Source: Squalus acanthias
Lineage: Eukaryota
DNA length: 64,000 nt
Assembly (NCBI GenBank): GCA_030390025.1
Contig: JASTWF010000499.1
Location: forward strand, 62,001 to 126,000
Direction of reading: 5' to 3'
The notes beneath the pieces are model-generated. The model made no database searches, was not told the DNA's origin, and was given only the letters and a program-made list of their open reading frames with translations. Positions within the stretch are counted from its first letter, which is position 1; the number at the start of each line of letters is the position of its first letter. Both the position numbers and the translations under genes were made by a program. Below, in pieces: positions 1 to 64,000 of the stretch.

Positions 1-83
1 GACAGTCACCCGAGGCCGGATTCGAACCCGGGTCCCTGGCGCTGTGAGGCAACAGTGCTAACCACTATGCCACCGTGCTGCCC
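1..83 (-). mobile_element. tRNA-derived SINE 5' head (HE1/V-SINE-like), runs off the window start
   Basis: Reverse complement reads GGGCAGCACGGTGGCATAGTGGTTAGCACTG...GGGTTCGAATCC, with Pol III A and B boxes. Confidence 0.8.
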
Positions 84-84
84 T

Positions 85-2012
85 TCACATTTATCTCAGT
101 CCTAAATGTCCTACCCCGTATCCTGAGACTGTGACCCTTCATTCTAGAGCCCTCAGCCAGGGGAAATATCCTCCCTGCATCCAGTCTGTCTAGCCCTGTC
201 AGAATTTGATACGATTCAATGAGATCCCCTCTCATTCTTCTAAACTCTAGTGAATACAGGCCTAGTCGACCCAATCTCTCCTCATACGACAGTCCTGTAA
301 TCCCAGGAATCAGTCTGGTGAACCTTCGCTGCACTCCCTCTATGGCAAGTATATCCTTTCTTAGGTAAGGAGAACAAAACTGCACACAGTACTCCAGGTG
401 TGGTCTCACCAAGGCCCTGTATAACTGTAGTAAGACATCCTTGCTCCTGTACTCAAATCCTCTTGCAATGAATGCCAACATACCATTTGCCTTCCTAACT
501 GCTTGCTGCACCTGCATGTTTGCTTTCAGTGACTGGTGTACAAGGACACCCAGGTCCCTTTGTACATTTGTACTTTGTACCTCAGCATTTCCCAATCTAG
601 CACTATTTAAATATTACTCTACCTTTCTGTTTTTCCTACCTAAGTGGATAACTTCACATTTATCCACGTTATCCTGCATCTGCCATGTATTTACCCACTC
701 ACTCAACTTGTCTAAATCGCCTTGAAGCCTCTTTGCATCCTCCTCACAATCCCACCTAGTTTCGTGTCGTCAGCAAACTTGGAAATATTACATTTGGTTC
801 CCTCATCCAAATCATTGATATATATTGTGAATAGCTGGGGCCCAAGCACTGATCCTTGCGGTACCCCACTAGTCACCGCATGCCACCCCGAAAAAGACCC
901 ATTTATTCCTACTCTCTGTTTCTTGTCTGTTAACCAATTTTCAATACATGCCAGTATATTACCCCCAATCCCATGTGCTTTAATTTTGCACACTAACCTC
1001 TTATGTGGGACTTTATCAAAGGCTTTCTGAAAATCCAAATACATCACATCCACTGGTTCTCCCTTATCTATTCTACCGGTTACATCCTCAAAAAACTCCA
1101 GTAGGTTTGTCAAACACGGTTTCCCTTTCATAAATCCATGTTGACTTTGTCTAATCCCTTTGATATTTTCTAAGTGTCCTGTTATCACATCCTTTATAAT
1201 AGACTCTAGCATTTTCCCTACTACTGATGTTAGGCTAACCGGTCTGTAGTTCCCTGTTTTCTCTCTCCCTCCTTTTTGAAATAGTAGGGTTACATTTGCC
1301 ACCCTCCAATCTGCAGGAACTGTTCCATAATCTATAGAATTTTGGAAGATGACAACCAATGCATCCACTATTTCCATGGCTACCTCTTTTAGTACTCTGA
1401 TATGCAGATTATCAGGCCCTGGGGATTTATCAGCTTTCAGTCCCATTAATTTCACCAGCACCATTTTTTTACTAATACTAATTTCCTTTAATTCCTCCTT
1501 CTCACTAGACCCTTGGTTCCCTGTCATTTCTGGGAAGTTATTTGTGTCCTCTTCCGTGAAGACAGAACCAAAGTATTTGTTTAATTGCTCTGCCATTTCC
1601 TTGTTCCCCATTATAAATTCTCCCGTTTCTGATTGTAAGGGACCTACATTTGTCTTCACTAATCTTTTTCTTTTTACATACTTATAGAAGCTTTTACAAT
1701 CCGCTTTTATGTTCCTTGCAAGTTTACTCTCATACTCTATTTTTCCCCTCTCAATCAATCTCTTGGTCCTTTTTTGCTGAACTATCAACTTCTCCCAATC
1801 CTCAGGCTTGCTACTTTTTCTGGCAACTTTATATGACTCCTCTTTGTATCTAATACTTTCCGTAATTTCTTTTGTTAGCCATGGTTGGGCCGCTTTTCCT
1901 TTTGTGTTTTTGCGCCAGAAAGGAATGTATAACTGTTGCAATTCATGCATTCGTTCCTTAAATGTTAGCCATTGCCTATCCACCGTCATGCCTTTTAATG
2001 AAGCTCCCCAAT
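85..2012 (-). mobile_element. CR1 LINE ORF2 fragment (reverse transcriptase), frameshifted
   Basis: ORFs 712-2028 and 65-595 carry [31 protein letters not shown] and LEYCVQF. Confidence 0.95.
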
Positions 2013-2696
2013 CCCTGCTCTGCTCCATTCGCTCTTACACCATCTCCCTGAATTCACTGAACTTCACCCCAGTGATCCTTTCTCCCTGCTCTGCTCCATT
2101 CCCTCTTACACCATCTCCTTGAACTCACCGATCATTACCCCAGGGATCCGCCAGTGACCTTCAGATCTCCGCTCCCTGTTTCCCTGCAGTGTTGCTCCAC
2201 GCCCTTCACCGGATCCTTGGACTCTTTCGGTGCCTCCCGGTCCCGGGAATACCTCCAGAGGTTTCTGGCCCGACTCGAGTTTTTTCCGGCAGTCTCCTGC
2301 TGATGCGGCGCTGCTTTCTCTCTAAACTCCTGGATTTCAGGCGCGAGGTTCCCTGTGGTTGAATATCAGATCGGGTTGAGGGACGATAGAATAAGGCGGC
2401 CCTTCTGAAGGGCTGGGAAGGAAGATTGCAAATGGATGGAGTTGCTGTTTAAACTATGTCTCTGTTTCAATCTCTCCCTATCCCCTCTAAGAGACTTTTA
2501 ATTTCCCCGAGCACCTCAATACATTAAGTATTCGATTTTGAAGGAATACACGGGATGAAATAACACTCACAGACAGAATATGGGAACCAGATCGTGTCCT
2601 ATTACCGGAACGGCCAGCCGGATGTTCCTGGCGCTGTCAGCAACCTCTTTCTCGGAGCTGATTTGAACATCGGTCCATGACTTTAAGGGAAAACAG

Positions 2697-3960
2697 TTGA
2701 GGAAAAAGGAAGACATGGAATGGAATAGAATCCTTACAGGAAGCGGGGTGGGAGGAAGTGTAGTCCATGTAGCTGTGGGAGTCAGTAGGCTTATAGTATA
2801 TTGTTCCATTCTCCCAGTTTCTCCATCTCCGCCGCATCTGCTCTGACGATGCCACCTTCCATACAAGTGCTTCCTATATGTCTTCCTTTTTCCTCAACCG
2901 AGGATTCCCGTCTACTGTGGTTGACATTTCCTGCACTTCTGCTCTCACCCCTTCCCCTCCCTCCCAGAACCACAATAGAGTTCCCCTTGTCCTCACCTTT
3001 CACCCCACCAGCCTTTACATTCAATGGGTCATCCTCTGCCATTTCCACCACCTCCCGTGTGATCCCACCACCAAACGCATCTTCCCCTCCCCTCCCCTTT
3101 CAGCATTCCGAAGGGACCGCTCCCTCCGCGACATCCTGGTCCACTCCTCAATCACCCCAACACCCCTTCCGCTCCCCACGGCACATTCCCGTGCACGTGC
3201 AGGAGATGCAACACCTGCCCGTTTACCTCCTCCCTTCTCACTTTTCAGGGCCCCAAACACTCCTTCCAGGTGAAACAGCGATTTACTTGCACTTCTTGCA
3301 ATTTAGTATACTGTATTCGCTGCTCACGATGCGTCTCCTCTACAACGGGGAGACCAAACGCAGATTGGGTGACCGCTTTGCGGAACACCTCCGTTCAGTC
3401 CGTAAAGGTGACCCCGAGCTTCCAGTCGCCTGTCACTTTAATTCTCCGCTCCACTCCCACTCTGATCTCTCTGTCCTCGGCCTCTTACACTGTTCCAACG
3501 AAGCTCAACGTAAGCTCGAGGAACAGCACCTCATCTTTCGATTAGGCACTTTACAGCCTTCTGGACTCAACATCGAGTTCAACAATTTCAGATTATAGCC
3601 TCGGCCCCTTTATAAAAAATATTTTCCCTCACATGGCAGCTGTTGATGATTTCACCTCATCTAGAATCATCTTTTCTTTCTTAACTTGTCCAATTACCAT
3701 CTCCTTTTGCCTTGCACGATCATCCCTTTTGTCTTTTAATCTCTCCTGCCTTCCATCCTATCACAGACCTTCCCTTTTGTTCTTTCCTCCCCTCCTCCCT
3801 TTCCCTGCCCCTACACTTGCTTAAAAATTTGTTACATCTCTAACTTTTTCCAGTTCTGATGACGGGTCATCGACCTGAAACGTTAACTCTGTTTCTCTCT
3901 CCACAGATGCTGCCTGACATGCTGAGTATTTCCAGCATTTTCTGCTTTTATTTCTGATTT
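2697..3960 (+). mobile_element. Penelope-like element 3' part (RT thumb, GIY-YIG endonuclease, 3' UTR) with an inverted 5' segment
   Basis: ORFs give CTSCNLVYCIRCSRC...YNGETKRRLGDRFAEHLRSV...GLNIEF; 2716-2798 is upstream PLE sequence (YYKPTDSHSY) in inverted orientation. Confidence 0.9.
3852..3888 (+). ncRNA. Minimal hammerhead ribozyme in the PLE 3' region
   Basis: AGTT-CTGATGA-cgGGTCatcGACCt-GAAA-CGTT-AACT: conserved core, stem II GGTC/GACC, stem I AGTT/AACT, palindromic AACGTT stem III. Confidence 0.75.
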
Positions 3961-4400
3961 CCGCAGTATTTTGCTTTTGTGTTTGTGTGAGAAATTGTAT
4001 GTTTACTCATTAACCTGTCTGCAGTTTCTGTTTTTGGGAAACTGGGTTGGAGCGGATTTGAATGGATATCCCTAAAAGAAACAAAGACTTTACATCGTTA
4101 AACTAAAGACTGGAAAAAAGGAAATTCATACGATTATGGGTAAAACGTGGAGACGGGGGACGAGAAGAGACAGGGAGGCACGGAAAGGGCATTGGAAGAA
4201 AGAAGTTCGTCAAGGCGGCACAGATGCAGTTGCAATGTATATTTTTTATCATGAATGCGAGGTGAAATCACCAACTAATATAATTGCGCCAGGGGACCTC
4301 TCCTCTTGTTGCTGAGCATTGTGACTTGTCGCTGATTTAAGAATCTCCCTGTGACTCTCACTGTGGAGGCGGAATTATCGCTGCTGGTTATCGGGGTGAG

Positions 4401-4415
4401 AGCGCCCTCTGGTGA
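4401..4415 (-). promoter_or_regulatory. CTCF-binding motif beyond the V1 RSS
   Basis: Reverse complement TCACCAGAGGGCGCT matches the CTCF core CCASYAGRKGGCRC. Confidence 0.65.
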
Positions 4416-4439
4416 GAACTAACTGGAACTCTCAGTGCG

Positions 4440-4479
4440 GATTTTTGTACGGGATCCGCTATATCTCTGCAACAGTGTG
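4440..4479 (-). other. RSS of V1 (24-nt spacer)
   Basis: Heptamer CACACTG 4479-4473, spacer 4472-4449, nonamer ACAAAAATC 4448-4440. Confidence 0.85.
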
Positions 4480-4982
4480 GGGCTCATGGCACAGAAATAC
4501 ACGGCGGTGTCGGAAATCAGGGCGTTGCTGATCGTTAGCTCGGTAATCTTGGTAGTTTTATTAAACGTAGAAGAGAATTGGTCAGTGAAGTTTCAGTTTA
4601 CTCTCCCTGCAATAATATAAACCAAGTACTGTGGAGGCTGCCCGGGGTGCTGACTGTACCAGAACACATAAGAGTTAGTGTAGCTTGTTTTCAAAGTGCA
4701 GGTTTGTGTGACATTACTTTCCTCTTCAACCATCATTTCAGGGACCGGCTGTTCCACTGTTTCTTGGTGGCTCCATTCTAACATAAAATAATAGTCATAG
4801 TCACCATCATCATCATCATCATCATCATCTCAATCAACATAATCATCATCATCACCATCATCATTTCACCAATAATAACACCTGGGTTACAGCAGTCAGG
4901 GGGAGAATGGATTTTTACTGGGAAGTAAATACTTACTGAGAAGTGATATAATGATCAGGAGTTGTGTGAGACAGTTCCGCAT
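4480..4982 (-). pseudogene. TRAV: TCR alpha/delta V segment V1, pseudogene with one in-frame TGA
   Basis: Leader exon 4982-4937 MRNCLTQLLIIISLL|gtaagt; V exon 4777-4480 WSHQETVEQ...QTCTL...FWYSQHPGQPPQY...GRVN*NFTDQFSS...DTAVYFCAMSP; TGA at 4595-4593; RSS follows. Confidence 0.9.
4795..4875. repeat. (CAT)n microsatellite in the V1 intron
   Basis: Visible catcatcat run. Confidence 0.9.
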
Positions 4983-5628
4983 AATGCTCCCTGAGTCTGT
5001 AACTCTGCTGTCCGGGAAATCCTCTGTCGGAGCAGAAATACAGATCGCCGCCCCACTGCACTGCTGAACCAACCAATGCCAAACAGGGAACGGCGGCAGC
5101 AATCTCTCCAATAACACAGGGCAGGCGAGGCGGGTCAGAGCGAGAGCAGCAAACGGAAGCTGTGGGCGGGGCTGGCGCGGGCAGTGTTGTCACACGAAGG
5201 ATCCACCTGTGAGGAACTGAATTCAATAATAATGGCCCCTTCGGAAATTATGTAACTCTGCCTCTGTAGAAGGGCTGCGTTACTTTCACATTCGTCACAA
5301 ATTCGGGCAAGCAGGCTCGCGATAGGAATTGCAGAATTATTATATTATTCAATAGTTAAACAAAATATTCGGCAGCGATGTGCGTTAAAACCAGGGGCTG
5401 AAACTAGCGGAGAGAAGTAGAACAAAATGGCAACTGAACCAAATGTTCTGGAGAAGCACATCTCGTTTCCACTCAACTAACTTCTGAAATTATGAAACTG
5501 TAAATGAATGTAAAACATTAATAAGCATAAATGTGAGCTCAAAAGCAATTTCACGTTAATTTATAATAGAAAAAGTCAGTCAGTATTGGTTGATGTACGG
5601 TGACCGACTGTGGGAATCCGCGCTCTGT

Positions 5629-5646
5629 CAGCGCCACCTGCTGGCC
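5629..5646 (-). promoter_or_regulatory. CTCF-binding motif beyond the V2 RSS
   Basis: Reverse complement GGCCAGCAGGTGGCGCTG is a near-consensus CTCF site. Confidence 0.75.
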
Positions 5647-5686
5647 GAGTTTAAAGTATCTCCTTTGAGCTGATCTCACAGATCAC

Positions 5687-5725
5687 GGTTACTGTACGAG
5701 GTGTCCAGAGACCCTTCTCACTGTG
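5687..5725 (-). other. 23-RSS of V2
   Basis: CACAGTG 5725-5719, 23-nt spacer, ACAGTAACC 5695-5687. Confidence 0.85.
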
Positions 5726-6653
5726 GGCCTCAGTGCACAGTAGTACACGGCGCTGTCAGAAAGCTGCAGCTCAGTCAAGTTGCAAACACTGGTAGTTTTA
5801 GACTTTTCCAGAATGACAGAGAAAAGACCGTTATCTTCGTCCTTTCCAAAGGAATGTGCCTGAATTACGAAAGTGGGAACCTTGTTCTGGTTCTGACGGT
5901 AAATCTGCAGGGAATAAATCGAATCTGACGTTGAATAGTTACAATTAATGCTCATCGAGGTTCCTTCCAGATATTGGGCTTCTGTTGGCCACTGATCGAC
6001 GGAGTCTCCAGAACTCAGTCCTGCAGAAAACATTCCTGGTTACCAATGGAAACAGAGTGAAGAGTAGATCACACGTTTCTCTGTCTTCAAGAATATATCT
6101 GTCCATCTCTCTGTGTGTACACAGGGAGACAAAGAGACAGGAAGAGATAGTATCGCTTTAATGGTTAGATAAAGATAGATGGACAGGTTGATAAACAAAC
6201 AGACAGACAGAAAGGCAGAAAGATAGGCAGAGGGAAAGACATAGATACAGAGGGACCAACAGAAAAGCAGTCAGATAGACAGATAGACAGACAGTCAGAG
6301 AGACAGACAGAGAAAGACAGACAGAGAGTGAGACAGACAGGCAGACAGACAGAAAATTAGACAGACAGGTGGATAGACATAGAGATCGATGAATAGAAGA
6401 GAGGGAGGGAGACCGAGAGAGAGAGAGACAAAGAGAGACAGAGAGACAGAACGAGAGAGAGAAACAAAGAGAGAGAGAGGGAGAGGGGGACTGAGAGACA
6501 GAGAGAGAGAGAACTAGGCAGACCTAGGGGTCGCTGACTAGCAGACAGTGAAGTCAATAGTGGAATGGACAAACAGACGCAGCTGTGTAAATAAATAATC
6601 TAACCAAATAACAACGTTGTTAGGCCCCAAACAAACAAAAACCCAAACTCCAT
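5726..6653 (-). CDS. TRAV: TCR alpha/delta V segment V2; open frame but conserved Trp41 replaced by Ile
   Basis: Leader 6653-6605 MEFGFLFVWGLTTLLF-G|gttaga (phase 1); acceptor ttttctgcag; V exon 6020-5726 GDSVDQ...INCNYS...LQIYRQ...DSAVYYCALRP. Confidence 0.85.
6110..6535. repeat. GA/GACA-rich microsatellite expanding the V2 intron
   Basis: gacaga/gagaga runs. Confidence 0.85.
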
Positions 6654-7164
6654 AATGTCCGCAGTCTCCCCACACTGGGAGCCCGCACTTCACCCGGTGC
6701 CTCCTCTTAGTTGCAGCTCTCGGAATGAAGGGGAGAATTTGAAATGTTCCGTCAGCACACGGAGTCCCGTCATTTTCTGAATCAAACCAAGAGCCTGGTT
6801 TCAATGAGCTGCCGCTGATCATTGTCGCTGTCTGTGTTCATCATCACTGCCTGCGGCCCCGGCACACAGGGTCCCGGACATCTGATCATCCGATCCCGGG
6901 AATGAGTAAAGATTCTGTCTGACCGTTACTGGCCTCACACACAATAACCTGGACACATCCCAGAACTGCTCGGAAAGGCGGAAAAAACCTTCGGACTGAA
7001 GATTATTCTTCCAAAAAAAATCTCATTTTAACCGTGTTTTCAAACCGACGCTCAATCGATTTTACGGTTTGCTTGTTGATAGAACATGTTCCATTTGATA
7101 GAAATGAAAATCAGACACGATGTTGTGGCAATGTCACAACCTCGGAGTTTAAACTCGAGCCTTT

Positions 7165-7625
7165 TTGTCTGTGTGTTTTTCTGTCTGTATTTTTGAGTGT
7201 GAATGTATGTGTCTGTATGTGTGGTTAAGTGCTTGTGTCTGTGTGTGTTTATCTGTCTGTCTCTGTTTATCTGTGCATGTTTGTCTGTGTGTCGGTATGT
7301 GTGATTCTCTGTGGTTGTGTTTGCAGTGCTCGAAGTGAGGCTTGTACAGGACACAGGAGGGCGCATTCTGATCATTTGTTAAAGATCTTTCATCTTAAGC
7401 AACACAGCTGAATATACATAAGTATCCTCCACAACATATCAACTAGTTGTGTGCATCTCGGTTTATGTCGTGTGTGTATGTGTGTGTGTGTGAAGGGTGT
7501 CTGTGTCTCTATATATATGGTGTCTGTGCGTGTGTGAGTGTGTATATGAAGGGTGTGTGTGTGTTTATGTGTGTGTGTATGTCTATATGTGTATGGCTGT
7601 CTGTGCATGTGTGTATGTGTATATG
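7165..7625. repeat. TG-rich microsatellites between the divergent V2 and V3 promoters
   Basis: gtgt/gtat/gtct runs. Confidence 0.85.
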
Positions 7626-7674
7626 GATATCTATTTGTCCTTGTTGCGAATGCGCTATGCCATGCTTGTACTAC

Positions 7675-7795
7675 CCACAGGAGGGCGCTCTCTGATCACT
7701 TTATAAAGATGATGATCCCAACATAAAGGAAGTGGCTGTTTAGAGCTATACAAATGGGCGGGGAGAAGAAATCCAAACCGATCTGATGAGATCAC
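7675..7795 (+). promoter_or_regulatory. Putative V3 promoter with CTCF-like site, ETS site and GC box
   Basis: CCACAGGAGGGCGCTC 7675-7690, AGGAAGTG ~7727, GGGCGGGG ~7756, about 100-200 nt upstream of ATG 7878. Confidence 0.5.
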
Positions 7796-7877
7796 CGCGC
7801 TGTTTCAGTTCATCCCATTCCAGGCCCGGTATAGGCAGTGATCACAGTCTCTTGTTTCTGGAGTTCAGACTGGAACC

Positions 7878-8349
7878 ATGGAGGTGAAACTCTGCGTGAC
7901 TCTGGTTATTGTCCTGATCACAGGTCGGTGATATTGGAACCATCCTATAACATTCTCAAATCCCCATCTACATCTCTGGGTTATTGTTCTCTTTCTGTTA
8001 CTCCGTCTAACCCGGTGTGTGTCCACTGTTTATTTTCAGAGATGAGTAACGGAGACTCGGTGTCCCAGTCAGAACAAGGAGTCGGATCAGAAGAGGGTGC
8101 AGATTCAACAATAACCTGCAGTTATTCTGTATCGGGTTCAGCTACAAGCTATGGCCTGTTCTGGTATCGGCAGTTTCCCCACCAAGCCCCTCAGTATCTG
8201 CTCAGAGCCGATAGTTATGGGAATAACGAGACGGCTCCGGGCTTTGAACACTTCAGCGGGAATCTCAACCGGACACAAGGCACTTTTCACTTATCCATGA
8301 AAGGCTTGAAGATCGCAGACAGCGCCGTGTATTACTGTGCCCTGAGACC
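7878..8349 (+). CDS. TRAV: TCR alpha/delta V segment V3, intact
   Basis: Leader 7878-7923 MEVKLCVTLVIVLIT-G|gtcggt; V exon 8040-8349 GDSVSQ...ITCSYS...LFWYRQFPHQAPQYL...DSAVYYCALRP; Cys23, Trp41 and Cys104 present. Confidence 0.93.
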
Positions 8350-8388
8350 CACAGTGAATAAGGGACCCTCTATCCTCATACAAAAACA
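8350..8388 (+). other. 23-RSS of V3
   Basis: CACAGTG 8350-8356, 23-nt spacer, ACAAAAACA 8380-8388. Confidence 0.93.
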
Positions 8389-9143
8389 TGACACAGGTCG
8401 GCAACAAGGGTGGGCTCCGGGAGAATACCAGGGATTGAATCCCAGAGAGTTTGTCGAGGAAATAAATGTGAAAATACAGCCTGATCCGAGCGGTTTTCTC
8501 TCGTTAAATTCATTGCTGTCAGTGTTGGGATAAATGACGTCTCGCTATCATTTTAATGCAGCGTCAAATTGAGACATTTCCAGCTCCCTGTTAGCTCAGA
8601 CATGCAGATCTCTGGGATGAATAACAGGATCAATCTGTACAAGTAGATGTCCTGGATATGGTGCATATCTGCCAAGTGACATCTTTCAAAAGCGATCTAA
8701 TCTCAGAGTCGGCCTCGGGGGCGTCACACTTCCAAACTTCTGGGATTCCAGTGGTAAAACATAGTGACTGACTGAAATCAGCACTTTACTGGAACAAGTT
8801 GAGCCTCAGTGGTATCACATCCCGGTGGGACTACTTAACATGCCCGCGTGGCTTTAGGACTGTAACTATTAATGATGTTGATGGATTGGAGGGTATTCTT
8901 TAATGCCAGGGCTTGAGACTAATTTGGAATTATTTTACTTTTCACCTTAATTAGAGAGAGATCTACCTATCTATATATAGAGACATTGAGTTCCACAGAA
9001 AGAGAGACAAAGCGAGAAAGAGACAGAAAGACTGACAAAGAGACACAGGGCAAGAGAGTGAGACAGGGAGAAAGACACACAGACACTGACAGGAAAGGAA
9101 AGTGTTTGGAGAGAGCCAGGAGTAATTGGTCCTCAACTAACAC

Positions 9144-9187
9144 TGATTGGTCCACAGCTGACGTCAGTTCTGTATGACCAGCCAATC
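9144..9187 (+). promoter_or_regulatory. Putative V4 promoter: CRE overlapping an E-box, flanked by CCAAT boxes
   Basis: GATTGG 9145-9150, CAGCTG 9155-9160, TGACGTCA 9159-9166, GCCAAT 9181-9186; CRE-type motifs are typical of TCR V promoters. Confidence 0.65.
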
Positions 9188-9317
9188 CGGGCCCTGAGAA
9201 ACGCCCCTCGGTTTCCAAATAGGTGAAGCCTGCCGCTGAGTTGGGTTTACTGTTTAGTATCAGACTACAACGGTTCAAAACATCCTGCTATTTTCTGTCG
9301 AACTCTAACCAAATACT

Positions 9318-9755
9318 ATGTGCTCCCTATGTTCCTTACTGATAATAATGGTCGTGCTGTCCGGTGAGTCTATGTTTACAGGGTCAGTGTGTGTTCCATG
9401 GGTTATATTTACTCCAGACCTTTTGTCACATTCTTTATTTTGTTACAGGAACGAGTGGCAAAGACTCAGTGTCCCAGCATCCTTCGGAGTTAAGGGTTCA
9501 GGAAGGACAGACCATAATACTGAACTGCAGTTACTCCACATCCGAGAGCTTTCCCTATCTCTTCTGGTACATCCAATACCCCGGGGAAGCTCCGAGATAT
9601 TTACTGAAGAGATACGGCAAGGGGCAGGGGGATAAGTCTCCAGATTTCCCAGACCGGTTCTCTGCTGATTTGGAACAAGACAAGAAAGCGGTTCCTTTAA
9701 TTGTCTCCGGGGCTCTTGTCTCTGACTCCGCCGTGTATTTCTGTGCGCTGAGCCC
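9318..9755 (+). CDS. TRAV: TCR alpha/delta V segment V4, intact
   Basis: Leader 9318-9363 MCSLCSLLIIMVVLS-G|gtgagt; V exon 9449-9755 KDSVSQ...LNCSYS...LFWYIQYPGEAPRYL...DSAVYFCALSP. Confidence 0.93.
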
Positions 9756-9794
9756 CACACTGTTACAGGGGCGCAGTCAGTCCGTACAAAAACC
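9756..9794 (+). other. 23-RSS of V4
   Basis: CACACTG 9756-9762, 23-nt spacer, consensus nonamer ACAAAAACC 9786-9794. Confidence 0.93.
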
Positions 9795-10084
9795 AGCAAA
9801 GGACTCTCACTCCCTCTCACTGAATCAGATCTGGGATCTGGATTGTGATAATACAACAGAACCAAACTATAAAAATTAAACGATGGATAAATAAATCGGT
9901 GAATAGATAACTAAGTAGATAGACCGGTAGAGATATGAATACACAGTCTCCCTCTCTTAACCTCCTCTCCCAATGATCCCTTCCTCTTTGTTTGAAAGTA
10001 TCCATCCCATGGCGACAAAACCCAGCCCGTGTGAATTGCGGCTGCGGCGTCTGCGAGTGTAAAACGCGATGTGTTTCACTGCTC

Positions 10085-21336: not shown

Positions 21337-24300
21337 ATAAGGACACAAGAAATAGGAGCAGGAGTAGGCCAGTTGGCCCCTCGAGCCTGCTCCGCCATTC
21401 AATAAGATCATGGCTGATCTGATCCTAACCGCCAATCTACTATCACAGAACCATCTCCTGAACCTAACAGAATTGGACACACGAAATAGGAGCAGGATCA
21501 GGCTACATGGCCCCTGGGCCCGCTGCGCTACCCACAGGGCCATGACCAATCCAAACCTAGACTCATGTCCAAATTCCTGCCCGCTCCCCGTAACCCTTAA
21601 TTCCCTTTACTTCTAGGAAACTGTCTATTTCTGTTTTAAATTTATGTAATGATGTAGCTTCTACAGCTTTTTGGGGCAGCATATTCCATGGACCTACCAC
21701 CCTCTGAGTGAAGTAGTTCCTTCTCATCTCAGTTTTGAAAGAGCAGCCCCTTATTCTAAGACTATGCCCCCTAGTTCTAGTTTCACCCATCATCGGGAAC
21801 ATCCTCCCCGCATCCACCCGATCCAACCCCTTCACAATCTTATATGTTTCAATAAGATCGCCTTTCATTCTTCTGAACTCCAATGAGTAGAGTCCCAATC
21901 TACCCAACCTCTCCTCATATGTCCATCCCCTCATCCCCGGGATTAACCGAGTGAACCTTCTTTGTACTGACTCGAGAGCAAGTATGACTTTTCTTAAGTA
22001 TGGACACCAAAACTGTATGCCAGGTGCGGTCTCACCAATACCTTGTACAACTGAAGCAATACCTCCCTATTTTTATATTCTATCCCCCTAGCAATGAAAG
22101 CCAACATTCCATTGGCCTTCTTAATCACTTGCTGCACCTGCATACTAACCTTTTGAGTTTCGTGCACCAGGACCCCCAGATCCCTTTGTACTTCAGTACT
22201 TTCCAGTTTCTTGCCATTTAGATAATAACTTGCTCTACTATTTTTCCTGCCAAAGTGCATAACCTCACACTTTCCAGTATTGTATTCCATCTGCCAAATC
22301 TCTGCCCACTTACTTAGTCTGTCTATGTCCCCTTGCAGATTTTTTATGTCCTCCTCACTCACTACTTTCCCTCCCATCTTAGTATCATCTGCAAACTTTG
22401 ATATGTTACACTCGGTCCCCTCCTCCAAATCATTAATATAGATTGTAAAGAGTTGGGGACCCAGCACTGACCCCTGCGGAACACCACTAGTTACTGATTG
22501 CCAGTCTGAGAATGAACCATTTATCCCAACTCTCTGTCTTCTGTTAGATAGCCAATCCTCTATCCATGCCAGAATATTACCCCCAATCCCATGAATTTTT
22601 ATCTTAAGCAATAATCTTTTGTGTGGCACCTTGTCAAATGCCTTTTGGAAGTCTAAATACACCACATCCACTGGTTCCCCTTTATCCACCCTGTATGTTA
22701 CTTCCTCAAAGAACTCCAGCAAATTTGTCAAACATGACTTCCCCTTCATAAAACCATGCTGACTTTGTCCTATTAAATTATGATTATCCAAATGTCCCGT
22801 TACTGTCTCCATAATAATGGACCCCAAAATTTTACCCACCACAGATGTTAGGCTAAACGGTCTATAGTTTCCAGCCTTCTGTCTACTGCCCTTTTTAAAT
22901 AAGGGTGTTACATTAGCAGTTTTCCACTCTGCCGGGATCTTTGCTGAGTCCAGGGAGTTTTGGAAAATTATTACCAATGCATCCACAATCCCTACCGCCA
23001 CTTCCTTCAAAACCCTAGGATGTAAGCCATCAGGTCCAGGTGATTTATCCGCCTTGAGTCCCATTATTTTACCGAGTACCACTTCCTTAGTGATTCTGAT
23101 CGTGTTTAGCTCCTCCCCCCCCCCCCCCCCCCCTATAGCCCCGTTTGTCCAGTGTTGGGATATTCTTAGTGTCCTCTACTGTAAAGACTGATACAAAATA
23201 TTCATTCAGTGTATTTGCCATCTCCATATTTCCCACCATTAATTTCCCGGTCTCATCCTCTAAGGGACCAACATTTACTTCAGCTACCCTTTTTCTTTTT
23301 ATATAACTATAAAAACTCTTACTATCTGTTTTTATATTTTTTGCTAATTTACTTTCATAATCTATCTTCCCTTTCTTAATCAATCTTTTTGTTATTTTTT
23401 GCTGTCTTTTAAAGTTTTCCCAATCCTCTATCCTCCCACTAGATTTGGCTACCTTAATAGCCCTTGTTTTTAGTCGAATACTATCCTTAATTTCTTTACT
23501 TAGCCACGGATGACTGTCTTTTCTTTTACACCCTTTTCTTCTCAGTGGAATATTTTTTTTTTGGAAGTTGTAAAATAACGCCTTAAATGTACACCACTGA
23601 TCATGTATCGTCTTACCCTTTAGTCTATTTTCCCAATCCACTCTACTCAATTCCGCTCGCATACCTTCATAGTCTCCTTTATTCAAGCTTAGCACGCTTG
23701 TTTGAGATCCAACCTTCTCACCCTCTAATTGAATATGGAATTCAACCATGTTATGTCACTCATTCCAAGGGGATCCTTTACTAGGACATTTTAATTAATC
23801 CTGTCTCGTTACACAGGACCAGATCTAAGGTTGCTTGCCCCCTGGTCGGTTCAGTTACATACTGCTCAAGAAACCCATCCCTAATACACTCAATGAACTC
23901 ATCCTCAAGGCAGCCCTGCCCAATTTGATTTGTCCAATTAATATGATAGTTAAAATCCCCCATAATTATAGATGTTCCCTTATTACAAGCCACAACTATT
24001 TCCTGATTGATACTCCGTCCAACAGAGTTGCAACTGTTCGGAGGCCTATAGACTACACCCACTAGTGTTTTTTTCACCTTATTATTCCTTATCTCCACCC
24101 AAACTGTTTCATTATCCTGATCTTTTGACCCAATATCATTTCTCTGTATTACAGTGATTCCTTCCTTTATTAACATAGCCACCCCACCTCCCCTTCCTTC
24201 CTGCCTGTCCTTCCTGATCGTTAAATAACCTGGTATGTTTAATTCCCAGGCATTGTCACACTGCAGCAATGTTTCTGTAATGGCAACAAGATCATACCCA

Positions 24301-25720
24301 TATGTAGTTATTTGTGCCATTAACTCGTCTATTTTGTTACGAATGCTACGTGCATTCAGATAGAGAACTTTCAAATATGTTTTGTGACACTTAGTTCCTG
24401 TTTTTGCCCTTTTTATTACTTTACCTTTTACTCCATACCTTCTGCCCCTTCCTGACACACTCTGGTTTTTAATTTCCCCACTGCTACCTAAGTCTATGAC
24501 CTTCTCTGTTGTCATTTTTGTTATTTGCTCTCTAGGAAGTTCCCCCCCCCCACTAGTTAGTTTAAAGCCCTCCCTACAGCCCTAGTTATATGATCCGCCA
24601 GGACTCTAGTCCCAGCACTGGCCAAGTGAAGCCCGTCCCAACGGAACAACTCCCTCCTGCCCCAGTACTGGTGCCAGTGTCCCAGGAAGCAAAACCCATT
24701 TCTCCCACACCAGTCTTTGAGCCACTCATTTAACTCTCTAATTTTATTTGTCCTAGCCAAATTCGCTCGTGGCTCAGGTATTACCCTTGAGGTTCTGTTT
24801 TTTAACTTGACCCCTAGCTGCTCATACTCCTTTAACAGAACCGGCTTCCTTGTCCTATCTATGTCATTTGTACCAACATGGACCATGACAACTGGATCCA
24901 CCCCCTCCCACTGCAAGTTTCTTTCCAGCCCAGAGGAGATGTCCTTAACCCTGGCAGGCAACACAGCCTACGGGACTCTCGGTCTCGGCTGCAGAGAACT
25001 CTATCTATCCCCCTAATAATACTACCCCCTACCACTACAACATTTCTATTTACTCCCCCCTCTTGAATGGCCCCCCATTCCACAGTGCTGTGGCCAGGTT
25101 GCTCATCCTCCCTGCAGTCCCAGGGAGTAAGAACCTCGAACCTGTTGGACAAGAGCAAGGGCTGCGGCTCCTCCAACACTACCTCTGGATCCCCGTACCT
25201 GCCTCACTCGTAGTCACACCGTCCTGTCCCTGACCATGGGCTACATCTGAATTAATTAACTTCATAGGTGTGACCACCTCCTGAAACACAGAGTCCAGGT
25301 ACTTCTCCCCCTCCCTGATGTGTCGCAGTGTCTGAAGCTCAGACTCCAGCTCATCAACACGGAGCTGGAGTTCCTGTAGCAGCAGACACTTGTCACAGAT
25401 GTAATCACCGTGAGCCTCAATGGGGTCCACCGGCTCCCACATCTCGCAACAGTAACGCATCAACTGCTCCATTCTATGTAATTCATTACATTTTTTTATT
25501 GTTAGTTATGGACACTCTCTGCCCGATTATAGATACGAGTATCCCCTCTAAGTAATTGGATTTAAATTAAATCAATCCCTCTAAATTACACCAGTTAAAT
25601 GGTTTACCAACAGTCACCCTGCACCAGAAAGGCCTTATTAACTACAACCCACAGAGTTAAAGTTTGAAAAGAGCACCCTACACCCCACTCACCCGAACTC
25701 ACACTTACCCAAACTCAGCA
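21337..25720 (-). mobile_element. Near full-length CR1 LINE (5' UTR, ORF1 Zn-finger/coiled coil/SGNH esterase, ORF2 APE+RT), frameshifted, inserted in the 27-bp array
   Basis: ORF1 CCEMWE...CDKC...HVGTND...DGLHL; ORF2 YLNARSIRNK, ITET, GDFN, FADD. Confidence 0.95.
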
Positions 25721-26478
25721 CTCTGTTTATATTACACTAGACCCTGTCTCTGTTTATATTACATTAGGTCCTGTCTCTGTTTATATTACACTAGACCCTG
25801 TCTCTGTTTATATTACACTAGACCCTGTCTCTGTTTATATTACACTAGACCCTGTCTCTGTTTATATTACACTAGACCCTGTCTCTGTTTATATTACACT
25901 AGACCCTGTCTCTGTTTATATTACACTAGACCCTGTCTCTGTTTATATTACACTAGACCCTGTCTCTGTTTATATTACACTAGACCCTGTCTCTGTTTAT
26001 ATTACACTAGACCCTGTCTCTGTTTATATTACACTAGACTCTGTCTCTGTTTATATTACACTAGACCCTGTCTCTGTTTATATTACACTAGACTCTGTCT
26101 CTGTTTATATTACATTAGGTCCTGTCTCTGTTTATATTACACTGGACCCTGTCTCTGTTTATATTACACTCGACCCTGTCTCTGTTTATATTACACTAGT
26201 CCCTGTCTCTGTTTATATTACACTAGACCCTGTCTCAGTTTATATTACACTAGACCCTGTCTCTGTTCATATTACACTAGACCCTGTCTCTGTTTATATT
26301 ACACTAGACCCTGTCTCTCTTTATATTACACTAGACCCTGTCCCTGTTTATATTACACTAGATCCTGTCTCTCTTTATATTACACTAGACCCTGTCTCTG
26401 TTTATATTGCACTAGGCCCTGTCTCTCTTTATATTACACTAGACCCTGTCTCTGTTTATATTACACTAGACCCTGTCA
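25721..26478 (+). repeat. 27-bp minisatellite array
   Basis: About 28 units. Confidence 0.95.
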
Positions 26479-28224
26479 GACATATTACTGCTCTGGACAA
26501 TGCGCCTGTTAGATAGACAGACAGATGATAGATAGAGGGATAGATAGATATTGATATAAGTAAAGATATTTATTTGCGTCTGTGAGAGGATGCAACCATT
26601 GTTTTTACTTAGGAGCACGTTTATTCTTGTGAATAGCTGTCAGCAACTGCGTGTAATTTCTAATTGATCTGGTATTTTGTCGGTAATATTGTGTTGAAAG
26701 GATGGGGTGAATCTTGGAACAATCTCCCAGCGATGAACTGGGATTGAGGGACAGGACTAAAGGTGAGCAATCGTCCACTGAACTTTGCACCACTTAGTGG
26801 CAAACTCTGTGTGTTAAAGTTTACTAATTCACACTGGTGTTGTCCTGTGCCGATTGCTCACAGTTTTTAATGTTAAGGATTGTTTTTCCTGCAGTATTTT
26901 CTATTGAGCTTCCACGGGACCCGCTGATTGTGCGACAGAGCCTGGAACCGTGACCTCACAGCACCGCCGGATGGGCGGCCGCAGGGTCCTAATGTCCACC
27001 GAGTTCACTAACTCACATCTGGTTAAGAGGAACAACTGAAAAGATCACAGACAAAGTGTTTGCTTTAGATATGTATGATGTGTGTGTACAAACACATTTT
27101 TGTTAATGTTTGCAAGTGCATTCCACAAAAAAATTATTATGCTCACCAGTTATTGTTCTCCATTTTCTTTTCTTTTATTCAACATCTAATTGCCGATGGT
27201 TTAATATCTTTAACATTTGTTGATAACACATTCTCTGAGTGCTCTTGTTTAGAAAGTGATGTCACAATGACCAGTCCGTTACCATGGTGAGCCTGTCTGT
27301 CCGCAGTATTCAGTTGGGAAGGGAATGAAATCACACCGAGGATAATGAGCAGCTCCCCACCAGTCTCTGTGGTTTATTGTCCAGTGATCACCTCAGCATC
27401 ACACAGAATCTCCTGATAATTACCTCGAGTGTGTGATAATTGGTGCAAGTGATGGTAAAATGGAACTGTACCTATACCTGACATGAGGTTAATAAACCTG
27501 TAATTATCTCACTTATTATTACCCCGTTTGGAAAGGAATGTAACTCTTGCTACTCTCCAGAGAATTCCACACTATTTCTATTTCCACAATCTTCTATTTC
27601 TTGACAAATACCTTCACTGTTTCACCCCAACGTCTTCCAGTATTTTTGGGCACATACTACCAGGGCCTGCTGATTCCCCCATATTCAGGGCCTTTACCCT
27701 TTAAACGTGGAGATGCATTTTTTATTTCACCACTACAGGGAATGAGCAGAGTGTTTATCGCAAGCCTGGGATTTTACTTCCATTAGAGATATGAAATTGG
27801 CCATGGGGGTTGGGGGAATGTAAGAGGTGGAATCTCGTTCTCCGCCCGGTATCCAACATGCCCAATATTCAGAGCTATTGAAGTCTGTGGGGTGGAATAA
27901 TGGGCGGGGGCGTATCACGGGCGGTCGATGCCTCACCGCCTGTTCTGTGTCCCCGGCCCACCAGGTCTGATTTCAGGCCATTCTGATCAGGTGACATCGG
28001 GAATTCCGAGTGGCAGAGGGTCAGAGGTCACACTGACGTTGCTATGGCGACCAAGTGACACTGATGACTCTGCATTGTTTTGGTGATGACGTCACGAGGT
28101 GATTATGTGTTGCTCACGAGAAGTCAAAGTGGGAAAACTGTAATGCAGTATACAGGAACTTACACTGATACTAACATGTTGCTGGGGTAGTGGAGTCACA
28201 CTGTGCCGTCAAAAACTATCAGGT

Positions 28225-28825
28225 CAGGTACAACACAGGTTAGATACAGAGTAAAGCTCCCTCGACACTGTCCCATCAAACACTCCCAGGGCAGGTACAG
28301 CACAGGTTAGATACAGAGTAAAGCTCCCTCTACACTGTCCCATCAAACACTCCCAGGGCAGGTACAGCACAGGTTAGATACAGAGTAAAGCTCCCTCTAC
28401 ACTGTCCCATCAAACACTCCCAGGGCAGGTACAGCACAGGTTAGATACAGAGTAAAGCTCCCTCTACACTGTCCCATCAAACACTCGCAGGGCAGGTACT
28501 GCACGGGTTAGATGCAGAGTAAAGCTCTCTCTACATTATCCCATCAAACACTCCCAGGGCAGGTACAGCATGGGGTAGATACAGAGTAAAGCTCCCTCTA
28601 CACTGTCCCATCACACACTCGAAGGACAGGTACAGCACTGGTTAGATACAGAGTAAAGCTCCCTCTACACTGTCCCATCAAACACTCCCAGGGCAGGTAC
28701 AGCACGGGTTAGATACAGAGTAAAGCTCCCTCTACACTGTCCCATCAAACACTCCTAGGGCAGGTACAGCACGGGTTAGATACAGAGTGAAGCTCCCTCT
28801 ACACTGTCACATCAAACACTCGCAG
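28225..28825 (+). repeat. 67-bp satellite array, ~9 units
   Basis: Same unit as 11955-15515. Confidence 0.95.
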
Positions 28826-29691
28826 CTCATTTAATGCACGGGACACATTTTAGATTAAAGCTCCCCCTTCGCACTCCAATCCATTTGGTTCAAGGCCTAT
28901 AAATAGGGCTGAGGGAAAACCATTGTAACACATTAACATCTTGTTTTTAACATTCTTGAGAGGCAAGACAGAAGGTGGAAATAGGAGAGAGAGGCAGAGA
29001 GGGAGAGGATACAGGAAATCTCCACACACACCTTTGTGATGTCACTATGTACGGTGACTTGTGGGAATCTTTCCCCATTCTGAACATGGATATCATCTTT
29101 ACTTTATTCTCCTATAACTTAGAGAAATGTCTCAAAATCAATTGTTGCTGGAATCCGTTGAGACATTTGCATTTCTCTCTTTATTTCTGTTCTGTGTTGA
29201 TGGGGAAACATTTATTGTGTTTCTGTCGCTCAATACTCTAATCTGGGACTTCTATTTCTGTGTTTATTTACATAAACGCCTCACTGGTTTCCATGAAGTG
29301 TTCATGGCAGCAAAACCAGATCAACAAAGTCACTTATTGATTGGTTTCAGCTCACAACAAGGGTTTATTTTAAGAATATTGACAGTTGGTACAAAATGAG
29401 TAGAAATATCTCGAACAGTGACATTGGATTCAGTTTTGTTCGATTGGAACAGATGTAATTTATAACAAAGGAAAAAATATTAAAATTAATAATTCAGTTC
29501 TGAAAGTTCTGCTGCTGAAATCAATGGGACATCTGTGAACAGGCTGGTGATCCACTGGATGTCCATTTAGCGGAAGCTTCAACCCATTGAAACTAAACAA
29601 GTTAAAACAGTGAGCAGAGGAGTGTCCTACAATCGCAGTAATGTCTGAGCTTTTAACATATCGCAACTGGGATTTTAAAATGCTGACATTT

Positions 29692-30152
29692 AGAAAGAAC
29701 TTGCATTTATATAGCGCCTTTCACTGCCTCAGGACATCCCAAAGAGATTTACAGACAATGAAGAACTTTGGAAATATAGTCACTGTTGTAAAGTAGGAAA
29801 TGCTGCAGCCAATTTGTGCACAGCAAAATCCCACAAACAGCAAGGAGATCTTGACCAAAATATCTGTGTTTAGTGATTTTGGTTGAGGGATAAATATTAA
29901 CCAGGACACCAGGGCGAACTCCCCTGCTCTTCTTTAAAATAGTGCCACAGGATCTTTTATATTCACTTGATAAAGCAGACGGGGCCTGATTTAACATCTC
30001 ATCTGAAAGGTGGCTCCTCCGACAGTGCAGCACTCCCTCAGCACTGCACTGGGAGTGTCGGCCTAGATTATGGGCTCAGGTCTCTGGAGTGAGGTTTAGA
30101 ACTTATGACCTTCTGACTCTGAGGCGAGACTGATCCCACTGAGCCGAGGCTG
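29692..30152 (-). mobile_element. DeuSINE-like SINE (paralog of 16400-16858)
   Basis: Sequence nearly identical to the copy-A SINE. Confidence 0.75.
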
Positions 30153-30156
30153 TTAA

Positions 30157-31358
30157 CATAGAAACATAGAAGATAGGAGCAGGAGTAGGCCATTCGGCCC
30201 CTCGAGCCTGCTCCGCCATTTAATGAGATCATGGCTGATCATCCAAATTCAGTACCCTGTACCTGCCTTCTCTCCATATCCCTTGATCCCCTTAGCCTGA
30301 AGAAATATATCTATCTCCTTCTTGAATATATTTAATGAATTGGACTCAACTGCCTTCTGTGGTAGAGAATTCCACAGGTTCACCACTCTCTGGGTGAAGA
30401 AATTCCTCCTCATCTCAGTCCTAAATGGCTTACCCCTTATCCTTAGACTGTGACCCCTGGTTCTGGACTCCCCCGCCATCGGGAACATCCTTCCTGCATC
30501 TAGTCTGTCTAGTCCTGTAAGAATTTTATAAGTTTCAATGAGATCCCCTCTCATTCTTCTAAACTCCAGCGAGTATAAGCCCAATCGACCCAATCTCTCT
30601 TCATAAGACATTCCTGCCATCCCAGGTATCAGTCTGGTGAATCTTCGCTGCACTCCCTCCATGGCAACTACATCCTTCCTCAGATAAGGTGACCAAAACT
30701 GCACACAATACTCAAGGTGTGGTCTCACCAAGGCCCTGTACAACTGCAGCAAGACATCCTTGCTCCTGTACTCGAATCCTCTCGCTATGAAGGCCAACAT
30801 GCCATTTGCCTTCTTAACCGCCTGCTGCACCTGCATGCTTACCTTCAGCGACTGGTGCACAAGGACACCCAGGTCTCGTTGTACTTCCCCTTTTCCCAAT
30901 CTATTGCCATTCAGATAATAATCTGTCTTCCTGTTTTTGCCACCAAAGTGGATAACCTCGCATTTATCCACGTTATACTGCATCTGCCATGCATCTGCCC
31001 AATCACCCAACCTGTCCAAATCATACTGGAGTTTCTCTGCATCCTCCTCACAGCACACACGCCCACCCAGTTTTGTGTCATCTGCAAACTTGGAGATATT
31101 ACATCTAGTTCCCTCGTCCAGATCATTGATACATATTGTGAATAGCTGGGGTCCTAGCACCGATCCCTGCGGTACCCCACTAGTCACCGCCTGCCACTCG
31201 GAAAAAGACCCGTTTATTCCAACTCTTTGCTTCCTGTCTGTCAACCAGTTCTCTGTCCAAGTCAGTACCTTGCCCCCAATCCCATGTGCTTTAACTTTGC
31301 ACGCTAATCTCTTATGTGGGACCTTATCGAAAGCCTTCTGAAAGTCCAAATACACCAT
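30157..31358 (-). mobile_element. Young 5'-truncated CR1, present only in copy B
   Basis: Intact 369-aa RT C-terminal ORF 30249-31358; (TATGTTTC) tail; empty site at ~16860. Confidence 0.95.
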
Positions 31359-32089
31359 ATCACAGCATGTATTTTAAAATGTTGCCATTAAGCTCAGTGT
31401 ATCTAAAGTTCAGGGCCTGAGCCCAGTCTTACAACGATCCGTTTAATCAACAGGGCCTGGTTCTCTTATCTTGCCTGGGATGTTTTTCCCGCACTGTTGT
31501 AAAGGTGCACGGGATTCCGCAAAAGAACATCTGGAAGTGCCCGAGGCAGAAGGACTCACAGAACTTGAGTTTTACACTGCGTGAGGTTCACCGTCAGAGC
31601 AGCTGGAAGCTGGGATTGTTCTCCTTAGAGCCGAGAAGGTTAAGGGGAGATTTAATAGATCTGTTCAAATTCATGAGGGGTTTCGATAGAGTAAATAATG
31701 AGAAACTGTTTCCAATGGCTGAAGGGTCGATAACCGGAGGGCACAGATTTAAGGTGATTGGAGAATGAACCAGAGGCGATATGAGGAAAAACATCTTTAC
31801 ACAACGAGTGGTTAGGAATTGTAATGCACTGCCTGATAGGGTGGTGGATACAGATTCAATAGAAAAATTCAAAAAGAGAATTGGATAAATACTTGAAGGA
31901 GAAAATACTGCAGGGATATTGGTAAAGAGCCGGAGGGTGGGACTGACTGGATTGCTCTTTGAAAGAGCCGGCACAGAATCGATGGGCGGAATGGCCTCCT
32001 TCTGTGCTGTAACATTCTATGATTCTATGAAACTGTTTCCACTGGCAGGAGGGTCATTAACCAGAGGGCACAGATTTATCAGCTATTAC

Positions 32090-34590
32090 TGCACGAGACC
32101 CTGTCTCTGTTTATATTACACTAGACCCTGTCTCTGTTTATATTACACTAGACCCTGTCTCTGTTTATATTACACTAGACCCTGTCTCTGTTTATATTAC
32201 ACTAGACCCTGTCTCTGTTTATATTACACTAGACCCTGTCTCTGTTTATATTACACTAGACCCTGTCTCTGTTTATATTACACAAGACCCTGTCTCTGTT
32301 TATATTACACTAGACCCTGTCTCTGTTTATATTACACTAGACCCTGTCTCTGTTTATATTACACTAGACCCTGTCTCTGTTTATATTACACTAGACCCTG
32401 TCTCTGTTTATATTACACTAGACCCTGTCTCTGTTTATATTACACTAGACCCTGTCTCTGTTTATATTACACTAGACCCTGTCTCTGTTTATATTACACT
32501 AGACCCTGTCTCTGTTTATATTACACTAGACCTGTCTCTGTTTATATTACACTAGACCCTGTCTCTGTTTATATTACACTAGACCCTGTCTCTGTTTATA
32601 TTACACTAGACCCTGTCTCTGTTTATATTACACTAGACCCTGTCTCTGTTTATATTACACTAGACCCTGTCTCTGTTTATATTACACTAGACCCTGTCTC
32701 TGTTTATATTACACTAGACCCTGTCTCTGTTTATATTACACTAGACCCTGTAGCTGTTTATATTACACTAGACCCTGTCTCTGTTTATATTACACTAGAC
32801 CCTGTCTCTGTTTATATTACACTAGACCCTGTCTCTGTTTATATTACACGAGACCCTGTCTCTGTTTATAATACACTAGACCCTGTCTCTGTTTATATTA
32901 CACTAGACCCTGTCTCAGTTTATATTACACTAGACCCTGTCTCTGTTTATATTACACTAGACCCTGTCTCTGTTTATATTACACTAGGCCCTGTCTCTGT
33001 TTATATTACACTAGACCCTGTCTCTGTTTATATTACACTAGACCCTGTCTCTGTTTATATTACACTAGACCCTGTCTCTGTTTATGTTACACTAGACCCT
33101 GTCTCTGTTTATATTACACTAGACCCTGTCTCTGTTTATATTACACTAGACCCTGTCTCTGTTTATATTATACTAGAACCTGTCTCTATTTATATTAAAC
33201 TAGGCCCTGTCTCTGTTTATATTACACTAGACCCTGTCTCTGTTTATATTACACTAGACCCTGTCTCTGTTTATATTACACTAGACCCTGTCTCTGTTTA
33301 TATTACACTAGACCCTGTCTCTGTTTATATTACACTAGACCCTGTCTCTGTTTATATTACACTAGACCCTGTCTCTGTTTATATTACACTAGACCCTGTC
33401 TCTGTTTATATTACACTAGACCCTGTCTCTGATTATATTACACTAGACCCTGTCTCTGTTTATATTACACTAGACCCTGTCTCTGTTTATATTACACTAG
33501 ACCCTGTCTCTGTTTATATTACACTAGACCCTGTCTCTGTTTATATTACACTAGACCCTGTCTCTGTTTATATTACACTAGACCCTGTCTCTGTTTATAT
33601 TACACTAGACCCTGTCTCTGATTATATTACACTAGACCCTGTCTCTGTTTATATTACACTAGACCCTGTCTCTGTTTATATTACACTAGACCCTGTCTCT
33701 GTTTATATTACACTAGACCCTGTCTCTGTTTATATTACACTAGACCCTGTCTCTGTTTATATTACACTAGACCCTGTCTCTGTTTATATTACACTAGACC
33801 CTGTCTCTGTTTATATTACACTAGACCCTGTCTCTGTTTATATTACACTAGACCCTGTCTCTGTTTATATTACACTAGACCCTGTCTCTGTTTATATTAC
33901 ACTAGACCCTGTCTCTGTTTATATTACACTAGACCCTGTCTCTGTTTATATTACACTAGACCCTGTCTCTGTTTATATTACACTAGACCCTGTCTCTGTT
34001 TATATTACACTAGACCCTGTCTCTGTTTATATTACACTAGACCCTGTCTCTGTTTATATTACACTAGACCCTGTCTCTGTTTATATTACACTAGACCCTG
34101 TCTCTGTTTATATTACACTAGACCCTGTCTCTGTTTATATTACACTAGACCCTGTCTCTGTTTATATTACACTAGGCCCTGTCTCTCTTTATATTACACT
34201 AGACCCTGTCTCTGTTTATATTACACTAGACCCTGTCTCTGTTTATATTACACTAGACCCTGTCTCTGTTTATATTACACTAGACCCTGTCTCTGTTTAT
34301 GTTACACTAGACCCTGTCTCTGTTTATGTTACACTAGACCCTGTCTCTGTTTATATTACACTAGACCCTGTCTCTGTTTATATTACACTAGACCCTGTCT
34401 CCGTTTATATTACACTAGGCCTTTTCTCAGTTAATACTGCACTAGGGCATGTCTGAAATATATTACACCATACCCTGTCCCTGTTCTTACTGCACCGGAC
34501 CGTGGCTAAAATATTACTGAACTAGATACTTTCTCTATTTATTGTACAACAGACCCTGTCTCTGTTTATATTACTCAAGACCCTGTCTCT
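32090..34590 (+). repeat. Large homogeneous 27-bp minisatellite array (~85 units, degenerate end)
   Basis: Direct reading; source of the spurious 845-aa ORF. Confidence 0.97.
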
Positions 34591-34604
34591 CTTTGTTACC
34601 TTCC

Positions 34605-36320
34605 TACCCCCTCTCTCTGTCTCAGACACCACCTAACTCACTAAACCTCCCTCCTCCCTCACTCTGTCTCAGACAGCACCTAACTCACTGAACCTCGCCT
34701 CCTCCCTCTCTGTCTCAGACAGCACCTAACACACTGAACCTCCCTCCTCCCTCTCTCTGTCTCAGACAGCACCTAACTCACTGAACCTCCCTCCTCCCTC
34801 TCTCTGTCTCAGACAGCACCTAACACACTGAACCTCCCTCCTCCCTCTCTCTGTCTCAGACAGCACCTAACACACTGAACCTCCCTCCTCCCTCTCTCTC
34901 TCTGAAAGCACCTAACTCACTGAACCTCCCTCCTCCCTCTCTCTGTCTCAGACAGCACCCAACACACTGAACCTCCCTCCTCCCTCTGACAGCACCTAAC
35001 TCACTGAACCTCCCTCATCCCTCTCTCTCAGACAGCACCTAACTCACTGAACCTCCCTCCTCCCTCTCTCTGTCTCAGACAGCACCCAACACACTGAACC
35101 TCCCTCCTCCCTCTGACAGCACCTAACTCACTGAACCTCCCTCCTCCCTCTCTCTGTCTCAGACAGCACCTAACTCACTGAACCTCCCTCCTCCCTCTCG
35201 TCTCAGACAGCACCTAACTCACTGAACCTCCCTCCTCCCTCTCTCTGTCTCTGACAGCACCTAACTCACTGAACCTCCCTCCTCCCTCTCTCTCTCTGAC
35301 AGCACCTAACTCACTGAACCTCCCTCCTCCCTCTCTGTCTCAGACAGCACCTAACTCACTGAACCTCCCTCCTCCCTCTCTCTGTCTCAGACAGCACCTA
35401 ACTCACTGAACCTCCCTCCTCCCTCTCTGTCTCAGACAGCACCTAACTCACTGAACCTCCCTCCTCCCTCTCTCTGTCTCAGACAGCACCTAACTCACTG
35501 AACCTCCCTCCTCCCTCTCTGTCTCAGACAGCACCTAACTCACTGAACCTCCCTCCTCCCTCTCTCTGTCTCAGACAGCACCTAACTCACTGAACCTCCC
35601 TCCTCCCTCTCTCTGTCTCAGACAGCACCTAACTCACTGAACCTCCCTCCTCCCTCTCTCTGTCTCAGACAGCACCTAACTCACTGAACCTCCCTCCTCC
35701 TCTCTCTCTGTCTCAGACAGCACCTAACTCACTGAACCTCCCTCCTCCCTCTCTGTCTCAGACAGCACCTAACTCACTGAACCTCCCTCCTCCTCTCTCT
35801 GTCTCAGACAGCACCTAACTCACTGAACCTCCCTCCTCCTCTCTCTGTCTCAGACAGCACCTAACTCACTGAACCTCCCTCCTCCCTCTCTCTGTCTCAG
35901 ACAGCACCTAACTCACTGAACCTCCCTCCTCCCTCTCTCTGTCTCAGACAGCACCTAACACACTGAACCTCCCTCCTCCCTCTCTGTCTCAGACAGCACC
36001 TAACTCACTGAACCTCCCTCCTCCCTCTCTCTGTCTCAGACAGCACCTAACACACTGAACCTCCCTCCTCCCTCTCTGTCTCAGACAGCACCTAACTCAC
36101 TGAACCTCCCTCCTCCCTCTCTCTGTCTCAGACAGCACCTAACTCACTGAACCTCCCTCCTCCCTCTCTCTGTCTCAGACAGCACCTAACTCACTGAACC
36201 TCCCTCCTCCCTCTCTCTGTCTCAGACAGCACCTAACTCACTGAACCTCCCTCCTCCTCTCTCTGTCTCAGACAGCACCTAACTCACTGAACCTCCCTCC
36301 TCCCTCTCTCTGTCTCAGAC
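34605..36320 (+). repeat. 45-47-bp pyrimidine-rich minisatellite
   Basis: Unit CTCAGACAGCACCTAACTCACTGAACCTCCCTCCTCCCTCTCTCTGT; remnants resume at 36783-36885. Confidence 0.95.
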
Positions 36321-36780
36321 AACAACAACAACAACTTGTATTTATATAGCGCCTTTAACACAGTAAAACGTCCCAAGGCGCTGCACAGGAGTATTGTAAG
36401 ACAAAAAATTTGACACCGAGCCACATAAGGATAAATTAGCGCAGCTGACCAAAAGCTTGGTCAAAGAGGTAGGTTTTAAGGAGCGTCTTAAAGGAGGAAA
36501 GAGAGGTAGCGAGGCGGAAAGGTTCAGGCAGGGAATTCCAGAGCTTAGGGCCTCGGCAACAGAAGGCACGGCCACCAAAGGTTGAGCGATTATAATCAGG
36601 GATCCTCAAGAGGGCAGAATTAGAGGAGCGCAGATATCTCCGGGGGTTGTGGGGCTGAAGGAGATTACAGAGATAGGGAGGGGCGAGGCCATGGAGGGAT
36701 TTGAAAACAAGGATGAGAATTTTGAAATCGAGGAGCTGCTTAACCGGGAGCCAATGTAGGTCAGCGAGCACAGGGAAGAT
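36321..36780 (-). mobile_element. L2 LINE 3' end with (TTG)n tail, inserted into the minisatellite
   Basis: ORF LADLHWLPV...FKILILVFKSLHGLAPPYL...LWNSLP...FKTLLKTYLF. Confidence 0.9.
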
Positions 36781-37482
36781 GGGCCTAACTCACTTAACCT
36801 CTCTCTTCTCTCTCTCAGACAGCACCTAGCACATTTAACCTCGCTCCCCTCTCTCTCTCTCAGACAACACCTAACTCACTGAAAGCCTTCTAATTTCTAA
36901 TAACCCTCTTTGGGGAAATTCATTTTTATAACTTCCCTTCGTTTCTCCCAGTGATAAACCCTCTGCCCATCTCCCTCTTTAGTGAATGTGTGAAACCCCA
37001 ATAAGCTCGTGTGTTTCAATCTTTAAAATGAGAATGGAGGTGAATACAATGTTGAGATGAGAAGCCACCTGTGTTGTGGTTCTTGGTGCTGTCAGGGTGA
37101 GGCCGCCCTCACAGACAGGAAGCCTGTTCATGGTGATAACATCAAACTGACGCCTGATTTCATTCTCAGGCAACACAACTTCCTGTTTCTCTGCTGCCGG
37201 TTCAAACCGCACATCTCACTTCTGAGCAGAAAATAAATCCAGGGGCCACAATCTGGTGGAAACATCTGACAAGGCGGCCTATATCTGGCACAGAGTCGGT
37301 GCAGAGCCACACATTGTGGTGACATTTACAAATGAGCCTGTTGTTTGTGTTCAGAGTCTCCATTCCCGGACAGGACTGGCGGTGTCTGTGGATCAGTCAC
37401 TGAGCTCCCTCTGCTCTCTGAAGCCGGGAGCTGGTAGTTTGCTCCCTTTCATTTTATATGAGGACATATTTTTTTATGCTGA

Positions 37483-39984
37483 GGTTCGGGATGGCACTAA
37501 ACGGGAAATTAGAGACGCGTGCAATAAGGGCACAGCAGTTATCATGGGTGACTTTAATCTACATATAGATTGGGCTAACCAAATTAGTAACAATACTGTG
37601 GAGGAGGAATTCCTAGAGTGTATACGGGATGGTTTCCTGGACCAATATGTCGAGGAACCAACTAGAGATCAGGCCATCTTAGACTGGGTATTATGTAATG
37701 AGAAAGGATTAATTAGCAATCTTGTTGTGCGAGGCCCCTTGGGGAGGAGCGATCATAATATGATAGAATTCTTCATTAAGATGGAGAGTGAAGTAGTTGA
37801 CTCAGAGACTAGGGTCCTGAATTTAAATAAAGGAAACTATGATGGTATGAGGCGCGAATTGACTAGGATGGATTGGGGAACGTTACTTAAAGGGTTGACG
37901 GTGGATAGGCAATGGCAAACATTTAAAGATCGCATGGATGAACTACAGAATTTGTTCATCCCTGTTTGGCATAAAAATAAAACAAAAAAGGTGACTCAAC
38001 CGTGGCTAACAAGGGAAATTAGGGATAGCATAAGATCCAAGGAAAGGACATATAAATTGGCCAGAAAAAGCAGCAAACCTGAGGATTGGGAGAAGTTTAG
38101 GATTCAGCAAAGGAGGACAAAGGGATTAATTAAGAGGGGGAAAATAGAGTCTGAGAGTAAGCTTGCAGGGAACTTAAAAACTGACTGTAAAAGCTTCTGT
38201 AGATATGTGAAGAGAAAAAGATTGGTGAAGTCAAGCGTAGGTCCCTTGCAGTCAGAATCAGGGGAATTTATAATGGGGAACCAAGAAATGGCAGACCAAT
38301 TAAATACATACTTTGGTTCTGTCTTCACAAAGGAGGACACAAATAACCTCCCAGAGATGTCGGGGAACATAGGGTCTAATGAGAGGGAAGAACTGAATGA
38401 AATCAGTATTTGTAGGGAAATGGTGTTAGGGAAATTGACGGGATTGAAGGCCGATAAATCCCCAGGGCCTGATAATCTACATCCTAGGGTACTTAAGGAA
38501 GTGGCCCTGGAAATAGTAGATGCATTGCTGGTCATCTTCCAAAATTCTATAGACTCTGGAACAGTTCCCATGGATTGGAGGGTAGCTAATGTAACCCCAC
38601 TATTTAAAAAAGGTGGGAGAGAGAAAATGGGGAATTATAGACTGGTAAGCCTGACATCGGTAGTGGGGAAAATGCTAGAGTCCATTATAAAAGATGTAAT
38701 AGCAGAGCACTTGGAAAACAGTGACAGGATCGGACAAAGTCGACATGGATTTACAAAAGGTAAATCATGCTTGACTAATCCACTGGAATTTTTTGAGGAT
38801 GTAACTGGTAGAATAGATAAGGGAGAACCAGTGGATGTGGTGTATTTGGACTTCCAGAAGGCTTTCGATAAGGTCCCGCATAAGAGATTAGTGTGCAAAT
38901 TTAAAGCACATGGGATTGGGGGTAAGGTACTGACTTGGACAGAGAACTGGTTGGCAGACAGGAAGCAAAGAGTTGGAATAAACGAGTCTTTTTCCGAGTG
39001 GCAGGCAGTGACTAGTGGGGTACCGCAGGGATCGGTGCTAGGTCCCCAGTTGTTCACAATATATATTAATGATCTAGACGAGGGAACTAGATGTAATATC
39101 TCCAAGTTTGCAGACGACACAAAGCTGGGTGGACGTGTGTGCTGTGAGGAGGATGCAGAGAAACTCCAGTATGATTTGGACAAGTTGGGTGATTGGGCAG
39201 AAGCATGGCAGATGCATTATAATGTGGATAAATGCCAGGTTATCCACTTTGGTGGCAAAAACAGGAAGGCAGATTATTATCTGAACGGCAATAGATTGGG
39301 AAAAGGGGAAGTACAACGAGACCTGGGAGTGCTTGTGCACCAGTCGCTGAAGGTAAGCATGCAGGTGCAGCAGGCGGTTAAGAAGGCAAATGGTATGTTG
39401 GCCTTCATAGCGAGAGGATTCGAGTACAGGAGCAAGGATGTCTTGCTGCAGTTGTACAGGGCCTTGGTGAGACCACACCTTGAGTATTGTGTGCAGTTTT
39501 GGTCGCCTTATCTGAGGAAGGATGGCAGGAATGACATATGAAGAGAGATTGGGTCGATTAGGCTTATGTTCGCTAGAGTTTCGAAGAATGAGAGGGGATC
39601 TCATTGAAACTTATAAAATTCTAACAGGACTAGACAGACTAGATGCAGGAAGGATGTTCCCGATGGCCGGGAGTCCAGAACCAGGGGTCACAGTCTAAGG
39701 ATAAGAGGTAACCCATTTAGGACTGAGATGAGGAGGAATTTCTTCACCCAGAGAGTGGTGAACCTGTGGAATTCTCTACCACAGAAGGCAGTTGAGGCCA
39801 ATTCATTAAATATATTCAAGAAGGAGATAGATATATTTCTTAAGGCTAAAGGGATCAAGGGATATGGGGAGAAAGCAGGGACAGGGTACTGAATTTGGAT
39901 GATCAGCCATGATCTCATTAAATGGCGGAGCAGGCTCGAGGGGCCGAATGGCCTACTCCTGCTCCTATCTTCTATGTTTCTATG
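37483..39984 (+). mobile_element. Young CR1 (APE C-terminus, RT, 3' UTR)
   Basis: ORF 37256-39541 GDFN...SDH...FADD; 53-bp internal deletion near 39523. Confidence 0.95.
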
Positions 39985-40480
39985 CAGTAACCCGGTGGAC
40001 ATTAGGACCCTGCGGCCGCTCATCCGGCGGTGCTGTGAGGTCACGGTTCCAGGCTCTGTCACACAATCAGTGGAAGCTCAATAGAAAATACTGCAGGAAA
40101 ACAATCCTTAACATTAAAAACTGTGAGCAATCGGCACAGGACAACACCAGTGTGAATTAGTAAACTTTAACACACAGAGTTTGCCACTAAGTGGTGCAAA
40201 GTTCAGTGCACTATTGCTCACCTTTAGTCCTGTCCCTCAATCCCAGTTCATCTCTGGGAGATTGTTCCAAGATTCACCCCATCCTTTCAACACAAATATT
40301 ACCGACAAAATACCCGATCAATTAGAAATTACACACAGCTTCTCATAGTTATTCACAAGAATAAACCTGCTTCTCAGTAAAAAATGATTTCTTCCTTCCA
40401 CCCACGCAAATACATATCTTTACTTATATCAATATCTATCTATTCCTCTATCTATCATCTGACTGTCTATCTAACAGACG
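39985..40480 (-). repeat. Inverted partial copy (C) of the duplication unit
   Basis: Reverse complement of ~26500-27005. Confidence 0.9.
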
Positions 40481-40481
40481 C

Positions 40482-41135
40482 ATGGTCTAGTGTAATATAA
40501 ACAGAGACAGGGTCTAGTGTAATATAAACAGAGACAGGGTCTAGTGTAATATAAACAGAGACAGGGTCTAGTGTAATATAAACAGAGACAGGGCCTAGTG
40601 TAATATAAACAGAGACAGGGTCTAGTGTAATATAAACAGAGACAGGGTCTAGTGTAATATAAACAGAGACAGGGTCTAGTGTAATATAAACAGAGACAGG
40701 GCCTAGTGTAATATAAACAGAGACAGTGTCTAGTGTAATATAAACAGAGACAGGGTCTAGTGTAATATAAACAGAGACAGGGCCTAGTGTAATATAAACA
40801 GAGACAGGGTCTAGTGTAATATAAACAGAGACAGGGTCTAGTGTAATATAAACAGAGACAGGGTCTAGTGTAATATAAACAGAGACAGGGTCTAGTGTAA
40901 TATAAACAGAGACAGGGTCTAGTGTAATATAAACAGAGACAGGGTCTAGTGTAATATAAACAGAGACAGGGTCTAGTGTAATATAAACAGAGACAGGGTC
41001 TAGTGTAATATAAACAGAGACAGGGTCTAGTGTAATATAAACAGAGACAGGGTCTAGTGTAATATAAACAGAGACAGGGTCTAGTGTAATATAAACAGAG
41101 ACAGGGTCTAGTGTAATATAAACAGAGACAGATTC
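40482..41135 (-). repeat. 27-bp minisatellite array, inverted
   Basis: About 24 units of TCTAGTGTAATATAAACAGAGACAGGG. Confidence 0.95.
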
Positions 41136-41374
41136 TTGTACCGTAATCAGCGAGACTGGACCTAGTGTAATGAAGAGTGATGCGGTCTAATGTAATATAA
41201 ACAGAGACATGCTTTAAAGCAGGAATTAAAGAGCCATGGTATGGTGTAATACAAACAGGCACGGTCAGTAATAACTGAGATAGGTTCTAGTGTAATGTAG
41301 AAAGAGACTGTGTCTAGTCACTATTACCGAGACAGGATATAATGTAATATAAACAGAGAAATGATCTGGTATTG

Positions 41375-42830
41375 TAGTTATAGGCCAGTCACTTCAGTGG
41401 TGGGAAAATTATTGGAAAAAATTCTGAGGGACAGTATTAATCATCATTTAGAAAGTTACGATTAATCAAGAACAGTCAGCATGGATTTGTTAATGGAAGG
41501 TCGTGTCTGACTAACTTCATTGAATTTTTTTGAGGAGGTAACAAGGAGGGTCGACGAGGGTAATGCATTTGATGTAGTCTGCATGGATTTTAGCAAGGCG
41601 TTTGACAAGGTCCCACATGGCAGACTGGTCAGAAAAACTTTAGCCCATGGGGTCCAAGAGAAAGTGGCAAGTTGGATCCAAAATTGGCTCAGTGGCAGGA
41701 AGCAAAGGGTAATGGTCGACGGGTTCTTGTGTGACTGGAAGGCTGTTTCCAGTGGGGTTCCACAGGGCTCAGTACTGGGTCCCTTGCTGTTTGTGGTATA
41801 TATCAATGATTTAGACTTCACTGTATGGGGCAAGCTTAAAAATTTGCAGATGATACAAAAATTGGCCATGTGGATGTTAGTGAGGAAGAAGGAAGATATC
41901 AATGGCCTGGTCAAGTGGGCAGAAAAGTGGCAAATGAAATTCAATCCGGAGAAGTGTGAGGTAATGCATTTGGGCGGGCTAACAAGAGAAGGGAATACAC
42001 AATAAATAGTAGGATACCGAGAATGTAGAGGAACAGAGGGACATTGCAGTACATGTCCACAGATCCCTGAAGGTAGCAGGACAGGTAGATAAGATGGTTA
42101 ATAAGGCATACGGGATATTTTCCTTTATTAGCTGAGGCATAGAATATAAGAGCAGGGAGGTTATGCTTGAACTGTATAAAATACTAGTTAGGACACAGCT
42201 AGAATACTGCGTACAGTTCTGGTCACCACATTACAGGAAAGATGTGATTGCACTAGAGAGGGTACAGAGGAGATTTACAAGGATGTTGCCAGGACTGGAG
42301 AATTTTAGCTATGGGGAAAGATTGGCTAGGCTGAGGTTGTTTTCTTTGGAACAGAGCTTGCTGAGGGGAGACTTGATTGAGGAGTATAAAATTATGAGGG
42401 GCCCAGATAGAGTGGATAGGAAGGACCTATTTCCCTTAGCAGAGGGGTCAATAACCAGGGGGCATAGATTTAAAGTAATTGGTAGAAGGATTAATGGAGA
42501 GATGAGGAGAATTTCTTTCACCCAGAGAGTGGTGGGGTCTGAAACTCACTGCCTGAAAGGTTCATAGAGGCAGAAACCCTCATCGCATTAAAAAGTACTT
42601 GGATAAGCACTTGAAGAGCCGTAACCTACAGGGCTACGGACCAAGAGCTGGAATGTGGGATGAGGCTGGAATGTGGGATGAGGCTGGAATGTGGGATGAG
42701 GCTGGAATGTGGGATGAGGCTGGAATGTGGGATGAGGCTGGAATGTGGGATTAGGCTGGAGAGCTCTTTTTCCACCGGCGCAGACGCGATGGGCCGAATG
42801 GCCTCCTTCTGTGCTGTAAACCTCTGTGAT
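41375..42830 (+). mobile_element. Degenerate CR1 RT and 3' end
   Basis: [29 protein letters not shown]; frameshifts. Confidence 0.9.
42648..42760 (+). repeat. 18-bp tandem repeat x6 inside the CR1 3' UTR
   Basis: CTGGAATGTGGGATGAGG. Confidence 0.9.
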
Positions 42831-43209
42831 TCTATCACAACCTTTCATAATTTTGATCACCTCTATTAAATCACCCTTTAACCTTCTCTGCTCTAAGTCG
42901 AACAATCCCAGCTTCTCCAGTCTCCGCATAACTGAAATCCCACATCCCGGATACAATTCCAGTAAATCTGCTCTGCACCATCTCCAAGAAAGTGACATCC
43001 TCCTAAAGTCTGGATTGAAATAAAGTCAATCTTTATTGCTCCTTCAGAGTATTTCTGAGGATGCATTTGGTCTCTTGAAATTGGACTGAGCAGTAATCTG
43101 AGTATTATTAATGATGAATTGATGACAATGATTTGACTTGTTCTGACAGTGCAGACGTCTGTGCTCAGCAACATCGGCCTCTGCGAGATTCATCGTTCAA
43201 TCAGCTCAC

Positions 43210-43227
43210 TGTCGCCACCTGCTGGTG
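43210..43227 (-). promoter_or_regulatory. CTCF-binding motif
   Basis: Reverse complement CACCAGCAGGTGGCGACA. Confidence 0.6.
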
Positions 43228-43531
43228 ATAAACAGCTACTGCAGGCGCCAGAGTTTCCTTTTAAACATGATTCAGAATTCCACAGACAGCAACTTGCACT
43301 GACCCAGTGACGCTCACCCAGAGGAGTTTCTCAGATCAAACCACAAGAGGGCCAAGGTGAATGAAGGGAGGAAGGACCAAAATTACTGCTTTAAATTCGG
43401 AGGAGCTTTTCGTGGGAAGGTGGGAAGTTATTTTGGAAGAAAGTGGCAATGAAGAAGGTAAAGGCAACTGTAAAACCCACAAACCACCTGGAATGGTGGT
43501 GGAGGAGGAACAGCTGCATCTGGAACGGTCG

Positions 43532-45570
43532 CATCGTGGCTCTGTTACTGGGCCAGTAATCCAGGGACCTGGACTAATGATCCAGAGACGTGAGTTCAAA
43601 TCCCACCACGGCAGCTGGGGAATTTAAATTCCATTCATTAAATCAATCTCTGAAATGGCCCAGCAAGCCACTCAGTTGTAACAAACCGCTACAAAAAGCA
43701 ATAAGAATAATAAAACCGGACGGCCCACCCGGCATCGACCTAGGCACCGGCTTCGGCACACCCAGCCCAGTCGACCCTGCAAAGTCCTCCTCACTAACAT
43801 CTGGGGACTTGTACCAAATTTGGGAGAGCTGTCCCACAGACTAGTCAAGCAACAGCCTGACATCGTCATACTCACAGAATCATACCTTTCAGCCAATGTC
43901 CCAGACTCCTCCATCACCATCCCTGGGTATGTCCTGTCCCACCGGCAGGACAGACCCACCAGGGGTGGCGGCACAGTGGTATACAGTCGGGAAGGAGTGG
44001 CCCTGGGAGTCCTCAACATTGACTCCGGACCCCATGAAGTCTCATGGCTTCAGGTCAAGCATGGGCAAGGAAACCTCCTGCTGATTACCACCTACCGCCC
44101 TCCCTCAGCTGATGAATCAGTGCTCCTCCATGTTGAACACCATTTAGAAGAAGCACTGAGAGTAGCAAGGGCACAGAATGGGGGACTTCAATGTCCAGCA
44201 CCAAGACTGCCTCGGTAGCACCACTACTGACCGAGCTGGCCGAGTCCTGAAGGACATACCTGCCAGACTGGGCCTGCGGCAGGTGGTGAGAGAACCAACA
44301 CGAGGGAAAACCCTACTTGACCTCGTCCTCACCAATCTACCTGTCGTAGATGCATCTGTCCATGACAGCATTGGTAGCAGTGACCAGCGCACAGCCCTTG
44401 TGGAGACGAATCCTGTCTTCACACTGAGGACACCCTCCATCGAGTTGTGTGGCACTACCACCGTGCTAAATGGGATAGATTCAGAACAGATCTAGCAGCT
44501 CAAAACTGGGCATCCATGAGGCGCTGTGGGCCATCAGCAGCAGCAGAATTATATTCCACCACAATCTGTAACCTCATGGCCTGGCATATCCCTCACTCTA
44601 CCATTACCATCAAGCCAGGGGACCAACCCTGGTTCAACGAGGAGTGCAGAAGAGCATGCCAGGAGCAGCACCACAGCGTACCTACAAATGAGGTGCCAAC
44701 CTGGGGAAGCTGCAACACAGGACTACATGCATGCTAAAAAGCGGAAGCAGCATTCTATAGACAGAGTTAAGCGATCCCACAATCAACGGATCAGATCAAA
44801 GCTCTTCAGTCCTGCCACATCCAGTCATGAATGGTGGAGGACAATTAAACAGCTAACGGGAGGAGGAGGCTCCGTGATTATCCCCATCCTCAATGATGGC
44901 AAAGCCCAGCACACGAGTGCAAAAGACAAGGCTGAAGCGTTTGCAAAAATCTTCAGCCAGAAGTGCCGATAAGAGCTGAATTCCAGAGGTGAGGTGAGAG
45001 TGTACTTGACATCAAGGCAGCATTTGACCGAGTGTGGCATGAAGGAGCCCCAGTAAAATTGGAGTCAATTGGAATCAGGGGGTAAACTCTCCACTGGCTG
45101 GAGTCATACCTAGCACAAAGGAAGATATTTGTGGTTGTTGGAAGTCAATCATCTCAGCCCCAGGACATCGCTGCAGGAGTTCTTCAGGGCAGTGTCCTAG
45201 GCCCAGCCATCTTCAGCTGCTTCATCAATGACCTTCGCTCCATCATAAGGTCAGAAGAGGGGATGTTCGCTGATGATTGCACAGTGTTCAGTTCCATTTG
45301 CAACTCCTCAGATAATGAAGCAGTCCATGCCCGTATGCAGCTCGACCTGGACGACATTCAATCTTAGGCTGATAAGTGACAGGTAACATTCGCACCACAA
45401 CAAGTGCCAGGCAATGACTAACGCCAAGAAGCGAGAGTCTAACCACCGCCCCTTACTATTAAACGGCATTACCATCGCCGAATCCCTCACCATAAACATC
45501 CGGGGCGTCACCATTGACCAGAAACTTAACTAGACCCGCCATATAAATACTGTGGCAACAAGAGCAGGTC
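43532..45570 (+). mobile_element. CR1-group LINE with a tRNA-derived 5' head followed directly by APE and partial RT
   Basis: B box GAGTTCAAATCC 43592-43603; QPDIVILTES, YRPP, GDFNV, SDQ; GVLQGSVLGP, MFADD. Confidence 0.85.
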
Positions 45571-45780
45571 GGGGGGGGGCAGATTCAGGAAAGAGTAAAT
45601 TTAAAAGCAGCGACAGAAATGACAAGGCTCGAGCGCAGAGCAGAGTTTTGGGTAAAAATAAACAGAGTGGGTCAGGAAGGGACAGAGTGAGTAACAAAGG
45701 TAATACAGCATCAGTGACTAAGGTGACATCAGGGAAAAATAGAAAAAAATCAAAGCTAAAGGCACTCTATCTGAATGCGC

Positions 45781-46593
45781 GTGGATAAATGCGAGGTTAT
45801 CCACTTTGGTGACAAAAACAGGAAGACAGATTATTATCTGAACGGCAATAGATTGGGAAAAGGGGAAGTGCAACGAGATCTGGGAGTCCTTGTGCACCAG
45901 TCGCTGAAGGTAAGCATGCAGGTGCAGCAGGCGGTTAAGAAGGCAAATGGTATGTTGGCCTTCATAGCGAGAGGATTCGAGTACAGGAGCAAGGATGTCT
46001 TGCTGCAGTTGTACAAGGCCTTGGTGAGACCACACCTTGAGTATTGTGTGCAGTTTTGGTCGCCTTATCTGAGGAAGGATGTTCTTGCCATGGAGGGAGT
46101 GCAGCGAAGATTTACCAGACTGATACCTGGGATGGCAGGAATGACGTATGAAGAGAGATTGGGTCGATTAGGCTTATATTCGCTAGAGTTTAGAAGAATG
46201 AGAGGGGATCTCATTGAAACTTATAAAATTCTAACAGGACTAGACAGACTAGATGCAGGAAGGATGTTCCCGATGGCGGGGAGTCCAGAACCAGAGGTCA
46301 CAGTCTAAGGATAAGGGGTAAGCCATTTAGGACTGAGATGAGGAGGAATTTCTTCACCCAGAGAGTGGTGAACCTGTGGAATTCTCTACCACAGAAGGCA
46401 GTTGAGGCCAATTCATTAAATATATTCAAGAAGGAGATAGATATATTTCTTAAGGCTAAAGGGATCAAGGGATATGGGGAGAAAGCAGGGACAGGGTACT
46501 GAATTTGGATGATCAGCCATGATCTCATTAAATGGCGGAGCAGGCTCGAGGGGCCGAATGGCCTACTCCTGCTCCTATCTTCTATGCTTCTAT
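45781..46593 (+). mobile_element. Nested young CR1 3' fragment
   Basis: Nearly identical to 39224-39984 and to the 30157-31358 element. Confidence 0.9.
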
Positions 46594-47325
46594 GCAACAA
46601 AGCAGATGAATTAATAGCGGAGGTAGAAATTAATAGGTTTGATCTAATAGCAATTACGGAAACGTGGTTGCAAAGTTGGGAACTAAATATTTCAGGATAC
46701 TTAACTTTTAGAAGAGATAGGCAAAATGGAAAAGGAGGAGGGGTAGCCCTGATAATAAAGGATGGGATAAAGACAGGAGAGAGAAAGGATCTTAGCTCCA
46801 AAAATCAAGAAGTAGAATCAGTTTGGGTGGAGCTAAGAAACAGCAAGGGGCAGCAAACATTGGTGGGAGTTGTTTATAGGCCCTCAAACAGTAGTTGTAA
46901 TGTAGGGCAGAGTATAAATCAGGAAATTAGAGGCACATGTAACAAGGGTAATACAGTAATCATTGGGGACTTTAATCTACATATAGACTGGGCAAACCAA
47001 ATTTGCAGTAATAGTGTGGAGGATAAATTCATGGAAATTATACAACATAGTTTTCTAGATCAGTATGTTGAGGAACCAACAAGGGAACAGGCGATTTTAG
47101 ATCTAGTATTGTGCAATGAGAAAGGGTTAATTAATAACCTTTTAATAAAGGGGCCCTTAGAGAAGAGTGACCATAATATGATAGAATTTTATATTAAGTT
47201 TGAAAGTGATTTCATTAAATCCAAAACTAGGGTCTTAAATCTAAACAAAGCAAACTACATAGGTATGAGGGGCGAGTGGGCTAAGGTAGATTGGGAAACT
47301 ACATTAAAAGGTATGACGGTAGACA

Positions 47326-48290
47326 AGGCCCAACCATCTTCAGCTGCTTCATCAATGACCTTCCCTTCATCATAACGTCAGAAGTGGGGATGTTCACTGA
47401 TGATTGCACAGTGTTCAGTGCCATTCGCAACTCCTCAGATAATGAAGCAGTCCATGCCTGCATGCAGCAAGACCTGGACGACATTCAGGCTTGGGCTGAT
47501 AAGTGGCAGGTAACATTCGCGCCACACAAGTGCCAGGCAATGACTATCTCCAGCAAACGAGCGTCTAACCACTGACCCTTGACATTCAATGGCATTACCA
47601 TCGCCGAATCCCCCACCATCAATATCCTGGGGGTCACCATTGACCAGAAACTTAACTGGACCAGCCACATAAATACTGTGGCAACAAGAGCGAGTCAGAG
47701 ACTGGGTATTCTGCGGCGAGTGTCTCACCTCCTGACTCCCCAAAGCCTTTCCCCCATCTACAAGGCACAAGTCAGGAGTGTGATGGAATACTCTCCACTT
47801 GCCTGGATGAGTTCAGCTCCAACAACACTCAAGAAGCTCGACACCATCCAAGACAAAGCAGCCCGCTTGATTGGCACCCCATCTACCACCTTAAACATTC
47901 ACTCCCTCCACCACCGGCGTACCGTGGCTGCAGTGTGTACCATCTACAAGATGCACTGCAGCAACTCGCCAAGCTTCTTCGGCAGCACCTCCCAAACCTC
48001 TACCACCGAGTAGGACAAGGGCAGCAGGCGCAGGGGAACACCACCACCTCCAAGTTCTCCTCCAATTCACACACCATCCTGACTTGGAAGTATATCAGCC
48101 GTTCCTTCATCGTCGCTGGGTCAAAATCCTGGAACTCCCTCCCTAACAGCACTGTGGGAGCACCTTCACCACACGGACTGCAGCGGTTCAAGGCGGTGGC
48201 TCACCACCACCTTCTCAAGGGTAATTAGGGATGGGCAATAAATGCTGGCCTTGCCAGCAACGCCCACATCCCATGAACAAATAAAAAAAA
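47326..48290 (+). mobile_element. Nested LINE 3' fragment (family of the 43532 element) with A-rich tail
   Basis: PTIFSCFINDLP...MFTDD...LWNSLP-like end; tail GGGATGGGCAATAAATGCTGGCCTTGCCAGC...AAAAAAAA. Confidence 0.88.
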
Positions 48291-49459
48291 GCAATGGCTA
48301 GCATTTATTTAAAGAAGTAATATATAATTTACAACAAATATACATTCCTTTAAGGCACAAAAGCCCCACAGGAAAAGTGGTCCAATCGTGGCTAACAAGA
48401 GAAGTTAAAGATAGTATTAGATCAAAGGAAGAGGCTTATAATATTGCCAAAAAGAGCAGTAAGCCTGAGGATTGGGAGGATTTTAGAATTCAGTAAAGGA
48501 GGACCAAGAAATTAATAAAGAAAGAGTAAATAGAATGAGAGTAAACTAGCGAGAGACATAAAAACAGACTGTAAAAGCTTCTCTAGGTATGTAAAAAGGA
48601 AAAGATTAGCGAAAGTAAATGTGGGTCCCTTACAGGCTGAGATTGGAGAAATTATAATGGGGAATAAGGAAATGGCAGAGAAATTAAACAAATACCTTGT
48701 GTCTGTCTTCACGGAAGAAGATGCAAAAAACCTCCCGGAAATACTGGAGAACCACGGGTCTGGTGAGAATGAGGAACTGAAAGAAATTAGTATTAGTAAA
48801 AAAATAGTACTGGAGAAATTAATGGGACTGAAAGCCGATAAATCCCCTGGACCTGATGGCCTACATCCTAGGGTTTTGAAAGAGGTGGCTATAGAGATAG
48901 TGGATGCATTGGTTGTCATCCTCCAAAATGCCATTGATTCTAGAACGGTTCCCGCAGATTGGAAGGAGGCAAATGTAACCCCACTATTTAAGAAAGGAGG
49001 GAGAGAGAAAACGGGGAACTACAGACCAGTTAGCCTGACATCAGTAGTAGGGAAAATGCTAGAATCTATTATTAAGGACCTGGTAACAGGGCACTAGAAA
49101 ATAATAATAGGATTGGGCAGAGTCAACACGGATTTATGAAAGGGAAATCGTGTTTGACAAATCTGTTCAGAGTTTTTTGAGGTTGTAACTAGTAGAATAG
49201 ATAAGGGGGAACCAGTGGATGTGCTGTATTTGGATTTTCAGAAAGCATTCGATAAGGTGCCACACAAGAGGTTATTAAACAAAATTAGGGCTCATGGGAT
49301 TGGGGGTAATATACTAGCATGGATTGAGGATTGGTTAACCGACAGAAAACAGAGAGTAGGAATAAACGGGTCATTTTCGGGTTGGCAGGCTGTAACTAGT
49401 GGGGTACTGCAAGGTTCAGTGCTTGGGCCTCAACTATTCACATCTAGATCAATGATTTG

Positions 49460-49940
49460 TACAGAACTGTCATAAGTATGAGTGGGAATGACTAAAAAAA
49501 TACCCGAACACGTGAAATAAATTTCAAATAAACATTACATATATAAAATTAATTAAAATGGCATTTAATTAAATATTTTAAACAAAAATTTAATTTTTGG
49601 GGGAAAAAATGTATATGCTTTAACGGGGCTAAAAATAAACTTCCCTTATTGGACAGGGTTTTTAATGTATAAATGAGTGATAAAATGTTATTTTTCTATT
49701 TTTTAAACTCTTATGCTGGTAAACCAGGCGTAAGAATTCCACGGCCTTTCAGCGGGCGGAGGTTGGGCCAATAGCGCCCTTTTCCTGGGGATGTGGCGGA
49801 TCTGTCAAGAGAATTCTTGACAGATCGCAAGTGCCGGGTTTTAGTGCATGTGCTACGCATGCCTAAACCCGGCACGTGTGCAGCCCCTCCGGGCACATGC
49901 GCACCTCGTACGCACCCGTAGGGGTCGCAAAATACGGCCC
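49460..49940. mobile_element. Non-coding insertion within the CR1 RT (unclassified element fragment)
   Basis: AT-rich then GC-rich sequence ending AAAATACGGCCC, replacing ~18 nt of CR1 between INDL and NISK. Confidence 0.6.
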
Positions 49941-50879
49941 AATATATCCAAGTTTGCTGATGATACAAAGCTGGGTGGGACTGTAAGTTATGAGGAGGAT
50001 GCAAAGAGGCTTCAAGGGGATATAGACAGGCTAAGTGAGTGGGCAAGAACAAGACAAATGGAATATAATGTGGAGAAATGTGAAGTTATCCACTTTGGTC
50101 GGAAAAATAGAAAAGCAGAGTATTTTTTAAATGGTGAGAGATTGGGAAATGTTGGTGTTCAGAGGGACCTGGGTGTCCTTGTACACGAATCACTGAAAGT
50201 TAACATGCAGGTACAGCAAGCAATTAGGAAAGCAAATGGTATGTTGGCCTTTATTACAAGAGGATTTGAGTATAAGAGTAAAGACGTCTTACTGCAATTA
50301 TATAGGGCCCTGGTGAGACCACACCTGGAGTATTGTGTACAGTTTTGGTCTCCTTACCTAAGGAAGGATATACTTGCCATAGAGGGAGTGCAACGAAGGT
50401 TCACCAGACTGGTTCCTGGGATGGGGGGATTGTCCTATGAGAAGAGATTGAGTAGACTAGGCCTGTATTCACTAGAGTTTAGAAGAATGAGAAGTGATCT
50501 CATTGAAACATACAAAATTATTACAGGGCTTGACAGGGTAGATGCAGGGAGGATGTTTCCCCTGGCTGGGGAATCTAGAACCAGAGGTCACAGTCTCAGG
50601 ATAAGGGGTCGGCCATTTGGGACTGAGATGAGGAGGAATGTCTTCACTCAGAGGGTGTTGAACCTGTGGAATTCTCTACCCCAGAGGGCTGTGGAGGCTC
50701 AGTCACTGAGTGTATTCAAGACCCAGATCGATAGATTTTTGAATATTAAGGGAACCAAGGGATGTGGGGATAGTGCAGGAAAGTGGAGATGAGGAAGATG
50801 AGCCATGATCTTATTGAATGGTGGAGCAGGCTCGAGGGCCCGAATGGCCCACTCCTGCTCCAGGTCCTTTTGTTCTGAT

Positions 50880-51400
50880 GAGGTCACCGGCTGGGCGCCG
50901 CGCATGCTCAGGAGGCAGAACTCAGGCCGACAATCCGGCCGCTGCTGCGCCTGCGCGCTGGGGTCACCGGGGCAACCGCGCGTGGGCTCCTGGGTAAGGT
51001 GAACGGGCGGCCGTTGAGGCCGAGTCACCGACGGAAAGTGAGTTTGCTGCACCGAGTTAGCTGGCGGTTGGGCGGGGAGATGGTACAGGGGGCGAGAGAG
51101 AGAGAATAAAGTAAAATACAAACCCGAGAGTCCGGCGGGAGCTCCCCGGACACCGAATGGAGCGGATTCAGCCGCGTCCATCACTCGGGGTGGCGGAGTG
51201 AACTGGCGCACGTGACCCCGGGGCGCGGCCTGACTGACGGGAGCTCGGACCAATAGGAAGTGTGGGGCGGGACTGGAGGACCGAGCGGGCGGCGGGTCCT
51301 CCAACCAATGGCGGTGCAGCAAGGGGGCGGGGCCTGGTGAGCAGCTCAGGTGCGCTGGGGCCGATTGTGACGCGCTGTCCCCAGGTGAGAGCAGCTCAGT
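50880..51400. promoter_or_regulatory. CpG island / promoter
   Basis: Dense CpG, NRF1-like GCGCATGC and TGCGCCTGCGC, CCAAT x2, GC boxes GGGGCGGG, donor-like GGTAAG. Confidence 0.7.
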
Positions 51401-54400
51401 CAGCACAGAGCTGGGGCTGGAATCTGGGAGAGGGGCCACAGTCAGCGGGCCTGGCAAAGGGCCAGTCACTGATTGAATGGTAGGGATAAGGGGAGACTAA
51501 CCCAACATCATATCTGTAGCTTAAGTAGATAGACTTTTAAGCGAAATGATGGGACCGATTGCTGCAATTCCTGTGCCATGTGGGAACTCCAGGACGCTTC
51601 ACGTGTCCCGGATAACCGCGGGTGCAGGAAGTGCCTCCAGTGGCTGGAACTCGAGCTCAGGGTTTCTGAGCTTGAGGAGCGGCTGGAGTCACTGCAGGGC
51701 AGACGGGAGGCTGAGAATTTCCCGGAGTCCACGTTGCAGGAGGTGGTCACCCCGCAGCTACGGAGAGTTCATGGGAATTGTAACTGGGTGGCCGTCCGGC
51801 AGGGTAGGAAGAGGCAGGCAGTGCAGGAATCCTCCGGGAGTGTGGCACTCTCAAACCGGTTTTCAGTGCTGACCAATGGTGAGGGTGACAACACCTCGGG
51901 GGAGTGCAGTCTGGAGCGCATCCACTGCACTGTGGGGCAAATGACTGCACAGGGGGGGCACAGCAAAGTGTAGAAATGCAGTGGTCATAGGGGATTCGAT
52001 AGTCAGGGGGATAGACAGGTGTTTCTGCAACCCCGGATGTGAGTCCCGCCCAGTGTGTTGTCTCCCTGGTGCCAGGGTAAAGGACATCACGGAGAGGGTG
52101 CAGAACATTTTATGGGGGGGGAGTTGAACAGTTCGGAGTCATGGTCCATGTGGGAACCAATGACACAGGAAAGAAAAGGGTTGTGGTCCTGCAGTCAGTG
52201 TTTCAGGAACTCTGGAGGAAATTAAAGAGCAGGACCTGAAAGGTAGCAATCTCTGGATTACTCCCAGTGCCATGCACTAGTGAGTATAGGAATAGTCGGA
52301 TAAGACAGGTTAACACGTGGCTGGAGAAATGAAGCAGGAAGGAGGACTTCAGATTCCTGGGGCATTGGGACCAGTTCTGGGGCAGGAGGGACCTGTCCAA
52401 GGTGGACGGGTTGCACCTCAACAGAGCTGGGACCAACATCCTCACGGGAAGGTTAACTGGTGCTGTGGGGGAGGGTTTAAACTAATTTGGCAGGGGGTGT
52501 GCTCCAGGATGAAACATTAGAGAGGAGAAACAAGGTGCACAGAGGACATGGAGAGGCAAATAGCACTAGATTAAAGAATAGTTCAGAAATGGGAGGGATC
52601 AGACAGGGGGGGCAAATGCGAAGCAGTCTAAGATGGGTTTGGAGTGCATGTGCGTAAATGCACGGAGCGTGAGAAATAAGGTTGGTGAGCCACAGGCACA
52701 AGTCACCACATGGGACAATGATATAGTGGGAATAACAGAGACCTGGCTCAAAGAAGGGGAGGATTGGGAACTTAATATTTCTGGCTACAAGGTATTCAGG
52801 AAAGAGAGGGAAGGGAAAAAAAGGAGGAGGTGGCAATACTGATCAATGAAACTATTATAGCACTGGAGAGGGATGATGTAGTTGAGGGAGTGAAAGACAG
52901 AATCTATTTGGTTTGAATTAAGGAACAGTAGAGGAGCTATTACGCTACAGGGTGTATACTATAGGCCACCAAATAATGGGAAGGAGATAATGGAGCAAAT
53001 TTGCAGGCAAATTACAGAAAGATACACGAACTACAGAGTAGTGATAATAGGAGACTTCAATTATCCTAATATAGACTGGGATAGCAACAGTCTAAAGGGC
53101 AAAGAGGGGGAGGAATTCCTGAAATGCGTACAAGAGAACTTTCTTGAACACTCTTTCCAGCCCAACGAGGAAGGAAGCAGAGCTGGATCTAGTTCTGGGG
53201 AATGAAGTGGAGCATGTTTCAGTGGGGGAGCATTTGGGGAACAGTGATCAGAACATCGTCAGGTTAAAAATAGTTATGGAAAAGGACAAGTGTAAAAATA
53301 TTTAACTGGAGGAGGGCTAACTTCAGTGAGTTGAAAAGGGATTGGAATCAAAAGTTGGTAGGCAAAACAGTAATTGAACAATGGGAGGGCTTCAAAGAGG
53401 AGATGGTTTGTGTACAGAGTAGACACATTGCCATGAGGGGGAAAGGAAGGGCATCCAAAGCTAGAGCTCCCTGGATGACTAAAGATATAGAGGTTAAAAT
53501 AAGACAGAAAAAGGAGGCTTATGACAATTCTAAGGTTAATAAGATAGTAGAAAACCAAGCTGAATATAGAAAGCACAGAGGAGATATAAAAAGGGAATAA
53601 GAGGGGCAAAGAGAGAGTATGAGAATAGATTAGCGGCTAACATAAAAGGGAACCCAAAAGTCTTTTATAAACACATAAATAGTAAAAGGGTAGTCAAAGG
53701 AAGGCTGGGGCCGATTTGGGACCAAAAACATCATCTTGTGGAGGCAGAGGGCAATGGCTGAGGTACTAAATGAGTACTTTACTTCAGTCTTCACAAGAGA
53801 AGAGGATGCTGCCAATGTAGCAGTAAAGGAGGAGGCAGTAGCAATATTGCATAGGATAAAAATAGATGAAGAGGATGTACAAGGTTGGGGGACTTTAATC
53901 TTCATATAGACTGGACAAATCAAATTGGCAAAGGTAGTCTGGAGGACGAGTTCATGGAATGCATTCGGGACAGTTTCCGAGAACAATATGTCATGGAACC
54001 AACCAGGGAACAGGCTATTTTATATCTTGTATTGTGTAATGAGATAGGGTTAATTAGCAATCTCATAGTAAAGGATCCTCTGGGGCAGAGTGATCATAGC
54101 AGAAATGTTAAACAAATATTTTGCATCTGTCTTCACAGTAGAAGACACAAAAAGCATACCGAAAATGGTGGGGAACCAAGGGGCTAATGAGGGTGGGGAA
54201 CTTAACGTAATTAATATAAGTAGACAAAAAGTACTAGAGAAACTAATGGGACTAAAAGCCGACAAACCCCCTGGAACTGACGGCCTACATCCTAGGGTTC
54301 TAAAAGAGGTGGCTGGAGAGATAGTGGATGCATTGGTTTTGATCTTCCAAAATTCCCTAGATTCTGGAATGGTCCCAGCGGATTGGAAGGTCGCAAATGT

Positions 54401-55845
54401 AACACCGCTATTCAAGAAAGGAGGGAGAGAAAAAACGGAACTACAGGCCAGTTAGCCTGACTTCAATCATCGGGAAAATGCTGGAATCCATTGTTAAGGA
54501 AGTGGTATCAAGTCACTTAGAAAATCATAACATGATTAGGCAGAGTCAACATGGTTTTATGAAAGGTAAATCGTGTTTGACAAATTTATTAGAGTTTTTT
54601 GAGGATGTAACTAGCAGGGTAGATAAAGGGGAGTCAGTGGATGTAGTATATTTGGATTTCCAAAAGGCATTCGATAAGGTGCCACATAAAAGGTTATTAC
54701 ACAAGATTAGGGCTCATGGGGTTGGGGGGTAATATAGTAGCTTGGATAGAGGATTGGTTAACGGACAGAAAACAGAGAGTAAGGATAAACGGATCTTTTT
54801 CAGGTTGGCAGGCTGTAACTAGTGGGGTGCCGCAAGGATCAGTGTTGGAGCCTCAGCTATTTACAATCTATATTAATGACCTTGATGAAGGGACTGAGTG
54901 TAATGTATCCAAATTTGCTGATGATACAAAGCTAGGTGGGACAGTAAGCTGTGAGGAGAACACTAAGAGTCTGCAAAGGGATATAGATAGACTAAGTGAG
55001 TGGGCAGTAAATTGGCAGATGGAGTATAATGTAGGGAAATGTGAGGTTATTCACTTTGGTAGGAAGAATAGAAAAACAGATTATTTTTTAAATGGTGAGA
55101 AACTTTCAAATGTTGGTGTTCAGAGAGATTTGGGTGTCCTCGTGCAAGAAACACAGAAAGCTAGCATGCAGGTACAGCAAGCAATAAGGAAGGCAAATGG
55201 CATGTTGGCCTTTATTGCAAGGGGGTTGGAGTATAAGAGTAAGGAAGTCTTGCTACAATTGTACAGGGCCTTGGTGAGACCACACCTGGAGTACTGTGCA
55301 CAGTTTTGGTCTCCTTATCTGAGGAAGGATATACTTGCCTTGGAGGCGGTGCAACGAAGGTTCACTGGATTGATTCCTGGGATGAGAGGGCTATCCTATG
55401 ATGAGAGATTGTGTAGAATGGGCCTATACTCTCTGGAGTTTAGAAGAATGAGAAGTGATCTCATTGACACATATAAGATTCTGAAGGGGATTGACAGGGT
55501 CGATGCTGAGAGGTTGTTTCCCCTGGCTGGAGTGTCTAGAACTAGGGGGCATAGTCTCAGGATAAGCGGTAGGCCATTTAAGACTGAGATGAGGAGGAAT
55601 TTCTTCACTGAGGGTTATGAATCTTTGGAATTCTCTGCCCCAGAGAGCTGTGAATGCTGAGTCTTTGTGTATATTCAAGGCTGAGATAGATAGATTTTTG
55701 GACTCTAGGGGAATCAAGGGATATAGAGATTGGGTGGGAAAGTGGAGTTGAGGCCGATGATCAGCCATGATCTTATTGAATGACGGAGCAGGCTCGAGGG
55801 GCCGTATGGCCCACTCCTGCTCTTATTTCTTATTTCTTATGTTCT
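51400..55845 (+). mobile_element. Degenerate CR1 (ORF1 and APE to ~53885) joined to a second CR1 (53886-55845, RT and 3' end)
   Basis: CRKCLQWLELELRV, VIGDSIVRG, HVGTND, NARSVRNK; second GDFN at 53890; RT 54716-55660. Confidence 0.88.
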
Positions 55846-55929
55846 TCTCTGCTGGGTTTTGGCAGGAATCGAGGAAAAAACAGCTGGAAATTCCCTGATC
55901 TGTGATTTACAAGGACACTTTCCCTGGTG

Positions 55930-56490
55930 CATAAGAACATAAGAAATAGGAGCTGGCATAGGCCATTCGGCCCCTCGAGCCTGCTCCGCCATTCAATAAG
56001 ATCATGGCTGATCTGATCTTGGCCTCAACTCCACTTTCCTGACCGCTCCCCATAACCCTTGATTCCCCTGTTTTTCAAAAATCTGTCTATCTCCACCTTC
56101 AATGACTCAGCCTCCACAGCTCTCTGGGGTAGAGAATTCCAAAGATTCACGACCCTCAGAGAAGAAATTCCTCCTCATCTCCGTTTTAAGTGGGTGACCC
56201 CTTATTCTGAAACTATGCCCCCTAGTTCTAGATTCCCCCACTAGGGGAAACATCTACCCTGTCAAACCCCCTCAGAATCTTATGTTTCAATAAGATCACC
56301 TCATTCTTCTAAACTCCAATGAGTATAGGCTCAACCTCTCCTCATAAGACAACCCCTTCAACTCAGGAATCAACCTAGTGAAGCTTCTCTGAACTGCATC
56401 CAATGCAAGTGTATCGTTCCTTAAATAAGGAGAGCAGAACTGTACGCAGTACTCCAGGTGTGGTCTCACTAACGCCCTGTACAGTTGTTC
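55930..56490 (-). mobile_element. CR1 3' fragment
   Basis: LYRALVRPHLEYCVQF; ATAAGAACATAAGAA tail. Confidence 0.88.
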
Positions 56491-58969
56491 CCAGCAGTTA
56501 CTTTTCTTCAGTACTGTTCTCATTATCACTAAACTACCCTCCTGCTGTTAATTTTGTTATTTCTTATAGTTTCACAATTATAGGTATAAACATCACACAT
56601 TATAATATAATCTATTCTATTACTCACTCTGGTTTAAGCTTATATTGTGGTTAATAACAGACACACCCTGTTCTTCTCCCTGATCTGATTACAGATTCCA
56701 ACCAGTCGATTCAGTGAATGGAATGTCTTATCAGTGTTGCCATGGTGACCTGTCTGCAGTGAAACGCCTGTTGAGTTTCTAACTCAGACTAAACTTCTCT
56801 TTCCCACAATACACATTATATCAGACATTTGATCTCGATGTATTTTAGCCATGTTATGTTAATATCTCTAAAATCTACAGGGAGATCAGATACACAAATC
56901 TTTAAAAGTTGGAGGACAAGTTTATAAAGTGGTTTAAAAATGTTACCCGAGGTTTTTTATAAATGGGGCGTAGAAAACAAAACCATCGGTTCGGCTGCAG
57001 TTAGAATAAGTTTTGGGAATCTTACACTAGGAAGGATGTCGGGGCCACAGAGAGGCTGCAGAATAAATTCACTGAGGTTATACCACGGATGAGAGGCTTT
57101 AGTTATCAGAGAATCAGAGAACGATACAGCACAAAAGGTGGCCATTCGGCCCATCATGCTTGTGCCAGCTCTTTGGGAGAGCTATCCAATTAGTCCCACT
57201 CCCTTGCTCTTTCCCCATATCCCGGTAAATGTTTTCCCTTCAAATATTTATCCAATTCCCTTTTGAAAGTTACTCTTGAATCTGCTTCCTCCACCCTTTC
57301 AGGCAGTGCATTTCAGATCATAACTCGCTGGGTAAAGAAATGTTTCCTCATGATGACCTGTCTGCAGTGAAGCGCCTGTTTGAGTTTCTAACTGAGGCGA
57401 ACTTCTCTTTCCCAGGAGGAGAGACGAGAGAAACTGGGGCACTTCTCATTAGAACAAAGCAGGGTGAGAGGAGATGTGAGCGAGGTGTTTAAACTTGATC
57501 AACGACACCGACCAAAATATCAGAGACACTCCCTGTCCTTCAGGACCTGTGTCCAGGGGAGAAGCTGATGGGTTTATCAGATCATCTTTGGGTTAAATGT
57601 TGTGCTTGTGGAGCTGAGCCCCTAGTGTCAGCATCAAACACTCTCCAGTCGGGTACAGCACGGGTTAGATACAGAGTAAACCCATCAGCCGCTCCCCGAC
57701 ACAGATACCGAGGGACAGGGAGTGTCCGGGACAATGACATTTCTCACTCAATAAGGTATAAATTGATCCTGTACCTCTCCCCATGGGGCGAATCCTGCTC
57801 CTGTTTCCCTTCCTGTAACAGCACTGAGCTAAACCCAGCCCATAATGAGCAGGGCTCAGGGAGGTTGGTTGCTAGGAGCTGCAGTGATGTCATAAAGCAG
57901 GGCCATTCAGCCCAGCTGGTCGTCTCCTTGTCCCTTTAAAGGTGGAGAGCGGGGACACCCTGTCTCCAAACACATCCCACCTGTTCATACTGAGAATCCC
58001 TGGGGAAGGCCCAAGGCCCAGAGTGTGGAACACAACCAAGGGGGAAAGAGGAGGAGAGAAGGGGAGGAAAATCAAGGACTCGGGACTGAGGGACACCAAG
58101 CTTCAGTTTAGAGCCTGTAGACTTCAGGAGGGGAAGAGTGAGTTCAGTAATTTTCGGATCCAGGGAGAGAACAAGGAGCAGATGGGGAGACTGGTGTGGA
58201 TTCCAGCACAGTGAGGATGTAGGGGGAGGGAGATTGTGTCGGGCCGTGTATTAGGGGTGTAGGAGGGACAAGAGAGGAAAGGTCAGAGGAGCAATTACTG
58301 CAGCATTGCCCATAAATAGTGAGAGAGAGAGAAGGTGGGGGTTCGAGTGGACCAGGGACAGTCTGTTAAACTCGCTGTTTGCTGTGACCAGTTTTCCTTC
58401 AGTTAAAAATGGCCTCCTGTAGCCCAGTGACACAAACAGCCCATTAAACTCCACCAATGGCCTTTGGTCTGGTGAGGTCTCCCTTTGTGAAACATCGGCT
58501 GTTGTTAAAGCTTTTCATTCTGACACGCTCACACTGAGAAATCAGCTGCAGAACTGCCGACACCATCAGCTTTAAGGAGACGTTTCCCTTTGGAGATCAG
58601 ATTGTCCATTGAGTTTGATGAAATTGATGTTAAAGTAACAAGGCTGCTTTGCCCCGTGACAATAACAGATTATCAGAATATTTCCCATAGGTTAAAATCC
58701 AATATGACAGGAACTCACTGCCCTGGATGGTTGAAGTGGACCCGATGATATAATAGAATTTTCTGTCCTGTCAGACTTGGACATCTTGTAGATCCATCTT
58801 TTAGAAAGTTGTGGGAAACAAAGCTCATTTATTTGACATTGATACAGATTAAACTCCAGCCCAGTTATAGGGGTTATTAACATCAGCTGAAACAAACCCC
58901 AACTGTCAGAATGAACATGGTTCAGTCCTGGATGTGATTAACAGCAGCAATAACAACAGAATCCAACCC

Positions 58970-59400
58970 CTACAGACACTTGTGAACTCGCTGGTGTGTC
59001 CGCAGGTTGGATGAATGAGTGAATCCCTTCCCACACACGGAGCAGGTGAACGGCCTCTCCCCAGTGTGAATGCGTCGATCAATTTCCAGCTCAGACAGGT
59101 AATTGAATTCCTTCCCGCAGTCCCAACATTTCCACGGTTTCTCCGTGGTGCGGGTGTCCTTGTGTCTCTCCAGGTTGGATGATCAGTTGAAGCCTCATCC
59201 ACACACAGAACACGTGTACGGTTTCTCCCCGCTGTGAACGGTGCGGTGTTTTTTCAGGCTGTGTAACTGGTTAAAGCTCTTTCCACAGTCAGTGCACTGG
59301 AACACTCTCACTCGGGTGTGTGTGTCTCAGTGCTTTTCCAGTCACACTGATGTTTGAAATCTTTTCCCACAGACAGAACAGACAAACATTTCTCCTTCCA
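58970..59400 (-). pseudogene. Truncated C2H2 zinc-finger paralog
   Basis: Near-identical to 60530-60780; fingers CWDC (His lost) and CSVC...HQRVH; two in-frame TGAs upstream. Confidence 0.8.
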
Positions 59401-59942
59401 GATTCAGAGGCCAATGATACTCAGCCTGTTACTATAACTGGACTTGTCTCCATTCCCGTGCCGAGGGGATTGCTGTACCAGACGGGAGGGGCAACATTTG
59501 GGGACTCTCGATTCTCCACCAATTCCCATTCCCCTTCTTTCTGGTGGATAATGGAGGTGCCACTGTGTGTAATGTGCAAGTCAGTAAGAGTTGTCAGCGA
59601 GGATTAATCAGCACTTTCTAATTGGAGATGTTAATCATTGGACTTTTCAGACACTGAATTGCACCAAAGATTAATATCGGAGTGAAGTAAAATATTTAAT
59701 TTTTTTGTAAACTAATTTCTGATGAGAATCCCTGAATTAAGGGGAAAGATCACAGACAGCGGTTCTTAAACGAACACTGCAGCCCCGAGATCACAATCAG
59801 CTATATATCCAGAATATTAAACTCCAGCCAAGTTATAGGGTTATTAACATCAGCAGAAACAAACCCCAACTGTCAGAATAAACATGGTTCAGTCCTGGAT
59901 GTGATTAACAGCAGCAATAACAGCAGAATCCAACCCCTGCAG

Positions 59943-60533
59943 TCACTTGTGAACTCGCTGGTGTCTCAGCAGGTGGGATGAACGAGCGAATCCCTTCCCA
60001 CACACGGAGCAGGTGAACGGCCTCTCCCTAGTGTGAATTCTCTGGTGTGTCAGCAGTGTGGATGACTGAGTGAATCCCTTCCCACACACGGAGCAGGTGA
60101 ACGGCCTCTCCCCAGTGTGAACTCGCTGGTGTGTCAGCAGGTTGGATGATTTCGTGAATCCCTTCCCACACACGGAGCAGGTGAATGGCCTCTCTCCAGT
60201 GTGAAATCGCTGGTGTGCCAGCAGGTTGGATGATTTAGCGAAACCCTTCCCACACATGGAGCAGGTGAACGGCCTTTCCCCAGTGTGAGTGTGTTGGTGT
60301 ACAATGAGATTGGATGACTGCCTGAACCTCTTCCCACAGTGAGAGCAACTGAATGGTTTATCGTCAGTGTGAACTCGCTGGTGTCTCAGTAGGTGGGATG
60401 AATTAGTGAATCCCTTCCCACACATGGAGCAGGTGAACGGCCTCTCCCCGGTGTGACTGTAGCGATGAGTTTTCAGCTCAGACGGGCAATTGAATCCCTT
60501 CCCACAGTCCCCACATTTCCACGGTTTCTCCGT
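59943..60533 (-). CDS. C2H2 Kruppel-type zinc-finger protein, 7 fingers; start uncertain (ACG 60533 or ATG 60425)
   Basis: TGERPF linkers, CxxC...HxxxH x7; exon acceptor ttttacag gives exon start 60897; upstream degenerate fingers contain TGA. Confidence 0.8.
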
Positions 60534-61256
60534 GGTGCGGGTGTCATTGTGTCTCTCCAGGTTGTACGATCAGTTGAAGCCTCGTCCACACACAGAACAC
60601 GTGTACAGTTTGTCCTTGCTGTGAACGGTGCAATGTTTTTTCAGGCTGTGTAACTGGTTAAAGCTCTTTCCACAGTCAGTGCACTGGAACACTCTCACTC
60701 GGGTGTGTGTGTCTCGGTGCTTTTCCAGTCACACTGATGTTTGAAATCTTTTCCCACAGACAGAACAGGCAAACATTTCTCCTTACACATTCAAAGGTCG
60801 ATGATATTCAGGTCCTGATGAATGGAGTGACTCTGTCAGATCTTGTTGTGATGTTTGGTTTGAGTTTCCTGTCTGTAAATCCTCCCCTTCTAATACCCTG
60901 TAAAAGGAGTTTACAAAAGTCATCACTGTAAGTACAGGATAGAAATTGAGAACAGACAATTCTAGTTTCTATGGAACATTCTTTCCTCTCTTGTTCCCCC
61001 AAAGCTGTAAATCCCCGTCCCACACACTCCCTCCACCCTGTGCTGAAATCCAAACCCATCGCACCATCTTCAACATTTCTTTCCTCCACTCCCAGTTTTC
61101 TCCCTCCCTCTACTGTGGTTGGGTTCAGTTCCACACCCGCTGTGTGCAGAGTGAGAATAAAATCAATGAGTCAATGATTTTCTCTCCTGGTCACTGGGAC
61201 CCTGAAGCCCCGCCCACTCTTTGTTCCTGTACCAAAATGGCCGTACATGCGCGTAT

Positions 61257-61725
61257 GGGGTCGGTAGCATGGTGGTAATGTCACTGGACTAGTAATCCAG
61301 AGGCCTGGACTAATGATCCAGAGACGTGAGTTCAAATCCCACCACGGCAGCTGGGGAATTTAAATTCAGTTAATTCAATTGATCTGGAACAAAAAGCTAA
61401 TATCAGTAATGGTGACCATCAAACTATCGGATTGTAATATAAACTCATCTGGTTCACTAATGTCCTTTAGGGAAGGAAATCTGCTGTCCTTTCCCCGTCT
61501 GGCTTATTGGTGACTCCAGAGCCACAGCAATGTGGTTGACTCTTAACTGCCCTCTGAAATGGCCCAGCGAGTCACTCAGTTGTCACAAACCGCTACAACC
61601 TTCACCACACGGACTGCAGCGGTTCAAGAAGGCGGCTCACCACCACCTTCTCCACGGCAACTAGGGATGGGCAATAAATGCCAGCCTTGCCAGCGACGCC
61701 CACATCCCAGAAACAAATAAAAAAA
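61257..61725 (+). mobile_element. tRNA-derived SINE sharing head and tail with the 43532/47326 LINE family
   Basis: A box ~61265, B box 61328-61339; tail matches 48163-48290. Confidence 0.85.
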
Positions 61726-62480
61726 TCCCGCCCTGCCCAAGATGGCGGCCAGTGACACCACTGACCCGGGCGGCCGGGCCTGTCACCGCGGGGCGAACAC
61801 GGGGCCTGAGGCCTACACCAGGTGTTTATGGAGCTTCCCAGCCCACCCGCGGGTCCAATTCCACCTTCCGTCCCCGGGAGAAAGCCTCAAAGCCGCCGCC
61901 CCGCAGCTGGATGAACCCCGGCCCCGGGGGCTGTTATTCGGGTCTAAGGCCGCAGCCCCTTTATTATAATGATGTGGAGATGCCGGCGTTGGACTGGGGT
62001 GGACAAAAATGAGAAGTCGCACAACACCAGGTTATAGTCCAACAGATTTATTTAATTTTACAAGCTTTCGGAGCAGTTCGCTCCTTCGTCAGGTAAGTTT
62101 AGCAGTGAGAGAATCTCCCAGAATTCACAATTTAAACACAGACAAAATATATTCAAATCTTTCCCTACATCATTTATTATAAAGCCGGCCTTGTGTTTTA
62201 TTCTCCCACCGCGCCCGCATCTTCCTCCAGGCGGTCCAGGAACCCGGCTCTACTGCGCCTGCGCACTGGGGCCCCGTCACTCAGATAGGGCGTATTCCCA
62301 ACCGCGCGGCATTCTGGGTACGCACTGCCGCCATTGAGAATGTGAAGCAATTCCTGATAATTGATTCTTTATTACGCTTCAGCGGCCTGTCCTCTAAATA
62401 ATACTCTGTGTCTTGGGTGAATGGAGCGGTTGAGGAACAGAAGAGGCGCATTTGGACCAGGAAGTGAGGCGAGGAAAACA
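61726..62480. promoter_or_regulatory. CpG-island promoter (ZNF-cluster type)
   Basis: YY1 CAAGATGGCGGC 61738-61749 and GCCGCCATT ~62327; NRF1 TGCGCCTGCGCA ~62253; ETS CAGGAAGTG ~62458. Confidence 0.7.
61970..62172 (-). mobile_element. Solo PLE terminal unit with hammerhead (62058-62096), flanked by a 10-bp TSD
   Basis: TTTATTATAA at 61960-61969 and 62173-62182; internal sequence matches 10085-10250. Confidence 0.85.
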
Positions 62481-62802
62481 TTTTTTTTATTCTTTCATGG
62501 GATGTGGGCGTCACTGGCAAGGCCAGCATTTATTGCCCATCCCTAATTGCCCTTGAGAAGGTGGTGGTGAGCCGCCTTCTTGAACCGCTGCAGTCCGTGT
62601 GGTGAAGGTCCTCCCACAATGCTGTTCGGGAGGGAGTTCCAGGATTTTGACCCAGCAACAATGAAGGAACAGCGATATACTTCCAAGTCAGGATGGTGTG
62701 TGACTTGATGGGGATGGTGTTCCCATGCACCTGCTGCCCTTGTCCTTCTAGGTGGAAGAGGTCGCGGGTTTGGGAGGTGCTGCTGAAGAAGCCTTGGTGA
62801 GT
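62481..62802 (-). mobile_element. LINE 3' end (same family as 47326-48290)
   Basis: SKSWNSLPNSIVG...RFKKAAHHHLLKGN; poly-T. Confidence 0.85.
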
Positions 62803-63204
62803 TATATATTAAAAAATAACCTGGCCTTTGACCTCTGCACCACGATGACATCACAATCACTATTGCGAGCGGGCACTTTAGGGATCAGTGATAGACGTGA
62901 GGACTGTGGTTAGGGTGATACAGTCAGGGGTTGGGGTTAGGGATTACGTTAATGATTCGGGTTAGGATCTTACGGTTAGGCTACCAAGGCTAGGAGAGGC
63001 ACTCTGGAAGACATGGGGAACTGGGACTTGTCCATGAGGGTAACCAAATTTATGAGAACTTAAAAATTCTAGAGTAAGACAGGAGAAAAGGCCCAAAAAT
63101 GGAATAATCGGTAGTAGGAAATCCATTAGTCTCCTCTTATCATGGAAAACCCAAGGAATTGACACACTGTTTAAAACAAAGCTGATTTATTTGGCATATA
63201 TCCA

Positions 63205-63400
63205 GAATCAACATCACTAAAACAGATTATCTGTCCATTATCACATTGCTGTTTGTGGGAGCTTGCTGTGTCCAAATTGGCTGCCGCATTTCCTGCATTA
63301 CAACAGTGATTACACTTCAAAAAAAAAAGTATTTAATTGGCTGTAAAGCGCTTTGGGACGTTCGGTGGTCGTGAAAGGCGCTATATAAATGTAAGTCTTT
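63205..63400 (+). mobile_element. DeuSINE-like 3' fragment
   Basis: AAAGCGCTTTGGGACG...AAAGGCGCTATATAAATGTAAGT. Confidence 0.7.
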
Positions 63401-63464
63401 TCTTTTAATATTAAATTCCACCCCAGTTAGAAGGGTTATTAACACCAGCAGAGTGAACATGGTT

Positions 63465-64000
63465 CAGTCCTGGATGTGATTAACAGCAGCAAAAACAGCA
63501 GAATCCAACCTCTGCTGTCGCACGTGAACTCGCTGGTGTGCCAGCAGGTTGGATGACTGGGAGAATTCCTTCACACACATGGAGCAGATGAATGGCCTCC
63601 CCCTCGTGTGAACACACTGGTGTGCCATAAGGTTGGATGAGCGCCTGAACCTCTTCCCGCAGTGAGAGCAACTAAATGGTCTCTCATCAGTGTGAACTCG
63701 CTGGTGTTTAATCAGTCCCGCTGAGCTTTTAAATCTGTTCCCACATTCAGAGCATTAAAATGGTCTGTCATCAGTGTGAACTCGCTGGTGTTTAATCAGT
63801 CCCTCTGAGCTTTTAAATCTGTTCCCACATTCAGAGCATTAAAATGGTCTCTCATCAGTGTGAACTCGCTGGTGTTTAATCAGACTCACAGAGCGTTTAA
63901 AGCTTTTCCCGCAGACCAAGCATTTCAAAGGTCTCTCCCCAGTGTGAACTCGCTGGTGTCTCACCAGCTCTGCCGAGCGTTTAAAGCTGTTCCCACATTC
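63465..64000 (-). pseudogene. 3' part of a C2H2 zinc-finger gene with two in-frame TAA stops (runs off the window end)
   Basis: Fingers with [10 protein letters not shown] linkers; PF*CSEC at 63841-63839 and 63757-63755. Confidence 0.8.

Follow-up and report, generated by a model that had tools for sequence, protein, structure and literature searches.

Control of V segment choice over long distances has been worked out almost only in the mouse, and the locus analyzed here raises the question of whether CTCF is coupled to the RSS of TCR V segments in a shark as well. RSS-associated CTCF sites lie 17–19 nt past the nonamer in mouse VH segments and 19 or 48 nt past it in human ones (Ciccone 2019, PMC6746451). 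In both species they follow the V tree or family, with a fixed spacing and in a single orientation (PMC6746451; Bolland 2016, PMC4914699), and deletion of the VH5-2 CBE lowered rearrangement 50-fold (Liang 2023, PMC10293834). A sequence-only reading of a stretch of 64,000 nucleotides from Squalus acanthias, hereafter the window, had proposed a similar layout for two TCR V segments. We examined this proposal for all four V segments of the window, for related sequences in other organisms and for V flanks of ray-finned fishes.

Pfam V-set matches identified four V segments, all of them within 4.4–9.8 kb of the window, and tblastn across the window revealed no fifth. No J-like segment, D or C was found by scans of the window. 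By scans, Pfam and tblastn, the 54 kb to the right of the V cluster contain no V, D, J or C, with the intervals 28.9–39.6 and 45–55.6 kb examined by script only. Besides the V segments, the window holds repeats and C2H2 zinc-finger genes at 59–64 kb; these genes lie on the minus strand (58900–64000) and probably mark the end of the V cluster.

Two of the segments, V1 and V2, are read from the minus strand, and the other two, V3 and V4, from the plus strand. The leader exon of V1, as read from the sequence, spans 4937–4982, with its ATG at 4982 and a GTAAGT donor, and the V exon spans 4480–4779. V1 is a pseudogene here, with an in-frame TGA at 4593–4595. The V2 exon (5726–6020) has an open frame in which Ile replaces the conserved Trp41, and its probable leader exon (6605–6653) was chosen as the best among three ATG..GT candidates. 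V3 (7878–8388) consists of a leader at 7878–7923, an exon at 8040–8349 and a near-consensus 23-RSS at 8350–8388, and V4 (9318–9794) of a leader at 9318–9363, an exon at 9449–9755 and a near-consensus 23-RSS at 9756–9794; both appear intact. V2 and V3 are arranged head to head, with start codons about 1.2 kb apart (6653–7878). The V4 promoter displays a TGACGTCA box between flanking CCAAT boxes (9146–9187).

The top protein match of V4 was from Chiloscyllium punctatum (62%), followed by TCR alpha V segments of bony fishes. The closest solved single-domain relatives of V2 were TRAV1-type (MAIT/GEM) alpha chains, with no V2 homologue found in a word-based protein search, and V1 matched alpha/delta chains as well. 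These matches identify the segments as TCR alpha/delta-type V of a cartilaginous fish. A leader, a V-set exon and a 23-RSS were found together with TRAV/TRDV as nearest relatives, the exceptions being the stop codon and 24-nt spacer of V1 and the missing Trp41 of V2. Judged by sequence, the four segments are thus of the combined TCR alpha/delta type.

Scanning the window with a CTCF matrix reconstructed after JASPAR MA0139.1, whose counts underlie all bit scores given here, yielded 23 matches at p<1e-4, as compared to 12.8 expected. The four best were located at 5629–5647 on the minus strand (25.2 bits), 43210–43228 on the minus strand (20.6 bits), 4400–4418 on the minus strand (16.2 bits) and 7672–7690 on the plus strand (14.0 bits). 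The best and the third best lie directly behind an RSS. The predicted motif behind the V2 RSS (5629–5647, p 4e-10, against a maximum score of 27.4 bits) begins 39 nt past the nonamer, and the one behind the V1 RSS (4400–4418, p 1.5e-6) begins 21 nt past it. The sequence-only reading had located these sites at 40 and 24 nt; their placement beyond the nonamer was borne out, but the distances had been counted from inside the motif. As it had also stated, each motif is on the sense strand of its own V (n=2). The V2 motif contains an E-box, CAGGTG, and is also situated about 650 nt upstream of the V1 ATG. For V3 and V4, no CTCF site was found within 120 nt of the nonamer (best scores 2.7 and -7.9 bits), so that the matrix scan places a site within 60 nt behind two of the four V segments of the window.

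The placement is unlikely to be due to chance. Dinucleotide shuffling of the 79-nt flanks, repeated 20,000 times, gave the motif score in no case for V2 and in one case for V1. Four random 60-nt intervals caught two sites of at least 16 bits with a frequency of 2e-5 in the whole window and of 4.7e-4 when restricted to 3900–10100, the width of 60 nt having been picked post hoc, after the data were seen. V1 and V2 are only 27% identical (25 of 92 aligned residues), and outside the motif their flanks show no alignment, which argues for two sites rather than one that was copied; a single duplicated CTCF site was rejected because the flanks cannot be aligned. We also considered GGGGGCGC-like stretches within the RSS spacers as CTCF sites and rejected them, as the V4 spacer was not among the matches.

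The other two of the four best motifs are located elsewhere. The one at 7672–7690 lies 187 nt upstream of the V3 ATG. It was correctly described as promoter-side; its orientation is opposite to that of the V1 and V2 motifs on the chromosome, as claimed, but relative to its own V it points forward. A degenerate duplicate of this motif (7348–7366, plus strand, 8.6 bits) is part of a 150-nt local duplication. The motif at 43210–43228 is isolated and is preceded upstream by a TGCAG-type stretch, as in the extended CTCF motif. The motifs at 5629 (minus) and 7672 (plus) are divergent, and those at 7672 (plus) and 43210 (minus) are convergent around V3 and V4.

The RSSs of the four segments differ in quality. 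The V1 RSS (4440–4479, minus strand) has the heptamer CACACTG, a non-canonical 24-nt spacer and the nonamer ACAAAAATC; the spacer measures 22 nt if an alternative heptamer is used. The V2 RSS (5687–5725, minus strand) combines CACAGTG and a 23-nt spacer with the nonamer ACAGTAACC, in which the A-tract is broken. Both V segments that carry a motif thus have a non-consensus RSS and both that lack one have a near-consensus RSS (n=4), hinting, from four segments only, that an RSS-side CTCF element may offset a weak RSS.

Parts of 4250–6060 were present in twenty runs with nine organism labels, one run being unlabelled. None of the 23 runs listed could be recognized as ChIP or lymphocyte data, and no RNA run was among them. 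Four of these runs were used, each from a different organism (B, D, H and I), and alignment at a likeness of at least 80% gave 372, 829, 395 and 607 contigs. These numbers show that V1 and V2 are multicopy families. In the four runs, the bin with the V1 motif had depths of 466, 6332, 379 and 377, as compared to 43, 220, 2 and 29 at 4250–4310, the first bin, which lies at the edge of the stretch. Expressed as ratios, the depth at the V1 motif was 0.9–4.2 times the median of the V1 exon and 11–174 times that of a bin lying 100 nt farther away. The V2 motif bin had depths of 83, 2705, 172 and 56, as compared to 17, 466, 14 and 12 at 5409–5469; its ratios were 0.7–2.3 to the exon median and 2.6–12 to the next non-coding trough. 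Depth at the V2 motif went with that of the V2 exon rather than with the connection to the V1 promoter. As a measure of copy number, contig depth is poor, and its decay away from an exon is expected for any duplicated unit. In X18 (records 9 and 10) and X6 (record 22), individual contigs extend from the exon across the RSS into the motif. The motif-bearing flanks of V1 and V2 are thus covered in four other organism labels, in terms of coverage rather than of motifs read copy by copy.

Differences within the motifs, among the 40 listed of 832, were found at 4417 and 5641 only. The change at 4417 occurred in 8, 34, 13 and 31 contigs (86–100% of depth) and raises the V1 motif score to 17.6 bits; that at 5641 occurred in 13, 25, 10 and 8 contigs (72–100% of depth) and raises the V2 score to 25.8 bits. 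A comparison of the motifs with the spacers between RSS and motif likewise draws on these 40 listed differences. No common indel in the V1 spacer was seen among the 12 listed of 66 indel rows, suggesting that the odd V1 spacing may be a property of the whole family. The V1 stop codon (row 4595) is a sense codon in some relatives. Variation around the motifs was also observed. Some V2-like contigs diverge from the RSS onwards and continue into different flanks (record 6 of X14, record 16 of X18), and in X6 and in X8 a single contig is missing the 5' half of the V1 motif. The deepest-covered non-coding stretch across the four aligned runs together was 5043–5225 (minus strand), the promoter region of the V1 family, which is a candidate for a conserved TCR V promoter element.

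As an outgroup we searched for V flanks using a pattern of V end plus RSS that is blind to CTCF and requires a near-consensus RSS; CTCF sites tied to weak RSSs would therefore be missed. The pattern gave 64 matches in metagenome contigs and none in viral contigs. Of the metagenome loci, 39 translate as V, resulting in 34 distinct flanks, and the other 25 were dropped as non-V. Of 22 TRAV-type loci that were compared, 21 had a ray-finned fish as best match. No chondrichthyan-like V was found among the pattern loci, which probably represent a small number of fish species. Forward sites of at least 12 bits within 60 nt were found in none of 18 distinct TRAV/TRDV flanks (11 rough families), none of 5 TRBV flanks and one of 11 IGHV flanks. 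For background, none of 253 windows reached 16 bits and three reached 12 bits. The difference between two of four shark segments and none of the 18 fish TRAV/TRDV flanks gives a Fisher p=0.026, calculated from rows that are not independent.

The single IGHV case is a percomorph segment, 86% identical to Amphiprion (L019:601–700, plus strand), in which a forward CTCF motif of 17.9 bits lies 20 nt beyond the nonamer, a distance close to the mouse VH spacing. In the fish TRAV loci, forward sites were located 215–567 nt downstream of the nonamer or, upstream of it, at 612 nt, and are thus promoter-side with respect to the next V. Such CTCF-like forward motifs between V segments, of 10.7–18.1 bits, were observed in eight ray-finned-fish TRAV loci (L015, L020, L025, L032, L037, L044, L054 and L056) and resemble the arrangement at mouse Tcra. 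Two fish TRBV loci, L048 and L061, have a forward CTCF-like motif in common, at distances of 12 and 42 nt from the nonamer on its far side; with 7 bits, these matches were rejected as too weak for RSS-side CTCF sites.

How close is the shark arrangement to those already described? Like the IGHV clans II/III of mouse and human, V1 and V2 have a strong motif less than 50 nt past the nonamer of a 23-RSS, in one orientation relative to the V, and the element is present in some V families, absent in others, and excised on rearrangement. Unlike in those clans, the carriers are TCR alpha/delta V segments of a cartilaginous fish, and the element is known here from its motif only. The spacing is not fixed either: the motif cores of V1 and V2 lie at 22 and 40 nt, as compared to 17–19 nt in mouse and 19 or 48 nt in human, and differ from each other. 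Compared at a limit of two mismatches, the V2 core has two to the mouse and three to the human VH core, and the V1 core five and three, respectively, the shark core being nearer to the generic CTCF consensus than to the mouse VH site.

With regard to receptor class, the shark segments are like mouse Tcra/Tcrd, and the promoter-side site of V3 fits the Tcra pattern. Loguercio 2018 (PMC5859386) lists mouse Tcra CTCF sites either as intergenic or as lying upstream of promoters, and none as RSS-adjacent. This agrees with the sequence-only reading, which held these sites to be mostly promoter-side, and differs from the two TRAV-type families described here, which have their motif on the RSS side. 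The same reading had given RSS-adjacent sites as established for D-proximal mouse VH segments. Such sites are known from mouse and human VH (PMC6746451), and Table 2 of PMC5859386 includes two mouse Trbv segments with CTCF near the RSS. The RSS-side arrangement is thus not confined to IgH. At mouse Tcrb, a single V-proximal CBE drives looping and recombination of Trbv1, and the V-CBE loops there are reported to serve diffusion-based synapsis and not RAG scanning (Allyn 2024, PMC10772921). As to the clade, TAD borders of the little skate carry oriented CTCF motifs matching MA0139.1, with loop extrusion acting genome-wide (Marletaz 2023, PMC10115646). Cartilaginous fishes thus have the CTCF machinery, with the same motif and orientation code, as seen in fin tissue and at TADs rather than at antigen-receptor loci.

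The motifs behind V1 and V2 are best read as putative family-specific RSS-associated CTCF elements, a TCR and shark variant of the mammalian VH arrangement. They probably work like RSS-associated CBEs, while being neither proven members of that class nor proven homologues. The mechanism of the mouse elements was reportedly addressed by Jain in 2018. Applied to the shark locus, motifs of the V1 and V2 families would bind CTCF in thymocytes, and CTCF positioned just past the RSS would, as in mouse, stall cohesin and hold the V near a recombination centre on the J side. The RSS-side sites would face the J/C end, and stalling would promote V-to-(D)J joining as for mouse RSS-associated CBEs. RAG may find the V either through linear scanning or, once a loop has formed, through diffusion. 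As synapsis at Tcrb can proceed by diffusion, an arrest of RAG scanning, as had been suggested, is only one option; for V3 and V4, inverted relative to V1 and V2, use of that same J would require diffusion. The motif would thereby likely favor the choice of V1 and V2 families when receptor genes are assembled, much as it does in antibody genes of mammals. Taken jointly, that the RSS-side motifs of two TCR V families bind CTCF, stall cohesin and raise V–J contact is the explanation we favor, with somewhat better than even confidence. It draws on the motif scores and chance tests, on the unrelated flanks of V1 and V2, on the depths in relatives, and on the precedent of the mouse and human VH sites, the VH5-2 deletion, the skate TAD motifs and the percomorph IGHV segment. 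It is weakened by the pseudogene state of V1, the missing Trp41 of V2, the opposite direction of V3 and V4, the variable spacing and the lack of RSS-side sites in the fish TRAV/TRDV and TRBV flanks.

A rather unlikely alternative, although one that we take seriously, is that the sites bind CTCF as part of the general architecture of the locus, either insulating or anchoring the promoter of the neighboring V or marking the edge of the locus as a divergent pair of boundary sites together with the V3 site. The proximity of the V2 site to the V1 promoter in a tightly packed cluster is consistent with this, as are the divergent and convergent motif pairs, the stretch without V, D, J or C to the right with its terminal zinc-finger genes, and one contig (X6, record 20) that joins the V2 RSS and motif to the promoter side of V1. 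Promoter-side sites are also the rule at mouse Tcra (PMC5859386) and at fish TRAV loci. However, two unrelated V segments each have a site no more than 40 nt from the nonamer, the depth of the V2 motif drops 2.6–12-fold towards the V1 promoter while tracking the V2 exon, and multicopy families cannot all occupy the edge of a locus.

Quite improbable, in our view, is that CTCF-like sequence arose beside each ancestral V and was copied as a passenger of the duplication unit, with no role in recombination. Any duplication unit would produce the observed decay in depth, V1 is dead here and variants without half of its motif exist. This explanation requires, however, two independent chance placements (2e-5 to 5e-4), and it does not account for near-maximal scores being kept in all four other organism labels or for listed in-motif changes that go towards the consensus. 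E-boxes act at TCR V RSSs. The V2 element could mainly serve to open the RSS through binding of an E-protein (E2A/HEB), given that CAGGTG is preserved by the 5641 change and recurs in the fish IGHV segment L019; this we regard as very improbable, since the V1 motif has no E-box and a box of 6 bp cannot explain a 25-bit match over 19 bp.

The favored reading, in which the elements act as RSS-side CTCF sites, bears on the age of the arrangement. Shark Ig genes form small clusters with no need for a long-range search (see also PMC2191167). The RSS-side motif of shark TCR V families allows one to ask whether CTCF–RAG coupling came first at TCR loci and whether such elements offset weak RSSs, and it offers a cheap marker, readable from genomes, for dating the coupling of CTCF and cohesin to RAG. 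The sequence-only reading had taken the layout to mean that control of V choice by loop extrusion dates to the origin of jawed vertebrates. In favor of this are a placement beyond chance, orientation with the V and retention within families. Against it are the differing spacings and the absence from the 18 fish TRAV flanks; together with the Trbv and Tcrb observations, these leave the dating a hypothesis. A simple ancestral reading is further weakened because CTCF loop extrusion occurs genome-wide in skates anyway. It is conceivable, though doubtful, that RSS-coupled CTCF is an ancestral jawed-vertebrate design, in which sites that stall cohesin, together with weak RSSs, shaped V choice early on at the TCR alpha/delta loci of cartilaginous fishes. 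Some IGHV families of bony fishes and mammals would have kept such sites at about 20 nt, and bony-vertebrate TRAV would have lost them or moved them to promoters.

RSS-side CTCF is already known from mammalian IGHV and two mouse Trbv segments; what is new is its occurrence as a motif at shark TCR V segments. Within the open-licence literature, we found no report of RSS-side CTCF in any shark or bony-fish locus. CTCF is absent from the main text of Giorgetti 2023 (PMC10322711), as is flank sequence from the 11 of its 19 supplements that were searched, and bioRxiv 10.64898/2026.10.19.759930 contains no antigen-receptor passage.

Two observations concern the repeats to the right of the V cluster. 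A retroelement fragment at 20243–20763 is adjoined by its own inverted copy at 20763–21160, as determined by eye, with weak CTCF matches mirrored at 20384 and 21003. The inverted pair (20243–21160) is possibly an assembly artefact or a fold-back duplication. In addition, a non-coding block is present in three copies, at 11280–11940, 26780–27490 and, inverted, at about 39990–40470. This block adjoins satellite arrays with units of 22 nt and about 65 nt, and two of its copies contain a CTCF-like site of 11.3 bits.

Follow-up and report, generated by a model that had tools for sequence, protein, structure and literature searches.

The 64-kb window of Squalus acanthias DNA analysed here contains pieces of a Zenon LINE, classic CR1 elements and a short SINE-like element. 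A 5'-complete Zenon copy on the forward strand opens with a tRNA-like head (43521..43613), in which a doubled anticodon-arm-like hairpin lies between the A box (43529-43539) and the B box (43593-43603). Its start, placed by the earlier note at 43532, is at about 43521-43522 and by eye agrees with the first bases of the SquAca_Zenon consensuses. On the same strand follows a leader remnant (43614..43693), which has lost 166 nt at about 43648 and holds a hairpin with a 7-nt loop (43650-43675) and an upstream ORF of 8 codons (43655-43681) that is not the start of ORF2. The 5' part of ORF2 (43682..44970, forward strand; PF03372, E 5e-4) encodes a basic leader peptide, an AP endonuclease and a linker. 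Part of the RT domain follows in the same orientation (44971..45565), about 160-170 codons having been deleted in between, and there the copy ends; the corresponding residues, near 44970, are present in the intact relatives P0093 and P0036. The frame is broken by shifts near 44178, 44424 and 44670, and the first in-frame ATG (Met) of ORF2 occurs only at 44516. The sequence AAACCGCTACA is found at 43683-43693, exactly as first reported, and the first conserved endonuclease strand (CKVLLTN) begins 85 nt on, at 43778. The endonuclease ORF thus starts within about 100 nt, leaving no room for ORF1, as had been claimed. ORF1 is lacking throughout the Zenon clade; its absence is ordinary there and no consequence of the head.

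The earlier note took 43532-48290 for one LINE. The headed copy, however, stops at about 45565, and the tail piece belongs to a separate Zenon insertion. Between them lies a classic CR1 of a different family (45570..47327, forward strand; 25-27% RT identity), outside the Zenon element, with a second, 5'-truncated CR1 nested in it (45781-46596). The separate Zenon, also 5'-truncated and on the forward strand (47328..48290), consists of the C-terminal half of the RT (RVT_1, E 1e-8), the 3' hairpin and an A8 tail. It interrupts the classic CR1, whose sequence picks up again at 48291; the CR1 halves at 47289-47323 and 48291-49200 adjoin each other in a different CR1 copy (2013-1979 and 1975-1068). 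The headed copy and the 47328-48290 piece are assigned to one Zenon family because they are 89% identical over a 367-nt overlap. A third piece, a 5'-truncated tail fragment, lies on the reverse strand (62481..62803). A target-site duplication spanning the whole of 43532-48290 was sought and none was found, and a single element with such a duplication was rejected in favour of a mosaic of Zenon and CR1 insertions.

Zenon consensuses of sharks and rays

As in Zenon, there is a single APE-RT ORF without ORF1 (Pfam APE and RVT_1 matches), whose protein domains are beyond question, and a poly-A tail (A8 at 48283-48290, A7 at 61719-61725, A8 in the copy at 62.5 kb). In an RT tree of 17 rows, which held no labelled Zenon references, the RT of this ORF branched away from the classic CR1s of the window (25-27% identity), and its nearest neighbour was P0093 (44% identity, support 81/82). 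The tRNA-like head and leader open all seven published shark and ray Zenon consensuses (five species, a ray included; Stuart et al. 2026 supplement), the same linker comes after them in each, and by eye the first 400 nt of the consensuses are colinear with head and leader. A 15-nt leader motif matched six rows of the supplement, all of them Zenon, and the head is absent at the start of the hagfish and coelacanth Zenon consensuses given there (0/3). Since seven published consensuses start with the same head and leader, the LINE is, judged by its sequence, one that is already catalogued, the elasmobranch Zenon of the CR1 group. Short copies might have weighed on where the consensuses begin; the longest genomic Zenon insertions (3220-3322 nt, five families) are close to the consensus lengths (3096-3314 nt).

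Leader-derived peptides precede a Zenon-type endonuclease in 4 of 158 fetched proteins, as mid-leader peptides in P0003, P0006 and P0021 (E 4e-7, 3e-7 and 3e-9) and as the leader-end peptide in P0008 (E 1e-4). P0003 is a Heterodontus francisci gene model with the leader-endonuclease junction; the tRNA head is reached by none of the 158. The earlier note had allowed that the head-to-APE junction might be unique to this locus. It is not, being present in all seven elasmobranch consensuses and in these four proteins. We are almost certain of the overall anatomy, ie that head, leader and ORF are joined and that the locus holds a decayed copy of a shark/ray Zenon. Protein and DNA pattern searches of bacterial and archaeal genomes found no related locus, and the ESM Atlas returned generic endonuclease clusters only. 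The words 'tRNA', 'promoter' and 'polymerase' do not occur in the main text of Stuart et al. 2026 (PMC13343379), which therefore describes neither the head nor the missing AUG nor the short derivative. New in the present analysis are the spacing between box A and the 5' end, the absence of T4 runs (suggestive only), the seven leader AUGs and the lack of an in-frame AUG ahead of the endonuclease.

The short element at 61257-61725

The 5' part of the SINE-like element (61257..61597, forward strand) is a complete 341-nt Zenon head and leader, with an A box at 61265-61275, a B box at 61329-61339 and seven ATGs, and is by eye colinear without gaps with SquAca_Zenon-1. Its 3' part (61598..61725, forward strand) is the last 128 nt of Zenon with an A7 tail, 91-92% identical to 48162-48289 and 62609-62482. 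The tRNA head, body and LINE tail first described here were borne out by three matched blocks, 61262-61385 to 43526-43649 (87%, E 4e-39), 61552-61598 to 43648-43694 (94%, E 1e-14) and 61598-61725 to 48162-48289 (91%, E 9e-47). The junction at 61597/61598 has at most 1 nt of microhomology and joins 341 nt to 128 nt, the arrangement of a SIDE or bipartite LINE derivative; in the manner of SINE2, the element has a tRNA-derived head with A and B boxes and a LINE-derived 3' tail. Origin from the LINE by internal deletion, as earlier proposed, agrees with the predicted colinearity with the LINE's two ends, but the 43.5 kb copy cannot have been the source because it lacks 166 nt of leader (61386-61551). 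The sharing of both ends is likewise real, but not unusual, as bipartite elements and SIDEs, including the Zenon-derived Persaeus, were already known.

Only one copy was found in the 64-kb window, so a SINE family is unproven. No target-site duplication clearly flanking 61257-61725 was found, and with the two copies masked, head and leader gave no further match in the window (best E 0.74). A protein search across the junction gave one weak match, which did not include the junction. A MetaSINE, DeuSINE or UCON3 body was rejected, as those domains were absent when compared by eye with the supplement 1 alignments of PMC7245038, and motif searches of two supplements gave no match.

Transcription and translation of the headed LINE

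The head matched Rfam RF00005 at E 0.0069 (61264-61343) and E 0.056 (43552-43613), both under the gathering score, and ARAGORN reported no tRNA genes. The A box has 1 and 2 mismatches in the two copies and the B box none to RGTTCRANTCC. By eye, the 5' end lies 6-11 nt upstream of box A in all seven consensuses and box B is intact in six of them, while tRNA folding of the head is not kept (z -1.3 and -0.1). A fixed 5' end and intact boxes with the folding lost form the pattern of a promoter rather than of a tRNA. Depletion of T4+ runs on the sense strand had also been suggested, and none occurs in 2795 non-redundant nt of Zenon, where 3.9 are expected from base composition (P 0.011) and 5.3 with uniform codon use (P 0.0025); but the deficit is less marked against more demanding nulls, with P 0.07 for dinucleotides, 0.29 for trinucleotides and 0.054 for the element's own codon usage. 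Classic CR1 has 31 such runs in 11150 nt, and 1 of 536 overlapping control windows was without any; one classic CR1 control was also under expectation (3 vs 6.8, P 0.052). By eye, the first 400 nt contain no T4 run in the seven headed consensuses, but such runs are present in all three headless ones. As a sign of Pol III transcription, the absence of T4 is suggestive only. Retroelements transcribed by Pol III are usually short, SINEs being 100-700 bp (PMC10886601), and 3.3 kb is far above that.

The 341-nt leader contains seven ATGs, and ahead of the endonuclease there is no in-frame ATG. From the GCT codon at 43688 to the ORF, the spacing is by eye a multiple of three in the 43.5 kb copy and in CarCar, HypSab, ScyCan and RhiTyp, and upstream of that codon stops or a 1-nt indel disrupt the reading frame. 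SquAca_Zenon-1 is off frame by 1 nt after the GCT codon (29 nt), and SquAca-2 and -3 are garbled there. ATG 43655 was at first favoured as the ORF start because P0008 begins there. It was rejected: a stop follows at 43679 in this copy and two codons on in six of the seven consensuses, in RhiTyp and SquAca-1 the ATG does not share the ORF's frame, and P0008 crosses three frames. The 7-nt loop of the 43650-43675 hairpin contains AGC, complementary to the in-frame GCT at 43688 (pairing of 3-4 bp); the hairpin has z -1.0 in the 43.5 kb copy and +1.0 in the short copy, and no covariation was seen. Folding of the leader is unremarkable (z -0.96), and head plus leader fold no better than shuffles; the exceptions are a small GCAA-loop hairpin (z -1.96) and the 3' tail, whose z is -3.44 in the 48 kb copy and -1.07 in the short one. 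Rfam gave no IRES or ribozyme match at E up to 10, neither an IRES of the dicistrovirus IGR type nor an HDV-like ribozyme at the head. IRES-like translation of an uncapped LINE RNA has precedents in R2 and L1Tc (PMC6765202).

A tRNA-like head directly before a sole gene without a normal start codon makes Pol III transcription and an unusual cap-independent translation likely, and we lean slightly towards a Pol III transcript with cap-independent, non-AUG translation in shark and ray Zenon. The 341-nt tRNA-headed leader would be an internal Pol III promoter, with TFIIIC on boxes A and B; Pol III would initiate at the first base of the element and read approximately 3.3 kb, as the sense strand has no T4 terminator. 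Ribosomes would enter the uncapped RNA internally, on the leader, and initiate without an AUG, at the GCT codon or a little beyond it. The protein would bind the 3' hairpin and poly-A, and the RNA would be retrotransposed by target-primed reverse transcription, head included, so that each full copy would have its own promoter. A template jump from the leader end to the last 128 nt may have given the 469-nt element at 61257, which would be SINE-like from birth because head and tail were inherited together. The LINE's head probably derives from a tRNA or SINE that was taken up in a shark-ray ancestor. A bolder version, which we think decidedly unlikely, would make Zenon LINE and SINE in one: the leader end of the 3.3-kb Pol III mRNA would be a second tRNA mimic, its anticodon-like loop pairing with GCT and loading ribosomes like a dicistrovirus intergenic IRES, and deletions exactly at the boundary would spawn ready-made SINEs. 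The pseudoknot component of this is a long shot, while Pol III transcription with internal entry is, taken alone, about as likely as not.

The head may instead be a captured SINE serving as, or lying inside, a Pol II promoter, an alternative we regard as rather unlikely. The RNA would then be capped and ORF2 reached by leaky scanning, by reinitiation after a short uORF, or by a frameshift from a conserved out-of-frame uORF (MKPDG...) overlapping the ORF start. LINEs are generally Pol II transcripts, and autonomous and bipartite ones were taken as such by Kojima 2018 (PMC5786205); reinitiation is documented for SART1 and L1 ORF2 (PMC5972666). By eye, six of the seven consensuses have an AUG-GCC-stop mini-ORF and six have the out-of-frame AUG, at which gene models P0010, P0026 and P0065 begin. 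That AUG is mutated in the 43.5 kb copy, however, there are seven or more upstream AUGs, and no conserved slippery heptamer was seen by eye; the constant distance of the 5' end from box A, the boxes kept between sharks and a ray, and the missing T4 run also speak against it.

As a separate question, the direction of derivation might be reversed, the 61257 element being no deletion product but part of an older, independent SINE family that donated the LINE's head. Such a head is most simply explained by capture from a SINE, and the Zenons of hagfish and coelacanth are headless. But the element equals the squalomorph-type LINE head in length, base for base, it takes in the opening codons of the ORF (GCT ACA) and 28 codons from its end, and at 90-92% it is as near to the other copies as these are among themselves; we therefore hold the reversed direction to be unlikely. 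For expression of the LINE, an improbable alternative is a division into two RNAs, a Pol III template that is reverse-transcribed and, for the protein, capped RNAs of other copies that act in trans and arise by read-through from the host or by splicing. This would account for promoter conservation without an IRES and for the missing AUG start, and gene predictors do get to the endonuclease only via foreign exons or copy-specific shifts; selection on the ORF over the whole of shark-ray history would, however, be hard to maintain without cis preference, and frame conservation begins right at the leader end. We give very little credence to the head as an RNA processing signal, with an RNase P-type cut that releases the element out of a longer host RNA, the part played in R2 by HDV-like ribozymes: this too would place the 5' end at tRNA position +1, and R2 and L1Tc are precedents (PMC6765202), but the acceptor stem and cloverleaf are lost and the boxes are better conserved than the stems. 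A chance SINE insertion beside a truncated LINE, to which a nest of insertions without a spanning duplication might point, or an artefact of consensus building is hardly credible when the same junction is found in seven consensuses from five species, in independent gene models including P0003 and in a raw genomic copy, and when the top genomic insertion lengths argue against chimeric consensuses.

Relation to known elements

The standard division assigns LINEs to Pol II, as mRNAs, and SINEs to Pol III, as parasites. If the Pol III reading is correct, a LINE lineage whose own 5' end has stayed a promoter of tRNA type, in hundreds to thousands of long shark and ray copies, would break that division; it would be a natural example of a long Pol III transcript that codes for protein, and would offer a way from LINE to SINE in one step. 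In annotation, the 5' end of a Zenon LINE will get a SINE or tRNA label. The missing AUG puts the translation question within reach of simple reporters.

The elasmobranch Zenons SquAca_Zenon-1, CarCar_Zenon-1, HypSab_Zenon-1, RhiTyp_Zenon-1 and ScyCan_Zenon-1 (PMC13343379) agree over 400 nt in head, leader, linker and the beginning of the endonuclease, and share the single ORF, the lack of ORF1 and the poly-A; the sequence class is identical. Persaeus, a SIDE formed from lepidopteran Zenon by internal deletion (PMC6740152), resembles the 61257 element in keeping the 5' UTR and ORF start together with the ORF end, 3' UTR and poly-A. It has no tRNA homology or Pol III promoter, however, whereas the shark 5' UTR is itself tRNA-headed, and it is a proven multi-copy family, whereas the 61257 element is known from one copy. 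The bipartite SINEs derived from RTE and Vingi (Bov-tA, AfroSINE, SINE2_Gav; Kojima 2018, PMC5786205) similarly combine a tRNA head with LINE 5' and 3' parts, but in those the deletion came first and the head later, and their parent LINE is headless, whereas the autonomous shark parent carries the head. RTE-1_DAn and elements related to it are also LINEs with tRNA-like sequence, of the RTE clade and from another host. R2 and L1Tc are single-ORF LINEs with HDV-like ribozymes at their 5' ends, and their uncapped RNA is thought to be translated through a 5' structure that acts like an IRES (PMC6765202); unlike these, the shark LINE has no ribozyme match, and R2 is co-transcribed by Pol I and has no tRNA head. 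Cassandra, Helenus and Ajax (TRIMp3; PMC10886601) have Pol III promoters derived from small RNAs, as is proposed for the candidate here, but unlike shark Zenon they are short, non-autonomous LTR elements that need no translation.

Make-up of the LINE region and of the short element

The earlier note read 43532-48290 as a single LINE sharing both its ends with the short element at 61257-61725 (+). The shared blocks were recovered when the window was compared with itself by BLAST: the tRNA-like head (61262-61385 against 43526-43649, 87%), the end of the leader (61552-61598 against 43648-43694, 94%) and the tail (61598-61725 against 48162-48289, 91%). The tail also matches 62609-62482 (92%), and no third head was found in the window after masking the two known copies (best E 0.74). 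The single LINE was not borne out. By self-BLAST and protein comparison, a Zenon head copy occupies 43521-45565 (+). Self-BLAST places a classic CR1 (+) directly 3' of it. Two insertions split this CR1: another CR1 at 45781-46596 (+) and, at 47328-48290 (+), a Zenon copy truncated at its 5' end, which is of the same family as the head copy. On another CR1 copy, the stretches that flank 47328-48290 are contiguous; head and tail are therefore separate insertions, and an overlap of 367 nt at 89% ties them into one family. No TSD spanning the whole unit was found.

The head copy lacks 166 nt of leader and approximately 160-170 residues between linker and RT; its endonuclease starts at 43778 and its ORF carries three frameshifts. 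A strong hairpin at 48227-48275, 5' of the poly-A (folding z -3.44 for 48165-48290), is likely to be the RT recognition site.

The short element joins the LINE's first 341 nt to its last 128 nt, the junction having microhomology of at most 1 nt. Judged by its make-up, it would be SINE-like in working; in structure it is SIDE-like. It is known from one copy, no second copy of the junction being found in the window or by protein search across it. It lies antisense between a C2H2 zinc-finger exon (59943-60569, minus strand, Pfam search) and a GC-rich stretch at 61730-61960, which may be the promoter or first exon of the zinc-finger gene.

The window is cartilaginous-fish DNA, with V-set gene segments, the zinc-finger exon and many LINE pieces. 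The V-set segments at 7835-8533 (+, PF07686, E 3e-13) and 9349-9879 (+, PF07686, E 4e-16) resemble V genes of the T-cell receptor alpha/delta type, and the window seems to adjoin an antigen-receptor locus. Arrays of a 27-bp tandem repeat (both strands, about 19.5-20.3, 25.7-26.5, 32.1-34.4 and 40.5-41.3 kb) yield long spurious ORFs. A Penelope-like fragment lies at 17234-17959 (+, GIY-YIG match, E 2e-4, Pfam), with similar pieces near 2.8-3.6, 10.4-11.1 and 20.5-20.9 kb; that at 10.4 kb gave no match in a Pfam search.

The head-endonuclease junction across the family

The join of head to APE endonuclease is not a chance product of this locus; it is family-wide by two routes, proteins and published consensuses. 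All 158 proteins from two homologue searches and one profile search were compared with the leader of the short element. Three of these homologues (P0003, P0006 and P0021) match the mid-leader, the part lost from the 43.5 kb copy, ahead of the same endonuclease; another, P0008, matches the leader end ahead of it, and P0005 gives a weak leader match (E 0.011). The tRNA head was reached by none of the 158. The nearest named protein match is from Heterodontus francisci. P0003, from that species, is a public gene model in which two V domains are fused to a Zenon piece made up of leader, linker and endonuclease, probably an annotation artefact; many other protein matches are likewise chimeric models.

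In Stuart et al. 2026 (PMC13343379), six entries of Supplementary Table 2 contain a 15-nt leader motif, and every one of them is a Zenon. In the first 400 nt of the ten Zenon rows, inspected by eye, the same head and leader open all seven shark and ray consensuses and none of the three from hagfish and coelacanth. Table 3 of that paper gives 59 to 2313 copies per family, an intact ORF2 in 0 to 3 copies (six families with a readable count) and longest insertions of about consensus length. Among the published Zenon consensuses, those from Squalus are by eye the most similar to the head. Taken with the Heterodontus francisci protein match, this makes a squalomorph-type shark the probable host. 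Two codons past the last conserved leader ATG (43655-43675 and 61559-61579), both window copies have CAG where six published consensuses have TAG, possibly the mark of a lineage-specific subfamily.

Transcription and the start of translation

Boxes A and B are both present in the head, which Rfam scores as tRNA-like, under the cut-off, and which ARAGORN did not call as a tRNA gene. Cloverleaf folding is not conserved. By eye, the 5' ends of all seven consensuses lie 6-11 nt upstream of box A, and box B is intact in six. Sharks and rays separated approximately 250-300 million years ago. A doubled arm lies between the boxes (43555-43590 and 61290-61325); its second hairpin differs in sequence in other sharks with pairing kept (by eye), a hint that the RNA structure is under selection.

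We infer that this tRNA-headed Zenon would be transcribed by Pol III. Two points speak against it: the element is long, and LINEs are generally held to be Pol II transcripts (PMC5786205). The absence of T4+ runs on the sense strand is suggestive of Pol III, not proof: there are none in 2795 non-redundant nt, whereas classic CR1 sequence has 31 in 11150 nt. The deficit has P 0.011 given base composition, 0.072 given dinucleotides and 0.29 given trinucleotides, and P 0.0025 under uniform codon use and 0.054 under the element's own (Phe codons are 14 TTC to 3 TTT). A CR1 control is also T4+-poor (3 runs against 6.8 expected, P 0.052).

The intact leader contains seven ATGs, and the earliest in-frame Met of the head-copy ORF, at 44516, is downstream of the endonuclease. 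The ATG at 43655 was rejected as the start: a stop closes it here and in six of the seven consensuses, and it is out of frame in two. By eye, the distance from a GCT codon at 43688 into the ORF is 30 nt here; four of the consensuses have 30, 30, 30 and 27 nt, and SquAca-1 has 29 nt, the region being garbled in SquAca-2 and SquAca-3. Given this spacing and the lack of an in-frame AUG, the ORF seems to start without AUG, at or just past the leader end. The deletion in the short element likewise begins at the leader end. IRES-like translation of uncapped LINE RNA has precedent in R2 and L1Tc (PMC6765202); the rival is reinitiation, documented in other LINEs (PMC5972666). No Rfam IRES family matched. 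The loop of a hairpin at 43650-43675 is 7 nt long and resembles an anticodon loop. It contains AGC, complementary to the GCT at 43688, and the two could, on thin support, pair. The hairpin has folding z of -1.0 and +1.0 in the two window copies, and a possible fourth base pair is gone from both. Such a pairing would resemble the dicistrovirus intergenic IRES, the architecture of which relies on anticodon-codon mimicry.

Relation to known elements

The LINE, on whose cataloguing the earlier note took no position, is catalogued as Zenon: PMC13343379 describes Zenons of elasmobranchs, coelacanth and hagfish that lack ORF1 and end in poly-A, those of elasmobranchs having been absent from repeat databases. 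The missing ORF1 is therefore ordinary for Zenon. In the main text of PMC13343379 the words "tRNA", "promoter" and "polymerase" do not occur, and "SINE" occurs once, inside a reference. Searches of the literature turned up no account of a shark Zenon with a tRNA head; subscription papers, Repbase Reports and Dfam, mostly outside that coverage, may hold one. The feature is real, a catalogued LINE whose tRNA-type 5' end and AUG-less ORF have apparently gone unremarked so far. A parallel to the short element is Persaeus of moths, as described in PMC6740152, likewise a Zenon derivative with an internal deletion, but one without a tRNA head.
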